Part shown: positions 1-64,000 of the stretch, piece by piece
Position numbering within the stretch: the first letter of the stretch is position 1
Layout of the letters: each line of letters opens with the position of its first letter
Assembly (NCBI GenBank): GCA_963732385.1
Contig: CAVSZB010000008.1
Coordinates: forward strand, 288,001-352,000
Reading direction: 5' to 3'
Length of the DNA stretch: 64,000 nucleotides
Origin: an uncultured bacterium
GTDB lineage: Bacteria; Krumholzibacteriota; Krumholzibacteriia; LZORAL124-64-63
Notes under the pieces: generated by a model
Database searches by the model: none
The model's input: only the letters and a program-made list of their open reading frames with translations
Told to the model about the DNA's origin: nothing
Translations under genes and position numbers: made by a program

Positions 1-1
1 G

Positions 2-379
2 GTGGCCGCGGACCGGCTCGCCGCGGGCGATGCCGCGGGCGCCCTGGCGCGCTGCGACAGCCTGCTGGCCGGCGATCCGGCGCTGCCGGACTGGGCGCAC
101 GAACGCCTGCAACGGTGCCGCGGCGAGGCGCTGCAGGCGCTCGGACGGCCGTTCGAGGCGCTCGACGCCTTCACGCTCGGTCTCGCATTCAGCACCACCC
201 CGCGCGATCGCGCCGAGGCGCACCTGCGCCTCGGACGCCTGTTCCGCGTGCTGGACAATCCGGTGCAGGCCCGCGAGGCGTTCGAGCTGGCGCGGCGCGA
301 AGGACTGTCGCCTGACCTCGATGCCGAAGCGGCGCGGGCGCTGGCCGAACTCGCATCCGCCGAGCCCGGGAAGGACTGA
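2..379 (+). CDS. TPR-like helical repeat protein, probably 5'-truncated by the window edge
   Basis: Ala/Leu-rich TPR-like helices (RGEALQALGRPFEALDAF; AEAHLRLGRLFRVL...AREAFELA); ends 3 nt before the next gene. Confidence 0.7.
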   Translation: MAADRLAAGDAAGALARCDSLLAGDPALPDWAHERLQRCRGEALQALGRPFEALDAFTLGLAFSTTPRDRAEAHLRLGRLFRVLDNPVQAREAFELARREGLSPDLDAEAARALAELASAEPGKD

Positions 380-382
380 ACG

Positions 383-1537
383 GTGCGCATCGCTCTGCTG
401 GGCCCCGCGCCGCCGCTGCGCGGGGGCATCGCCACCTACTTCGCCATGCTCGCCCGCGTGCTCGATCAGCGGGGCCACACGCTCTTCTGGGCCTCCTTCC
501 GCAAACAGTACCCGAAGTTCCTGTTTCCCGGCGGCGCCCAGGAGGGGGAGACGGCCCCGTGGCTGTGGCACGCCAATTCGCCGCGTTTCGTGCCGTGGTC
601 GCCGTGGAGCTGGTGGCGCACCTTCCGCGATCTGCGCGCCTTCGCGCCCGACGCCGTCATCATCAAGTACTGGATCCCCTTCTTCGCCCCCGGTTTCGCG
701 GCGGTGATCTGGCTGCTGCGGCGCGGCACGCGCGCGCGCGTCATCTATGTCCTGGACAATGTCATCGCGCATGAGAAGTACCCCTTCGGCACGCTGCTCA
801 CACGGTTGGCGCTGCGGAAGGGACACGCCTGGATCGCGCAGTCGGAACAGGTCCGGCGCGATCTGTTCACGGTCCTGCCGCGCACCGATCCGGAGCGCGT
901 CGTTCTCGCTCCGCATCCCGTGTACGATTTCGGCGCCCCGGGACGCCCACGCCCCGACCGCGCGCAGGCCCGCGCCCGGCTCGGCCTGTCGGCGGCGCCG
1001 CACCTGGTCCTCTGCTTCGGTTTCATCAAGCCGTACAAGGGTGTGGCGCATCTGATCGAAGCGGCGCCGGCGCTGAAGCAACGGTTCGGCGCGGGTCTGC
1101 AGATTCTGGTGGTGGGCGACATCTACGGCGACCGCCGCCCCTACTTCGACCTGGTCGAGCGGCTCGGCGTGGGGGACACTCTGCGCATCATTGACGACTT
1201 CGTCCCGGACGAGACTGTCGAGGCGTATTTCTGCGCCGCCGACCTGGTCGTGCTGCCGTACGTGACGGCGACGCAGAGCGGCATCGTGCAGATCGCCTAC
1301 AACTACGATACGCCGGTCGTGACCACGAACGTGGGGGGCCTGCCCGAGGTCGTCATCGACGGCGAAACCGGCTTCCTCGTGCCGCCGGCCGATCCGCCCG
1401 CGCTCGCCGCCGCGATCACGCGCTTCTTCGACGGCGATCATGCCGCCGCCTTCGCGGCCGGGATCGCGCGCGAGAAGGCGAAGTACTCGTGGGCGCGGAT
1501 GGCCGAGACGATCGAGCGGCTGGCGGCGGCGCCCTGA
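383..1537 (+). CDS. GT4 (GT-B) glycosyltransferase
   Basis: MRIALLGP..RGGI N-terminus, FGFIKPYKG, ADLVVLPY, PVVTTNVGGLPEVV.DGETG. Confidence 0.92.
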   Translation: MRIALLGPAPPLRGGIATYFAMLARVLDQRGHTLFWASFRKQYPKFLFPGGAQEGETAPWLWHANSPRFVPWSPWSWWRTFRDLRAFAPDAVIIKYWIPFFAPGFAAVIWLLRRGTRARVIYVLDNVIAHEKYPFGTLLTRLALRKGHAWIAQSEQVRRDLFTVLPRTDPERVVLAPHPVYDFGAPGRPRPDRAQARARLGLSAAPHLVLCFGFIKPYKGVAHLIEAAPALKQRFGAGLQILVVGDIYGDRRPYFDLVERLGVGDTLRIIDDFVPDETVEAYFCAADLVVLPYVTATQSGIVQIAYNYDTPVVTTNVGGLPEVVIDGETGFLVPPADPPALAAAITRFFDGDHAAAFAAGIAREKAKYSWARMAETIERLAAAP

Positions 1538-1545
1538 CGTTCCGC

Positions 1546-2578
1546 TCAGGTCCAGCGGAACAGTTTCACGGTGGCGACGAAGCTGACCAGCCCCCATGCC
1601 GCCATCACGGCCAGTTCCCCGCCCAACGTCGACAGTGGCCGGCCCTCCAGCATCACCGCGCGCAGGGCGTCGTTGGTCGCCGTCAGCGGCAGCGCCTGGA
1701 TCAGCGGCTGCAGCGCGGCGGGGAAGCGGCTGGTGGCGAAGAAGACGCCGCTCATGACCAGCATCGGCATCTGGATCAGGTTGATCAGGCCCGAGGCGGT
1801 CTCCATGGTCTGCGCGCGGGAGGCGAGGAGGGCGCCGAGGGCGCTGAAACAGGCGGTGCCCAGGATGATGACGATGGCCAGGTCGAGCAGGCTGCCGCGC
1901 AGCGGGATCCGGAACAGCAGGTGGGTGAGGCCGAGCAGGGCGGCGGTCTCCAGGGGGACGAACACGGCGCGGGCGAGCATCTGGCCGAGGACGAAGTCGG
2001 CGCGGCGCAGCGGCGACGCGGTGAAGCGCTTCAGCAGGCGTTTCATCCGCAGGTCGACGATCGCCCACCCGAGGCCCCACAGGCCGCCGCTCAGGAGGTT
2101 CATGCCGAGCAGTCCCGGCACGAGGAAGTCCACGTAACGCGAGCCCGGTTCGGTCACGGTCTCGGTGGTCGTGGCGAGGCGGTCGACGCGGCCGGCGGCG
2201 CGCTGGAGCGCGGCGTCGACGATCGCCATGGCGAGCGGCCCCTCGGCGCGCGCGGGGTCGTAGCGGTAGACGAGCGGTTCGCCCGCCGCCACGACGATGT
2301 CGGCGCGGCCGGAGCGCAGAGCGCGGGCGGCGTCGCCGGCGGGCAGGACCTCGACCCGCACGCGGGGGTCGCGGCGCAGGCGCGCGGCGAGGCTGTCGGC
2401 GGCGGCCTCGCGACCCGTCTCCCGCGCGACCACGGCGGGGATCGGGCCGGGCCGGCGCTCACGGAACGCCAGCCCGAGCACGGCCGCCAGCAGCACCGGG
2501 AAGATGAACGCCCAGAAGACGATCTCCGGCTGGCGGGCGGTTTCGCGCAGCCGCATCAGCATGATCTCGCGCACCGGG

Positions 2579-2586
<8 letters not shown>
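1546..2586 (-). CDS. ABC-2 type transporter permease
   Basis: FWAFIFP, YVDFLVPGLLGM, LKRF.ASPL, SGVFF motifs; overlaps the ATPase gene. Confidence 0.9.
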
Positions 2587-3519
<933 letters not shown>

Positions 3520-3523
<4 letters not shown>

Positions 3524-4182
3524 GGCTGGTGAGCGTACGGCGGGCGGGCGCCGGGCGCCAGCGGGAGCCGGAGCACGAAGCTCGCCGGGTCGTGGAAATC
3601 GGGTGGGCCGTCGGCGTGCCGGAGCGCCCAGCAGGAGAGGACGCCCCGGGTGTCCTCCACCACCGCAGCGAGGCCGAGCCGCAGCGGCGCCTCGCGGAGC
3701 CGCGGGTCCAGGGGCGCGAGGTCGAGCGTTGCCGTGAGGTCGAGGCGGGTGTCGTATCGGCGCACGACGATCCGCGGCGCGGTCGGTTCGCCGCCGAGCG
3801 GACCGCCGTCGCGCCGGCTCCGGAAGGCGTGCAGGTCCCAGGCCCGCGTCGGGGAGAGGTTGAGTTCGTGGTACGCTGGCTCATCTGCTTCTCCGGGCGC
3901 GATGAACGCCTCGAAACAGGTGTGCCGCCAGAGGCCGGCCGCCCTGGTCGGCGGGCCGGGCGGGGGGAGGTCCAGGCCGGACAGCCGTCCCGTGAGCACG
4001 AACCTCAGCGCGAGTCGTCCGTCGCCGGTGCGGGTCGCGCGCGCCGCCAGGCGACCGATCGCGTCACACGGCGTATCGGGATGATGGGCGAGGGGGAGTA
4101 GTCGCCCGTCGTCCCCGGTCGGGAGTATGGCGCTCAAGACGTTGCTGGCCTCCTCCGCGCCGATGCGCGGTTCCATCTCCAA
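3520..4182 (-). CDS. DOMON-like domain protein; true start probably downstream of 4182
   Basis: GLWRHTCFEAF, YHELNLSP, LAAVVED, WAL.H..PDFH pattern typical of DOMON-like proteins; ATGA overlap with the ABC ATPase. Confidence 0.7.
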
Positions 4183-4268
4183 AAATTATGATTGACCAGC
4201 ATATTCAAAACAATCAAGACAATACCCCGATCAAACTGTTCCTGCTTCTTCGGGAAAGGAGAGTCGGT

Positions 4269-5198
4269 ATGACGAAGACCGTGTCTGTCCTGTGCCTCGC
4301 CGGTCTGATCGTCCTCGCCGGATGCAGCAGCCAGCAGGATCCCGTCGGCGTGTCGAACGAGAGGAGCGATGCCGCCCGGCCGGTGTGGGACGAATCGCAG
4401 GCCTCCTGCAGGATCGACGCGCCTTCGCCCGCGCTGGTGACCGATCCCGTTCAGGACCTCAAGTGGTCACAGCTGACGCACAAGAAGATCGTCTCGATCG
4501 CGGCCGCCAAGTGGGGGCTGTCGACGGCGCGCGTGACCAACCTGACCGCGGCCTCGGAGATGCCGGACGTCTACCAGTCGGGCCTCGACGCGGCCTTCAA
4601 CCAGCAGTGGTCGCACGCCTTCATGCTGACGTCGTATGGCTGGTGGTACTGGGGCGACGCCGATGACGACTTCTACGACAACATCAACCAGTCCAGCGGC
4701 GAAATCGAAAGCCCGGAAGGCTACAAGGGTCTGTCGGCCAAATACTATTATCAGGCCGCCAACCAGTACATGGGCGACTGGTACCTGGGCTACGCCTGTC
4801 ACTACATCGAGGACGTCTGCCTGGTTCTCCACACCACGATTCCCGACTGGTACATGGCCACGAAGCACTTCGCCTTCGAGACCTGGGTGGAGAACAACCT
4901 CACCGCCGGCTGGAAGCTGCTCGACGCGGTCACCGCCGACAACAGCTATTACATCGTGAGCGATCCCAAGACCGCGGTCAACCAGGCGGCCTATTACACC
5001 TCCGGTTATTACAGCAGCGTGGCCGGCAGGAAAGCCTGGGACGCCTACGTGGCCAGCGGTTTCCCGACCGCCGCCGGCACCGGCAACTCGACGCTGGTCT
5101 ACTACACGAAGTCGATGCTGGTCGACGCCGGCCGCTACGTGAAGGGGACCATCAAGTACACGCTGGACAAGTACGGACAGTGGACCAGCCGGTATTGA
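4269..5198 (+). CDS. Lipoprotein of the zinc-dependent phospholipase C / S1-P1 nuclease superfamily
   Basis: AGGAG RBS before ATG 4269; lipobox LAGC; W..TH (WSQLTH), PD, SH, LGYACHYIED, LH and H..FE zinc-ligand pattern. Confidence 0.75.
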   Translation: MTKTVSVLCLAGLIVLAGCSSQQDPVGVSNERSDAARPVWDESQASCRIDAPSPALVTDPVQDLKWSQLTHKKIVSIAAAKWGLSTARVTNLTAASEMPDVYQSGLDAAFNQQWSHAFMLTSYGWWYWGDADDDFYDNINQSSGEIESPEGYKGLSAKYYYQAANQYMGDWYLGYACHYIEDVCLVLHTTIPDWYMATKHFAFETWVENNLTAGWKLLDAVTADNSYYIVSDPKTAVNQAAYYTSGYYSSVAGRKAWDAYVASGFPTAAGTGNSTLVYYTKSMLVDAGRYVKGTIKYTLDKYGQWTSRY

Positions 5199-5256
5199 GC
5201 CGCTGGAACCGAGCGGCGTCCCCGGACGGGGTCGCCGCGACGGACGCGGTTGCGGG

Positions 5257-5289
5257 GACGGGGCGGGGCGCGGGGCGTCCCGCCCCGTC
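5257..5289 (+). terminator. GC-rich hairpin after the PLC-like gene (no U tract)
   Basis: GACGGGGCGGGGCGC / GCGTCCCGCCCCGTC, 15-bp stem with one G-U pair. Confidence 0.45.
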
Positions 5290-5335
5290 GTCTGAGGGCC
5301 GGCGCGGCGGGCGTCCGGAAACGCCGCCCCGCGCC

Positions 5336-5364
5336 TTGACAGCAGGTGCCCGCCTACTTATCGT
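5336..5364 (+). promoter_or_regulatory. Candidate sigma70 promoter for qNOR
   Basis: TTGACA-17 nt-TATCGT about 100 nt upstream of the start. Confidence 0.5.
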
Positions 5365-5464
5365 GGCCGCAGGGCAATCAGACAAAAAAGATCCGTTATT
5401 CCCGGTTTCGCTGTCCGGTCGCCGGAGGGGCGGCGGCGCGCGGTGGCGAGCGAGGAGGTCGGTG

Positions 5465-7738
5465 ATGATGAAGGATACGCGGATCAGGGCGGTGCTGCTG
5501 TTCGTCGTCGTGGCGGCGTTCACGGTGCTCATCTTCGGGGGCGCGCAGATCGCCAAACACAAGCCGCCCATTCCGGAGCGGGTGACCGGGACGGACGGCC
5601 GCCTCGTCTTCACGGGCGAGGAGATCCGGCTCGGCCAGCGGTACTACCTCGCCCACGGCGGGCAGGAGATGGGTTCGATCTGGGGGCACGGCGCCTACCT
5701 CGCGCCGGACTGGTCGGCCGATGCGCTGCACCGGGTCGCCCTCGTGACCGCCGGACTGCAGGCGGGGCTGCCGCCGGCGCAGGCGCAGCGGTTCGACCAG
5801 GCGGCGTACGAGGCGCTCGAGACCGGCCTGCGCGGCGAGGTGCAGGCGCGGACGGCCGAGGAGTTGAAGCGCAACCGGTACGACGCCGCGAGCGGGACCC
5901 TGGCGCTGTCGCCCGGGCAGGCGGCGGCGGTCCCGGTGCTCACGGCGTACTACACGACGCTCTTCCGCGACGGCAGCGACCCGTTCTCGATTCCGGCCGG
6001 CGTCGTTGACAGCGATGAGAACGGACGGCGGCTCACCGCCTTCTTCTTCTGGACCGCCTGGGCGGCGATGACCGACCGTCCCGGCGTGGACTACACCTAC
6101 ACGGCCAACTGGCCGTTCGATCCGCTCGCCGGCAACACGCCGGTGCCGAGCGCCCTGCTCTGGTCGATCGCCAGCGTCGTGCTGCTGATCCTGGGCATCG
6201 CCCTGGCGATATTCTTCTACCTGCGTTCCCACGACGAGAGCGGCGAAGAGACGCGGATCCTGCCGCTGGCCGAGCCGGCGCCCACGCCGAGCCAGCGGCT
6301 CACGCTCTACTACTTCCTGGCCGCGGCGCTGCTGTTCCTGGTCCAGGTGGGGGTGGGGTCGCTTACCGGCCACTACGCGGTGGAGGGGAACCGGCTGTTC
6401 GGCCTCGACCTCGGGAAGATCCTGCCGTACGCGGCGGCCCGCACCTGGCACCTGCAGCTGTCGGTCTTCTGGATCGCGACCTGCTGGCTCGCCACCGGCC
6501 TCTACCTCGGGCCGGCGGTGTCGGGCCGCGAACCGCGGCGACAGGCGGCCTGGGTGGCGGTACTGCTCGGGGCGTTGGTGGTCGTGGTGGTGGGCACGCT
6601 GGTCGGCACCTGGCTCGGCGTGACCGGCCGCTTCGGCGGCGGCGGCTTCCTGTTCGGGCACCAGGGGTACGAGTACCTCGACCTCGGCCGCGTCTGGCAG
6701 ATCGCGCTGATCCTCGGCATGCTTCTCTGGCTGGCGCTGGTGTGGCGCTCGATCCGCCCCGCGCTCGACCGCGAGACCGACCGCGGCGGGCTGACCCACC
6801 TGCTGCTCTACGCGTCGGTATCGATCCCGCTCTTCTACTCGGTGGGGCTGTTCTACAACCCCGGCACCCACCTCTCGATCGCCGACTACTGGCGCTGGTG
6901 GGTGGTGCACCTCTGGGTGGAGAACTTCTTCGAGGTGTTCGCCACCGTGGCCCTCGCCTTCGTGCTGACCCGCATGGGGGCGGTGCGGACCGCCTTCGCC
7001 GAGCGGACGGTCTACTTCAGCATCCTGCTCTACCTCGGGGCCGGCATCATCGGCACCTTTCACCACCTCTACTTCTCGGGCACCCCGCTGATGATCACCT
7101 CGCTCGGCGCCACCTTCTCGGCGCTCGAGGTGGTGCCGCTGACGCTGCTCGGCTTCGAAGTGAACCGCAACCTGAAGCTGGCTCGCCTCGGCGGCGACGC
7201 CGCGCCGTACCGCTGGCCGCTCTACTTCTTCATCGCGGTGGCGTTCTGGAACATGCTCGGCGCCGGCGTCTTCGGTTTCCTGATCAACCCGCCGATCGTC
7301 CTCTATTACGCCCAGGGGCTCAACACCACGCCGATCCACTCGCACGGCGCGCTGTTCGGCGTCTACGGCTTCCTGGCGATCGCCCTCGCGCTCTTCTCGG
7401 TGCGCCACATCGTGCGCCGGGAAGCGTGGTCCGACCGGCTGCTGAAGTGGTCGTTCATCGGCCTCAACGCCGGCCTTTTTCTGATGATCTTCGTCAGTCT
7501 CGTGCCGGCCGGCTTCTACCAGTTCCTGCAGGCCGTGAAGCATGGCACCTGGTACGCGCGCGGCCCCGAGGTAACCGGCTCGTCGTTCATCCACACGGTG
7601 ACGTGGCTGAGGTTGCCGGCGGACCTCATCTTCGATGTCGGCGTGGTGGCGTTCCTGGCGTTCCTGGTGCGGGCCATTGTGCTCGACCGGAAGCTGCGGG
7701 GGGGCGCGGTGGCGAAGGCGGGGGGACAGGGCCGGTAG
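5465..7738 (+). CDS. norB: Quinol-dependent nitric oxide reductase (qNOR)
   Basis: GSIWGHGAYLAPDWSAD, YTANWP, RTWHLQ, QGYEYLDLGR, WWVVHLWVE, GTFHHLYF, H.HGALFGVYG; GGAGG RBS. Confidence 0.95.
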   Translation: MMKDTRIRAVLLFVVVAAFTVLIFGGAQIAKHKPPIPERVTGTDGRLVFTGEEIRLGQRYYLAHGGQEMGSIWGHGAYLAPDWSADALHRVALVTAGLQAGLPPAQAQRFDQAAYEALETGLRGEVQARTAEELKRNRYDAASGTLALSPGQAAAVPVLTAYYTTLFRDGSDPFSIPAGVVDSDENGRRLTAFFFWTAWAAMTDRPGVDYTYTANWPFDPLAGNTPVPSALLWSIASVVLLILGIALAIFFYLRSHDESGEETRILPLAEPAPTPSQRLTLYYFLAAALLFLVQVGVGSLTGHYAVEGNRLFGLDLGKILPYAAARTWHLQLSVFWIATCWLATGLYLGPAVSGREPRRQAAWVAVLLGALVVVVVGTLVGTWLGVTGRFGGGGFLFGHQGYEYLDLGRVWQIALILGMLLWLALVWRSIRPALDRETDRGGLTHLLLYASVSIPLFYSVGLFYNPGTHLSIADYWRWWVVHLWVENFFEVFATVALAFVLTRMGAVRTAFAERTVYFSILLYLGAGIIGTFHHLYFSGTPLMITSLGATFSALEVVPLTLLGFEVNRNLKLARLGGDAAPYRWPLYFFIAVAFWNMLGAGVFGFLINPPIVLYYAQGLNTTPIHSHGALFGVYGFLAIALALFSVRHIVRREAWSDRLLKWSFIGLNAGLFLMIFVSLVPAGFYQFLQAVKHGTWYARGPEVTGSSFIHTVTWLRLPADLIFDVGVVAFLAFLVRAIVLDRKLRGGAVAKAGGQGR

Positions 7739-7869
7739 ATCTCGTTCCGCTTGGCGAATGGCAGGGCCGTCTGCGTGCAGGCGGCCCTGCTCTATTCCGC
7801 CGGCCGGCAGGCTTGATGTATTGCGTGCAGCCGGCTGCACACGAAGAATCAAGTCGGCTCGCGTGGCGC

Positions 7870-8799
7870 CTACCGGCCCCAGGGCACGTCGATGCCCAGT
7901 CCCGCCAGCTTCTCCTCGCACTCGGCGCGTTCGCGGTGGCGGCGCAGCCCGCCGGCCGCGGCGGGCTCGAGCCAGCCGGCCTCGCGCGCCAGGGCCAGGG
8001 CGGCGTCGGAATCGTGGTGGCCGAGGGCGGTGGCGATGGCGCTCTCGAGGCGCGAAAGGCTGACCGCGCCGAGCCGGTAGTCGAGGAACGCCTCCCAGGT
8101 CAGCGGCACCCAGCGGGCCACGATCTCGCGGCCGATGATGTCCGCGTACGAGCGGATCTCGAGCTGGGCGTGCGCGTCCATGCGCAGGGCGAGGAAGTGC
8201 AGCAGGTTGTGCAGGTCGATCTTCCAGTAGGCCTCGGTGTAGGTGGCGAGGGGGAGGTCCTTGCGGGCCTGCTCGCGGGCGACGCCGGCCTCGAGGCGTT
8301 CGTGGTAGACGGCGCGGGCGTGTTCCTGCAGCTCGGCCTCGCGCTGCGTGAACGCGGCGCCGGCGCCGGCGTCGAGGACGCCCTGGCTGCCCTGCCGGTT
8401 GCCCGCGGCCTGCGTGCGCCAGGCGTGGGGGGCGGTGCGCTGGGCGGCGTCGATCGCCACGGAGTAGCGCGTGCTGTACTCGTTCACGCTGGCGGAGCGG
8501 TGGCGGATCCACTGCCGCCAGGCGTCCATCGGGACCCGCACGTGGAGCTTCAGCTCGCACATCTCGAACGGCGTGGTGTGACGGTGGCGCAGCAGGTAGC
8601 GGATCAGGCCGCGGTCGTCGCTGACCTGCTTCGTGCCGGCGCCGTAGGACACGCGCGCCGCCTGCACGATCGCCGCGTCGTCTCCCATGTAGTCGACGAG
8701 ACGCACGAAGCCGTCGTCGAGCGCGGGGAACGCCTGGCCGAGGATCGCGTCGAGCGCGGGCACGCCGGGGCGGACCAGTTTTTCGGGACTCTGCTCCAC
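7870..8799 (-). CDS. thyX: Flavin-dependent thymidylate synthase
   Basis: AARVSY, HTTPFE, RHRSASVNEYSTRY signature, REQAR..LP, HAQLEIR; GTG start at 8799 with GGGAG RBS. Confidence 0.93.
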   Translation of the reverse strand: MEQSPEKLVRPGVPALDAILGQAFPALDDGFVRLVDYMGDDAAIVQAARVSYGAGTKQVSDDRGLIRYLLRHRHTTPFEMCELKLHVRVPMDAWRQWIRHRSASVNEYSTRYSVAIDAAQRTAPHAWRTQAAGNRQGSQGVLDAGAGAAFTQREAELQEHARAVYHERLEAGVAREQARKDLPLATYTEAYWKIDLHNLLHFLALRMDAHAQLEIRSYADIIGREIVARWVPLTWEAFLDYRLGAVSLSRLESAIATALGHHDSDAALALAREAGWLEPAAAGGLRRHRERAECEEKLAGLGIDVPWGR

Positions 8800-8810
8800 C
8801 GGCGCTCCCC

Positions 8811-10854
8811 CTACGGGTTGAAGGCGTTGCGGATCGCGCCGTCCACCAGCGCGTCCTCGGCGTGGTGAGGCAGCGTGACCGACAGGCGCGGCTCGCGGTC
8901 CATGGCGCGCCGGATGGCGAATTCGGCGCCGGTGTTGCGCGCCCAGGCGCGCCGGGCGATGCCGTTGTTGACGTCCCAGGCGAGCATCAGGTCGAGGCGC
9001 CGGTCGGCGTCGGCCGAGCCGTCGAGCAGCAGGCCGAAGCCGCCGTTGATGACCTCGCCCCAGCCGACCCCGCCGCCGTTGTGCAGGCTGACCCAGGTGG
9101 CGCCGCGGCAGGCGTCGCCGATGACGTTCTGCACCGCCATGTCGGCGCAGAGGCTCGAGCCGTCGTAGATGTTGGCCGTCTCGCGGTACGGGGAGTCGGT
9201 GCCCGATACGTCGTGGTGATCGCGGCCGAGCACCACCGGCGCCGACACGCGGCCGGCGCGGATGGCGGCGTTGAAGGCGGCGGCGATGCGCCGGCGCCCC
9301 TCCTCGTCGGCGTAGAGGATGCGCGCCTGCGAGCCGACCACCAGCCGGTTCTCGCCGGCCTGCCGGATCCAGCGCAGGTTGTCGAGAATCTGCTGGCGGA
9401 TCTCCGGCGGCGCCTCCGCCGTCATCCCGGTCAGGACCTCGGCCGCGATGGTGTCGGTGGCGGCCAGGTCGGCCGGATCGCCGCTCGTGCAGACCCAGCG
9501 GAACGGGCCGAAGCCGAGGTCGAAGCAGAGCGGCCCCATGATGTCCTCGACGTACGACGGGTAGCGGAAGCGGCCGTCGGGCGTGTCGATGGCGGCGCCG
9601 GCGCGGCGCGCCTCGAGCAGGAAGGCGTTGCCGTAGTCCCAGAAGCGCATGCCGCGCGCGGTGAGGGCGTTGACCGCGTCGACATGGGCCCGCAGCGATT
9701 CCTGCACGCGCGCCTTGAAGGCGGCGGGGTCGGCGGCCATCAGGGCGTTGGCGGCGTCGAACGTCAGGCCGGCGGGGTAGTAGCCGCCGGCGTAGGGGTT
9801 GTGCAGGCTCGTCTGGTCGCTGCCGAGTTCGACCGGCTGGTCGGCCTGCGCCAGGCGCGTCCACAGGTCGACCACGTTGCCCTCGTAGGCGATCGACACC
9901 GCCTGTTTCGCGTGGCGCGCGCGGTCGATGCGCGACAGCAGCCGGTCGAGGTCGGATTCGATCTCGTCCACCCAGCCCTGCGCGTGGCGCTTGCGCGCGG
10001 CGGCCGGATTGACCTCCGCTACGACGCCGATCGCGCCGGCGATCACCGCGGCCTTGGCCTGCGCGCCGCTCATCCCGCCCAGCCCCGACGACACGAACAC
10101 CTTGCCGGCGAGGCCGTCGTCGCCCGTCGTGCCGAGGTAGAGCCGGCCGGCGTTGAGGATCGTGATCGTCGTGCCGTGCACGATCCCCTGCGGCCCGATG
10201 TACATGTAGCTGCCGGCGGTCATCTGGCCGTACGATCGTCACGCCGAGGGACGCCAGGCGGGTGTAGTCGTCGGGTGAACTGTGGTTGGGGATCACCAGC
10301 CCGTTGGTGACCACGACCCGCGGCGCGTCGGGGTGCGACGGGAACAGCCCCAGGGGGTGGCCCGAGTACATGACGAGCGTCTGCTCCTCGGTCATCTCCG
10401 CCAGGTACCTCATCGTCAGCAGGTACTGCGCCCAGTTCTGGAAGACCGCGCCGTTGCCGCCGTAGGTGACCAGCTCGTGCGGGTGCTGCGCCACGGCCGG
10501 GTCGAGGTTGTTCTGGATCATCAGCATGATGGCGGCGGCCTGCGCGCAGCGGGCCGGATAGTCGTCGAGCGGCCGCGCGTGCATCGGGTAGGCGGGCCGG
10601 TAGCGGCGCATGTAGATGCGGCCGTCCTCGCGCAGTTCGCGTGCGAACTCGGGGGCGAGGCGCGCGTGCGTCGGCGCCGGGAAATAGCGCAGCGCGTTGC
10701 GCAGGGCCAGCTTCCGCTCCGCCGGCGACAGGAGCAGGGGGCGGCGCGGCGCGTGGCTGACGCCGGGCTCCTCCGGCGGCAGGTCGGGGATCTCGTCGGG
10801 GATGCCGCGGCGGATCGCGGCCTGGAATTCGTCGAGCGTGGTCGTGCGGGTCAA
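8811..10854 (-). pseudogene. hutU: Long-type urocanate hydratase with a single 1-nt frameshift near 10233 (real lesion or sequence error)
   Basis: 5' frame has NNLDPAVAQHPHELVTYGGNG; 3' frame has MTAGSYMYIGPQGIVHGT, GRDHHD, HNGGGVG; the conserved YGQMTAGS is broken by one extra base (ACG ATC G TAC GGC CAG ATG). Confidence 0.9.
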
Positions 10855-11112
10855 TTCGAGCCTCCTGCGCGGTCACCGGCGCGCGCACGGTTGCGCGCAC
10901 CGCGCCAAGATAGCACCCGGGCCGCCGCGTCGGAAGCGCCGGTCGCAGGCGCCGGTCGCAGGCGGTTGCCGTTGGATTGGAGGGGGGACGGGCGGCTCGC
11001 GCGGCCCACCTCCTGCTGCGGGGCAGGCTTGACCCCCGGCCCGGCCTGGGGGCATGATCCGGCGCGGGAAAGCCAGGCGGGCCGGGGGGGCGCGCGGAAG
11101 GAGGAGATCGGG

Positions 11113-11649
11113 ATGACCGTTCTGTTTCAGCGCATGTTGCGCGCGGCGCGGCTCGAAACCGCGTTCTACGAAGAGGTCGAGGCGGATCGGACCGCCCTGG
11201 GCCAGGCCATGCTGGTGGTCGGACTGTCCAGCCTGGCGGCCGGTCTTGGCGCCGGCGAGAACGGGGTGAAGGCGGTCGTGGCCGGCCTTGTCGGCGCCTG
11301 GCTCAGCTGGCTGCTGTGGGCCTGGCTCACCTGGTTCATCGGCACCAGGATCCTGCCCGAGGCGCAGACGGAGGCGGACCTCGGCCAGCTCCTGCGCACG
11401 ACCGGTTTCAGCGCGGCGCCCGGGCTGTTGCGCGTGTTCGCCTTCCTGCCGGTCGCGGGTCGGGCGATCACGGCGGTCGCCCAGGTCTGGATGCTCATCG
11501 CGATGATCGTGGCGGTGCGCCAGGCGCTCGACTACCGGGGCACCGGACGAGCGCTCGTGGTCTGCCTGCTGGGCTGGCTCATCTATGTGATCGTCGGCGT
11601 GATCATCGCCTTCGCGGTCATGGGGGGAAGGGGCGGGGTCGCCGTCTGA
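11113..11649 (+). CDS. YIP1-like membrane protein
   Basis: AGGAG RBS; RMLRAARL...FYEEVE.D, LLRTTGF..APG, AVRQALD; several hydrophobic helices. Confidence 0.75.
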   Translation: MTVLFQRMLRAARLETAFYEEVEADRTALGQAMLVVGLSSLAAGLGAGENGVKAVVAGLVGAWLSWLLWAWLTWFIGTRILPEAQTEADLGQLLRTTGFSAAPGLLRVFAFLPVAGRAITAVAQVWMLIAMIVAVRQALDYRGTGRALVVCLLGWLIYVIVGVIIAFAVMGGRGGVAV

Positions 11650-11695
11650 TCTCGCGTCGGCTCTCTCTTCACCGTTTTCCACCAGGAGTGCCGTC

Positions 11696-13036
11696 ATGAC
11701 CCTGCGCTGCCTGATCGCCGCCGGATGCGTTCTTCTCGGCCAACTGGCGGCCGGGGCGCCGGCCGCTGCCGTGCCGCTGGCGGTGGCGGCAGCGCCGGCG
11801 GAGCCGGCTCCGATTCACGCCCCGCGTCCCGGCGGCGCCGTCTACAAGCCGTCGTACAAGTATCCGGTGCTCGAGAAGATCGAGGCGCGCCGGGATTCCC
11901 TGCGCGCGCTCGTCGACTCGGCCCGCGCCCGCACCGACGCGCGGTACACCGCCGAGGCGGCGCGGCGGACCGCCGCGGGGGTGTCGCTGCGCGTCGACTG
12001 GAGCGCCGTCCGCAGGCCGGCCTCCCCGGAGGCGTTCGCGCCGGCGTTCCACTTTCCGCCGGTGCCGCAGTACGACACCGGCACCTGCTGGGCGTTCTGC
12101 TCGACCTCGTTCTTCGAGTCGGAGGTGGCGCGCCTGACCGGCCGGCGGATCAAGCTGTCGGAGATGTGGACCGTCTACTGGGAGTATGTGGAGAAGGCGC
12201 GCCGTTTCGTGCAGGAGCACGGACACTCGCCGCTCGCGGAGGGCTCGCAGGACCACGGCACACAGGAGGTGTACCGGCGCTACGGCGCCGTGCCGCTGAC
12301 GGCGTACCGCGGCGTGCTCGATCCCGACGGCTGGTACGATCATCCGCCGATGCAGCAGGAGATCGCCGCCTATCTGGAGTTCGTGCGGGAGCAGGACGCC
12401 TGGGACGAGGCCACGGTGCTCGCCGCCGTGCGCGACATTCTCGACCGTTACATGGGGCCCGTGCCCGCGACGTTCGAATTCGAGGGGCGGACCTACGCGC
12501 CGCCGGCCTTCCTCGCCGAAGTGCTGCGGCTGGACCCCGACGACTACGTCAACTGCGTCTCGACGCTGAAGCATCCGTTCCACACCCGCGTGCTGCTCGA
12601 TGTGGTGGACAACTGGCGCCGTCGCGATGACTACCTGAACCTGCCGCTGGACGAGTTCATGCGGGTCATCCGCGAGACCGTGCAGGCGGGCGGCACGGTG
12701 TCGATCGGCGGCGACGTGAGCGAGCCCGGCATGGACGGGATGGAGGACGCCGCCATCATCCCGGAGTGGGACATCCCCGCGAAGTACATCAACCAGGACA
12801 GCCGCGAGCTGCGCCTGGCCAACGGCACGACCGGCGACGACCACGGCGTGCATGTCGTCGGGTTCCTGCGCCACGGCGGACGCGACTGGTTCCTCATCAA
12901 GGACAGCAATGCCAGCAGCCGTCTCGGCCGTTTCAAAGGGTATTACTTCTACGACAGCGACTATGTCCGGCTGAAGATGCTCAGCTTCATGGTGCACCGC
13001 GACCGGCTGCGGGGCGTGTCGCCGCCGCAGCCGTGA
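11696..13036 (+). CDS. Secreted C1 family (papain/PepC-like) cysteine peptidase
   Basis: Signal peptide; Q..TGTCWAF catalytic Cys, DDHG.H.VG catalytic His, IKDS. Confidence 0.88.
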   Translation: MTLRCLIAAGCVLLGQLAAGAPAAAVPLAVAAAPAEPAPIHAPRPGGAVYKPSYKYPVLEKIEARRDSLRALVDSARARTDARYTAEAARRTAAGVSLRVDWSAVRRPASPEAFAPAFHFPPVPQYDTGTCWAFCSTSFFESEVARLTGRRIKLSEMWTVYWEYVEKARRFVQEHGHSPLAEGSQDHGTQEVYRRYGAVPLTAYRGVLDPDGWYDHPPMQQEIAAYLEFVREQDAWDEATVLAAVRDILDRYMGPVPATFEFEGRTYAPPAFLAEVLRLDPDDYVNCVSTLKHPFHTRVLLDVVDNWRRRDDYLNLPLDEFMRVIRETVQAGGTVSIGGDVSEPGMDGMEDAAIIPEWDIPAKYINQDSRELRLANGTTGDDHGVHVVGFLRHGGRDWFLIKDSNASSRLGRFKGYYFYDSDYVRLKMLSFMVHRDRLRGVSPPQP

Positions 13037-13094
13037 TCGGGCGGGTTCCGCCGGTCCGCTACCGGCGCCGGCCGCCGCCGAGCAGCGACCCCGT

Positions 13095-14615
13095 CTACGG
13101 CAGGTCCGCCCGCTTGAAAAGGTTGAGATAACGGCCGCCCGGCAGCTCCAGGTAGACCGGCACGTACTGGGACTGGAACACGGGGCTCTGGAAGATGTCC
13201 AGCTCGCGCGCGAAGGGGCGCATCGGCGCGGTGAGCGGCCGGTCGGTCACGTTTACGTTGCCGAGCAGCAGGTAGTCCGGGCGGCGCGACAGGATGTAGG
13301 CGCCGTCGTGCTTTTCGTGGCCGGCGTAGCCCTGCGTGAAGGCCATGCGGCGGTGGGCGATGTGACGGTCGGTCAGGCCGAGGATGTCATACGTGACGAA
13401 CCCGGTGCGCCAGGGGATGTAGCCGACCGGCGACAGGGCGATGGTGGCGTCCGGCGGCAGGGCCTGCGCCAGCCCTGCGGCGGCGAGTTTCCAGCCGCCG
13501 AGATTGCGCAGGCTCAGGTGCGCGTCGATGAGCCGGCGCTCCCGGCCGGCGAACGAGGGGACCAGCGAGGCGGCGGCCAGCAGCGCCACCAGCGCGAGCG
13601 CGCGCCGGGGGCGCGGGACCGGGGCGGACACGAGGACGGCGGTGCCGCAGGCGATGCTGACCGGCAGGATCGGGACGAAGAAACGGAACATGCCGAGCAT
13701 GTCGCCGCCGATCGCCGTCACGTAGAGGAGCCAGCCCGACAGCAGCAGCAGCGAACGGCGCCACTCCACGGTTCGCCAGGCGCCGGTCCAGCCGCCGGGG
13801 GCGGCCAGCGGAAGCAGCGCCCAGGGCAGCAGGAACGCCGGCAGGAAGGCGGCGGTGTAGGGAAGGCCGGTGCGCAGCTGCCCGCCGAGGTCGCCGGTCT
13901 TGGCGTACCAGGTGTTCGGCAGCCAGGCGCCGTAGAACGCGTGGCGCCAGACCAGGTGCGCCGCGACGCCGGCGACCACGATCGCCGGAGCGAGCCAGCG
14001 GCGTCGGCCGCCGGCCGGGGCCAGCCCCGCCCACGCCGCGAAGGCGAGGCCGAGGGCCACCCCTTCCGGCCGGGTCAGCGCCAGCAGCAGGGCGCAGGCT
14101 CCGGCCGTGACGGCGCGCCGATCGAGCGCGGCGCGCCAGGCGAGCAGCAGGAGCAGGGTGAACAGCGGCGTTTCCAGACCGGCCAGGCTCCAGCAGGCGA
14201 CCGGGCCGCAGGCGGCCAGCAGGAAAGACGCGGCCCAGGCCGCGCGCGCCGGAGGAACTCCGGCGACGGGCCGGGCGGGCGACCGCCCGGCCGTCGCCAG
14301 TCTCAGCGCGAGTCCCGGCAGCAGCAGCGCCGTGGCGGCGGCCGCGGCGAAGCCCAGGAGGCGCGCCCACAGCAGCGGGTCGAGGCCGGCCGCCATGCCG
14401 GCGGCCGACAGCAGGACCCAGAGCAGGTTCGAGTATCCCTCCACGGGATCGCCGGGATTGAAGACGAGCCCGTGCCCGTCCAGCAGATTGTGAGCATAGC
14501 GGAACGAGATGTACGCGTCGTCCACCGCGAAATGGAACGTCAACGCGTGCGCCAGCAGCAGCGCTATCGCCAGAGCTGCCGGCCAGATCGGCGCGGATGG
14601 CGCCGGTCGTTTCAT
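13095..14615 (-). CDS. Integral membrane GT-C-like glycosyltransferase
   Basis: [38 protein letters not shown] motifs; many TM segments. Confidence 0.7.
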
Positions 14616-15769
14616 GCGAGCGGCGTCTCCCAGAACTCCGGCACGATGCCGCGGCGGCGCAGCTCCTCCAGCAGCGGCTCCATCGGCACCACCAGCTCCT
14701 GGGAATGGGCGCCCGGCACCTTCATGACGCCCGCCGCGAGCATCCTGGCAATGATGGCTGTCGGGTAGCCGGTCATGCGCATCATCGCCGAGATGTTGTT
14801 GTCCGCGTCGTGGCGGTCCACGATGCGCACGCTCCGGCGCAGGGCGCGTCCGCCGCTCGTGCCGTCACATTCGGCGAGCAGCAGCACGAGGTCCTGGTCA
14901 TCGACGCTCAGGACGCGGGTCAGCATGGTGGCGAGGAAGTCGCACGGGCGCACTTCGTGGCCGTCGATGGTCACCGGAGCGCTGTCGGTGAGGCCGATCT
15001 GCACGAGCGTGCGGATCTTCTCCGCGTGGCCGCGGTAACGGATCGTCTTGTAGTCCATGTCCCGCACGCGACCTGCGAGCGTATACGGCAGCGTGGAGAT
15101 GCCGCCGGAGGTGTGGAACGCCTCGAAACGCCCCATCGGGACCGGGAACTCGATCTCTTCGACCTCGCTCAACGCCGGTACGAAGCGCATTTCGCCGCCA
15201 CGCACGCAGAGGCACGGCTCGATGTACTCGTTGATCAAACCGTGCACCGAAAAAACCAGCATATAGTCGAGCGGCGGACGGGGGTGCTGCGGCAGGCCGC
15301 CCACGCGCAGGCGCAGGCTGTCCACCCGGTCGAACTGCGTGTGCAGGTGATACCCGAGCAGACCGGCCAGGCCGGGGGCGAGTCCGCAGTCGGGGATGAT
15401 GGTCACGCCGCGCTCGCGCGCGCGCGCATCGAGGGCGAGCTGCTTCTCGACGACCTCGTAGTTGCCCCCGAGATCGACCATGTGCGTGCCGCAGGCGATG
15501 GCCAGCTCGGCAAGATCGACGTTGCACCAGTAGTTGACCGCGCTGATCAGGACATCGGCGGCGCGGGCGAGCGGCTCGAGCTTCGCGTGGTCGCGCACGT
15601 CTCCGGCGACGGTCTGCACCCGCGGATCGTCCAGCCGCGCGCGCAGCGCGGCCAGGCTGGCCTCGTCCTGGTCGTAGATCGTCAGGGCGGTCGTCCCCGC
15701 GGCGAGCCGCAACAGGTCGAAGGCGATGGCCGTTCCCTGCATCCCGGCGCCCAACAGCAGATACTTCAT
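14612..15769 (-). CDS. Saccharopine dehydrogenase family protein
   Basis: [41 protein letters not shown]. Confidence 0.9.
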
Positions 15770-16028
15770 CGTGTTCCTCCGGTGACGGAAACCTCTTCAG
15801 TCCTCCAGGCGGCGCAGGTGCGAAATCTACATGGTCGTTCCGGGGCGGGCAAGCGGCCGGGGCGGTTCGCCGACGGTCGGCGACCGGCCGCAGGACAGAC
15901 GCAGCGGTCCGCCGGCACCGCACATGGGGCCTTGTCCCGGGGGGCCGGCGCGGCTAGAATCCGTCCCGCCCGACCCGCGCCGGCCGGGGCGTATCCCGGA
16001 TCGAGGAGCAGCCTGCAAAGGAGCCGTC

Positions 16029-16919
16029 ATGGAGAGCAGGACCCTGCAGAAGAACCTTCTGGAACTGATCCGCCGCACCTCCGCCGAGCTGCCGGCCGAC
16101 GTGGAGCGCGCCATCGCGAAGGGGTGGCGCCGGGAGGCCGCGGGGTCGAACGCGAAGTACGCACTCAAGGTCGTGCTCGATAACATCAGGCTGGCGAAGG
16201 CGAAGTCGCTGCCGATCTGCCAGGACACCGGCACGATCATCTGCTACGCCGAACTCCCGTCGTGGCTGCCGCAGGCGACATTCACGCGCGTCTTCGACGC
16301 TGCGGTGGCGAAGGCGACGGCCGTCGGGTACCTGCGCCAGAACTCGGTCGACTCGCTCACCGGGAAGAACTCGGGCAATAATCTCGGGCCGGGCAGCCCG
16401 GTCTACCATTTTGCGCCGGCGAAGGGCAGGGCCCTGACCGCGCGGCTGATCCTCAAGGGGGGAGGCTGCGAGAACGTCGGCATCCAGTACAGCCTGCCCG
16501 ACGGCCGCGTCGGCGCCGGACGCGACCTCGCGGGCGTGCGCCTCTGCCTGCTCGACGCCGTTCATCAGGCCCAGGGGAAGGGATGCGGCCCGGGAGTGCT
16601 GGGGGTCTGTATCGGCGGCGACCGGGGCAGCGGCTATGTCGCCTCGAAGGAGGTGCTGTTCCGCGCGCTCGACGACCGGAACCCCGATCCGCGCCTGGCG
16701 AAACTCGAGCAGCAGATCACGAAGGAAGCCAACGAACTGGGCATCGGCCCGATGGGCTTCGGCGGCGCCACCACACTGATCGGTTGCAAGATCACGCATC
16801 GCAACCGGCTGCCGGCGTCGTTCTTCGTCTCGGTGTCCTACATGTGCTGGGCCTACCGTCGCAACGGATTCGTGCTGGGCGAGTCGGGCCGGATCTCGCG
16901 CTGGCTCTACGACAGCTGA
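16029..16919 (+). CDS. Fe-S hydro-lyase (class I fumarate hydratase / tartrate dehydratase) alpha subunit
   Basis: PICQDTG, KGGGCEN, GIGPMGFGG, CWAYRR; AAGGAG RBS. Confidence 0.92.
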   Translation: MESRTLQKNLLELIRRTSAELPADVERAIAKGWRREAAGSNAKYALKVVLDNIRLAKAKSLPICQDTGTIICYAELPSWLPQATFTRVFDAAVAKATAVGYLRQNSVDSLTGKNSGNNLGPGSPVYHFAPAKGRALTARLILKGGGCENVGIQYSLPDGRVGAGRDLAGVRLCLLDAVHQAQGKGCGPGVLGVCIGGDRGSGYVASKEVLFRALDDRNPDPRLAKLEQQITKEANELGIGPMGFGGATTLIGCKITHRNRLPASFFVSVSYMCWAYRRNGFVLGESGRISRWLYDS

Positions 16920-16946
16920 GCCGCCGCGCGCCAAAAGGAGACGACC

Positions 16947-17519
<573 letters not shown>

Positions 17520-17523
17520 AGGC

Positions 17524-18828
17524 GTGACGAACGGTGCGCGCGGTTCGGTTCCGGGCGGGGAGGCGAGTATCGCCTCGCTGCTCGGCGTTTTGTGGCGTCG
17601 GCGGGCCATCGTGGTCGGGTTGACCGCAGCCGGCCTCGTGGCCGGGCTGGCCTACATCCTGGTCGTCGCTCCCCTGTATCGCGCCACGGCGTCGGTGCGA
17701 CCCGGCATCATGGCGTTCACCGAACGGGGCGACCCGGTGCGCGAATGGAAGCTCAAGGATGTTACCTACTGGTTCAGCCGGAAGATGTACGCCGATGCCC
17801 TGCGCGCGGAGTTCGGCTGGCCGCAGCGGCAGCCCGCCCCGGTGATCAGGGCCGAGTTCATACCGCGCGGATCGCAGAATATCCAGGGCGGTGACGTGAT
17901 CACCCTGCAGACACTCGACAACGACCCGCAGCGCGCCCTGCGCATTCTCGACGGCGCCATCGAGGCCTTCAACGCCTATGCGGCGGCCGACACGATGGTC
18001 AGCGGACTCGCGCTGACGCGCGCCGGCCTCGATGTGCAGATCGCCAACCTGCGCAACGAAAAGAACAAGCTGCTCACCAGGAAGGAGCGCCTGGCGCTGA
18101 CCATCGCGGACGCGGAGCAGGACCTGGCGGTGGTCGGGGCGAACCGCCAGCGCATCGATCTCGAGCTGGAGAAGATCGCGGCCGCGAACCGCCTGCGGGA
18201 AAGTCTGCTCGCAACTGCCCAGGAGCAGACCGACGCGACGGTGCGCAGTCGCGAAGAACTCGAACAGGCGCTGCGGCGGTTGACGCTCGAAGCGGATCGT
18301 TCGGCCCAGCCGGCCGATTCCCTGGCCGCGGCGCTCGAACTGCCGGGGCTCACGCCGTGGCTGCTCGGGAGCCTGCGCCGCGGCGACGCGGCCGGCAACG
18401 CGCTGGCGTTGCGGCGCTTCGAACAGCGCAACCGGGCCCTGGTCGACAGCCTGCGCTACGAGATCGATCTCGCGCATGGCGCGGTCACCGACCTGCATCT
18501 CAAACGCGATGTCGACCTCGAGCGGGCCCGGGTCGGCGCGGTCGGACGCATCGGCGATCTCAGACTGCAGCAGGAGCAGGAGGTGGCGACCGAGCTGATG
18601 ACCATCGATCAGGCCATCCGCGGCAAGCGGGCGCAACTCTCGGTGTTGTCGCCCCTGGAGCGGATCGGAAGCACGCAGGTCACCGCCCGCCCGGTGCGGC
18701 CGCGCCGGCTGCGGGCCGTGATGCTGCTGACTTTGGCCGGCGGTTTCGCCTCCCTGGCGATCGCGCTGGGCTGGGACTACCTGGCCGCCCACCGGGACGA
18801 GATCCTGCGTGGCGACCGCGGTGCCTGA
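17524..18828 (+). CDS. Wzz/GumC-like polysaccharide chain-length determinant
   Basis: N-terminal LWRRR + TM + P.Y.ATA, long coiled coil, C-terminal PVRPRR + TM. Confidence 0.75.
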   Translation: MTNGARGSVPGGEASIASLLGVLWRRRAIVVGLTAAGLVAGLAYILVVAPLYRATASVRPGIMAFTERGDPVREWKLKDVTYWFSRKMYADALRAEFGWPQRQPAPVIRAEFIPRGSQNIQGGDVITLQTLDNDPQRALRILDGAIEAFNAYAAADTMVSGLALTRAGLDVQIANLRNEKNKLLTRKERLALTIADAEQDLAVVGANRQRIDLELEKIAAANRLRESLLATAQEQTDATVRSREELEQALRRLTLEADRSAQPADSLAAALELPGLTPWLLGSLRRGDAAGNALALRRFEQRNRALVDSLRYEIDLAHGAVTDLHLKRDVDLERARVGAVGRIGDLRLQQEQEVATELMTIDQAIRGKRAQLSVLSPLERIGSTQVTARPVRPRRLRAVMLLTLAGGFASLAIALGWDYLAAHRDEILRGDRGA

Positions 18829-20278
18829 CCGCCGGCCCGCCATGCGCGGCAGGAGCGGAATGCTGCGGAACCTGGGCATCCTGACCGGAGCCCAGGTGGC
18901 CACCCAGCTGCTCAATGTCGTGGCGCTCGTCTATTTGGCGCGACGGGTCGGCGCCCACTGGTTCGGCGTGCTGCAGGTCGGCGTGGCGGTGATGGCCTAC
19001 GCCCTGATCATCGCCGAGTGGGGGCTCTTCTCGAGCGGCGTGCGCGCCGTGGCGCGGCTCGATCACCCCGCCGACGTGCGTCTCTACGCGCGCCGGCATG
19101 CCGGTCTGATGGGGATGCTCGCCTGCGTCGTGCTGGCCGCCGGCTCGCTCATCCTGCCCCGCCTGCCGTTCTTCCGCGAGGATCCCTGGATCTTCCTGCT
19201 CTATCTGCTCGCGGTCGTGCCACAGGTGCTGATGTTCGACTGGGTCGGCGTCGGCCTCGAACGGATGACCTGGCCCGCGCTGGCGAAGGTGGTGCGCAGC
19301 CTGGTGTACGCCGGGGCGGTGCTGCTTTTGCTGGCGCGGCTGGACGGCGTGCTGGGGTGGCCCGACCGGCGCTGGGTGCCGCTGCTGCTGCTGTTCTCGC
19401 TGACCGCCGGGAACCTCGTCATGGCCGTGCCGCTCGCGCGCTGGCTGGGCGGTCCGGTCTGGCCCGCGTTCGGTGGGATGGCCGACTGGCGCGCCCGGCT
19501 CGCCGTGGTGGCGCCGCTGGGCGGGGCGATCGTCGTCATGCGGATCCTGCTCAACGCCGACATCGTCGCGCTCGGCCTGCTCGCGCAGCCTGACGTGGCG
19601 GGCGGCTACGCGGCCGCCGCCAAGATCGTGTTCGTGCTGGTGACCGCCGTGGAGGTGCTCTGGAACGCGCTGCTGCCGCGCCTGTCACGGCTGTGGCGGG
19701 AGTCGCCGACCCGCTTCCAGGCGCGCCTGGCGCTCTACCTGGGGCTCGTGCTGGCGTTGTTCGCCCCGGCGGCGGCGGGCGGCGCGGCGCTGGGCGGATC
19801 GGTCGTGCGCGTCCTCTACGGCGCGCAGTTCCCGGCTGCCGGAATCGTCTTTCGCCTGCTGAGCGTCTCCTATGTGGTGCTGGCGGTCGGGCAGTTTCTC
19901 GGCCAGGCGCTCGTGGCGTGCGACCGGCAACGCGCGGCCTTCCCGCCCGTGGCGGCGGGCGCCGTGGTGGCGATCGCGATGGCGGCGCTGCTCATCCCGC
20001 GCGCCGGCGCGGCGGGAGCCGCCGTGGCGATGCTGCTCGCGCACGTGACGCTCCTGGCGGGGAGTTCCTGGGCCTGTCGCCGGTTGATCGGACGGCGGCT
20101 GGGCGAGGTGGCCTGCATCACGGTCATAGCGGCGGCGGCGATGGGGTTCGCCGTGGCGCGGGTGGGGACGGTCTGGCCGCTCGCGGCGGCGATCGTCGCC
20201 GGGATCGTCCTTTATGCCGCGCTGGCCGGCTGGCCGCTGTGGCGCTGGTACCGGCGGGCGCGGGCGGAAGCCGCTTGA
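18821..20278 (+). CDS. Wzx-like oligosaccharide flippase
   Basis: RNLG..GAQ, YLARRVG..FG, NAD...LG, G.YAAA.K, LLPRLS, LYG; many TM segments; start uncertain. Confidence 0.85.
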   Translation: MPDRRPAMRGRSGMLRNLGILTGAQVATQLLNVVALVYLARRVGAHWFGVLQVGVAVMAYALIIAEWGLFSSGVRAVARLDHPADVRLYARRHAGLMGMLACVVLAAGSLILPRLPFFREDPWIFLLYLLAVVPQVLMFDWVGVGLERMTWPALAKVVRSLVYAGAVLLLLARLDGVLGWPDRRWVPLLLLFSLTAGNLVMAVPLARWLGGPVWPAFGGMADWRARLAVVAPLGGAIVVMRILLNADIVALGLLAQPDVAGGYAAAAKIVFVLVTAVEVLWNALLPRLSRLWRESPTRFQARLALYLGLVLALFAPAAAGGAALGGSVVRVLYGAQFPAAGIVFRLLSVSYVVLAVGQFLGQALVACDRQRAAFPPVAAGAVVAIAMAALLIPRAGAAGAAVAMLLAHVTLLAGSSWACRRLIGRRLGEVACITVIAAAAMGFAVARVGTVWPLAAAIVAGIVLYAALAGWPLWRWYRRARAEAA

Positions 20279-20372
20279 CAAGGGGTGGGGCCCGGGCGGA
20301 TCTTGCCGCTTGCGCGCGCCGGCCCGCGCGGGGTCCGGCGGTCGTGTTTCCACCACTCAGCGGGGGTGTTCC

Positions 20373-21155
20373 ATGAAGCGATCCGAGTGGCGCGCCACGG
20401 TATTGTTGCTGTGCGCCGGCGCCCTTCTGGCCGGATGCCAGGGAGGCAAAAAGGTGTCGGACGAGCAGAAGGCAAAGGCCGCCGCCGGCGGTCTGCAGGT
20501 GCAGGACCTGACGCCGGGCGATGGCGTTGAGGCGAAGCCGGGCGATTTTCTCGTCGTGGACTACACCGGCTGGCTGACGGTAAACGGCAAGCAGGGGGAG
20601 AAGTTCGACAGTTCGCTCGACCGCGGCGTGCCGTTCACGGTCCGGCTCGGCTACGGCCGCGTGATCGCCGGCTGGGATCAGGGACTGATCGGCATGAAGG
20701 TGGGCGGCACCCGGCGGCTGGTCATCCCGCCTGAACTGGGTTATGGCGCCGTCCAGTCCGGTCCGATCCCGCCCAATTCGACCCTGATGTTCGACGTGAT
20801 CCTGCGTGACATTCCGCGCGTGCAGGTGCGCGATCTCGTCGCCGGCAGCGGCCCGCAGGCGCTCGAGGGCGATGCGTGCGATTTCAACTATACCGGTTGG
20901 TTGTACGAGGACGGGGCGCGCGGCAGGCAGTTCGACAGCTCCGTCGGCGGCAAACCGTTCCAGGTCACCCTGGGCGCGGGCCAGGTCATCCCCGGCTGGG
21001 ATATCGGCCTGGTCGGCATGAAGGTTGGCGGCAGGCGCGAGCTGATCATCCCGCCTGAACTGGCCTACGCCAAGCGGGGCGCCGGCAACGTGATCCCGCC
21101 CGACGCCACGCTGGTGTTCGAGGTCGAGTTGATGAGTGTGGCGGGCAAACAGTAG
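20373..21155 (+). CDS. Lipoprotein with tandem FKBP peptidyl-prolyl isomerase domains
   Basis: Lipobox LAGC; two copies of YTGWL...FDSS...VI.GWD.GL.GMKVGG.R.L.IPPEL.Y. Confidence 0.93.
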   Translation: MKRSEWRATVLLLCAGALLAGCQGGKKVSDEQKAKAAAGGLQVQDLTPGDGVEAKPGDFLVVDYTGWLTVNGKQGEKFDSSLDRGVPFTVRLGYGRVIAGWDQGLIGMKVGGTRRLVIPPELGYGAVQSGPIPPNSTLMFDVILRDIPRVQVRDLVAGSGPQALEGDACDFNYTGWLYEDGARGRQFDSSVGGKPFQVTLGAGQVIPGWDIGLVGMKVGGRRELIIPPELAYAKRGAGNVIPPDATLVFEVELMSVAGKQ

Positions 21156-21333
21156 TCCGCGCAGTGCCGCGCCGTTTCACGCGCCGGGCGGTCCAGCGGG
21201 GCCACCCGGCGCTTCTACCGGGACAGCCGCGCTCCGCGCGGTCCCGACGGGGTCGGGGGCGTTTCAAGGGCGGCGCCGGTTCGGCAGAGGTTCCGGACCG
21301 CCGGGGAGTGGCGGGATACCTCGTTGATTGAGC

Positions 21334-21362
21334 TTGACAATTACTCCACGGGGCGTATCAAT
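21334..21362 (+). promoter_or_regulatory. Candidate sigma70 promoter for the lipoprotein/LDT cluster
   Basis: TTGACA at 21334 followed 16 nt later by TATCAAT. Confidence 0.45.
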
Positions 21363-21372
21363 TCGCCGTGAA

Positions 21373-21479
21373 TGTGAGGTGGAACTCCCGGCCGAACCTG
21401 TCGCATCCGGCCTCCCGGCCCGGGCGCTGGCGGTCCTTACGAGTGGGGTCGTGAGACCGGAGCCGACGGAGTGATCACA
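21373..21479 (+). ncRNA. Candidate structured leader RNA (family unknown)
   Basis: Nested complementary segments TGTGA/TCACA, ACTCC/GGAGT, GTCG/CGAC, TCCGG/CCGGA, CTC/GAG, CGGCCC/GGGTCG. Confidence 0.35.
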
Positions 21480-21606
21480 AATCCCAATGGACATTCCCGC
21501 TGGAGTGCGTAGGGTCTGGACGTGAGCGGTGCGCGCTTTCGACAGCTCCTCTTCTCTTGAGGGGAAGGAAACCGTCAGGTAGGGTGTGTAAGAAAGGAGT
21601 TCCGAG

Positions 21607-22212
21607 ATGTCGTCGAAGCGTATGTTGGTGATGGTTCTCGTCGTGATGGCCTTGCCGCTGATCTGGGGCTGTTCGAAGCCGCCGGAGCTTGAGTTGCAGA
21701 AGGCCAACACCTCCATCCAGGCGGCCATGACCGCCGAGGCCGAGGAGTATGCCGCTCAGTCCCTGACCGTCGCGCGGGATACCCTCAATTCCGCCATGGC
21801 CATGAAGGAGGAGCAGGACGGCAAGTTCGCCCTGTTCCGCAGCTATGGCAAGGCGAAGGCCCAGTTCGTCCGCGCCGAAGCGCTGGCCCAGAAGGCAGCC
21901 ACGGACGCCGCCGCCGAGAAGGAACGCGTGCGTCAGGAAGTCGCGGACATGCTGACCCAGACCCGGGCCGCTCTCGACGCCGCCAAGGTCGCGCTTGACG
22001 CGGCTCCGGTGGGCAAGGGCAACAAGGCGGATATCGCGCTCATTACGAACGATCTGCTGACCATCAACGCCGCCTTCGACGAGGCCCGCGCCGAATTCGA
22101 CGGTGGCCGGTTCAAGTCGGCGAAAGCCAAGGTCGAGGCTGTCATGGCGCGTGCCACCACGATTTCGTCAGAGATCGCCATCGCCGGGGCGAAGAAGGCC
22201 GGCCGCCGCTAG
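21607..22212 (+). CDS. Alanine-rich helical lipoprotein (DUF4398-like)
   Basis: AAGGAG RBS; lipobox IWGC; P..EL..A...I.AA..A.AEEYA pattern. Confidence 0.8.
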   Translation: MSSKRMLVMVLVVMALPLIWGCSKPPELELQKANTSIQAAMTAEAEEYAAQSLTVARDTLNSAMAMKEEQDGKFALFRSYGKAKAQFVRAEALAQKAATDAAAEKERVRQEVADMLTQTRAALDAAKVALDAAPVGKGNKADIALITNDLLTINAAFDEARAEFDGGRFKSAKAKVEAVMARATTISSEIAIAGAKKAGRR

Positions 22213-22243
22213 AGGCCAGCGCCTTCGATTCCGATTGGGTACC

Positions 22244-22279
22244 GGAGGGGGGGCGCCGCTGGCGGTGTCCCCCCTCTTC
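22244..22279 (+). terminator. Terminator-like or stabilising hairpin after the lipoprotein gene
   Basis: About 15-bp stem GGAGGGGGGGCGCCG / CGGTGTCCCCCCTCT with a short T tail. Confidence 0.5.
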
Positions 22280-22303
22280 ACCAGGAACCGGCCAGGCCGG
22301 GCG

Positions 22304-23392
22304 ATGTCTCGAGACGGAGCTGTGAAACTCAACCGGGTCTGCATTCGGCCGTTCCTCCTGCTGTCGCTCCTGCTGCCGCTGCTTGGCGGTTGCCAGGATT
22401 CCCCTTTAAGCGCCCTGCAGACGGCCAGGCTGGCGCTCGAGACGGCGCAGCGGGCGGGGGGCATCGTCTACCATGAGCCGGCCTACCGCGCCGCCGAGAC
22501 CCTGCAGCGGGCCGGCATCCTGGAGGTCGCCCGCCAGAAGGCGCGTCCGGCCCCCTTCCGTGACTACGCGCTGGGGGAGATGCTGCTGGGGCAGGCGGCC
22601 GCACAGGCCAATCGCGCCGCTCAGCACGCGCGGGATCGCACGCACGCCCTGGAGCGGCTGGCGAGCGGGGACATCGCGGCGCTGGAGTCGCAGCTGTCGG
22701 CCTACCGGCAATCGCTCAACAACTCGCTGATCCTGTTCCATGTCGAGCGCTCCTACTCCGAAGCCAGGATGTCGCTGCATACCGCCCGGCGACTCTTCAC
22801 GAAGGGCGAGTATGCCGCCGCCCGCCATGATGCGGCGCGCGGCCGGGATTTCCTGCGTCAGGTGGCACGGTCGCTGGCCGAATCGGACCTGGCGGAGGCG
22901 CCGTTCCTGGTCATATGGCGACGCTGGATCGACGAGACCGTGGCCGGTTCGCGGGCCTCGGGCGGGCACGCGGTGATCGTGGACAAGGGGAGCCACCGCG
23001 CCTATCTGCTGCGCGCCGGCAGGATCGTCGAGACTTACCGCTGCGATCTGGGCTACAATTCGGCGCGCCAGAAGATGTACGCTGGCGATGGCGCCACTCC
23101 CGAGGGCAAGTATCATGTCTCACACGTGCTCACGCGCAGCCGCTACTTCAAGGCGCTGCGCATCGACTACCCCAATACGGACGATCTGCGGCGCCACGCC
23201 GACGCGCGTCGGCGGAAGCAGGTCCGCGGGTCCGTGGGCGGGCTGATCGAAATCCACGGCGAGGGTGGGCGCAATGAGGACTGGACTATGGGTTGCGTCG
23301 CCCTGAGCAACCACGACATGGAAGACCTGATGCGAAAGGTGGGGATAGGCACCCCTGTGACCATTGTCCGTCGCGCGGGGTCCTGGCCATGA
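22304..23392 (+). CDS. Lipoprotein L,D-transpeptidase family protein (YafK/DpaA-like YkuD domain)
   Basis: Lipobox LGGC; IVDK, GDGATPEG.Y, ALRIDYPN, IEIHG...WTMGCVAL; start uncertain. Confidence 0.88.
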   Translation: MSRDGAVKLNRVCIRPFLLLSLLLPLLGGCQDSPLSALQTARLALETAQRAGGIVYHEPAYRAAETLQRAGILEVARQKARPAPFRDYALGEMLLGQAAAQANRAAQHARDRTHALERLASGDIAALESQLSAYRQSLNNSLILFHVERSYSEARMSLHTARRLFTKGEYAAARHDAARGRDFLRQVARSLAESDLAEAPFLVIWRRWIDETVAGSRASGGHAVIVDKGSHRAYLLRAGRIVETYRCDLGYNSARQKMYAGDGATPEGKYHVSHVLTRSRYFKALRIDYPNTDDLRRHADARRRKQVRGSVGGLIEIHGEGGRNEDWTMGCVALSNHDMEDLMRKVGIGTPVTIVRRAGSWP

Positions 23393-24051
23393 GAACACGC
23401 ACCCGCTGGCTGCTATTCCTGAGCCTGCCGCTGCTGCTGCTGGGGGTGGCGGGGTATCTGGCCTGGCGACTGACTTTTCCGCCGGTCGTGCCGCCGACAC
23501 CCGAAGTCACGGCGCTCGATGCCCTGGAACTGACGCCGCTAGCGAGCGACCCGAAGCAGGCGCGCAGGGAACTGGATCAGGCCCGCAGGGCCCTGGCCAA
23601 GCTGCAGCCGACCGGAGAGTACATCGTCATCGACACGCACGCGAACCTTGCCTCCCTGCGCACCCGCGACAAAGTGATCCTGCAGGGGGTCTGCTCGACC
23701 GGATCGGGCGCGGCGCTGACCGATTCGCTGACCGGACAGAAGTGGATCTTCCGCACGCCCCATGGCGTGTTCAAGATCGGTTCCAAGCTCAAGGATCCGA
23801 TCTGGCGCAAGCCCGACTGGGCTTTCGTCGAGGAGGGGGAGCGGCCGCCCAAGAATGTCAACGAGCGCTACGACGAGAACGTCATGGGCGAGTATGCCAT
23901 GGGCTTTGGCAACGGCTACTTCATCCACGGCACGATTTACGAGCGACTGCTCGGCGTGAGCGTGACTCACGGCTGCGTGCGGCTAGGCACGGAAGATTTG
24001 AGGAAGTTCTATGAGCGGGTCCAGAAGGGCACGTCGGTCTACATCTTCTGA
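23389..24051 (+). CDS. L,D-transpeptidase (ErfK/YbiS-like YkuD domain)
   Basis: N-terminal TM; CSTG, TP.G.F, P.W.KPDW, YFIHGT...THGCVRL; ATGA overlap. Confidence 0.9.
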   Translation: MRTRTRWLLFLSLPLLLLGVAGYLAWRLTFPPVVPPTPEVTALDALELTPLASDPKQARRELDQARRALAKLQPTGEYIVIDTHANLASLRTRDKVILQGVCSTGSGAALTDSLTGQKWIFRTPHGVFKIGSKLKDPIWRKPDWAFVEEGERPPKNVNERYDENVMGEYAMGFGNGYFIHGTIYERLLGVSVTHGCVRLGTEDLRKFYERVQKGTSVYIF

Positions 24052-24856
24052 CCGTTGCCCGGATCGCAGCACCTGGAATCTCCGATCGGCGGGCCTCGCC
24101 CTCCTCGGCGCGGCGCTGGCGTTGTTGCTGACGTGCGCCATGTCGGCGACCCCGCTGCGAGCCGAAACCACCAGACCGGCATCGCGCAAGACCCCGGCCA
24201 AGAGCGCCCCGGCCGCGCCGAAGACCGGCAGGAAAGCCGCCAACAAGGGGCGCGCCGCGTCGACGTCGACCGCGGTGATCCCGGCCAGCGGCCCGGAGCG
24301 CCAGCGGGCCGAGGTGGAATACCAGATGCTGCAGGCGGAGCTGAAACTCGCCAAGAGCGACAAGCCGTACCTGCTGTTCCAGTGGGAGCCGACGCCGCAG
24401 ATGATCGTCAAGCTCAAGGGGGCGGTGGTGGCGGCCTATCCGCTGCGCCTCGATGACGGTCCCGGCGCGGTGCATCGTTTCCGCGAGAAGTTCCGCGGCC
24501 CGCAGCGGCGGGTCGTGCGGGGGCTGGCGCAGAAGTATCTCTATACGGCCCGGGACCAGACCCCCGACTCCGTGCTGACGATCGTGGGCAGCGTGCTCAA
24601 TCTCGATCCCCGGGAGATGCAGCGCGAGGTTCCCGGCTGGTTCGAGCTGAAGTGGCAGGACGATCTCGTGCTCGAAGTGCGGGCCGACGTGGATGGCCAG
24701 CCGATGCCGGGGGTGGATCTCAAGATCGTCAAGCTGCAGCAGAAGCTGCGCCGGCCGTTCGGCGAGATCCGGCTGCGCGTGCATCTCGACCGGCGCGATG
24801 CCCTGACGATCTATCGGTTCGCGGGCCCCGGGCTGCCGGTGCTCAGCCCGCTCTGA
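24011..24856 (+). CDS. Exported hypothetical protein, possibly a catalytically dead YkuD-like fold; start uncertain
   Basis: Hydrophobic leader; YLL...MIVKLKGAVVAAYPL and RVHLDRRDALTIYRFAGPGLPV echo the YkuD termini but lack HG/GC. Confidence 0.6.
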   Translation: MSGSRRARRSTSSDRCPDRSTWNLRSAGLALLGAALALLLTCAMSATPLRAETTRPASRKTPAKSAPAAPKTGRKAANKGRAASTSTAVIPASGPERQRAEVEYQMLQAELKLAKSDKPYLLFQWEPTPQMIVKLKGAVVAAYPLRLDDGPGAVHRFREKFRGPQRRVVRGLAQKYLYTARDQTPDSVLTIVGSVLNLDPREMQREVPGWFELKWQDDLVLEVRADVDGQPMPGVDLKIVKLQQKLRRPFGEIRLRVHLDRRDALTIYRFAGPGLPVLSPL

Positions 24857-24914
24857 CCGGTCGGCCGGCCGTCCGCTGACGACCGGCCCCGGTCCCCCTG
24901 TCCCGCCGTTCGCC

Positions 24915-26105
24915 TCAGCGGCTGCGATCGGCAGCCCGTCGTGCCGCGGTCGTAAAGCGGTCCACCTGCTTCCGGTACTGCTCCCGATCCGGATCCGCCG
25001 CCGCCGCCTCCCGGGCGAGGTCCAGCGCTCCGCGCGGGTCGCCCCGGGCGGCGCGGATCTCCGCGGCGGTGTCGAGCGCGGCGGCCCGCCCGGCGCCATC
25101 GGCCGCCAGCGCGGCGCTGCGGCGGGCGAAGACCTCCGCCTCCTTGAGATTCACCCGGCTCTCGAAGCACCACCAGGCGAACTCGTTGAGGGCGCCGGCG
25201 TCGTCCCGCCAGCCTTCGCCGAGCGAGGCGCGCTTGAGCGCGAGGGCCCGTGCGCGGTCGTGGCCGACATGCAGGGCGTGCTCGATCTCCAACTCGCTGC
25301 GGTCGGCCTGCAGCGCCGGATCGACGATTCCCGCGGTCCGTTCGAGCGCCTCGGACAGGTACGGCTCACGCAGGGACGGCTTGTTCGCGCGGCGGGCGGA
25401 GCTGCTCATCAGATAGCCCGTCGTGAGCAACTGGTCCGGCTGCGCCTGCGGGGAGGCGAAAACCGCGGTGGCCGCCGCGCGCAGCTGGGCGGCGGTGGCG
25501 GTCTGGCGGCGGAAGCCCATGGCGACCGCCTCGAACGACGCAAAGGCATAATCCCCGGCCGGATCGAGGCGTTGCGCCTCGCCGTACCAGGTCACGGCCG
25601 CCGTGGCCTCGCCTTTCCCGGCCGCGATGCGGGCGAGCCGGACCGCATCCGGCGCGGACGGCTGGCTGCGGAAGCGGGCCGCGCGCCGGGTGACGGTGAG
25701 CGGGTCGGCCAGCGCGGCGTCGAGCCCGGCAGCGAACGGCTGCGGCCCCCCATAGCCGACCAGACGGTCGATCTCCTCGCCGGTCGCGTCCACGAGGACA
25801 AACGTGGGATAGCCGCGCACCGCGTGGCGCCTGGCCAGTTCCGGACCGGGGCCCTTCTCGGCATCGACCGGATGCAGGATGACGCGGGTGAGCGCGAGCT
25901 GCAGGAGGGAATCGCTGTCCGCCGCCCGGGCGAACTTCTTGCAGTAGCTTCACCAATCGGTGAAGAAGTCGATCAGGACCGGCTTGCCGTCTGTGGCGGC
26001 GCGGGCGAGGGCGGCGGCCAGGTCGTCCGCGGCGCGCGCGGCGGGGGGCGGGGCCAGCAGACCGGTCGCGCAGACGAGCGCGGCCAGGGCGAAGATCTTG
26101 CGCAT
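24915..26105 (-). CDS. Exported thioredoxin-fold + TPR protein with in-frame TGA at the active site (probable UxxC selenoprotein, 396 aa)
   Basis: GGAGG RBS, signal peptide MRKIFALAAL..AARA, GKPVLIDFFTDW-TGA-SYCKKF, continuing in frame to VDAEKG and the GYPTFVLVD cis-Pro loop, then TPR-like helices. Confidence 0.85.
25917..25935 (-). promoter_or_regulatory. Candidate bacterial SECIS hairpin
   Basis: mRNA GUUCGCC-CGGGC-GGCGGAC, 7-bp stem starting 14 nt after the UGA, G-containing apical loop. Confidence 0.55.
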
Positions 26106-26302
26106 GGATGGCCTCCCGTCAGGGATTCGGCGCGGCCCGGCCCTTCCGGTCCGCGGGCCACATTGTAGCAGGCGTCCGGCCCCGGTGCACCCGGCTTCCC
26201 GTCCGCCCGGTTGCCGGGTTTCCGTCGCCGCCCTTGATTGTGTCCACGGCCGCAATGAACCGGTGCGCCGGGCGCGCCTTGCCGGTAGGATGGGTGTCCA
26301 CC

Positions 26303-29161
<2,859 letters not shown>

Positions 29162-29165
29162 GCTC

Positions 29166-30506
29166 ATGGCCGTCGAGCTGAAAGTGCCCGCCGTTGGCGA
29201 ATCGATCACTGAGGTGCGGATCGCGGCCTGGTTCAAGGCGCCAGGCGAGCGGGTCGAGCGCGACGAGCCGCTCGTCGAACTGGAGTCGGACAAGGCGACC
29301 ATCGAGTTGCCGGCGCCGCAGGCGGGCATCCTCGCCGAAATCCACAAGGGGGCCGGGGCCACTGCGACCATTGGCGAAGTGATCGGCCTGCTCGCCGGGC
29401 CGGACGAGGCGCGCGGGGCGGCCGGCGCTGCCGGCGCTGCCGCATCGGGAGCGCTGCCCCGGCCGCCTACGCGTCCGGGGGGCACTCCCGTCGCGGACGC
29501 GCCGGCAGCGCCGGCCGCCCCGCGCGCCTCGTCCGGCCCGGCGGGGAAGGCCGGACCGTTCGTCATGCCGGCGGCGGCACGGGCGTTGGCGGAGCACGGG
29601 ATGGAAGCCTCCGCTGCAATTGCGACGGGCCCCGGCGGTCGCCTCCTCAAAGAGGATGTCGAGCACGCCGCCTCCTCCCACGCGCCGGAGGGGGGCAGGG
29701 GCGGAGGCGGAGCGTCCGCACCAGGATTGCCCCCGGGCCGCGGAAGCGGCCCGGGGGGCGAGCCTGGTGCGGCAGCGACGCCGCAGCCCCTGCCCCCCGC
29801 CGCTGCGCGGGAGGAGCGCGCCGTGCCGATGTCCCCCCTGAGGCGGCGGGTGGCGGAACGGCTGGTGCAGGCGCAGCAGACGGCCGCCCTGCTGACGACC
29901 TTCAATGAGATCGACATGAACGAGGTGCTGCGGCTGCGCCGCGAACACCAGGACGATTTCCAGGCGAAGCACGGGGTGAAGCTCGGGCTGATGTCATTCT
30001 TCGTGAAGGCGACCGTGGAGGCGCTGCGGGAGGTTCCGCAGCTCAATGCGGAGTTGCGGGGGACCGACCTCGTCTACCGCAGCTACTGCGACATCGGCAT
30101 CGCGGTGGGGGGGGGCAAGGGGCTGGCGGTGCCGATCCTGCGCGACGCGGAGCGGCTCGGGCTCGGCGCGATCGAGCGGGCGATCGCCGACTTCGCGGCG
30201 CGGGCGCAGAAGAACCGACTCGACCTCGAGGAGCTGCAGGGGGGGACATTCACGATCAGCAATGGCGGCGTGTACGGCTCGCTGCTGTCGACGCCGATCG
30301 TCAACCCGCCGCAGAGCGGTATCCTCGGCCTGCACACGATCCAGGAGCGGCCGGTGGCGCGCGACGGGCAGGTGGTCATCCGGCCGATGATGTACGTCGC
30401 CGTCACCTACGACCACCGGGTGGTGGACGGGCGCGAGGCGGTGTCGTTCCTGAAGCTGATCAAGGCGCGCGTCGAACAGCCGGCGCGCCTGCTGCTGGAG
30501 ATCTGA
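29166..30506 (+). CDS. sucB: 2-oxoglutarate dehydrogenase E2 dihydrolipoyl succinyltransferase
   Basis: Lipoyl site ESDKA, E3-binding [25 protein letters not shown]. Confidence 0.96.
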
Positions 30507-30519
30507 CCGGGGAGTGGTG

Positions 30520-31908
30520 ATGGAGCAGAAGCAGCACGATCTCGTCGTCATCGGCGCGGGGCCCGGCGGTTACGTGGCGGCCATCCGGGCCGCGCAGCTC
30601 GGCCTTGACGTGGCCTGCGTGGAGCGGGAGCCGGCCCTCGGTGGCACCTGCCTGCGCGTCGGCTGTATCCCGAGCAAGGTGTTGCTCGATTCGAGCGCGC
30701 GTTTCCACGAGGCGACGCACGAACTGTCGAAGCACGGCATCCGGATCGGCGACGTCACGCTCGACCTCGCAACGATGCTGGCGCGCAAGGACCGCATCGT
30801 CGGCGACCTGACGGCCGGCATCGGGCTCCTCTTCAAGCAGAACAAGGTGACGCGCTATCACGGGACGGCGCGTCTGGCCGGCCCGGGGCGGGTCGTGGTG
30901 GAAGGGCCCGATGCCGTGGAGCTCGCGGCGACGCACGTGCTGCTGGCGCCCGGCAGCCGGCCCGCCTCGCTGCCGGGGGTGGCCCTCGACGGGGACCGCG
31001 TCGGCGACAGCACGGCGGCGCTCGCCTGGTCCGTCGTGCCGGAACAGCTCGTGGTGATCGGCGCCGGCGCCATCGGTCTCGAGCTCGGTTCGGTCTGGCG
31101 GCGGCTCGGCGCCAGGGTCACGGTGGTGGAGTTTCTCGACCGCATCCTGCCCGGCATGGACCTCGAAATCGCGCGCGAGGCGCAGAAGCTGTTCAAGCGG
31201 CAGGGGATGACCTTCAAGCTGGGCGCCCGCGTCGAGGCGGCGCGGGCTGACGGTGACGGCGCCGTGGTCGAGATAGCCGGCGGGCCGCCGCTGCGCGCCG
31301 ACCGCGTGCTCGTGGCGGTGGGGCGCGCCCCGGCGACCGACGGACTCGGCCTGGCCGAGGCCGGCGTGCGCACCGACGCGAAGGGACGCATCGAGGTGGA
31401 CCCGCGGTTCGCCACGAGCGTGCCGGGAGTCTGGGCCATCGGCGACGCCATCGGCGGCCCGATGCTGGCGCACAAGGCGGAGGAGGAGGGGGTGGCCTGC
31501 GTCGAGGGGATCGTCGCCGGCCACGGGCACGTGAACTACGACGCCATCCCCGGCGTCTGCTACACCGAGCCGGAGGTCGCCGCGGTCGGGCTCACCGAGG
31601 AGGAACTGCAGGCCGCCGGGCGGGAGTTCCGCAAGGGGGTCTTCCACTTCCGCGCCAACAGTCGCGCGCGCGCCATGGGGCAGATCGACGGTCGCGTGAA
31701 AATCCTGGCCGACGCCGGCACCGACCGCGTGCTCGGCGTGCACATCATCGGTCCACGCGCCGGTGACCTCATCGCAGAGGCCGTCGCCGCCATCGCCTTC
31801 GGCGCCAGCAGCGAGGACATCGCCCGCGTCTGCCACGCCCACCCCACGCTTGCGGAGGCGATGAAGGAGGCGGCGCTGGCGGTGGACGGGCGGGCGATCC
31901 ACGGCTGA
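30520..31908 (+). CDS. lpdA: Dihydrolipoamide dehydrogenase
   Basis: GAGPGGY, GGTCLRVGCIPSK, GPMLAHKA, HAHPTLAE. Confidence 0.97.
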   Translation: MEQKQHDLVVIGAGPGGYVAAIRAAQLGLDVACVEREPALGGTCLRVGCIPSKVLLDSSARFHEATHELSKHGIRIGDVTLDLATMLARKDRIVGDLTAGIGLLFKQNKVTRYHGTARLAGPGRVVVEGPDAVELAATHVLLAPGSRPASLPGVALDGDRVGDSTAALAWSVVPEQLVVIGAGAIGLELGSVWRRLGARVTVVEFLDRILPGMDLEIAREAQKLFKRQGMTFKLGARVEAARADGDGAVVEIAGGPPLRADRVLVAVGRAPATDGLGLAEAGVRTDAKGRIEVDPRFATSVPGVWAIGDAIGGPMLAHKAEEEGVACVEGIVAGHGHVNYDAIPGVCYTEPEVAAVGLTEEELQAAGREFRKGVFHFRANSRARAMGQIDGRVKILADAGTDRVLGVHIIGPRAGDLIAEAVAAIAFGASSEDIARVCHAHPTLAEAMKEAALAVDGRAIHG

Positions 31909-31931
31909 AACGCGCCGCGGCACGGCGCCGC

Positions 31932-33167
31932 TCAGACGCGCCTGGCGACAGCCTGCCGGTAGAGGTCCAGGTAGGCCTCCACCTGCTGTTCCCGCGTCCA
32001 GCAGGCCGACCGGCGCAGCGCCGCGGCGGCGTGGCGCCGGCGCAGGTGCGGTTCGCGCGCGTAGCGCGCCATCGCCGCGGCGAGCGGCTCGGGCTCCGGT
32101 TCGACGAGCAACCCATCTTCTCCGTCGGTCACCATTTCCGGGATACCGCCACGTGGCGATGCCACGACCGGCAGCCCGCGGCAGTGTGCCTCCAGGATCG
32201 TCAGTGGCGCCACCTCGTGCCAGCGCGCCGGCAGGACCAGGAACGCCGCCTCCGCGAACGCCGCTTCGCGCGCCGCGCCGGTGACACGGCCGAGATAGCG
32301 GCAGCGTTCGCCGTGGGGCGCGCAGAAGGCGGCCACCTCGCCCGCGAGCGGTCCGGCGCCCGCCAGGGCGAATGCGAAGCCGGGGGGTCCGTCGGGACCG
32401 AGCAGTCGCGCCGCCGCCGCCAGCAGTTCGCGCACCCCCTTGTGCACGTGGAGCTGCCCCATGAAGAGGCCGCGTACCGGTGCGTCGGGCCGGTCCGGCG
32501 GTGGGGCGGGGTGAGGCTCCGGGGCGTTGCGCACCACGGCGGAGCGCGCGTTCGCGAAGGCCCCCGAGGCCAGATGCCGTTCCAGCGTGAAACGGGCCGG
32601 CGCCGTCACGATGTCCACCCCCTCCGTCGCGGCCAGTTTGGCGCGGGCGAGCAGCCGGCAGGGGAGCGGCGGGGCGTCGCAGAGTGAACCGCGGCTGCGC
32701 AGCAGGGTTGTGCGTGCGCACAGCAATTGGTAGTCGTGCAGTGTGTGGACGACCGGCACCCCCTCGCGGCGGGCGGCGCGCCAGACCGCGGTCGTCAGGC
32801 CGGCCAGGTTGTGCGTGTGGACGACATCGGGCCGGACCCGGCGCATCGCCTCGCGCGCCAGTCGTTCCCAGCCCGCCGCACGCGCCTGCATGGCGTGGTG
32901 TGCGGCCCGCACCGGCAGCGGCGCGGTCGCGCCGCCGCCGTCGAGCAGGTCGTACAGCCCGACGAACGGCGCTTCGCGCACCGTGCCGTCGATCCCTTCC
33001 ACCGTCCGCTCGGCGAGTTGCCACCGTCCGCCCCGGCGGCCGGTGGTGGCGAGGACATCCACCGCGTGGCCGCGTGACGTGAGCGCGCGGGCCAGATGCA
33101 GCACCACCTCCTCAGCGCCGCCGATCTGCCGCGGGTGGAAGACGCTGTTGACGAGCAGGATCCTCAC
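31932..33167 (-). CDS. GT4 glycosyltransferase
   Basis: GTG start overlapping the upstream stop; MRILLVN..GGAE, PDVVHTHN, HTLHDY.LLC, E..PLTILEA, GGIPE. Confidence 0.9.
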   Translation of the reverse strand: MRILLVNSVFHPRQIGGAEEVVLHLARALTSRGHAVDVLATTGRRGGRWQLAERTVEGIDGTVREAPFVGLYDLLDGGGATAPLPVRAAHHAMQARAAGWERLAREAMRRVRPDVVHTHNLAGLTTAVWRAARREGVPVVHTLHDYQLLCARTTLLRSRGSLCDAPPLPCRLLARAKLAATEGVDIVTAPARFTLERHLASGAFANARSAVVRNAPEPHPAPPPDRPDAPVRGLFMGQLHVHKGVRELLAAAARLLGPDGPPGFAFALAGAGPLAGEVAAFCAPHGERCRYLGRVTGAAREAAFAEAAFLVLPARWHEVAPLTILEAHCRGLPVVASPRGGIPEMVTDGEDGLLVEPEPEPLAAAMARYAREPHLRRRHAAAALRRSACWTREQQVEAYLDLYRQAVARRV

Positions 33168-34360
33168 GCCGGCTCCTTCCGGTTGGATCCGCGCGGTGCG
33201 GTGGTGGCCACCATCCAGGCCGTCAGGACGATGAAGGTCGGGTTGTTGCCGTGTTCTTCGAAGAAGAACAGGCCCAACGTCTGCAACGCCAGGGCGGCGG
33301 TGAGCCAGCGCGCCGAGCCGGGTCCGCCCCAGAGACCGGCGCTGTTGCGCAGCAGTGCCCAGGCGACCCACGCGGCCACCGGCAGCCCGAACACCGCCGC
33401 CAGTTGCAGGAAGGCGTTGTGCATGGACGGGTTGTCGAGCGCGTCGATGAGCGCCTCCGCGCTCGCCTCCACGCCGCGGCCCAGGGGGGTTTCGGAGACC
33501 AGGACGAGTCCGACGAGGTTGCTGGCCAGACGCTCGCCTCTGTTGATGGCGACATTGCCCTGGTCCTCCCACCGCACCTGCCCCCCTGGAGGTCCGAACC
33601 AGAGCAGCAACGGCAGCACCACGGCGCCGAGCGCCGCGCCGATCCGCAGCGCCGCCACCGGGCGCCGGGAAAAAGCGCCGCAGGCCAGCGTCACCAGCGC
33701 CGCGATGATCAACGGCGAGCGCGAGGAGGTGATGTGTCCCCCAGCCAGCAGCAGCAGGATGCCGACGACCGGGGTCCAGAGTCGAGCGCCGGCGGAGAAG
33801 TAGAGGTACAGACTGACCGGCGCGAGCAGGCTTGCCACCGCTGCGCTGGCGTTGGCGTGCCCGTGCATGCCGGGGTAGCGCCAGAACTGATCGAGGTCGG
33901 AGAGGACGGAGTCGCGGGCGGCCAGGCCCAGACGCGCGGTCAGGTCGAGCAGCCCGAAATTCTGCGCCACGAGCACGGCCACGTTGGCCGCCAGTCCCCA
34001 CCAGAGTCCCCAGGCGAGCCGACGCCGCGCAGTGGGCGCGGCGGCGACCTCGGCCAGCGCCAGGCCCCACGGCACGGCCAACAGCCAGCGCGCCCCCAGA
34101 AGCATCGTGGCGGAGCGGCCGCTGGTGGCCGCGAGCACCGTCCAGACCGCCACCGGCGCTGCGAGCACCGCCAGCGCGGCGAGCGGTGCGCCCGGTACGC
34201 CCCGTCCCGCCAGCCTGCGGAACAGCCAGACGGCGAGGACCAGACCCAGCGCGTCGGTCAGGCGGGGCGAGCCGGCCGAGCCCGGCAGCAGGTAGACGTT
34301 CGCCACAAGGGTGAAACCCAGCAGCCAGGGGACCGCGGCCCGCGCTCTGCCGTCGTCCAA
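33164..34360 (-). CDS. O-antigen ligase / Wzy polymerase-like membrane protein; start uncertain
   Basis: Many TM segments; R..G..GHAN, TSSRS, PLG.G, HNAFLQL..FG. Confidence 0.75.
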   Translation of the reverse strand: MDDGRARAAVPWLLGFTLVANVYLLPGSAGSPRLTDALGLVLAVWLFRRLAGRGVPGAPLAALAVLAAPVAVWTVLAATSGRSATMLLGARWLLAVPWGLALAEVAAAPTARRRLAWGLWWGLAANVAVLVAQNFGLLDLTARLGLAARDSVLSDLDQFWRYPGMHGHANASAAVASLLAPVSLYLYFSAGARLWTPVVGILLLLAGGHITSSRSPLIIAALVTLACGAFSRRPVAALRIGAALGAVVLPLLLWFGPPGGQVRWEDQGNVAINRGERLASNLVGLVLVSETPLGRGVEASAEALIDALDNPSMHNAFLQLAAVFGLPVAAWVAWALLRNSAGLWGGPGSARWLTAALALQTLGLFFFEEHGNNPTFIVLTAWMVATTAPRGSNRKEPA

Positions 34361-34441
34361 GGGCGAAAACCTCGCGCCAGGAGGGTAACCGGCATTCCGG
34401 CGCCGTGGCAAAAGGGGGGGACGGCCCGGTCTGTGCGGCGA

Positions 34442-34527
34442 AGTATTGGGGACTCCTCCCGGCCTGTCAAGCCGGGGCAAGATGGCGCGAATTGCGCTTG
34501 CACCCCCCCCGGAGACGATGCTAACAT
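34442..34527. promoter_or_regulatory. Candidate divergent sigma70 promoters
   Basis: Minus strand: TTGACA-17-AATACT (34470 to 34442); plus strand: TTGCAC-18-TAACAT with extended -10 TG (34498-34527). Confidence 0.45.
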
Positions 34528-34800
34528 AACCCGACCGATCCGCCGCTTATGCCTCGGAAGGCGGGTCGGGAAAGGGTTCCGCCTCCGTGTATTCTCCGGC
34601 TTGGATTCAGCCCGCATGCTCCCGCGATTTGTCGTGCACGCCTGCGCAGGCCAACCTGCCCGAGCCCGCTGGTCCTGGACTCCTACAGCCTTCGAGATGC
34701 CTGGTCGGGATCGCGTCCGCCGCGCGTAATTTGCGGCGTCTGTGAAGATCCGAGGTCTGGGGCCGGACTCGCCGGCCGCTTCATCCGCAGGAGTGTCGTC

Positions 34801-35121
34801 ATGGACATTTACGTGGGCAACATGTCTTACACCACCACCGCCGAGACCCTTCGTGCGCTCTTCGAGGAGCATGGCACCGTCGCGTCCGCCAAGATCGTGC
34901 TCGATCGCGAGACGGGCCGCCCCCGCGGCTTCGGCTTCATCGAGATGCCGAATGACGACGAGGGCCGCGCGGCCATCGCCGCCATCGACGGCAAGGAGTT
35001 CGAGAGCCGCACGCTGAAGGTCAATCAGGCGCAGCCGAAGCAGGCCCGCGGCCCGATGGGCGGCGGCGGCGGTGGTGGTGGCGGCGGTTCGCGCCCCCCG
35101 CGTCGCAATAACAGCTGGTAG
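34801..35121 (+). CDS. RRM RNA-binding protein with Gly-rich tail
   Basis: IYVGNM (RNP2), RGFGFIEM (RNP1), LKVNQA; AGGAG RBS. Confidence 0.95.
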   Translation: MDIYVGNMSYTTTAETLRALFEEHGTVASAKIVLDRETGRPRGFGFIEMPNDDEGRAAIAAIDGKEFESRTLKVNQAQPKQARGPMGGGGGGGGGGSRPPRRNNSW

Positions 35122-35162
35122 TCCGAAGGCGGCTCGTGCGTTTGCAGGCGTGTATGAGCGGG

Positions 35163-35187
35163 GCCCCGGCCGTCAGGCCGGGGCTTC
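35163..35187 (+). terminator. Hairpin after the RRM gene
   Basis: GCCCCGGCC-GTCA-GGCCGGGGC followed by TTC. Confidence 0.5.
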
Positions 35188-35230
35188 GCGTATCCGGCGC
35201 CGGCACGCGTCGGCAGGAAGGAGGGCCGCG

Positions 35231-35743
35231 ATGCGCCGGACGGTGATCGGAGTGATGGGCGGCAGCGAGGCGGATGCCGCCACGCTCACCACGGCCCGCT
35301 TACTCGGCAGCCTGATCGCTCGCGAGGGGTGGGTGCTGCTCAACGGCGGTCGCGCCGGCGGCGTGATGGGGGCCTGTGCGCGTGGCGCGCGGGAGGCGGG
35401 CGGCCTGACCATCGGCGTCCTGTTCGACGACGATCGCGAGGCGGCTTCGCCCGACCTCGACCTGGTCATCCCGACCGGGCTGGGCTGCGCCCGCAACATC
35501 GTCAACGTGCTGGCCAGCGACGTCGTGATCGCCTGCCGTGGCAACGGCGGCACCCTCTCGGAGATTGCCCTGGCGCTGCGGGTGGAGCGGCCGGTCGTGC
35601 TGCTCGACTTCGACCCCGGACGCGTGTTTCTCGACCTGTGCGGCCCCCCCGGCGGTTCCGGCGGCCGTTGGCGCCATGCCGCCACGCCGGCCGAGGCGGT
35701 GGCCCACGCGCGCGAGATCCTGGCCGCCGTCGGTCGCGCCTGA
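35231..35743 (+). CDS. LOG family (TIGR00725-like) Rossmann protein
   Basis: IGVMGG, GG..GGVM, GGLTIGVL, ARN.VNV, GTLSEIA. Confidence 0.85.
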   Translation: MRRTVIGVMGGSEADAATLTTARLLGSLIAREGWVLLNGGRAGGVMGACARGAREAGGLTIGVLFDDDREAASPDLDLVIPTGLGCARNIVNVLASDVVIACRGNGGTLSEIALALRVERPVVLLDFDPGRVFLDLCGPPGGSGGRWRHAATPAEAVAHAREILAAVGRA

Positions 35744-35755
35744 AGGGAGACGACC

Positions 35756-36898
35756 GTGTCCGCTCCGATCTACCTCGACCACAATGCCAGCACGCCGCTC
35801 TGCGCCGCGGCGCGCGCGGCGATGCTGCCCCTGCTCGACGACGCCTTCGGCAACCCGTCGAGCGGGCACTGGGCCGGGCGACCGGCGCGCCTCGCCGTGG
35901 AGCGGGCGCGCGGCGAGGTGGCGGCGCTGCTGGGGGCGCAGCCGGACGAACTCATCTTCACCAGCGGCGGCAGCGAAGGAAACAACGCGGCGCTGGCCGG
36001 CGTCTGGCGGGCGCGCGGCGGCCCCGGCGGCCGCGTCATCATTTCCGCGGTGGAACATCCGGCGGTGGTGGAACCGTGCCGCCGGCTGGCGCGGGAGGGG
36101 GCGCGGGTGGTTGCGCTGCCGGTCGACGCGCGGGGGCTGGTCGATCCCGCCGACCTCGCGCGGGAACTGGCGCGCGGCGACGGAGAGGTGGCGCTGGTAT
36201 CGGTCATGCACGCCAACAACGAAACCGGCGCCCTGCAGCCGGTGGCCGAGCTGGCTCGCCTGGCGCATGCCGCCGGCGCGCTTTTCCACACGGACGCTGC
36301 GCAGAGTTGCGGCAAGGTGCCGGTCGAGGTCGACAGCCTCGGCGTGGATCTGCTGTCGCTGGCAGGGCACAAGCTGTACGGTCCGAAGGGGGTCGGCGCG
36401 CTGTACATTCGACGCTCCACGCCGTGGGCGCCGCTGATTCTCGGGGCGGCTCACGAAGGGGGCCGACGCGCCGGCACCGAGAGCGCGTTGTTGTGCGCCG
36501 GGCTGGGGGCGGCGGCGGTGGCCGCCGCGGCGGCGCTGCCGGAGCGGGAAGGGGTGCGGCGGTTGCGCGACGACCTCTGGGTGCGGTTGCGGACCGGCCT
36601 GGGCGCCGGCGTGGTTCTGCTCGGCCCGGAGGCGGAGCGGCTGCCCGGCACGCTCTACGTCGGTTTCCGGGGGCACGTCGGCGGGGATCTGCTGGCCCGC
36701 TGCCCCGACCTTGCCGCCTCCACCGGCGCTGCCTGCCACGACGGCGGCCGGGAGCTGTCGGCCACGCTGCGGGCGATGGGGGTCGCGCCGGAAATCGGCC
36801 TGGGGGCCGTGCGGCTTTCGCTGGGGCGCGACAACACCGCTGAAGAGGTGGCGCGGGCGGCCGAAATACTGATCGCGGCCGCCGGCGCGGGGGGTTGA
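35756..36898 (+). CDS. IscS/NifS-type cysteine desulfurase
   Basis: YLDHNAST, GNPSS, FTSGGSE, ANNETG, HTDAAQ, GHKLYGPKG, STGAACH. Confidence 0.92.
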   Translation: MSAPIYLDHNASTPLCAAARAAMLPLLDDAFGNPSSGHWAGRPARLAVERARGEVAALLGAQPDELIFTSGGSEGNNAALAGVWRARGGPGGRVIISAVEHPAVVEPCRRLAREGARVVALPVDARGLVDPADLARELARGDGEVALVSVMHANNETGALQPVAELARLAHAAGALFHTDAAQSCGKVPVEVDSLGVDLLSLAGHKLYGPKGVGALYIRRSTPWAPLILGAAHEGGRRAGTESALLCAGLGAAAVAAAAALPEREGVRRLRDDLWVRLRTGLGAGVVLLGPEAERLPGTLYVGFRGHVGGDLLARCPDLAASTGAACHDGGRELSATLRAMGVAPEIGLGAVRLSLGRDNTAEEVARAAEILIAAAGAGG

Positions 36899-36979
36899 GG
36901 CGCCCGGCCGGTTGCCGGCAGGTGGAGATCGTACCAGGTGCCGCGTTCCCTGGGAGGGGGACGGGAGGGAACCCCGACC

Positions 36980-39004
36980 ATGTGCGGAATCTGCGGTGCC
37001 TGCGCCCTGGACGGATCGCTCGTGGCGCCGCCCGGCGCGCCGGAGCGGATGATCGGCGCCCTGGCGCATCGCGGTCCGGACGAGTTCGGCGCCTGGCGCG
37101 ACGACACGGTCTTTCTCGGCCACGCCCGTCTGAGCATCATCGACCTCTCGACCGGTCAACAGCCGCTCACCAACGAGGACGGCTCGCTCTGGATCACCTT
37201 CAACGGCGAGATCTTCAACTACCCGGAACTGCGGGTCGAGCTGGAGGCGCGGGGCCACCGCTTCCGCACCCGTTCCGACACCGAGACCATCGTGCATGCT
37301 TACGAACAGTGGGGCGAGGCGTGCGTGGATCGTTTCAACGGGCAGTGGGCGTTCGCGATCTGGGACACCCGCCGCCGCTGTCTCCTGCTCGCGCGCGACC
37401 GTTACGGCGTGCGCCCGCTCTACTGGGCGCGCCACGGCGACCTCCTGCTGTTCGGCTCCGAGATCAAGACGCTGCTGGCGTGGCCCGGCTTCCGGGCTCC
37501 GGTCGACCCGGCGGCGGTGGCCGAGGTCTTCACCACCTGGGTGAACGTGCCGCCCGCCACCCCGTTCAGCGGCGTGAACCAGTTGCCGCCTGGACACACC
37601 GCGCTGCTCGACCTGTCGCGGCCGGTCGCCGCCGGAGACGCTGCGCTGCAGCCGCGCCGCTACTGGCATCCCTCCTTCCTGCCGGCGACGGAGGATCACC
37701 GTTTCGTGTCGCGCGCAGAACGGCGGCAGATGGCGGACCGGGTGCGCGAGGCGCTGGTCAACGCGGTGACGATCCGGCTGCGCGCCGACGTGCCGGTGGG
37801 GGCCTACCTGTCGGGCGGTCTCGACTCGTCGGCCACGGCCGCCCTCGTGCGCCACTACACATCGCACTATCTGCGCACCTTCTCCGTCGGGTTCGAAGAT
37901 CCCGCTTATGACGAAACGGTCTGGCAGCAGGAGATGGCGCAGCGTCTCGGCACCGAGCACACGGCGATCCGCGTCGGCGCCGCGGCGATCGCCGGCGCCT
38001 TCCCCGACGTCATCTGGCACGCCGAAACACCGCTCCTGCGCACCGCTCCTTCGCCGCTCTACGCGCTGTCCGGGCTGGTGCGGAGCGAGCAGTACAAAGT
38101 GGTGCTCACGGGGGAGGGGGCCGACGAGGTGTTCGTCGGCTACGACATCCATCGCGAGGCAAAGGTCCGCGCCTTCTGGGCGCGTCGCCCGTCGGACCGG
38201 CGGCGTTCGCTGCTGCTGACCCGGCTCTACCCCTATCTGGCACAGTCGCCGCCCGATTTCCTGGCCGGGTTCTACGGCGTGGGGCTCGACGGGGTCGACG
38301 CAGATCCCTTCTTCGCGCACCGTCCCCGCTGGAACAACGGTCAGAAGACGCTGGCCTTCTTTCGCCCGGAGGTGCTCGAGGGTCTGGCGGCGGCCGATCC
38401 GGAAGGCCGTCTGCAGGCGACGTTGCCGGCGGAGTTCTCCGGCTGGGGTCCGGTGGCCCGGTGCCAGTATCTGGAGATGACGACCTTCCTGTCCGGCTAT
38501 CTCCTTTCTTCGCAGGGAGACAGGATGCTCATGGGGCACTCCGTGGAGGGGCGGTTCCCATTCCTGGACCGGGACGTGGGGGCCCTGGCGGCCTCCCTGC
38601 CGGTCTCGGTCAAGCTCGAGTCGCTGAAAGAAAAGTCGATTCTCAAGCAGAGTGTGGCGGATCTGCTGCCAGCCGGTATTCTGGGGCGGCCCAAACAGCC
38701 GTACCGGGCGCCCGACAGCGCAGCCTTCCGCGACGGCGGGCAGGCCGACCTGGTCGGGGAGCTGCTGACGCCGGAGGCGCTGGCGGCCACCGGATTCTGG
38801 TTGCCGGAGCGGGTGGCGGCGCTGCTGCGCAAGTGGCGGGCCGGTCCCCTGACGAGCGCACGCGAGAACATGGCCTTCATCGGCATCCTGAGCGCTCAGA
38901 TCCTGGCCCGGCAGTTCGGACCGGAACTGGAGGAGCGCCTGGCGAGCACGGCCCTCGCTCCGGAGCGGTTGGTCTGGCGATCGCGGTCCGCGCCGCTGGT
39001 CTGA
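36980..39004 (+). CDS. asnB: Asparagine synthase-type glutamine amidotransferase
   Basis: MCGICG, HRGPD, RLSIID, FNGEIFN, LSGGLDSS, GEGADE, VEGRFPFLD. Confidence 0.93.
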   Translation: MCGICGACALDGSLVAPPGAPERMIGALAHRGPDEFGAWRDDTVFLGHARLSIIDLSTGQQPLTNEDGSLWITFNGEIFNYPELRVELEARGHRFRTRSDTETIVHAYEQWGEACVDRFNGQWAFAIWDTRRRCLLLARDRYGVRPLYWARHGDLLLFGSEIKTLLAWPGFRAPVDPAAVAEVFTTWVNVPPATPFSGVNQLPPGHTALLDLSRPVAAGDAALQPRRYWHPSFLPATEDHRFVSRAERRQMADRVREALVNAVTIRLRADVPVGAYLSGGLDSSATAALVRHYTSHYLRTFSVGFEDPAYDETVWQQEMAQRLGTEHTAIRVGAAAIAGAFPDVIWHAETPLLRTAPSPLYALSGLVRSEQYKVVLTGEGADEVFVGYDIHREAKVRAFWARRPSDRRRSLLLTRLYPYLAQSPPDFLAGFYGVGLDGVDADPFFAHRPRWNNGQKTLAFFRPEVLEGLAAADPEGRLQATLPAEFSGWGPVARCQYLEMTTFLSGYLLSSQGDRMLMGHSVEGRFPFLDRDVGALAASLPVSVKLESLKEKSILKQSVADLLPAGILGRPKQPYRAPDSAAFRDGGQADLVGELLTPEALAATGFWLPERVAALLRKWRAGPLTSARENMAFIGILSAQILARQFGPELEERLASTALAPERLVWRSRSAPLV

Positions 39005-39048
39005 CGCCGCGTGCATGGACGCTGACAAGACTCAGAGAGGATGACAGG

Positions 39049-39300
39049 ATGCAATTACGGGAGCAGATCCGGGGTTTCATCATCGAAAACTTTCTCTTCG
39101 GTGACGCTGAACCGCTGACCGACGACGCCGTCTCGCTGCTCGACAACGGCATCGTCGACTCGGTCGGCGTCATGGAGATGGTCGCCTGGCTGGAGCAGAA
39201 CCACGGTCTGAAGGTCGAGGACCAGGAACTCGTGCCGGAGAACTTCGACTCGGTGGAGCGGCTGGTCAGCTTCGTGGAGCGCAAGCAGGGGAGCCGCTGA
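39049..39300 (+). CDS. Acyl/aminoacyl carrier protein
   Basis: 83 aa, acidic; GIVDSVG phosphopantetheine Ser; PENFDSV. Confidence 0.9.
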   Translation: MQLREQIRGFIIENFLFGDAEPLTDDAVSLLDNGIVDSVGVMEMVAWLEQNHGLKVEDQELVPENFDSVERLVSFVERKQGSR

Positions 39301-39301
39301 A

Positions 39302-40831
39302 GTGCTGGTCCATCGGATGCTCGAGGCGAGCGCCGACCGCACGCCCGACGCGATCCTGCTTGCCCACGGTCCCGAACGTTTCACCTACGCCGACGCCGAG
39401 TCGCGCGCCAACCGCCTCGCGGCCCTGCTCGCCGCGCAGGGCGTGGCGCGGGGCGACCGCGTGGGGCTGCTGGCCGAGAACGGGATCGAGTACCTCGCCG
39501 GCTTCTTCGGCATCCTCAAGGCGGGCGGCTGCGTGGTGGCGCTCAACAGCGCCAACAAGCCGCACACCTCCGGGCAGCTGCTGGCTGACTCCGGCGCCGT
39601 CGGGCTGGTCACGCGCGTGGCGCAGGCGCGCCGCGAACTGCCCGAGATCATCGCCGACTGTTCGGCGCTGCGCTGCGTCGTGACCGACCAGACGGCTCCG
39701 CACTGGGCGCTGCCGGCCGGCGTCGCCGTGCTGACGTCGTCCGATGTCGCGGCGCGTCCCGCCGCGCGTCCCGCCGTCGCGCTCGAGCCGGCGGATCTGG
39801 CGGCCATCCTTTACACCAGCGGTTCCACCGGCGTGCCGCGCGGCGCCACGCTGACGCACGGCAACCTCTGCGCCAACACGCGCCAGATCCTCGACTACCT
39901 GCACCTGACCGCCGACGACAGCGTGCTCGTCGTGCTGCCGTTCCACTACTCGTTCGGCAAGTCGCTGCTGCTGACCCACGTGAAAGTAGGCGGCCGGCTC
40001 GTGGTGGACAATCGCTTCGCCTACCCGCAGGTGATCGTCGAGACGCTCGCGGCGGAGCGCTGCACCGGCTTTTCCGGCGTGCCGTCGACCTACGCGATCC
40101 TCGGCAGCAAGACCGATTTCCTCGCGCGTGAACATCCGCATTTGCGCTACATCACTCAGGCCGGCGGCGCCATGGCGCCGGCCCTCGTGCGCCGCATCCG
40201 CGAGGCGCTGCCGGCGCGCATCGATGTCTTCGTCATGTACGGCCAGACCGAGGCGTGCGCACGGCTGTCGTATCTGCCGCCCGCCCGCCTGCTCGAGAAG
40301 CTCGGCGCGATCGGGATCGGCATCCCGGGCGTGTCGCTGACCGTGCGGCGAGAGGACGGCAGCGAGTGCGACACGGACGAGGTGGGGGAGATCACGGCCT
40401 CCGGCGACAACATCATGCGCGGCTATTGGCACGATCCGGAGGAGACCGCGAAGGTGCTCAGGCAGGGACGCCTGCACACCGGCGACCTCGGTCGCCGCGA
40501 TGCCGACGGCTTCATCTTCGTTGTCGACCGCCTCAAGAACATGATCAAGAGCGGCGCGCACCGCGTCAGCAGCAAGGAGATCGAGGAGACGATCCTCGAA
40601 CTGCCGGGCGTGGTCGAGGCCTGCGCGATCGGCGTGCCGGACGACCTGCTTGGCGAGGCGATCGAGGTCTACATCGTGCGCCGGGACGACGACGCCGTCG
40701 ATGCGCCGGCGATCCTGCGCCACTGCCACGCGAAGCTGGCGAAGTTCAAGCTTCCGCGCGCCGTTCACTTCATCGCCACGCTGCCCAAGAACTCGTTCGG
40801 CAAGGTGATCAAGAACGAACTGAAGGGGTAA
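39302..40831 (+). CDS. AMP-forming acyl-CoA/ACP ligase (ANL superfamily)
   Basis: YTSGSTG.P, YGQTE, TGDL, R.KNMIKSG, LPKN..GK. Confidence 0.92.
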   Translation: MLVHRMLEASADRTPDAILLAHGPERFTYADAESRANRLAALLAAQGVARGDRVGLLAENGIEYLAGFFGILKAGGCVVALNSANKPHTSGQLLADSGAVGLVTRVAQARRELPEIIADCSALRCVVTDQTAPHWALPAGVAVLTSSDVAARPAARPAVALEPADLAAILYTSGSTGVPRGATLTHGNLCANTRQILDYLHLTADDSVLVVLPFHYSFGKSLLLTHVKVGGRLVVDNRFAYPQVIVETLAAERCTGFSGVPSTYAILGSKTDFLAREHPHLRYITQAGGAMAPALVRRIREALPARIDVFVMYGQTEACARLSYLPPARLLEKLGAIGIGIPGVSLTVRREDGSECDTDEVGEITASGDNIMRGYWHDPEETAKVLRQGRLHTGDLGRRDADGFIFVVDRLKNMIKSGAHRVSSKEIEETILELPGVVEACAIGVPDDLLGEAIEVYIVRRDDDAVDAPAILRHCHAKLAKFKLPRAVHFIATLPKNSFGKVIKNELKG

Positions 40832-41234
40832 CGGCTTCCGCACGCGGCGTCCGTCAGGACGGCTCGACCGCCGATGCGCGTCTCTTGTTTTTGACTTATA
40901 ATCGGAACTGGCAGGAGGTCGGCGTGACCGAGACGGGACGCCGGCCCGGGGTCATAGTCGTGCCTGCTGACCAGTTGCGAACCGAGTGAGGACGTGCAGC
41001 AGGGCCTCGTGAGGGAGTATTGGCTGCCCGTGACTGGGGTGCCGGAGCAGGGGGGCGCGGGGTGTGTGTAGGGGTGTGGCGGCGCGTACGTGCAGCGGTT
41101 GCTACGGAGGCAAAAAGTGTGCGGGGGGAGGGTGGGGCCGCGCGGCGCTTCCCTCGGGAATTGCGGCGACGATGCGCGATGGGTTGCTCCATTCACGGTC
41201 CTCGTCCCGCGGTCCTGGGGATCCGGCGCCCGAA

Positions 41235-41700
41235 CTGGAGGAGGTTATCGAGGCGTCATCGCGAGCGGCCGCCGACCGCTGTTTGTGCCTCGTGGTCGTG
41301 CTCGACGAAGTTCAACGCATCTTCGACTACGAGAGCGACCTCGGGGAGACGTTTCCATATCGAGTTGCATTGCATCCCCAACCCGAAGCGTCCCCCACAA
41401 CAGGACGTCAAAGCGCTCCGACTTGCGCCGGCGCAAATTGCTTCTCGCCGCGGCAGGTCGTGACCGCGGCGCACTCACAATCGGGACATTGCCGGGCGAC
41501 GATCCGGGCCTTCGGCTCGGTCGGTCGGGCGTGTCCGCCCGCGGCGGAGGCGATGACAGCCTCGAGTCCGGCCAGCACCAGGTCGAGCCTGTCGGCGCCA
41601 GGCCCGGCTTGTGCGCTTTCTCGACCAGCGCCTCGAATCGCGTCAGTCGGACGCCATCGGCCTGCAGGCTGATGGTGGTCGGCGGGACGGCGACGGGTTG
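41235..41700 (-). pseudogene. Probable decayed HNH endonuclease gene
   Basis: Frameshifted fragments RFEALVEKAH / DLVLAGLE..RIVARQCPDC..VTTCRGEK / GCNATRY / FVEHDH...GG.S.*RLDNL. Confidence 0.4.
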
Positions 41701-41727
41701 CGCGGGGATGCCGTAGGCCAATCTGAC

Positions 41728-41787
41728 ATGAGCGGGCTGATCAACAACCGCGAGCAACGGATCCGCCATCTGAAAGAGATCATCCTC
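41728..41787 (+). pseudogene. Possible N-terminal remnant of a DUF438-type gene
   Basis: MSGLINNREQRIRHLKEIIL recalls the MSELINNRE..LKEII start of DUF438 proteins; similarity ends at the adjacent hairpin. Confidence 0.35.
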
Positions 41788-41828
41788 GCCGAGTTCCGCG
41801 CCGGCTGTCAGGCGGAACGGCCGGCGCG

Positions 41829-43740
<1,912 letters not shown>

Positions 43741-43744
<4 letters not shown>

Positions 43745-44220
43745 AGCTCCACCTCCTCGCCCTGCGACCGCACCGTCACCTTGCCGGTATCGATGTGGAG
43801 CCGCGCCGTGCGCGACTTGGAACCGCCGACGTCCTCCGCGGCGATGATCACGCCGTTTTTCCAGAACAGTTTGCGCAGCACCGTGTAGTTGCGCTGTCCG
43901 ATGTTGAACATCCCCTTGTCGTCGTAGAGGGCGCCGCCGCCGGTCACCTTGACCACGAGCGACTTCTTGTCGCAGCCGTGGCTGTACATCGCCTCGAAGA
44001 GCATCGGGATGCCGGTGTCGGCGAACATCGCCGGACGGTCCCTGGCCTTCTCCGGCGAGGTCTCCGAGAGCGGCAGCATGTAGTGGATCATGCCGCCGAC
44101 GCGGCGGGCCGGATCGTACAGCATCACCGCGATGCAGGAGCCGAGCGCGTAGGTGACCAGGACGGTTTCGGGATCGTCGCTGACCTGGGCATCGGCGATG
44201 TCTACGGTCAGGTTTGTCAC
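43741..44220 (-). CDS. cheD: Chemoreceptor glutamine deamidase
   Basis: TYALGSC, GG.IH.MLP, FADT, IG.RN, EDVGG..SR; GTGA overlap with the cheR stop. Confidence 0.93.
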
Positions 44221-45083
44221 CTGCAGCTCCCGCAAGTCTCCGGCGCGGTGGCCGTCGCGCCGACTGTTGTGTGCGAATCCGGGCGCCGGTACACCGAAGG
44301 CTTCTGGGCGACGAGGCCCGTGCGCAGCCCGGTGAGCGTTTCCGCGTGGCCGATCATGAGCGGATCACCCGGGCCGAGCAGGCGTTCGATTTCACGCACC
44401 AGGCGCTCCCGCACCGGCGCGTCGAAGTAGATCATCACGTTGCGGCAGAACACCGCGTCGAAGGGACCCTTCATCGGGAAGGGGGGTTGCGAGAGATTGA
44501 GCCGCTGGAACACGAGCAGCCGGCGCACCTCGGGCCGGACGACCCAGGTTTCCCGGCCCGGAGCGCCGGGCTGGCGCTCGAAATATTTGGCGCGCTGGGC
44601 CCGCGTCAGTTTCTCGATCCGCTCCGTTTCGTACACCCCGGCGCGGGCCGTCTCCAGGACCCGCGTGGAGATGTCCGTGGCCAGGATGCGCACCGTCGTG
44701 GAGGTGCCCTCGAGCGCATCGAGCGCGGTGATCGCGAGGGAATACGGCTCCTCGCCCGTCGAACTGGCCGCCGACCAGATGCGCAGTTCGCGCCGTCCCT
44801 CGTCCGCACGCGCCCGCAGATGGGCGGCGAGCAGGTCGAAGTGGTCGGGTTCGCGCAGGAAACTGGTGAAATTCGTGGAGATGACGTCGAGGAACTGGAC
44901 CAGCTCCTCGCCGGAAGTGTCGGCCAGCAGGTATTCGAGGTACTCCCTGTCGCCCGCCAGCCCGAGTGCCCGGATCCGTTTGGCGATGCGCGCGCTCACC
45001 AGCGAGGCCTTGCCCTCGCTCAGGCGGATCCCGGCGCGCTCGTAGGTGATGTCGGCGAACTGGCGGAACATCTGGGCGTTCAT
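44217..45083 (-). CDS. cheR: Chemotaxis methyltransferase
   Basis: TN.TSF.RE..HF, WSAASSTGEEPYS, ATDIS, FCRNVMIYF, GHAE. Confidence 0.96.
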   Translation of the reverse strand: MNAQMFRQFADITYERAGIRLSEGKASLVSARIAKRIRALGLAGDREYLEYLLADTSGEELVQFLDVISTNFTSFLREPDHFDLLAAHLRARADEGRRELRIWSAASSTGEEPYSLAITALDALEGTSTTVRILATDISTRVLETARAGVYETERIEKLTRAQRAKYFERQPGAPGRETWVVRPEVRRLLVFQRLNLSQPPFPMKGPFDAVFCRNVMIYFDAPVRERLVREIERLLGPGDPLMIGHAETLTGLRTGLVAQKPSVYRRPDSHTTVGATATAPETCGSCR

Positions 45084-45178
45084 TCGCTTGCTCTCCGCTC
45101 ACTGGCGCGACCGGTGTGGTTGCCGGGGCGGGGCGTCCGGGATGACGCCCCGCCCGACCACAGGCCCGGAACGCCGGG

Positions 45179-48043
45179 CTAGAAGGTGGCCAGCTCCGTC
45201 TCGTCCTCGAGCGGGATCACCTGCGAGGGATCGAGCTGCCAGTCGCCGCCGGAGCGGGAGGTCGGCGGACGCTTCAACGCCTGTGGCTTCCGCTTCGCCA
45301 CCGGCGCCGCCGGACGCCGGACGGCGCCGCCGCCGGTGCCCGCCGGACGGTTGACGTTGAGCTGGAACCGGCCCACCATCCCCGCCAGTTCCTGCGCCTG
45401 GCCCGCCAGCTCCTGGGCCGCGCTCGAGCTCTCCTCGGCGTTGGCCGCGGCCGACTGCACGACCTTGTCCATGTCGGCCACCGCGGAGTTCACCTGGTCG
45501 ATCCCCTTGGACTGCTCGCGGCTGGCGGTCGTCACTTCGTTGACGATCTCCGCCACCTTGCTCACCGACGTCAGGATCTCGTCCAGGTTCCCGCCCACCT
45601 CGCGCGACAGCTTCTCGCCGCTCTCGGCCAGCGTCACCGACTCGTGGATCAGATCTTCGGTCTTCTTCGCCGCCTCCTTGGCCCGCTGCGCCAGGTTGCG
45701 CACCTCCTCGGCCACGACGGCGAACCCGCGGCCGGCCTCGCCGGCCCGCGCCGCCTCGACCGCGGCGTTGAGCGCCAGCAGGTTCGTCTGGAAAGCGATC
45801 TCGTTGATGTCGCGGATGATCTGCGCCGTCCCCTCGGACGCCGAGCGGATCTTGCCCATCGCGTCCATCATCTGACCCATCGACCCGGCGCCGCGGTCGG
45901 CCGCCGCCTTCGTCGCCTCGGTCAGCACCTTCGCCTGCTGCGTGTTTTCGGCGTTCTGCTTCGTCATCGAGGACATCTCCTCGAGCGAACTGCTCGTCTC
46001 CTCGAGCGACGAGGCCTGCTCGCTCGCCCCCTCGGCCACCTGCTGGCTGCTCGAGGCGATCTGTCCGCTGGCCGACGTCACCTGCTCGACCGCTTCGGCC
46101 ACCTGCGCCAGCGAATCGTGCAGCGCCTGCGCCGTGCGGTTGAGCGACTCCTTGATCTTCGCGTGGTCGCCGTGGTATTCGCCCTGCATGCGGGCGCGCA
46201 GGTCGTAGTTGGAGAGGGTCTCCAGGACCGCCGACGCCTCCTTGATCGGGTTGAGCACCGCGTCGAGCGTGGCGTTGACGCCCGCGACGATCTTGCGGAA
46301 GTCGCCCTGGTGCTGCGTCACGTCGGAGCGGGTGTCGAGACGCCCCTCCACGGCCGCGGTGGCCAGCAGATTGGCGTCATCCACCAGCCGCACCACCGCC
46401 TGCTTGAAGGCGTGCATGGCGGTCAGGATCTGCTGCAGCATCTCCCGCGCCGCCACGGTGTCCTCGTCGCCCGGTGCGAGGTCGATCTGCGCCGACAGGT
46501 CGCCGCCGGCCATCTGCGCCAGCGCGGAGGTGAGCTTGCGGGTCTCGGCGGTCTGGTAGTCGGCCACCTTCTGCATCTTGCGCCCCGCGAGCCGGATCTC
46601 GGTCTGGTCGGTCACCACTTCGAAGGCGCCGATGACCTTGCCCGCGCGGTCGCGCAGCGGGAGGCCGCTGTAGTGGATCTCGAGGTTGAGGTTGCCGGGG
46701 TGCGCGTCGGTGTCGGACGACGCCTCGCGCCCCTGTGACATGGCCTGCGCGCAGGCGCAGCGGCTGGTGCGGCAGTCGCTGGTGCGGAAGTAGTCGTGGC
46801 ATTTCTGGCCGATGACCTGGTCCTTGGTCATCCCGCCCACCCTGGCTCCGATGTCGTTCATGTAGCGGATCGTGAAGTCCTTGTCGATGACCATCGTGGG
46901 ATTCGGCATGCTGTCGATGAAGCCGGTCAGGGTGGTGACGGTCTGATTGAGACCGTCGACCACGCGTCGGAAGTCGCCCAGATGGCGCGAAGCGTCCGCG
47001 CGCGTGTTCAGAAGGCCCTGTTCCGTCGCCTCGGCGAGGGTGTTGGCGTCGGTCACGAGCCGGCTGACGGCGTCGATGCACTGGTTCAGGTTGTTCTTGA
47101 TCTCGTTGAAGTCGCCCTGATACTCGTCGGTGATCTTCTCCGGGATGTCGCCCTTGCTGATCCGGTCCACATACCCGGCGGCCATCTTCAGCGGGCTGAT
47201 GACGGCATCGAGAGTGGCGTTGAGCCCCTCGATGATCGGGCGGAACTCGAAGTTGACGAGTTGCACGTCGCCGCGGACGCCGAGTTTGCCGGACATGGCG
47301 GCGTCGCTCAGCCGTTTCGATTCTGCGACCAGCGTGCGCAGGATGCTGCCGATCGCCCTGGTCAGGACGAGGGCGAGGCCCATCAGGAGGAAGGCGCCGA
47401 TGATGAGGGCAGTGATCAGCGTGGCGTTCGCGGCGCGGGCGGTCTTGGCGGTCTCCGCGTTCGACGCATCGACGTCATTCTTGGTCAGCTCGATGAGATT
47501 GTTCAGGGCGGTTTCGGCTTTCAGGAAGTAGGGGCGCGCCGCCAGGGACGCCTCGACGGCGCTCGCGTCGAGAGCGGTCACGCGCGAGTCGTTCACGGAG
47601 ACCCCGGCGCCCACGAGGCGGTCCTTCTCGCGGGAGATGCGCACTACTTCGATTTGCGCCTGCTTCCATTCCTCCCAGAGCGGCTTGAAGGTGTTCCAGG
47701 CGGCGCGATCCTCGCTGTGCATGGGGATCGCCTCGAACGCCTGCCAGGCTTCGTCGATACGGGCCCAGGCCTTGTCGGCGTAGTCGTACTGGGCCTGGCG
47801 CACCTTGGGCTCCATGAACTGGCGGATGATCAGGCCGCGCTCGGCGACCCAGATCGATTTCTGGCTTTCGGTGATGTTCTGCAGATTGACCAGGCTTGGC
47901 ACGCTGATCGTAGTGACGGTGTCCATCTTCGTTTCGACGCTGTGCAGGGAAAAATATCCCACCGCGCCGACCATGAGCGATACGGCGATCGCAATGCCGA
48001 AACCGGCAAGGATCTTGGTTCCGATCTTCATACGACCCAACAT
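45179..48043 (-). CDS. Methyl-accepting chemotaxis protein (TM-4HB-TM, poly-HAMP, PAS, signalling domain)
   Basis: [30 protein letters not shown]; repeated GDF/GDH HAMP units; C-terminal ELATF pentapeptide; GGAGG RBS. Confidence 0.95.
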
Positions 48044-48158
48044 GACCGTTCCTCCCTTTGCTTCCATTCAAAGGGGGCGCTCGCGACCCAGTTCAGGTTG
48101 TCCGGTGCGAGGCCCGTGTTCATATCCCTCAGCCCTCGGGTTGCCGTCCGTGGGCTTA

Positions 48159-48701
48159 TCATTCGACTCCGTCGACTCTGGCGACTTCCAGCGACTCTTC
48201 CATGGTCAGGATGCGCCCGATGTCGAGCAGGAAGATCACGCGACGGTCGGCTTTGCCCACGCCGAGGATGAAGTCGCTCTGGGCGGTCGCCGCGCCGAAG
48301 TTCGGCGTCGGCTCGATCTGGTCACGCGCGATGCTCAAAACTTCGAGCACCTCGTCCACCAGGATGCCCATGGTGATGTCCTGGCCGGCCACGGCGTACT
48401 GGACGACGATGATGACCGTCTGATCCGTCGCCTCGGCGTCGGGCATGCCGAACTTCAGCCGCAGGTTCACCACCGGGATCACCTTGCCGCGCAGGTTGAT
48501 CACGCCGCTGATGCAGTCCGGTGCGCGGGGCACGCGGGTGATGTCCATCAGCCCGATGATCTCCCGCACCTTCAGGATTTCGAGCCCGTACTCCTCGTTC
48601 GCCAGCTTGAAGGTCATGTACTTGCCCTCGAGGGCGCGGGTCCGCGGGGCGTTGGCGCCTGGCGCGGGTCCGGCCTCGAGAAGCGCAGCCGCACTGCTCA
48701 T
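48159..48701 (-). CDS. cheW: Chemotaxis coupling protein
   Basis: F.LA.EEYG..I..VREI, GVINLRG..IPV, GILVDEV. Confidence 0.95.
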   Translation of the reverse strand: MSSAAALLEAGPAPGANAPRTRALEGKYMTFKLANEEYGLEILKVREIIGLMDITRVPRAPDCISGVINLRGKVIPVVNLRLKFGMPDAEATDQTVIIVVQYAVAGQDITMGILVDEVLEVLSIARDQIEPTPNFGAATAQSDFILGVGKADRRVIFLLDIGRILTMEESLEVARVDGVE

Positions 48702-48931
48702 GCCGATTCCTCCCTGTCGAAGCCGCGCTGCGCACGGCCTGCGTGGTGGACGGGATGGAAACCTAGTGACTTTCTCGGATATCGGCGGCGGCACGGGCGG
48801 CTTGATCGGGAATGTTCGGTCGGTCCGCGGGACCTGGCGGCGGGCGCCGGGGGGCGGTGCCTGCGGACAGAATGGCGCCCCGCCTGGGCGGGGCGCCGTG
48901 GGAAGGGCGACAGGGACCTGGTCGCGGCCGC

Positions 48932-50755
48932 TCAGGTCACGAGCAGACCGCCCCGCTGGTAGATGTCCAGCTGCACGGAGGAGAACGGTTCGCCCTGCGC
49001 CTCGCCGCCGGTCCAGGTGATCCGGCTGGTGGCGAGGTCGAGGGTGATCTCGTCGCCGTTGCGCAGGCCGCTGCTTATGAGGTCGGCCGTGACGAGCGGC
49101 AGGCCGGCGTTGATGGCGTTGCGTTCGTAGATGGCGCCGAAGCTCGCGGCCACGATGGCGGTCACGCCGAGGGTCTGGAAGCAGTCGACAGCCTGCTGGC
49201 GCGAACTGCCGCAGCCGAAGTTCTTGCCGGTAACGACGATGTCGCCGGGACGGGCCTCCTTCGCGAACGCCTCGAGGCCCGGCAGGTTGCCGAAGGCGTA
49301 CTGCCCCATCTGGGCCGGGTCGGTCACCGCGAGGTGGCGGTTGTGGTAGATCATGTCGGTGTCGATGTTGTCGTGACCGACGAGCCAGACCCGTCCGCGC
49401 AGGACGGTCGGTTTGCCGGCGGCCGGGGCCGGCGCGGCAGTCTCGCCGGCGGCGGCCGGCGCGGTCTTGCCCGACGGCGCCGCCGGAGCGACGGGCCGTG
49501 CCGCAACCGGGGCCGGGATGGCGTCGGCCCGCGCGATCACGCCGGAGACGGCGGATGCTGCTGCCGTTTCCGGGCTGGCCAGCCAGACCTCGCCCTTGCC
49601 CTGCTTGCCGGCGAAGTTGCGGTTGCCGGTCGAGACGGTGACTTCGCCGGGGCCGTTCTGGCCGATCTGGCCGGCGGCGCAGCCGGCGCAGCCGGGGTTG
49701 CCCACGAGCGCGCCGGCGTCGGTGAAGACCTTCACGAGCCCCTCGCGCAGCGCCTCCTCCCAGACGCGCCGGGTGGCCGGCACGACCTTCAGGATGACGC
49801 CCGGCGCCACCTTCCGTCCCGCCATGACGCGGGCCGCGGCGCGCAGGTCCTCGAGGCGGCCGTTGGTGCACGAGCCGATGAAAACCGAGTCCACCTTGCG
49901 CCCGGCGACCTCGGTCACCGGCACGACATCCTCGGGGTGGCCGGGCCGCGCGATCAGCGGCTCGAGCCGGTCCACGTCGATCTCGATGGTGTCGGCGTAG
50001 ACGGCGTCGGGATCGGGAGCGAGGGCCGGCCAGGCGTGTCCGGCGGCGCCGGCGCAGTAGTCGCGCACGCGGGCGTCGGGGGTGATGAGGATGATGATGG
50101 CGCCCATCTCCGTGCCGAGGCTGGCCACCGTCATGCGGCCGGCCAGGTCGAGCGCTTCGACGGCCGGTCCCGACAGTTCGGCGGCGCAGCCGAGCAGCCC
50201 GTTGGCGCCGAGGCGGCGCGCCATGGCCAGCGCGAGGTCCTTGGGGGTGGCCTGGGGACCCGGCGTCCCCTTGAGGACGACCTTCAGGGTCGGCGGCACC
50301 TTGAACCAGACCTTGCCGTCCGCCCAGGCGGCGGCGATGTCCTGGTCGCCCATGCCCTGCCCGAAGGCGCCCACCGCGCCCAGGATGTTGGCGTGCGAAT
50401 CGGTGCTGACGAACGTGCTGCCGGGGCCGGCCAGCCCCTCCTCGATGGCGAGGTGCGTGCCGATCCCCTCGGTGATGTCGCGCAGGCCGACGCCGCGCGC
50501 CCGGGCGAACAGCCGGCACTTGTGCTGGTTCGCGGCGTAGCCCTGGTCGCTGCCGCCGGGGTTGCAGTCGAACGTGAACAGCGTGCAGGCCGGATCGGCC
50601 ACCGTCAGGCCGTGCTTCTCCAGATGCTGCACGACGTTCGCGCCGCCGAAATCGCGCGCGGCGCGCACGTCGATGCCCACGTCCACGATCTCGCCGGGGA
50701 CGACCGTCCGTCCGGCATGGCTGGCGATGATTTTCTCGATCAGCGTCTGGCCCAC
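48932..50755 (-). CDS. Fused LeuC-LeuD isopropylmalate / homoaconitate dehydratase-like enzyme
   Basis: DSH, IGSCTNGR, GC.GC, STGNRNF.G, Ala/Pro linker, then NIDTD, GKNFGCGSSR, SFG.I.ERN. Confidence 0.9.
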   Translation of the reverse strand: MGQTLIEKIIASHAGRTVVPGEIVDVGIDVRAARDFGGANVVQHLEKHGLTVADPACTLFTFDCNPGGSDQGYAANQHKCRLFARARGVGLRDITEGIGTHLAIEEGLAGPGSTFVSTDSHANILGAVGAFGQGMGDQDIAAAWADGKVWFKVPPTLKVVLKGTPGPQATPKDLALAMARRLGANGLLGCAAELSGPAVEALDLAGRMTVASLGTEMGAIIILITPDARVRDYCAGAAGHAWPALAPDPDAVYADTIEIDVDRLEPLIARPGHPEDVVPVTEVAGRKVDSVFIGSCTNGRLEDLRAAARVMAGRKVAPGVILKVVPATRRVWEEALREGLVKVFTDAGALVGNPGCAGCAAGQIGQNGPGEVTVSTGNRNFAGKQGKGEVWLASPETAAASAVSGVIARADAIPAPVAARPVAPAAPSGKTAPAAAGETAAPAPAAGKPTVLRGRVWLVGHDNIDTDMIYHNRHLAVTDPAQMGQYAFGNLPGLEAFAKEARPGDIVVTGKNFGCGSSRQQAVDCFQTLGVTAIVAASFGAIYERNAINAGLPLVTADLISSGLRNGDEITLDLATSRITWTGGEAQGEPFSSVQLDIYQRGGLLVT

Positions 50756-50787
50756 GATTGAAGCCTCCAGGGTTGATGGAATCGGGA

Positions 50788-51609
50788 CTAGGCGTTCTCG
50801 CCGTCGTCATCGGAGTCGGACGCCGGGGCGCGGAAAACAGGCGATCGATTCTCGAGGAAGGCGGCCATGCCCTCCGTCGTTTCGTGCGCGGCCCAGCACT
50901 GCTGTTGCCCTTCGTATTCGAACGAGAGCATGGCGGTGAGATCGAACTGCGCGGCCTGCTGGGCGCCGAGCTTCAGCAGTCGGACGACCGGCTGGGGGAG
51001 CGCCACGAGCCGGGCCATCAGGAGGTCCAGCTCCTCCTCGAAGCGCTCGGCCGGCACCACCCGGTCGATCAGGCCGATCCGGGCCGCCTCCGCGGCGTCG
51101 AGCGTCCGGCCGGACCAGAGCAGTTCCAGCGCCCGCCCCGGACCGACCAGGCGCGGCAGAGTGTGCATCAGCCCCCATTCCGGCAGCAGGCCGCGGGCGA
51201 CATCGGGAGTCTGCACGGTGGCGGTCGTGGCGGCGATCCGGCAGTCGGCGGCGAGGAACAGGCCGAAGCCGGCTTCGCGCACACAGCCGGCCGCCGCGGC
51301 CACCACCGGCTTGCCATAATCCTGCAGGGCCATGACCGTTTTGCCGATCGCGTCGAGCCGCGGCGCGATCACGCTGAAGTCCTTGCCGGCGCATTTCAGG
51401 TCCGCCAGGTTTTCGAGGTCGGGACTCAGGTCGAATGGGCGGAGCCCGTCGCTGAGCAGGATCGCGCGCACCTGCGGGTCGTCCTGCAGGCGCAGCAGCA
51501 GGTCGAGCAGTTCGTCGCACAGGTCGCCGAGCGAGAGAATGTCCGGGGTGATCAGGGTCACCAGGGCCGCGCCGTCGCGGATCTCGCATTCGAGGTTTTC
51601 GTACTTCAT
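50788..51609 (-). CDS. Enoyl-CoA hydratase/isomerase (crotonase) family protein
   Basis: KPVVAA, LAAD.RIA, GLLPE.G, LPRLVG..RALEL, EGMAAFLE.R.P.F. Confidence 0.85.
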   Translation of the reverse strand: MKYENLECEIRDGAALVTLITPDILSLGDLCDELLDLLLRLQDDPQVRAILLSDGLRPFDLSPDLENLADLKCAGKDFSVIAPRLDAIGKTVMALQDYGKPVVAAAAGCVREAGFGLFLAADCRIAATTATVQTPDVARGLLPEWGLMHTLPRLVGPGRALELLWSGRTLDAAEAARIGLIDRVVPAERFEEELDLLMARLVALPQPVVRLLKLGAQQAAQFDLTAMLSFEYEGQQQCWAAHETTEGMAAFLENRSPVFRAPASDSDDDGENA

Positions 51610-51843
51610 GCCTGTCCTTCCCGCCTGGCGCGGTCCATGCACTGTGCCCGGCCCGGGCGCCGGGGATCCCGTCCGGGCCGGCCTGCCGGCCGACCTGGAC
51701 AAGGCGCTGCATCGGGGCTAAGCTTGTCCCCTTGATGTTGTGACTCCGCCGCCCGGCGCGCAAGCGGTTCCCGGGCAAGGATCCCCACAGACCGACATCC
51801 TATCCGCGCAGCGGGAGCCTGGGAAAGGCAGCGTCGAGCCGAC

Positions 51844-52611
51844 ATGAATGCCGATCGGACGCGTGCGGGGGTAGCCCGCCCTTCCCGGCAGACGCCGTGG
51901 CGTCCGACTGCCGGCGCGCTCGGGCTGCTCGTACTGGTCGCTCTCGGGCCGCTCCCTGGCTCCGGAGCGACCATGCCGTGCCTGCCGCCGGCAGCGGTGC
52001 TCGCGGCTGCAGCGGCGCCCGCCCCGTGGTCAGCGGAGGCCGCGGCGGAGAGCCTGCTGGCGCGGGGGGAGCTGTCGCTCAGACGTGGCGAGGCCGATCT
52101 GGCGCTGGCCTGCTACCGCGAGGCGGCCGGCGTTCCGGGCCTGCGGGGGCGGGCGCTCTACGGGGAGGCGCGCGCCTGGCTGGCGCTCGGACAGGGCGAC
52201 CGCGCCTGCGGTCTGCTGCGCGACCTGCGCGACCTGCGGAACGAGGCCGATACGACGGTCGCGGGGCGTGACCTGATGGCTGCGGCGGCGGAACTGCTGG
52301 GCCGGACCTGCCTGCAACTCGGTCGCACCCACGCTGCGCGCGCCGTCTTCCTCGACCTGGCACGGTCCTGTCCCGACCGTCGGGAATGGGCGGTGGTCAT
52401 GGTCGGCCGAACCTACCAGAGCGAGGGGGCCTGGCGCGACGCATTCGCCGCCATCCGGCCGCTCCTGCGCGAGGGGCGCTATGCCCCGGCTTACGATCTG
52501 GCCCTGGCGATCTACTGGAAGCTCGATGCCGGCGCGCAACGGGAACTGACCGGCCTGTTGCGGGGATACCTTGGCGCTGCCGGCCGTAAATTCGCGGGCG
52601 GTGCACGTTGA
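51844..52611 (+). CDS. Hypothetical TPR-like protein; start uncertain
   Basis: Hydrophobic leader, ALYGEARAWLALG and LLGR..LQLG helices; overlaps the next gene. Confidence 0.55.
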   Translation: MNADRTRAGVARPSRQTPWRPTAGALGLLVLVALGPLPGSGATMPCLPPAAVLAAAAAPAPWSAEAAAESLLARGELSLRRGEADLALACYREAAGVPGLRGRALYGEARAWLALGQGDRACGLLRDLRDLRNEADTTVAGRDLMAAAAELLGRTCLQLGRTHAARAVFLDLARSCPDRREWAVVMVGRTYQSEGAWRDAFAAIRPLLREGRYAPAYDLALAIYWKLDAGAQRELTGLLRGYLGAAGRKFAGGAR

Positions 52612-53516
52612 GGATCCTTGTCACCGGAGGCACCGGTCTCGTGGGGCGCGCCGTGGTCGGTGCGCTGGTCCGGCGCAAGGACGAAGTGATCTGCGTCACC
52701 CGGCACGAAACGCGCGCCCGCTCGCTGCTGCCGGTCGGCGTGGAATTCCTGGCCGCCGATCCGGCCGCGCCGGGTCCGTGGCAGGACGCTGCGGTCGGTT
52801 GCGACGCGATCGTCAATCTGGCCGGCGAACCGATCGCCGGCGGACGCTGGACCGCCGGCCGCAAGCGCCGCATCCGGCGCAGCCGTCTTGAAACCACCCG
52901 CAACGTCGCCGCCGCGGCGGCGCGCTCCGACCTCGTCAAGGTCCTCGTGAGCGCCTCGGCGACCGGATATTACGGTGACGGTGGCGAGCGGGCCCTCGAC
53001 GAGGGGGCCGAGCCGGGCCACGATTTTCTCGGCCGGCTCACGTTGGAGTGGGAGGAAAGCGCGCGCGCCGCGCAGGGGAGCGGCCTGCGCGTGGTCCTCT
53101 TGCGCACCGGGATCGTGCTGGCGCGCGAGGGGGGGGCCCTGCCCCGCCTCAGCCTGCCGCTGCGCCTGTTCGTCGGAGGACCGCTCGGCAGCGGCCGCCA
53201 GTATTTCCCCTGGATCCACCGCGACGATGTGGTGCGCATCGTCCTGTTCGCCCTCGACACGCCGGACCTGGCCGGACCGGTCAACGCCGTGGCTCCCGAT
53301 CCTCCCACCCAGGCCCAGTTTACCCGCGCCCTGGGCCGGGCGCTCGGCCGTCCCGCCTGGCTGGCGGTGCCGGCCTTCGCGCTGCGGCTGCTGACGGGCG
53401 AGCTGGCGGGCGCCCTGCTGGCCAGCCAGCGCGTCGTGCCCAAGGCGCTGCGCGCGCGGGGCTTCGCGTTCGAGCACGGGAATCTCGAGCAGGCGTTGCG
53501 GGAACTCTGCCGGTGA
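52608..53516 (+). CDS. TIGR01777 family NAD-dependent epimerase-like protein
   Basis: TGGTGLVG, VNLAGEPI, SATGYYG, RTGIVL, PWIH.DD. Confidence 0.92.
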   Translation: MRILVTGGTGLVGRAVVGALVRRKDEVICVTRHETRARSLLPVGVEFLAADPAAPGPWQDAAVGCDAIVNLAGEPIAGGRWTAGRKRRIRRSRLETTRNVAAAAARSDLVKVLVSASATGYYGDGGERALDEGAEPGHDFLGRLTLEWEESARAAQGSGLRVVLLRTGIVLAREGGALPRLSLPLRLFVGGPLGSGRQYFPWIHRDDVVRIVLFALDTPDLAGPVNAVAPDPPTQAQFTRALGRALGRPAWLAVPAFALRLLTGELAGALLASQRVVPKALRARGFAFEHGNLEQALRELCR

Positions 53517-53580
53517 AAGGCAACGGCGCCCCCGCGGGAGCGCCGTCGCTGTCGGCAACCTGGGGCCGTGTCCGCTGCCG

Positions 53581-54765
53581 CTAGCCCACCACGAAGTGGT
53601 CCGTCTCCACCTCGCCTGCGGCGAAGCGTGAAAGCAGCAGCGTCTCGATGATGTCGTCGGGCCGGCCGGTGGTGATGTGTTTGGCCATGCGGCGGGCGGC
53701 GATGGGGGCGAGCATGAAGCCGTGCCCGCTGAAGCCGCAGATGTGGAAATAGCCGTCCAGACCCGGCACGCCGCCGAGGATCGGTCGGTGGTCGGGGGTC
53801 ATGTCGTACAGGCCGGCCCACTGTCGCATCAGTCGCAGCGGGCGCGCGGGCGGGAACAGCTCGGTCAGGGCGCGCGCGAAGCGGACGGCGAAGCGCAGCT
53901 GGCTGCGGGTGTCGAAACGGGAGGGATCGTTCCAGTGCGGCTCGTCGGGATCGCCGATGCCGCCCACCAGCTCGCCGCGCATGCTCTGGCTGAAGTAGAT
54001 GCCGTTGGTGATCGAGATGACCATCGGTCCGAGGCACGGCTTGACCGACTCGCTCACCATGATCTCGTGCCGTTCCTGCCAGTTGGGCAGGTCGATGCCG
54101 AGTGGCGCCGCGAGGTATTTCGTCCAGGCGCCGGCGGCCAGCACGACGAGAGGGGTGGCGATCGGGCCGCGATCGGTGACGACGCCCCGCACCTTTCCCT
54201 CGCTGGTCTCGATGCCGGTCACGCGCGTCTGGATGAAGATCTGCACCCCGCGCCGGGCAGCCGCCCGCGCGTAGCCCCAGACCACCGCGAACGGGTAGGC
54301 GGTGCCGTCCTTCGGGCAGAAGGTGGCGCCCCGGATCTTCGCGATGTCGAGCTGGGGGACGATGTCGCGGCACTCCTGCGGCTCCAGGAAGCGCGACGGC
54401 GCGCCGCAGCGATTCTGCAGGGCGACGGCCTTGCGGAGCGCCTCACGGTCCTCTTCCTTCTCGGTGATCATCAGATAGCCGCCCTGGCGGAAGAACGTCT
54501 GGTAGCCCAGTTCCGCCGAGAGTTGCTCGAAGATCGCGACGCTCTCCTGCGCCATGCGGACGTTGGCCTCGGTCGTCCATTGCTGGCGGATCCCGCCGCC
54601 GCACCGCCCCGTGGCGCCGCCGCCGAGGTAACCGCGTTCGAGCACGACGATCCGCTTCAGGCCGCGGCGCGCCAGTTCGTAGGCCATCGACAGGCCGTTG
54701 ACGCCGCCGCCCACCACGACGGCGTCGGCGGTGGCCGGCACAGCCTCGTTGCGCAGCGGGATCAT
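53581..54765 (-). CDS. FAD-dependent oxidoreductase, sarcosine oxidase beta / proline dehydrogenase-like
   Basis: GGG..G, GATGRCGGGIRQQW, WAGLYDMTPD..PI, GFSGHGFM. Confidence 0.9.
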   Translation of the reverse strand: MIPLRNEAVPATADAVVVGGGVNGLSMAYELARRGLKRIVVLERGYLGGGATGRCGGGIRQQWTTEANVRMAQESVAIFEQLSAELGYQTFFRQGGYLMITEKEEDREALRKAVALQNRCGAPSRFLEPQECRDIVPQLDIAKIRGATFCPKDGTAYPFAVVWGYARAAARRGVQIFIQTRVTGIETSEGKVRGVVTDRGPIATPLVVLAAGAWTKYLAAPLGIDLPNWQERHEIMVSESVKPCLGPMVISITNGIYFSQSMRGELVGGIGDPDEPHWNDPSRFDTRSQLRFAVRFARALTELFPPARPLRLMRQWAGLYDMTPDHRPILGGVPGLDGYFHICGFSGHGFMLAPIAARRMAKHITTGRPDDIIETLLLSRFAAGEVETDHFVVG

Positions 54766-55106
54766 GGCTGTGCCTCCCCGCTGTCGCGCCCGTCGCGCCC
54801 GGCCAGCGGCGTCACCCGGCTGGTCAGCGGCGGCACCGGCAGGGCGGCCAGTTCGGCGAAGGTGAGCGGTTCGGCCGGCTGCCGCACGTTGGTGATGGTC
54901 ACCTCGGACGGCGGCACGCCGCGCAGACGGGCCAGCTCCACCGCCGACTCCGACAGGCATCCCTTGCCCTGGCAGAAGCCGGTGCCGACGCCGGTGAAGC
55001 GCTTGAGCGATTCGAATTCCGTGAAACCCTCCGCGAAGGCGGCGTGAAATTCCTCCATCGTGACGTCTTCGCAGCGGCACAGGAGGCACTTGTGCTGGCC
55101 GTTCAC
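54762..55106 (-). CDS. BFD-like [2Fe-2S] protein
   Basis: CRCEDVT...LKR.T..G.G.CQG..C. Confidence 0.88.
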   Translation of the reverse strand: MNGQHKCLLCRCEDVTMEEFHAAFAEGFTEFESLKRFTGVGTGFCQGKGCLSESAVELARLRGVPPSEVTITNVRQPAEPLTFAELAALPVPPLTSRVTPLAGRDGRDSGEAQP

Positions 55107-56569
55107 GTGGACCTGACCTCCCCCGCGGCCCTCAGGACCGCGTCGAACCGGTCACCAGTCGCCTCGCCGGCCACGGTCAGCCGCAGGCCGCCGGGCAGGA
55201 GCGCCTCGGCCGTTTCGCCCTCGGTGCCGCGCAGGATGTAGCCACCCCGCGCAGTGCTCAGGACCAGGTCGGCGCCGAGCTGGTAGGGGATGTCGTAGGC
55301 CGGCTTGCCGCGTTCGCAGACGACCGCCAGCTCGCAGTCGATAGTCACGCGAGACTCCCCGCCGTCGGGGGCGTCGAGACGCACCGACTCGAGTGCGGCG
55401 CCGCCGCCGAAAGCGGCGCTCAGGCGCAGGCCGGTGTGCACCTTCCAGCCGAGCGAGACCGCGGTACTGACCTCCTCGGGCCAGCCGGTCTCGCCGAGCG
55501 CGATCGTGACCCGGGCGCCGCGGGCATGCAGCAGCGCTGCCGCCAGCCAGAGGTCGAGGCCGACGCCGGTCACCAGCACCTGCCGGCCGCGGACGGCCAG
55601 CCCGTCGCGGGTCACCGCGCGATAGAGTCCGCGGGGACCGAACAGGGAGGGCAGATCGTTGCCCGGGAAGAGGCCGATCACGTCGAGACCGCCGGCGGCC
55701 CAGACCAGCTGTCGCGCGCGCAGGAGCGACAGACCACGGTTGCCGCGGATCACCAACGTGTCGGGATGGTAACCGCACACGGCGTGGGCGCCCAACGCCA
55801 GATCCAGCCCGGGCCGCGGCGTGAGCGCATGGACGGACTGTTCGAGGCTGGCGTGCGCGCGGGCCAGGGCCGGCAGCGTGGCCAGCCGGTCGCCCAGCGC
55901 TTCGGCCACGGCCGCGAAGGCGGCCCGCCGCTGGCCGCCCGGTGCGACATGGTCATCCACCAGCAGGATCCGGCCGCGCGCCGCCGCGGCGGCCAGCAGT
56001 CCCGCGGTCCCCGCGCCGACGATCACGGTGTCAAACACGCCCAGGTCGCGACCGGCCTCGCCGGCCACCGTCGCGATCGTTCCGACCGCGGCGGTGGACG
56101 ACTCCTCGGCCGGGAGCGGGGAGGCGCCGCCGGTCCAGGCGCCCGGTTCCGGAAGGCGGCCGACGCCGGTCAGCGGGCGCAGCATCTTCAGGAACAGCCG
56201 CGACACCAGCGCTGGCCGGGTGAACCATTTGTAGTAGAAGCCGACGGGGAAAAAATCGCTCCCCGCCGCCATCACGCGCTGCAAAGGCCGGCCGTAGAAG
56301 GCGCCCGCGTCCTGCCGCTCGACCCGCATGCCGTCACGCACCGGGGTCAGGCAGGCGCGTACGTTGGGTATGCCGTCAATGCGCATCAGGCAGCTCGTGC
56401 AGTGGCCCCGGGCGCAGTGCAGGCCGCGCGGCCGGCCGTATTTGGGGCTATGGGACAGGACCTTCACGCCCGTCTCCCACAGCGCCACGGCCACGGAGGT
56501 GTCGCCACGGCAACTCAGGGGGCGGCCCTCGAACCGGATCGTCACGACGCTCTTGCCCGCTCCGTCCAC
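55103..56569 (-). CDS. [2Fe-2S]/Rossmann oxidoreductase, sarcosine oxidase alpha-like
   Basis: SPKYGRPRG.HC..GHC.SC, NVRAC.T, GFYYK, IVGAG.AGL, FPGNDLP; GGAGG RBS. Confidence 0.85.
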   Translation of the reverse strand: MDGAGKSVVTIRFEGRPLSCRGDTSVAVALWETGVKVLSHSPKYGRPRGLHCARGHCTSCLMRIDGIPNVRACLTPVRDGMRVERQDAGAFYGRPLQRVMAAGSDFFPVGFYYKWFTRPALVSRLFLKMLRPLTGVGRLPEPGAWTGGASPLPAEESSTAAVGTIATVAGEAGRDLGVFDTVIVGAGTAGLLAAAAARGRILLVDDHVAPGGQRRAAFAAVAEALGDRLATLPALARAHASLEQSVHALTPRPGLDLALGAHAVCGYHPDTLVIRGNRGLSLLRARQLVWAAGGLDVIGLFPGNDLPSLFGPRGLYRAVTRDGLAVRGRQVLVTGVGLDLWLAAALLHARGARVTIALGETGWPEEVSTAVSLGWKVHTGLRLSAAFGGGAALESVRLDAPDGGESRVTIDCELAVVCERGKPAYDIPYQLGADLVLSTARGGYILRGTEGETAEALLPGGLRLTVAGEATGDRFDAVLRAAGEVRST

Positions 56570-56758
56570 GGTTCCCTCCCGGCTGGGGTGGCGGATCGCG
56601 GCAAACATAGGGTCCGGCCGCGGGGGCGGCAAGCGTGGCGGTCGGGCCGGCCGGCGCGGCGAATCGCCTTTTGTCCGCGCCGGCACGGGCTATATTGGAG
56701 TCTCCGGCGGAGCCGGCGGCGCGGTCGTGGGGGCGGTGCCTTTTCGCGAGGTGAGAAC

Positions 56759-58132
56759 ATGTCCCAGGAGAAGTTCGCGCAGGTCCGCCAGGACGCCACG
56801 GCCCGGAACGTGGAGTTCGTCGATCTGAAAGTTCTCGATCTGACGGGACGACTGCATCATCTGTCTCTCCCCTTCGAACGCTTCGGTCCCCACATCCTCA
56901 CGGAGGGGATCGGTTTCGACGGTTCGAGCTACGGTTTCCTGAAGGTCGAGAACAGCGACATGGTGCTCGTGCCGGATCTGGCCACCGCCGCGCTCGATCC
57001 GTTCCGCGAGCGCCCCACGCTGACCATGTTCGCCGAGGTGCGGCACGTCGACGCGCAGCGCACCCGCTTCGCGCAGGACGGACGCACGATCGTCGCCGCG
57101 GCCGAGCAGGCGCTGCGGGACCTCGGTCTGGCGGACCACTCGTACTGGGCGCCGGAATACGAGTTCTACGTTTTCGAGTCGGCCGACTACGCGTCCAATG
57201 TGCACGACTCGCACTTCACCATGCGCAGCCCGGAGCGCTTCTTCCAGAACGCCTATCACGCCTGCAATCCGCACGATGTCTACGACGACTTCCGCGACGA
57301 AGTCTGCCAGGTCATGCGGGAGTTCGGCATGCCGGTGCGCTACCACCACCACGAGGTGGGGGCGGCCGGGCAGCAGGAGATCGAGGGGTGGTTCGCCGAT
57401 CTTCCGACCACGGCCGACCACGCGGTGCTGGCGAAGTACATCCTGTTCAACCTGGCGCACCGGCGCGGCCTCAGGGTCACCTTCATGCCCAAGCCGCTCT
57501 ACGACAATGCCGGCTCGGGCTGGCACCTGCATCAGTTCCTCAAGCGGGGGGGGCGCAACATCTTCAACGCCCCCGACGGCTACGCCGGTCTTTCGCCGCT
57601 CGCCCTGCACTACGTCGGCGGCATTTTGCGCCACGCGCCCGCGCTCTGCGCCTTCACCAACCCGAGCACGAACTCCTACAAGCGTCTCGTGCCGGGTTTC
57701 GAGGCGCCGACCGTGCGCACCTTCGGCCGCTCCAACCGCGGCGCGGCGATCCGCATCCCGAGCTACGTGACCGATCCGGAATTCCGGCGCGTGGAGTACC
57801 GTCCGCCGGACTTCACCTGCAATCCGTACCTCTGCATGGCGTCGATCCTGATGGCCGGGATCGACGGCATCCTTAACGAGGTCGATCCCACGCGCGAAGG
57901 CTACCCGCCCGAGGACGCCCCGTCGCCGGACGCCAAGGACACGGCCGCCTTCCTGCCCCGCTCGCTCGACGACGCCCTCGACGCCCTGGAGAAGGACCAC
58001 CAGTTCCTGCTGCGCAACGACGTCTTCCCCGAAGCGCTCATCCGGCGTTGGCTGGAGATCAAACGGCAGGAGATCCAGGCCATCAACCGGCGTCCGCATC
58101 CGTACGAGTTCACGATGTACTTCGATCTGTAG
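56759..58132 (+). CDS. glnA: Type I glutamine synthetase
   Basis: FDGSS, PE.EFY, HHEV, TFMPKP..GSG.H.H, SYKRLVPGFEAP, NR..IRIP, R.E.R.PD..NPYL. Confidence 0.93.
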   Translation: MSQEKFAQVRQDATARNVEFVDLKVLDLTGRLHHLSLPFERFGPHILTEGIGFDGSSYGFLKVENSDMVLVPDLATAALDPFRERPTLTMFAEVRHVDAQRTRFAQDGRTIVAAAEQALRDLGLADHSYWAPEYEFYVFESADYASNVHDSHFTMRSPERFFQNAYHACNPHDVYDDFRDEVCQVMREFGMPVRYHHHEVGAAGQQEIEGWFADLPTTADHAVLAKYILFNLAHRRGLRVTFMPKPLYDNAGSGWHLHQFLKRGGRNIFNAPDGYAGLSPLALHYVGGILRHAPALCAFTNPSTNSYKRLVPGFEAPTVRTFGRSNRGAAIRIPSYVTDPEFRRVEYRPPDFTCNPYLCMASILMAGIDGILNEVDPTREGYPPEDAPSPDAKDTAAFLPRSLDDALDALEKDHQFLLRNDVFPEALIRRWLEIKRQEIQAINRRPHPYEFTMYFDL

Positions 58133-58303
58133 CGTCGCGGGGGCGGCCGCGCGCTCGATGCGAAGCGGCTGAAATCGCCCTGGTTGCATCGTTATTCTCC
58201 TAATTATGATCCCGATGTGGTACGCTCGGCCGGTGCGGGCAGTGATGCTCGTGGTGTTTTCCGGTCATTCGCCTGGCGGCTGGCCGCCAACTGGAGTCCT
58301 GGC

Positions 58304-59872
58304 ATGCGGACTGGCGTCGGCGCGTGCGGCTGGGGGCTGTTGTATCTCGCCGGCACCTGGACGACGCCGGTCGTTCGCGCCGCCGCACCCTCGCCTATGT
58401 GGCGCGAGGTGACCGACAGCGGGCTGCCGGCCAACGGCAAGACCTTCGGCGGTGTCTGGGCCGACTGCGACGGCGACGGCTCTCTCGATCTGATCCTCTC
58501 GCGCCACGGCGACTCTCCGGAAGTGTGGCTGGACCGCGGCCTGCGGTTCGTCGCGGTCGGAGCATCCGTGCCGGTGGTCTGGCCGTCGGGGCTGGGCGAC
58601 CAGCACGGCGCGGCCGCCTGCGACTTCGACGGTGACGGTCTCTGGGATATCTACGCGACCGTGGGGGCCGACCACGGTCGGGGACGCGGCAGCAACCGGC
58701 TCTGGCGCCAGGATCCGCCCGGCGTCCTGAGCGATGTCGTGGGACCTGACGACCTGCTCGCCGACCCCACCGGACGCGGCCGCGGGGCGCTCTGGCTGGA
58801 TCTCGACGGGGACGGTACCCCGGAACTGCTCGTGCTCAACTACGCGACCCCGCCGCGTCTCTTTCACCACCGCTACGGCGAGGCGTGGGACGACTGGAGC
58901 GACCGACTGGATCTGACGCGCCCCTATCCGGACGGCGGCGCCTCGCGCACCTTCGCGGCGTGGTTCGCCGTGGTGGCGGCCGGCGATCTCGACGGCGACG
59001 GCCGGACCGACCTGGTGCTCGCCGGGGAGGAGTTCGCGGTTTTCCGCGGGGACGGCGCGGGCGGGCTCGCCGACGTGACCGAGGCGTGCGGGTTCCGTCT
59101 CGTTCAGCCGCCGCTGGGGCACCTGGCGCTGGGCGACGTGGACAATGACGGGGATTTCGATCTGCTGCTCGCCTGCCGCGGCGGGCAGCTCCAGCTCTGG
59201 CTCAATCGCCCCGACTCTCTTGGGGCGCATTTCACCTTCGGCCCCGATCTCTCGGCGCTGCGTCCCGATGGCGAGTTGCGCGCTGTCGTGCTGAACGACT
59301 TCGACAACGACGGCATCCTCGATCTCTATGTGGCGCGGCAGGACGCCAGTCTCGGCAACCTGGCGGCACGGGGACTGGGAGACGGGCGCTTCGTTTCCGC
59401 GCCGGCCTGGGGCGGCGCCCCCCTTGGTGTCAGCGCTGCGCATGGCGTGTCGGCCGTCGATCTTGACCGCGACGGCGACCTGGACCTGGTGCTGTTCAAC
59501 GGCGATGGCGAACAGGTGCGTGCGGCGGGCGCCGTCCTGCTGTACGAGAACACCACCCTCGTCGGACGCGGGCTCATCCTCGATCTGGCCCCGCTGCGGG
59601 GGCCGCCGCACGCCCTCGGGGCCCGGGTGGCTCTGCACGGTCGCGGGGGCGTCCAGTTCCGCCAGGTGCAGTGTGTCACCAACCCCTTCAACGGGTCGAT
59701 CCTGCCGCTGCATTTCGGTGTCGGCGACGATCCCGGACCCTATGAGGTAATCGTCGACTGGCCGGACGGCCTCCGCCAGGAGGCCTGGCTGCCGGTGGCG
59801 GGACGGTCCTATCTTCTGCGGGAAACGCAGCCGGAGGCGCAGGCACTCGCTGCTCTGTGGCGCGAGCCGTGA
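58304..59872 (+). CDS. CRTAC1-like FG-GAP repeat / ASPIC-UnbV protein; start uncertain
   Basis: About seven D.D.DG..D repeats, GARV, LHFG.G, V.WPDG. Confidence 0.88.
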   Translation: MRTGVGACGWGLLYLAGTWTTPVVRAAAPSPMWREVTDSGLPANGKTFGGVWADCDGDGSLDLILSRHGDSPEVWLDRGLRFVAVGASVPVVWPSGLGDQHGAAACDFDGDGLWDIYATVGADHGRGRGSNRLWRQDPPGVLSDVVGPDDLLADPTGRGRGALWLDLDGDGTPELLVLNYATPPRLFHHRYGEAWDDWSDRLDLTRPYPDGGASRTFAAWFAVVAAGDLDGDGRTDLVLAGEEFAVFRGDGAGGLADVTEACGFRLVQPPLGHLALGDVDNDGDFDLLLACRGGQLQLWLNRPDSLGAHFTFGPDLSALRPDGELRAVVLNDFDNDGILDLYVARQDASLGNLAARGLGDGRFVSAPAWGGAPLGVSAAHGVSAVDLDRDGDLDLVLFNGDGEQVRAAGAVLLYENTTLVGRGLILDLAPLRGPPHALGARVALHGRGGVQFRQVQCVTNPFNGSILPLHFGVGDDPGPYEVIVDWPDGLRQEAWLPVAGRSYLLRETQPEAQALAALWREP

Positions 59873-60261
59873 GGCGTGAGTTCGCGGTGCGCACCGGCGA
59901 GCGGACCTGCTTCGTGGACGTCACCGCGCGGGTGCAGGCCGCGGTCGCGGAGCTCGGCCTCGTCGACGGGGCGGTGCTGGTCTTCGTGCCGCACACGACC
60001 GCCGCGGTCACGCTCAACGAGGGGGCCGACCCCGACGTCGTGCGCGACCTCGACATGGAACTCGGGAAGATCGTGCCGCTGGCCGACGGCTACCGGCACG
60101 CGGAGGGGAACTCCGCCGCGCATCTCAAGTCGTCGCTCGTGGGCTGCTCGGAGATCGTGCCGGTCGCGGGGGGCCGTCTCGCGCTCGGGACCTGGCAGGC
60201 GATCTGGTTCTGCGAATTCGACGGGCCCCGGCAGCGCCGGGTGCAGGTCGTGAAACTCTGA
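59869..60261 (+). CDS. yjbQ: YjbQ family protein
   Basis: PHTTA, NE.ADP.V, H.EGN..AHLK, LGTWQ, EFDGPR. Confidence 0.92.
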   Translation: MRREFAVRTGERTCFVDVTARVQAAVAELGLVDGAVLVFVPHTTAAVTLNEGADPDVVRDLDMELGKIVPLADGYRHAEGNSAAHLKSSLVGCSEIVPVAGGRLALGTWQAIWFCEFDGPRQRRVQVVKL

Positions 60262-60271
60262 GGTCCGCCGC

Positions 60272-61186
60272 CTAGAGCTTCTTGTGCCGCCAGATCAGCA
60301 GCAGCGCCACGCACGAGGCCACCGCCATCCCCAGGATGATCCAGAACGCCGCCGGGTTGGTCTGGAGCGGGAACCTGACGTTCATCGAGAAGATGCCGAA
60401 CACCAGGTTGGGCATCATGATCCCGATGGTGATGATGTTCAGCGTCTTCATCAGCACGTTCAGGTTGTTGTTCACGATCGAGGCGCGTGCGTCCATCAGG
60501 CCGGAGAGGACGTTCGAGTAGATCTCCGCCTGCTTGTAGCACTGGTTGTTGTCGATCAGGATGTCGTCGAGGATCTCTATCTCTTCCTGCGAGAAGCCGA
60601 TCTTGCCGGAGTTGTTCTTCAGCTTCTCGATCAGCGTGCCGTTGGCGTAGATGGCGTTCAGGTAGTACACGAGGCTTTTGCCCAGGGCGAACAGCTTCAG
60701 CAGGTACCGATTCTCCATGGCCCCCTTGACCTTGTCCTCGAGGTCGTCGGAGATCATGTTGATCGCCCGCAGGTGACCCAGGAAGTGGGCGATCGACTGG
60801 TAGACCACCCTCAGCGCGAAGTGGGTCACGGAACGGATCCGCGTGAACGGGCGTCCGTCGAACAGGTCGTCGCTCTCGGCCGTGACCAGCACCACCGAAT
60901 CCTTGAACAGGAAGATGCCGAGCGAGGAGACCTTCAACGGGAATTCCTCGTCGTCGGAATAGTTGCGCGGGCGCTTCAGGATGATCGCCGTGTGGCCCGG
61001 CTCGAACTCGAGCCGCGGCAGTTCGTCGGGATCCTGCGCGGAGCTGAGGGTGTGTTCGTCGATCTGCAGGTCGTCGAGCAGGTGGCGCGTTTCCGTCTCG
61101 TCCGGCCTGACGTAGTGCAGGATGGGGCACTCGGTACCCTCGCCCGTCACCACGCGGCCGTCCAGCAGATGGTAGCTCCTGAGCAT
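60272..61186 (-). CDS. corA: CorA family divalent cation transporter
   Basis: DPDE.PRLE, NNNLN.LMK.L, GIFSMNV (GMN-like motif), two C-terminal TM helices. Confidence 0.88.
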   Translation of the reverse strand: MLRSYHLLDGRVVTGEGTECPILHYVRPDETETRHLLDDLQIDEHTLSSAQDPDELPRLEFEPGHTAIILKRPRNYSDDEEFPLKVSSLGIFLFKDSVVLVTAESDDLFDGRPFTRIRSVTHFALRVVYQSIAHFLGHLRAINMISDDLEDKVKGAMENRYLLKLFALGKSLVYYLNAIYANGTLIEKLKNNSGKIGFSQEEIEILDDILIDNNQCYKQAEIYSNVLSGLMDARASIVNNNLNVLMKTLNIITIGIMMPNLVFGIFSMNVRFPLQTNPAAFWIILGMAVASCVALLLIWRHKKL

Positions 61187-61338
61187 GGCGCCCTCCCCGA
61201 CGGCACTCCTCCGGCTTATCCCGCGCTCCCTGGCGGCTTCCGGCTGCGGGGGGCAGGGCAGATTCCCCAACCGGGGCATCTAAGCCCATTTCCGCGCCGA
61301 AAGCAAGTGCGGATCGGGATTTGCGACCGCCCGCGGGC

Positions 61339-61782
61339 CTAGTCGTCCTGGTCGTCGGGACGTTCGCGTGTCCGCTTGTGGCCGGCTCGGGATCGCTTGG
61401 CCGCCAGCCGCCGCTCGTCCGCGGCGCGACCCGGGGCGGTAGGCACCCGGTCGCGTCGCCTCACGAGCGCCGCCCGCACGAGCGAGGCGAGTCGCGCCGT
61501 GACCAGAATCCGGTTGCGATGCTGACTGCGCTCGGTGGCGCAGTGCAGCACCAGTTCGCCCTCCTGGTTGATCCGCCGGCCGAGGCGCGCGGCCAGCAGC
61601 GTCTTCTGCTCCTCTGCGAGCGCCCGCGAATCACGCACGCTCCACCGCAGTTCGACCCGCGTATCGGTCGTGTTGACGTGCTGCCCTCCCGGTCCGCCGG
61701 CGCGGGAGGCGCGGTAGCGCAGCTCCTCGCCCGGGATCACGATCCCGTCGCCGATCGTCACATCGTCGCTGCCGGCGCTCAT
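61339..61782 (-). CDS. arfB: Alternative ribosome rescue factor B
   Basis: SRAGGPGGQHVN, RSQ.RN, basic C-terminal tail. Confidence 0.93.
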   Translation of the reverse strand: MSAGSDDVTIGDGIVIPGEELRYRASRAGGPGGQHVNTTDTRVELRWSVRDSRALAEEQKTLLAARLGRRINQEGELVLHCATERSQHRNRILVTARLASLVRAALVRRRDRVPTAPGRAADERRLAAKRSRAGHKRTRERPDDQDD

Positions 61783-61951
61783 GACGGTTCCTCCAGGTCG
61801 GGCGGGACGGAGCCGCGGTGGCCCGGAAGCCGTCCGGACCGCGGCATTCTAGGCGATAAGGGCGTCCGCCCCAAGCCCCAACCGGCTCAAGACGCAACCC
61901 GGAATGTCGATACTGTTCCTGATGCCGTCGCGGGACTCCGGAGGTGAGGAA

Positions 61952-62371
61952 ATGGCCGAAGTCGCGAATCTGCCGGCCTGGACAGACGACTGCAGGGTGT
62001 CGGTCCAGGAGATCGACGCCCAGCACCAGTCCCTGTTCGGCCTCGTGGCGAACCTCGCCCGAGCGGTCGGCGAGGGCAAGAGTGGCCGGATTCTGCTGCC
62101 GACCTTCGACCTGCTTGCTGCCTACAGCGTCGAGCACTTCCAGACCGAAGAGCAATACATGGAGCAGTTCTCCTATCCCGAATTCGCCGCGCACCGGGCG
62201 GAGCACGAGCGCTTCGCGCGCAAGGTCGGCTACTTCCGGCGCGGACTGGCCATCGGCAAGTCGTGCGTGGCCAACGAGGTGCTCGATTTCCTGGCCCACT
62301 GGCTGGTCCATCACATCCAGGACGTCGATCGACGCTACGTCGACTGCTTCAGGGCGCACGGTTTGAATTGA
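61952..62371 (+). CDS. Single-domain bacteriohemerythrin
   Basis: ID.QH, HF..EE..M, H...H, WL..HI...D: complete di-iron ligand set. Confidence 0.92.
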   Translation: MAEVANLPAWTDDCRVSVQEIDAQHQSLFGLVANLARAVGEGKSGRILLPTFDLLAAYSVEHFQTEEQYMEQFSYPEFAAHRAEHERFARKVGYFRRGLAIGKSCVANEVLDFLAHWLVHHIQDVDRRYVDCFRAHGLN

Positions 62372-62484
62372 GCCGGCCGGGCCGCACCGGTTGACGGAAC
62401 CCCCTTCCGCGATTAATCTTGCGCCCCTGTGCCCGCCCGCGCCGCCCGCGCGTTGCCGGGCCGTCTTCCTCCGCAACGAGGTTC

Positions 62485-64000
62485 ATGCCCGTGGAAGCCA
62501 AGCGGATCCGCGCCCGGTTCCTGGAGTACTTCGCCGCGCGGGGGCACACGGTCGTGTCCTCGTCGTCGCTCGTGCCGCAGAACGACCCCACGCTGCTGTT
62601 CACCAACGCCGGCATGAACCAGTTCAAGGCGGTCTTTCTCGGCCTCGAAAAGCGCGGTTACGTGCGCGCGGCCTCCGTGCAGAAATGCATGCGCGTCAGC
62701 GGCAAGCACAACGACCTCGAGGAGGTCGGCCGCGACGGTCGGCACCACACCTTCTTCGAGATGCTCGGCAACTGGTCGTTCGGCGACTACTACAAGCGCG
62801 ACGCGATCCTCTGGGGCTGGGAATTCCTGACCCGGGAGATGGGGCTGACGGCCGACCGCCTCTGGGTCACCGTCTACAAGGACGACGACGACTCGCACGG
62901 CGTCTGGACGCGCGAAGTGGGGGTGCCGGCCGCCCGCGTGGTGCGGCTCGGCGATCTCGCCAACGGAGACGAGGAGAACTTCTGGGCCATGGGCGACACC
63001 GGCCCCTGCGGGCCGTGCACGGAGATCCACTACGACCAGGGCGAGGCGATGGCCTGCAAACACCCGCGGGGCTGCAAGCTCGGCGTTTGCAACTGCGACC
63101 GCTGGCTCGAGCTCTGGAACCTGGTCTTCATCCAGTTCGATCGCGCTCCCGACGGCACGCTCGCGCCGCTGCCGATGCAGAGCGTGGACACCGGCATGGG
63201 TTTCGAGCGTCTCGTGGCGGTGCTGCAGAAGAAGGAAGGCAACTACGAGTCCGATCTCTTCATGCCGCTCATCCGGCGGACGCAGGAGCTGTGCGGCAAA
63301 CCGTTCACGGGGGAGGCGCGCGTTTCGCTGCAGGTGATCGCCGACCACGCGCGGGCCGTCACGTTCACCATCGCCGACGGCGCGCTGCCGTCGAACGAGG
63401 GACGCGGCTACGTCGTGCGTCGCATCCTGCGCCGCGCGGCGCGGCACGGCCGCCGGCTCGAGCTGCGTGAACCGTTCCTCTGGCAGGTGGCCGAGGTCGT
63501 CATCGAGACGATGGGCGACGCCTACCCGGAGCTGCGCGAGCGCCGCGAATTCATCCTCAAGACGATCCGCCGCGAAGAGGAGCGCTTCAATCTCACCCTC
63601 GACCGCGGCCTGCAGGTCTACGCGGAGATCCGCGACCGCGCCCGCGTCGAGGGGCGCGCCGCGCTCTCGGGCGAGGAGGCGTTCCTGCTGCACGACACCT
63701 ACGGCTTCCCCGTCGACCTGACCGCGGTCGTGGCGGGGGAGGATGGCCTCGCGGTCGACCACGCCGCCTTCCGCGCCCGCATGGACCAGCAGCGCGAGGC
63801 GAGCGGGCGCGAACGGGTGTACGCCGAGGGGCTCGGGGCCTGGCAGCCGGTGCAGTCCGGCGGCGGCGCGCCGCTTTGTTCGCGTTTCGTCGGCAACGAG
63901 GCGCTCACGGTCGAAACCGGCGTGCTGGCCGTGCGCGAGGGGGGCCGCACGCCCGACGGCGAGCCGGCCACGCATCTGCTCTGCGCGCAGACCCCGTTCT
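62485..64000 (+). CDS. alaS: Alanine-tRNA ligase, 3'-truncated by the window edge (absent from the ORF track)
   Basis: Hand translation gives IR..FLEYF..GH, DPTLLFTNAGMNQFK, HHTFFEMLGNWSFGDY, GPCGPC, DTGMG.ER. Confidence 0.96.
   Translation, partial: MPVEAKRIRARFLEYFAARGHTVVSSSSLVPQNDPTLLFTNAGMNQFKAVFLGLEKRGYVRAASVQKCMRVSGKHNDLEEVGRDGRHHTFFEMLGNWSFGDYYKRDAILWGWEFLTREMGLTADRLWVTVYKDDDDSHGVWTREVGVPAARVVRLGDLANGDEENFWAMGDTGPCGPCTEIHYDQGEAMACKHPRGCKLGVCNCDRWLELWNLVFIQFDRAPDGTLAPLPMQSVDTGMGFERLVAVLQKKEGNYESDLFMPLIRRTQELCGKPFTGEARVSLQVIADHARAVTFTIADGALPSNEGRGYVVRRILRRAARHGRRLELREPFLWQVAEVVIETMGDAYPELRERREFILKTIRREEERFNLTLDRGLQVYAEIRDRARVEGRAALSGEEAFLLHDTYGFPVDLTAVVAGEDGLAVDHAAFRARMDQQREASGRERVYAEGLGAWQPVQSGGGAPLCSRFVGNEALTVETGVLAVREGGRTPDGEPATHLLCAQTPF

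Follow-up and report, generated by a model that had tools for sequence, protein, structure and literature searches.

The gene at 24915..26105 on the minus strand of the window (the whole stretch of 64,000 nucleotides that was analysed, from an uncultured member of the Krumholzibacteriota) codes a thioredoxin-fold protein in which the UGA of codon 52 is almost certainly read as selenocysteine (Sec). It comprises 396 codons and a TGA stop. Sequence and homologs leave very little doubt that it is a real selenoprotein gene, with a domain layout that is uncatalogued in an otherwise familiar class: a probable signal peptide, a thioredoxin domain with Sec at the first position of its redox motif and a long TPR-like carboxyl terminus.

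The frame begins at an ATG (26105-26103) that lies 6 nt beyond a GGAGG ribosome-binding site (26112..26116); purine-rich stretches resembling such sites also precede the chosen starts of most homologs. The TGA of codon 52 (25950..25952, context DFFTDW*SYC) is the sole internal stop before the terminal TGA (24917-24915). It occupies the first Cys position of the thioredoxin W-x-x-x-C motif, and the 396-aa read-through product carries the motif U52-S-Y-C55, in which Cys55 (25941..25943) is the predicted resolving cysteine. A hexamer model trained on the genome yields coding scores of 1.08 and 1.05 on the two sides of the TGA. Plain ORF calling cuts the gene into a first frame that closes at 25950 and a second of 301 aa that opens at GTG 25820, and the database entry for the gene is a 301-aa fragment. 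The preliminary description had proposed this start, ribosome-binding site and TGA, a 396-aa read-through open until 24915 and a gene that standard callers would split in two; every coordinate was rechecked and is correct, the open frame is there in the sequence, and the split is found both in ORF calling and in the database.

The in-frame TGA is a conserved feature of the family. Among 43 near-full-length copies (alignments of at least 190 bits covering column 52, the window copy included), column 52 is TGA in 35, Cys in seven (TGC/TGT) and Ser in one (AGC), which excludes a TGA due to chance; left out of this count are 64 weaker rows (<=103 bits) from more distant thioredoxin proteins, all with Cys. 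The prevalence of Cys in homologs without TGA agrees with the earlier placement of the codon on the first Cys of the motif. Fifteen further copies consist of ten with TGA, each at column 52, and five with Cys. TGA copies are present in records named Krumholzibacteriota, Eiseniibacteriota, Zixiibacteriota, Gemmatimonadota, Acidobacteriota and Ignavibacteriota. The host probably belongs to Candidatus Krumholzibacteriia, since a database protein with 76% identity is labelled so and in the tree a named Krumholzibacteriia locus nests among relatives of the same family. A profile search of 201 genomes of the phylum gave 89 matches in 83 genomes. By hand count, and with the column position checked only for the fetched loci, 76 of these matches carry an in-frame TGA and 13 have no stop, two of the latter being fragments without the motif; in-frame TAA or TAG is found in none of the 89.

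Downstream of codon 52 lies a bacterial SECIS-type hairpin (25917..25935, minus strand) with a stem of 6-7 bp, a 5-nt loop (CGGGC) that starts 21 nt after the UGA, and a folding energy of -9.5 kcal/mol. All these values lie within the bSECIS model, namely a loop of 3-9 nt, a stem of 4-16 bp, a G in the first two loop positions, a spacing of 16-37 nt and an MFE <= -7.5 (PMC13188914 section 5). The 35 TGA copies have 98.6% of their hairpin cells paired, with double changes at three of the six pairs; this paired fraction is reached by 0/500 shuffles, slid controls give 40-60%, and RNAalifold returns the same stem unaided. The eight non-TGA copies are 50% paired. In held-out copies, 60/60 pairs hold in the ten with TGA versus 12/30 in the five with Cys: the hairpin is intact in all ten TGA copies and lost in most Cys copies. 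One held-out copy (L130) displays a compensatory change at a previously invariant pair. Across these alignments, presence of the covarying SECIS-type hairpin goes with presence of the TGA. Folding of the complete 86-nt region gives no advantage over shuffles (z +0.70), so that the case for a SECIS element rests on covariation, drawn from related sequences that are not independent. The hairpin also encodes the family peptide F-A-R-A/E. FARA, FARE or near variants are found in the TGA copies (30/35 exact) versus a single one of the eight non-TGA copies (L054), which argues that the RNA hairpin constrains the protein. A genome-wide scan finds a hairpin of the family type behind 129 of 80,773 TGA triplets (0.16%), a value that serves as a background frequency rather than as a test because the hairpin pattern was derived from the same family.

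For the decoding apparatus the preliminary description had pointed to selA, selB, selC and selD or a tRNA with a UCA anticodon. The whole set is present in the host genome G000 (3.82 Mb, 95.8% complete), where selA, selB and selD all score over curated cut-offs, selD carries its own in-frame TGA and tRNA-Sec scores 66.7 bits. Sec machinery is near-universal among relatives, genomes with Cys copies included (selA in 59/60, tRNA-Sec in 57/60), and the genomes behind named loci have selA in 11/11 and selB over cut-off in 10/11. Genome G004 (88% complete) has a TGA copy and tRNA-Sec with no selA match. Three other genes of G000 are probable selenoprotein genes: selD (G000:C3:320464, minus strand) and a peroxiredoxin-like gene (G000:C7:1448240, plus strand, FTFV-TGA-PTE), both TGA-containing with a clear G-loop hairpin, and a HesB-like gene (G000:C3:376094, plus strand, GFG-TGA-GGP). 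The names peroxiredoxin-like and HesB-like were assigned from motifs listed in PMC13188914 (Table 1).

A quick tree of the family, from which L029 was omitted, has eight label changes (Sec/Cys), three of them forced by starred branches. The copy L054 (2714-2761) has TGC (Cys) together with a complete hairpin and the FARE peptide; it is the sister of the TGA copy L055, and its genome has selA and selB. The intact hairpin and this sister relationship suggest that Cys replaced Sec recently, both genes being retained in the genome. Copies also coexist in one genome: there are tandem duplicates in L041 (G034), with two adjacent TGA copies, and in L062, with a hairpin-less Cys copy immediately upstream of a TGA copy, while G046 carries a Cys copy and, at a distance from it, a TGA copy. 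One entire family of relatives, f6 (L033, L035, L036, L037, L152, L153), has mostly Cys copies, and the four of its genomes that were checked retain selA and tRNA-Sec.

The predicted protein has three parts. Residues 1-25 (26031..26105; MRK, a hydrophobic core, A-R-A) form a probable cleavable signal peptide according to sequence, a hydropathy heuristic and low pLDDT. The peptide has no twin-arginine motif, and no later membrane-like segment is detected in the protein by the heuristic, which finds an N-terminal hydrophobic stretch in 40 of the 42 members for which a start codon is present; export is probable. Residues 26-134 (25704..26030) are predicted to form the thioredoxin-fold domain, with U52-S-Y-C55 and the invariant Pro100 (GYPT), based on Pfam (PF13899/PF13098/PF00085) and structure matches. 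The read-through protein exceeds the Pfam cut-offs across the TGA for Thioredoxin_7 (53.3 bits), Thioredoxin_2 (47.6) and Thioredoxin (38.8). Residues 138-395 (24921..25694) build a predicted all-helical TPR-like solenoid with conserved LN-x-FAWWCFE and LDTAAEI motifs. The AlphaFold2 model (57-row alignment; pLDDT 94.4, pTM 0.86) features a low-confidence amino terminus, the thioredoxin domain at 26-134 and 14 further helices, and Foldseek matches the helical part to consensus TPR proteins. The TPR region of the preliminary description is upheld by this fold and by the relatives (33/57 family members match TPR_12 at E<=0.001), and not by the window protein itself, whose carboxyl terminus misses the Pfam TPR cut-off (TPR_14, 14.5 bits versus 23.5). 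Pro100 is conserved in 57/57 aligned members, and Cys55 and Cys313 each in 56/57. An unrelated TPR-tailed protein of G000 has a Cys at the place matching Cys313, which suggests that this residue is structural. A helical module at the carboxyl terminus (LN-x-LAW-x-C / ILDTLAEI) is shared by the exported-looking protein of L051 (1501-3009, minus strand; G000:C7), whose amino terminus we take to resemble DUF1028. L051 had been considered as a second TGA copy in G000 and was rejected; it codes a different protein and its TGA is a true stop.

UxxC thioredoxin-fold selenoproteins are already well catalogued and exported selenoproteins are also known. Table 1 of PMC13188914 lists a "Thiol:disulfide interchange protein" class (PF13098, UxxC, representative WP_011366075.1) and a Sec-thioredoxin class (PF00085, UxxC). 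The window protein resembles both in its thioredoxin fold, its UxxC with Sec first and its SECIS just downstream, and matches PF13098 with U-S-Y-C in place (47.6 bits against a cut-off of 27). It is unlike them in two additions, a probable signal peptide and a TPR-like solenoid of 260 residues, the comparison with the WP_011366075.1 class being by description. The words "tetratricopeptide", "signal peptide" and "periplasm" are absent from the text of that review, whose catalogue names no TPR form. Weak likeness, mainly in the thioredoxin domain, is found to NCBIfam NF041199 (Trx7/PDZ, CxxU), NF041054 (ResA-like, WAxxUGC) and NF045694 (TsoB), which differ in motifs and partner domains and score below cut-off (13.4/300, 13/300 and 42.4/805, respectively); no model of NCBIfam release-20 reaches its cut-off for the window protein. 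The nearest solved thioredoxin domains are those of 2KUC (a putative disulfide isomerase from Bacteroides), 2JU5 (DsbH) and 1VRS (DsbD-gamma), besides thioredoxins. VIA-align superposes the window domain on 2KUC with Z 14.0 (rmsd 2.1, 110 aligned), on 2JU5 with Z 13.8 and on 1VRS with Z 12.3 (rmsd 2.1-2.5 and 107-110 aligned for the three together); these solved chains consist of the thioredoxin domain alone and match only residues 24-134. A literature search found no paper on this Sec-thioredoxin-TPR family. The searched part of one supplement of genome names in BSepDB (PMC13326102) has no "Krumholz" match, and that database may hold such genes under its PF13098 class; the accessible portion of the deep-Sep work (PMC12013277) mentions neither thioredoxin nor TPR.

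The function that we consider reasonably probable is that of a periplasmic disulfide reductase or isomerase, a Sec-decoded exported thioredoxin-TPR protein fed by CcdA. SelB would bind the hairpin for tRNA-Sec to decode codon 52, and the signal peptide would direct the chain into the general secretion pathway for export. Sec52, as a selenolate, would then attack a disulfide of a client protein gripped by the TPR-like arm, Cys55 would resolve it to a selenenylsulfide, and the CcdA membrane protein of G000 would return electrons. This role is favoured because a CcdA-type gene is present while DsbB and VKOR are unmatched: G000 has one clear CcdA-type gene, adjoining a thioredoxin-like lipoprotein ORF (presumably TlpA-like), and neither DsbB nor VKOR found a match in this 95.8% complete genome. 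Among the best 150 of 230 database representatives, 74 span the redox motif, and by hand count 38 of these have C-G-P-C, the reducing motif of thioredoxins. We infer that C-G-P-C, the nearest solved domains and the CcdA gene without DsbB or VKOR support a reductive role. A distinct subgroup of representatives (P0113, P0145, P0160, P0162, P0167, P0168, P0175, P0177) has D-C-E-Y-C instead of W-C-x-x-C and may be metal-binding or of other redox potential.

The same selenoprotein could act mainly as an exported chaperedoxin like CnoX, whose TPR-like arm holds unfolded envelope proteins while Sec52 protects or mends the cysteines of these proteins during stress, a role that we regard as rather unlikely. 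CnoX/YbbN (PDB 3QOU) likewise has its thioredoxin domain ahead of a TPR domain, and Foldseek ranks E. coli YbbN/CnoX first. CnoX, which has S-x-x-C or C-x-x-C, joins holdase and redox roles, with an active CXXC in the Caulobacter form, according to the consulted part of PMC8129009. Redox-dead copies exist in the present family and suggest a role beyond catalysis: the otherwise full-length Eisenbacteria copy L057 (2875-4068) has S-E-G-A in place of the redox motif (S-x-x-A), and S-x-x-C and A-x-x-C occur among the representatives. Against these similarities, U/C-x-x-C is retained in 56/57 aligned members and the whole-chain match to 3QOU is poor (TMq 0.23, TMt 0.31, rmsd 21.5, 18% identity). 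The window protein differs from CnoX in its probable signal peptide, its Sec, its longer solenoid and a different domain arrangement. Furthermore, in the same part of PMC8129009 CnoX works with and passes clients to cytoplasmic GroEL/DnaK, out of reach of an exported protein, and the hydrophobic amino terminus of the present family (40/42, by heuristic) is at odds with a cytoplasmic location without signal peptide. A wider picture, which we hold to be doubtful, is that of a selenium-based route of envelope folding and repair in Krumholzibacteriota and other uncultured bacteria. There, an exported Sec-thioredoxin-TPR chaperedoxin would bind unfolded periplasmic proteins and reduce or reshuffle their disulfides without DsbB or VKOR, swapping Sec and Cys repeatedly despite the kept machinery.

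The predicted location outside the membrane would also suit an oxidizing DsbA-like catalyst or a reductase of peroxides, polysulfides or metal(loid)s, both of which appear improbable for this selenoprotein. The catalogue in PMC13188914 (Table 1) includes selenoproteins of DsbA-like, peroxiredoxin-like and arsenate-reductase-like type. The x-x dipeptide of the Sec copies is diverse (PS 10, GA 7, PG 6, SY 4, GS 3 and five others once each), which means that the motif does not fix the redox direction. For re-oxidation, G000 yielded no DsbB or VKOR; the model is without the helical insertion of DsbA-type proteins, its thioredoxin domain running continuously through residues 26-134, and the large TPR-like arm would better suit protein clients.

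Reading of UGA 52 by another route, as Trp or Cys, is very improbable: the sole UCA-anticodon tRNA of G000 at the default ARAGORN threshold is tRNA-Sec, this gene and many homologs terminate in TGA, non-TGA homologs have Cys and not Trp at the column, and the hairpin tracks the TGA. The preliminary description had also raised the case of close relatives with Cys and relaxed selection on this copy. Close relatives keep TGA, and codons 53-95, the stretch that the split annotation leaves untranslated, have dN/dS of 0.10, 0.19 and 0.27 in three genes of the same genus, similar to the remaining mature protein; the codons 3' of the TGA are on this measure under purifying selection, with no sign of its relaxation. 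The family is not free of genuine nonsense changes or errors, as indicated by L029 (G005:C441), whose second in-frame TGA at column 124, a position that is mostly Trp in relatives, has no family-type hairpin behind it and is probably a nonsense change or an assembly error. For codon 52, a nonsense mutation, assembly error or pseudogene with two separate ORFs has a negligible probability and is refuted by conservation, since 45 copies, some only ~30% identical and spread over several phyla, share a TGA at this column. The selection 3' of the codon also speaks against it and, weakly, so do contigs of related strains in runs X3 and X4, which cover the gene patchily and have no other letter listed at the codon.

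Database relatives are labelled "hypothetical protein" or "TPR repeat protein". The best 150 of 230 representatives (E<=1e-30) divide into 74 that span the motif and 76 without the active site. All 76 begin at or after residue 56 and eight of them open with the hairpin-encoded x-F-A-R; some may be contig-edge fragments, and "Cys" database records may include Sec residues displayed as C. A large mis-annotated family, with matches in 83/201 phylum genomes, hereby joins the bacterial selenoproteome, the known rules of Sec decoding being unchanged. Its hairpin offers an exceptionally clear SECIS series from nature, complete with compensatory changes, Cys copies as controls and one Cys copy in which a relic persists. 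Such a series can help to train Sec predictors and to follow the gain and loss of Sec. The favoured function, if true, would place selenium in the redox control of envelope proteins.

The selenoprotein gene is solitary: it diverges from sucA-sucB-lpdA on one side and converges with two L,D-transpeptidase genes on the other, and a promoter/terminator scan returned 0 sites. When the window is compared with 31 loci, the flanking genes (sucAB-lpdA, L,D-transpeptidase and FKBP) recur only in the 2-3 closest genomes, and no operon, client or electron donor is therefore deduced from context. A quinol-type nitric oxide reductase is encoded at 5180-7738 (plus strand; PF00115 and PF22085); as the sole PF00115 match of the genome is of this type, it is uninformative on oxygen respiration. 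The sucA-sucB-lpdA operon (26303-31908, plus strand) is transcribed away from the selenoprotein gene, and sucA most likely starts at 26303 rather than at the 26108 given by the ORF finder.
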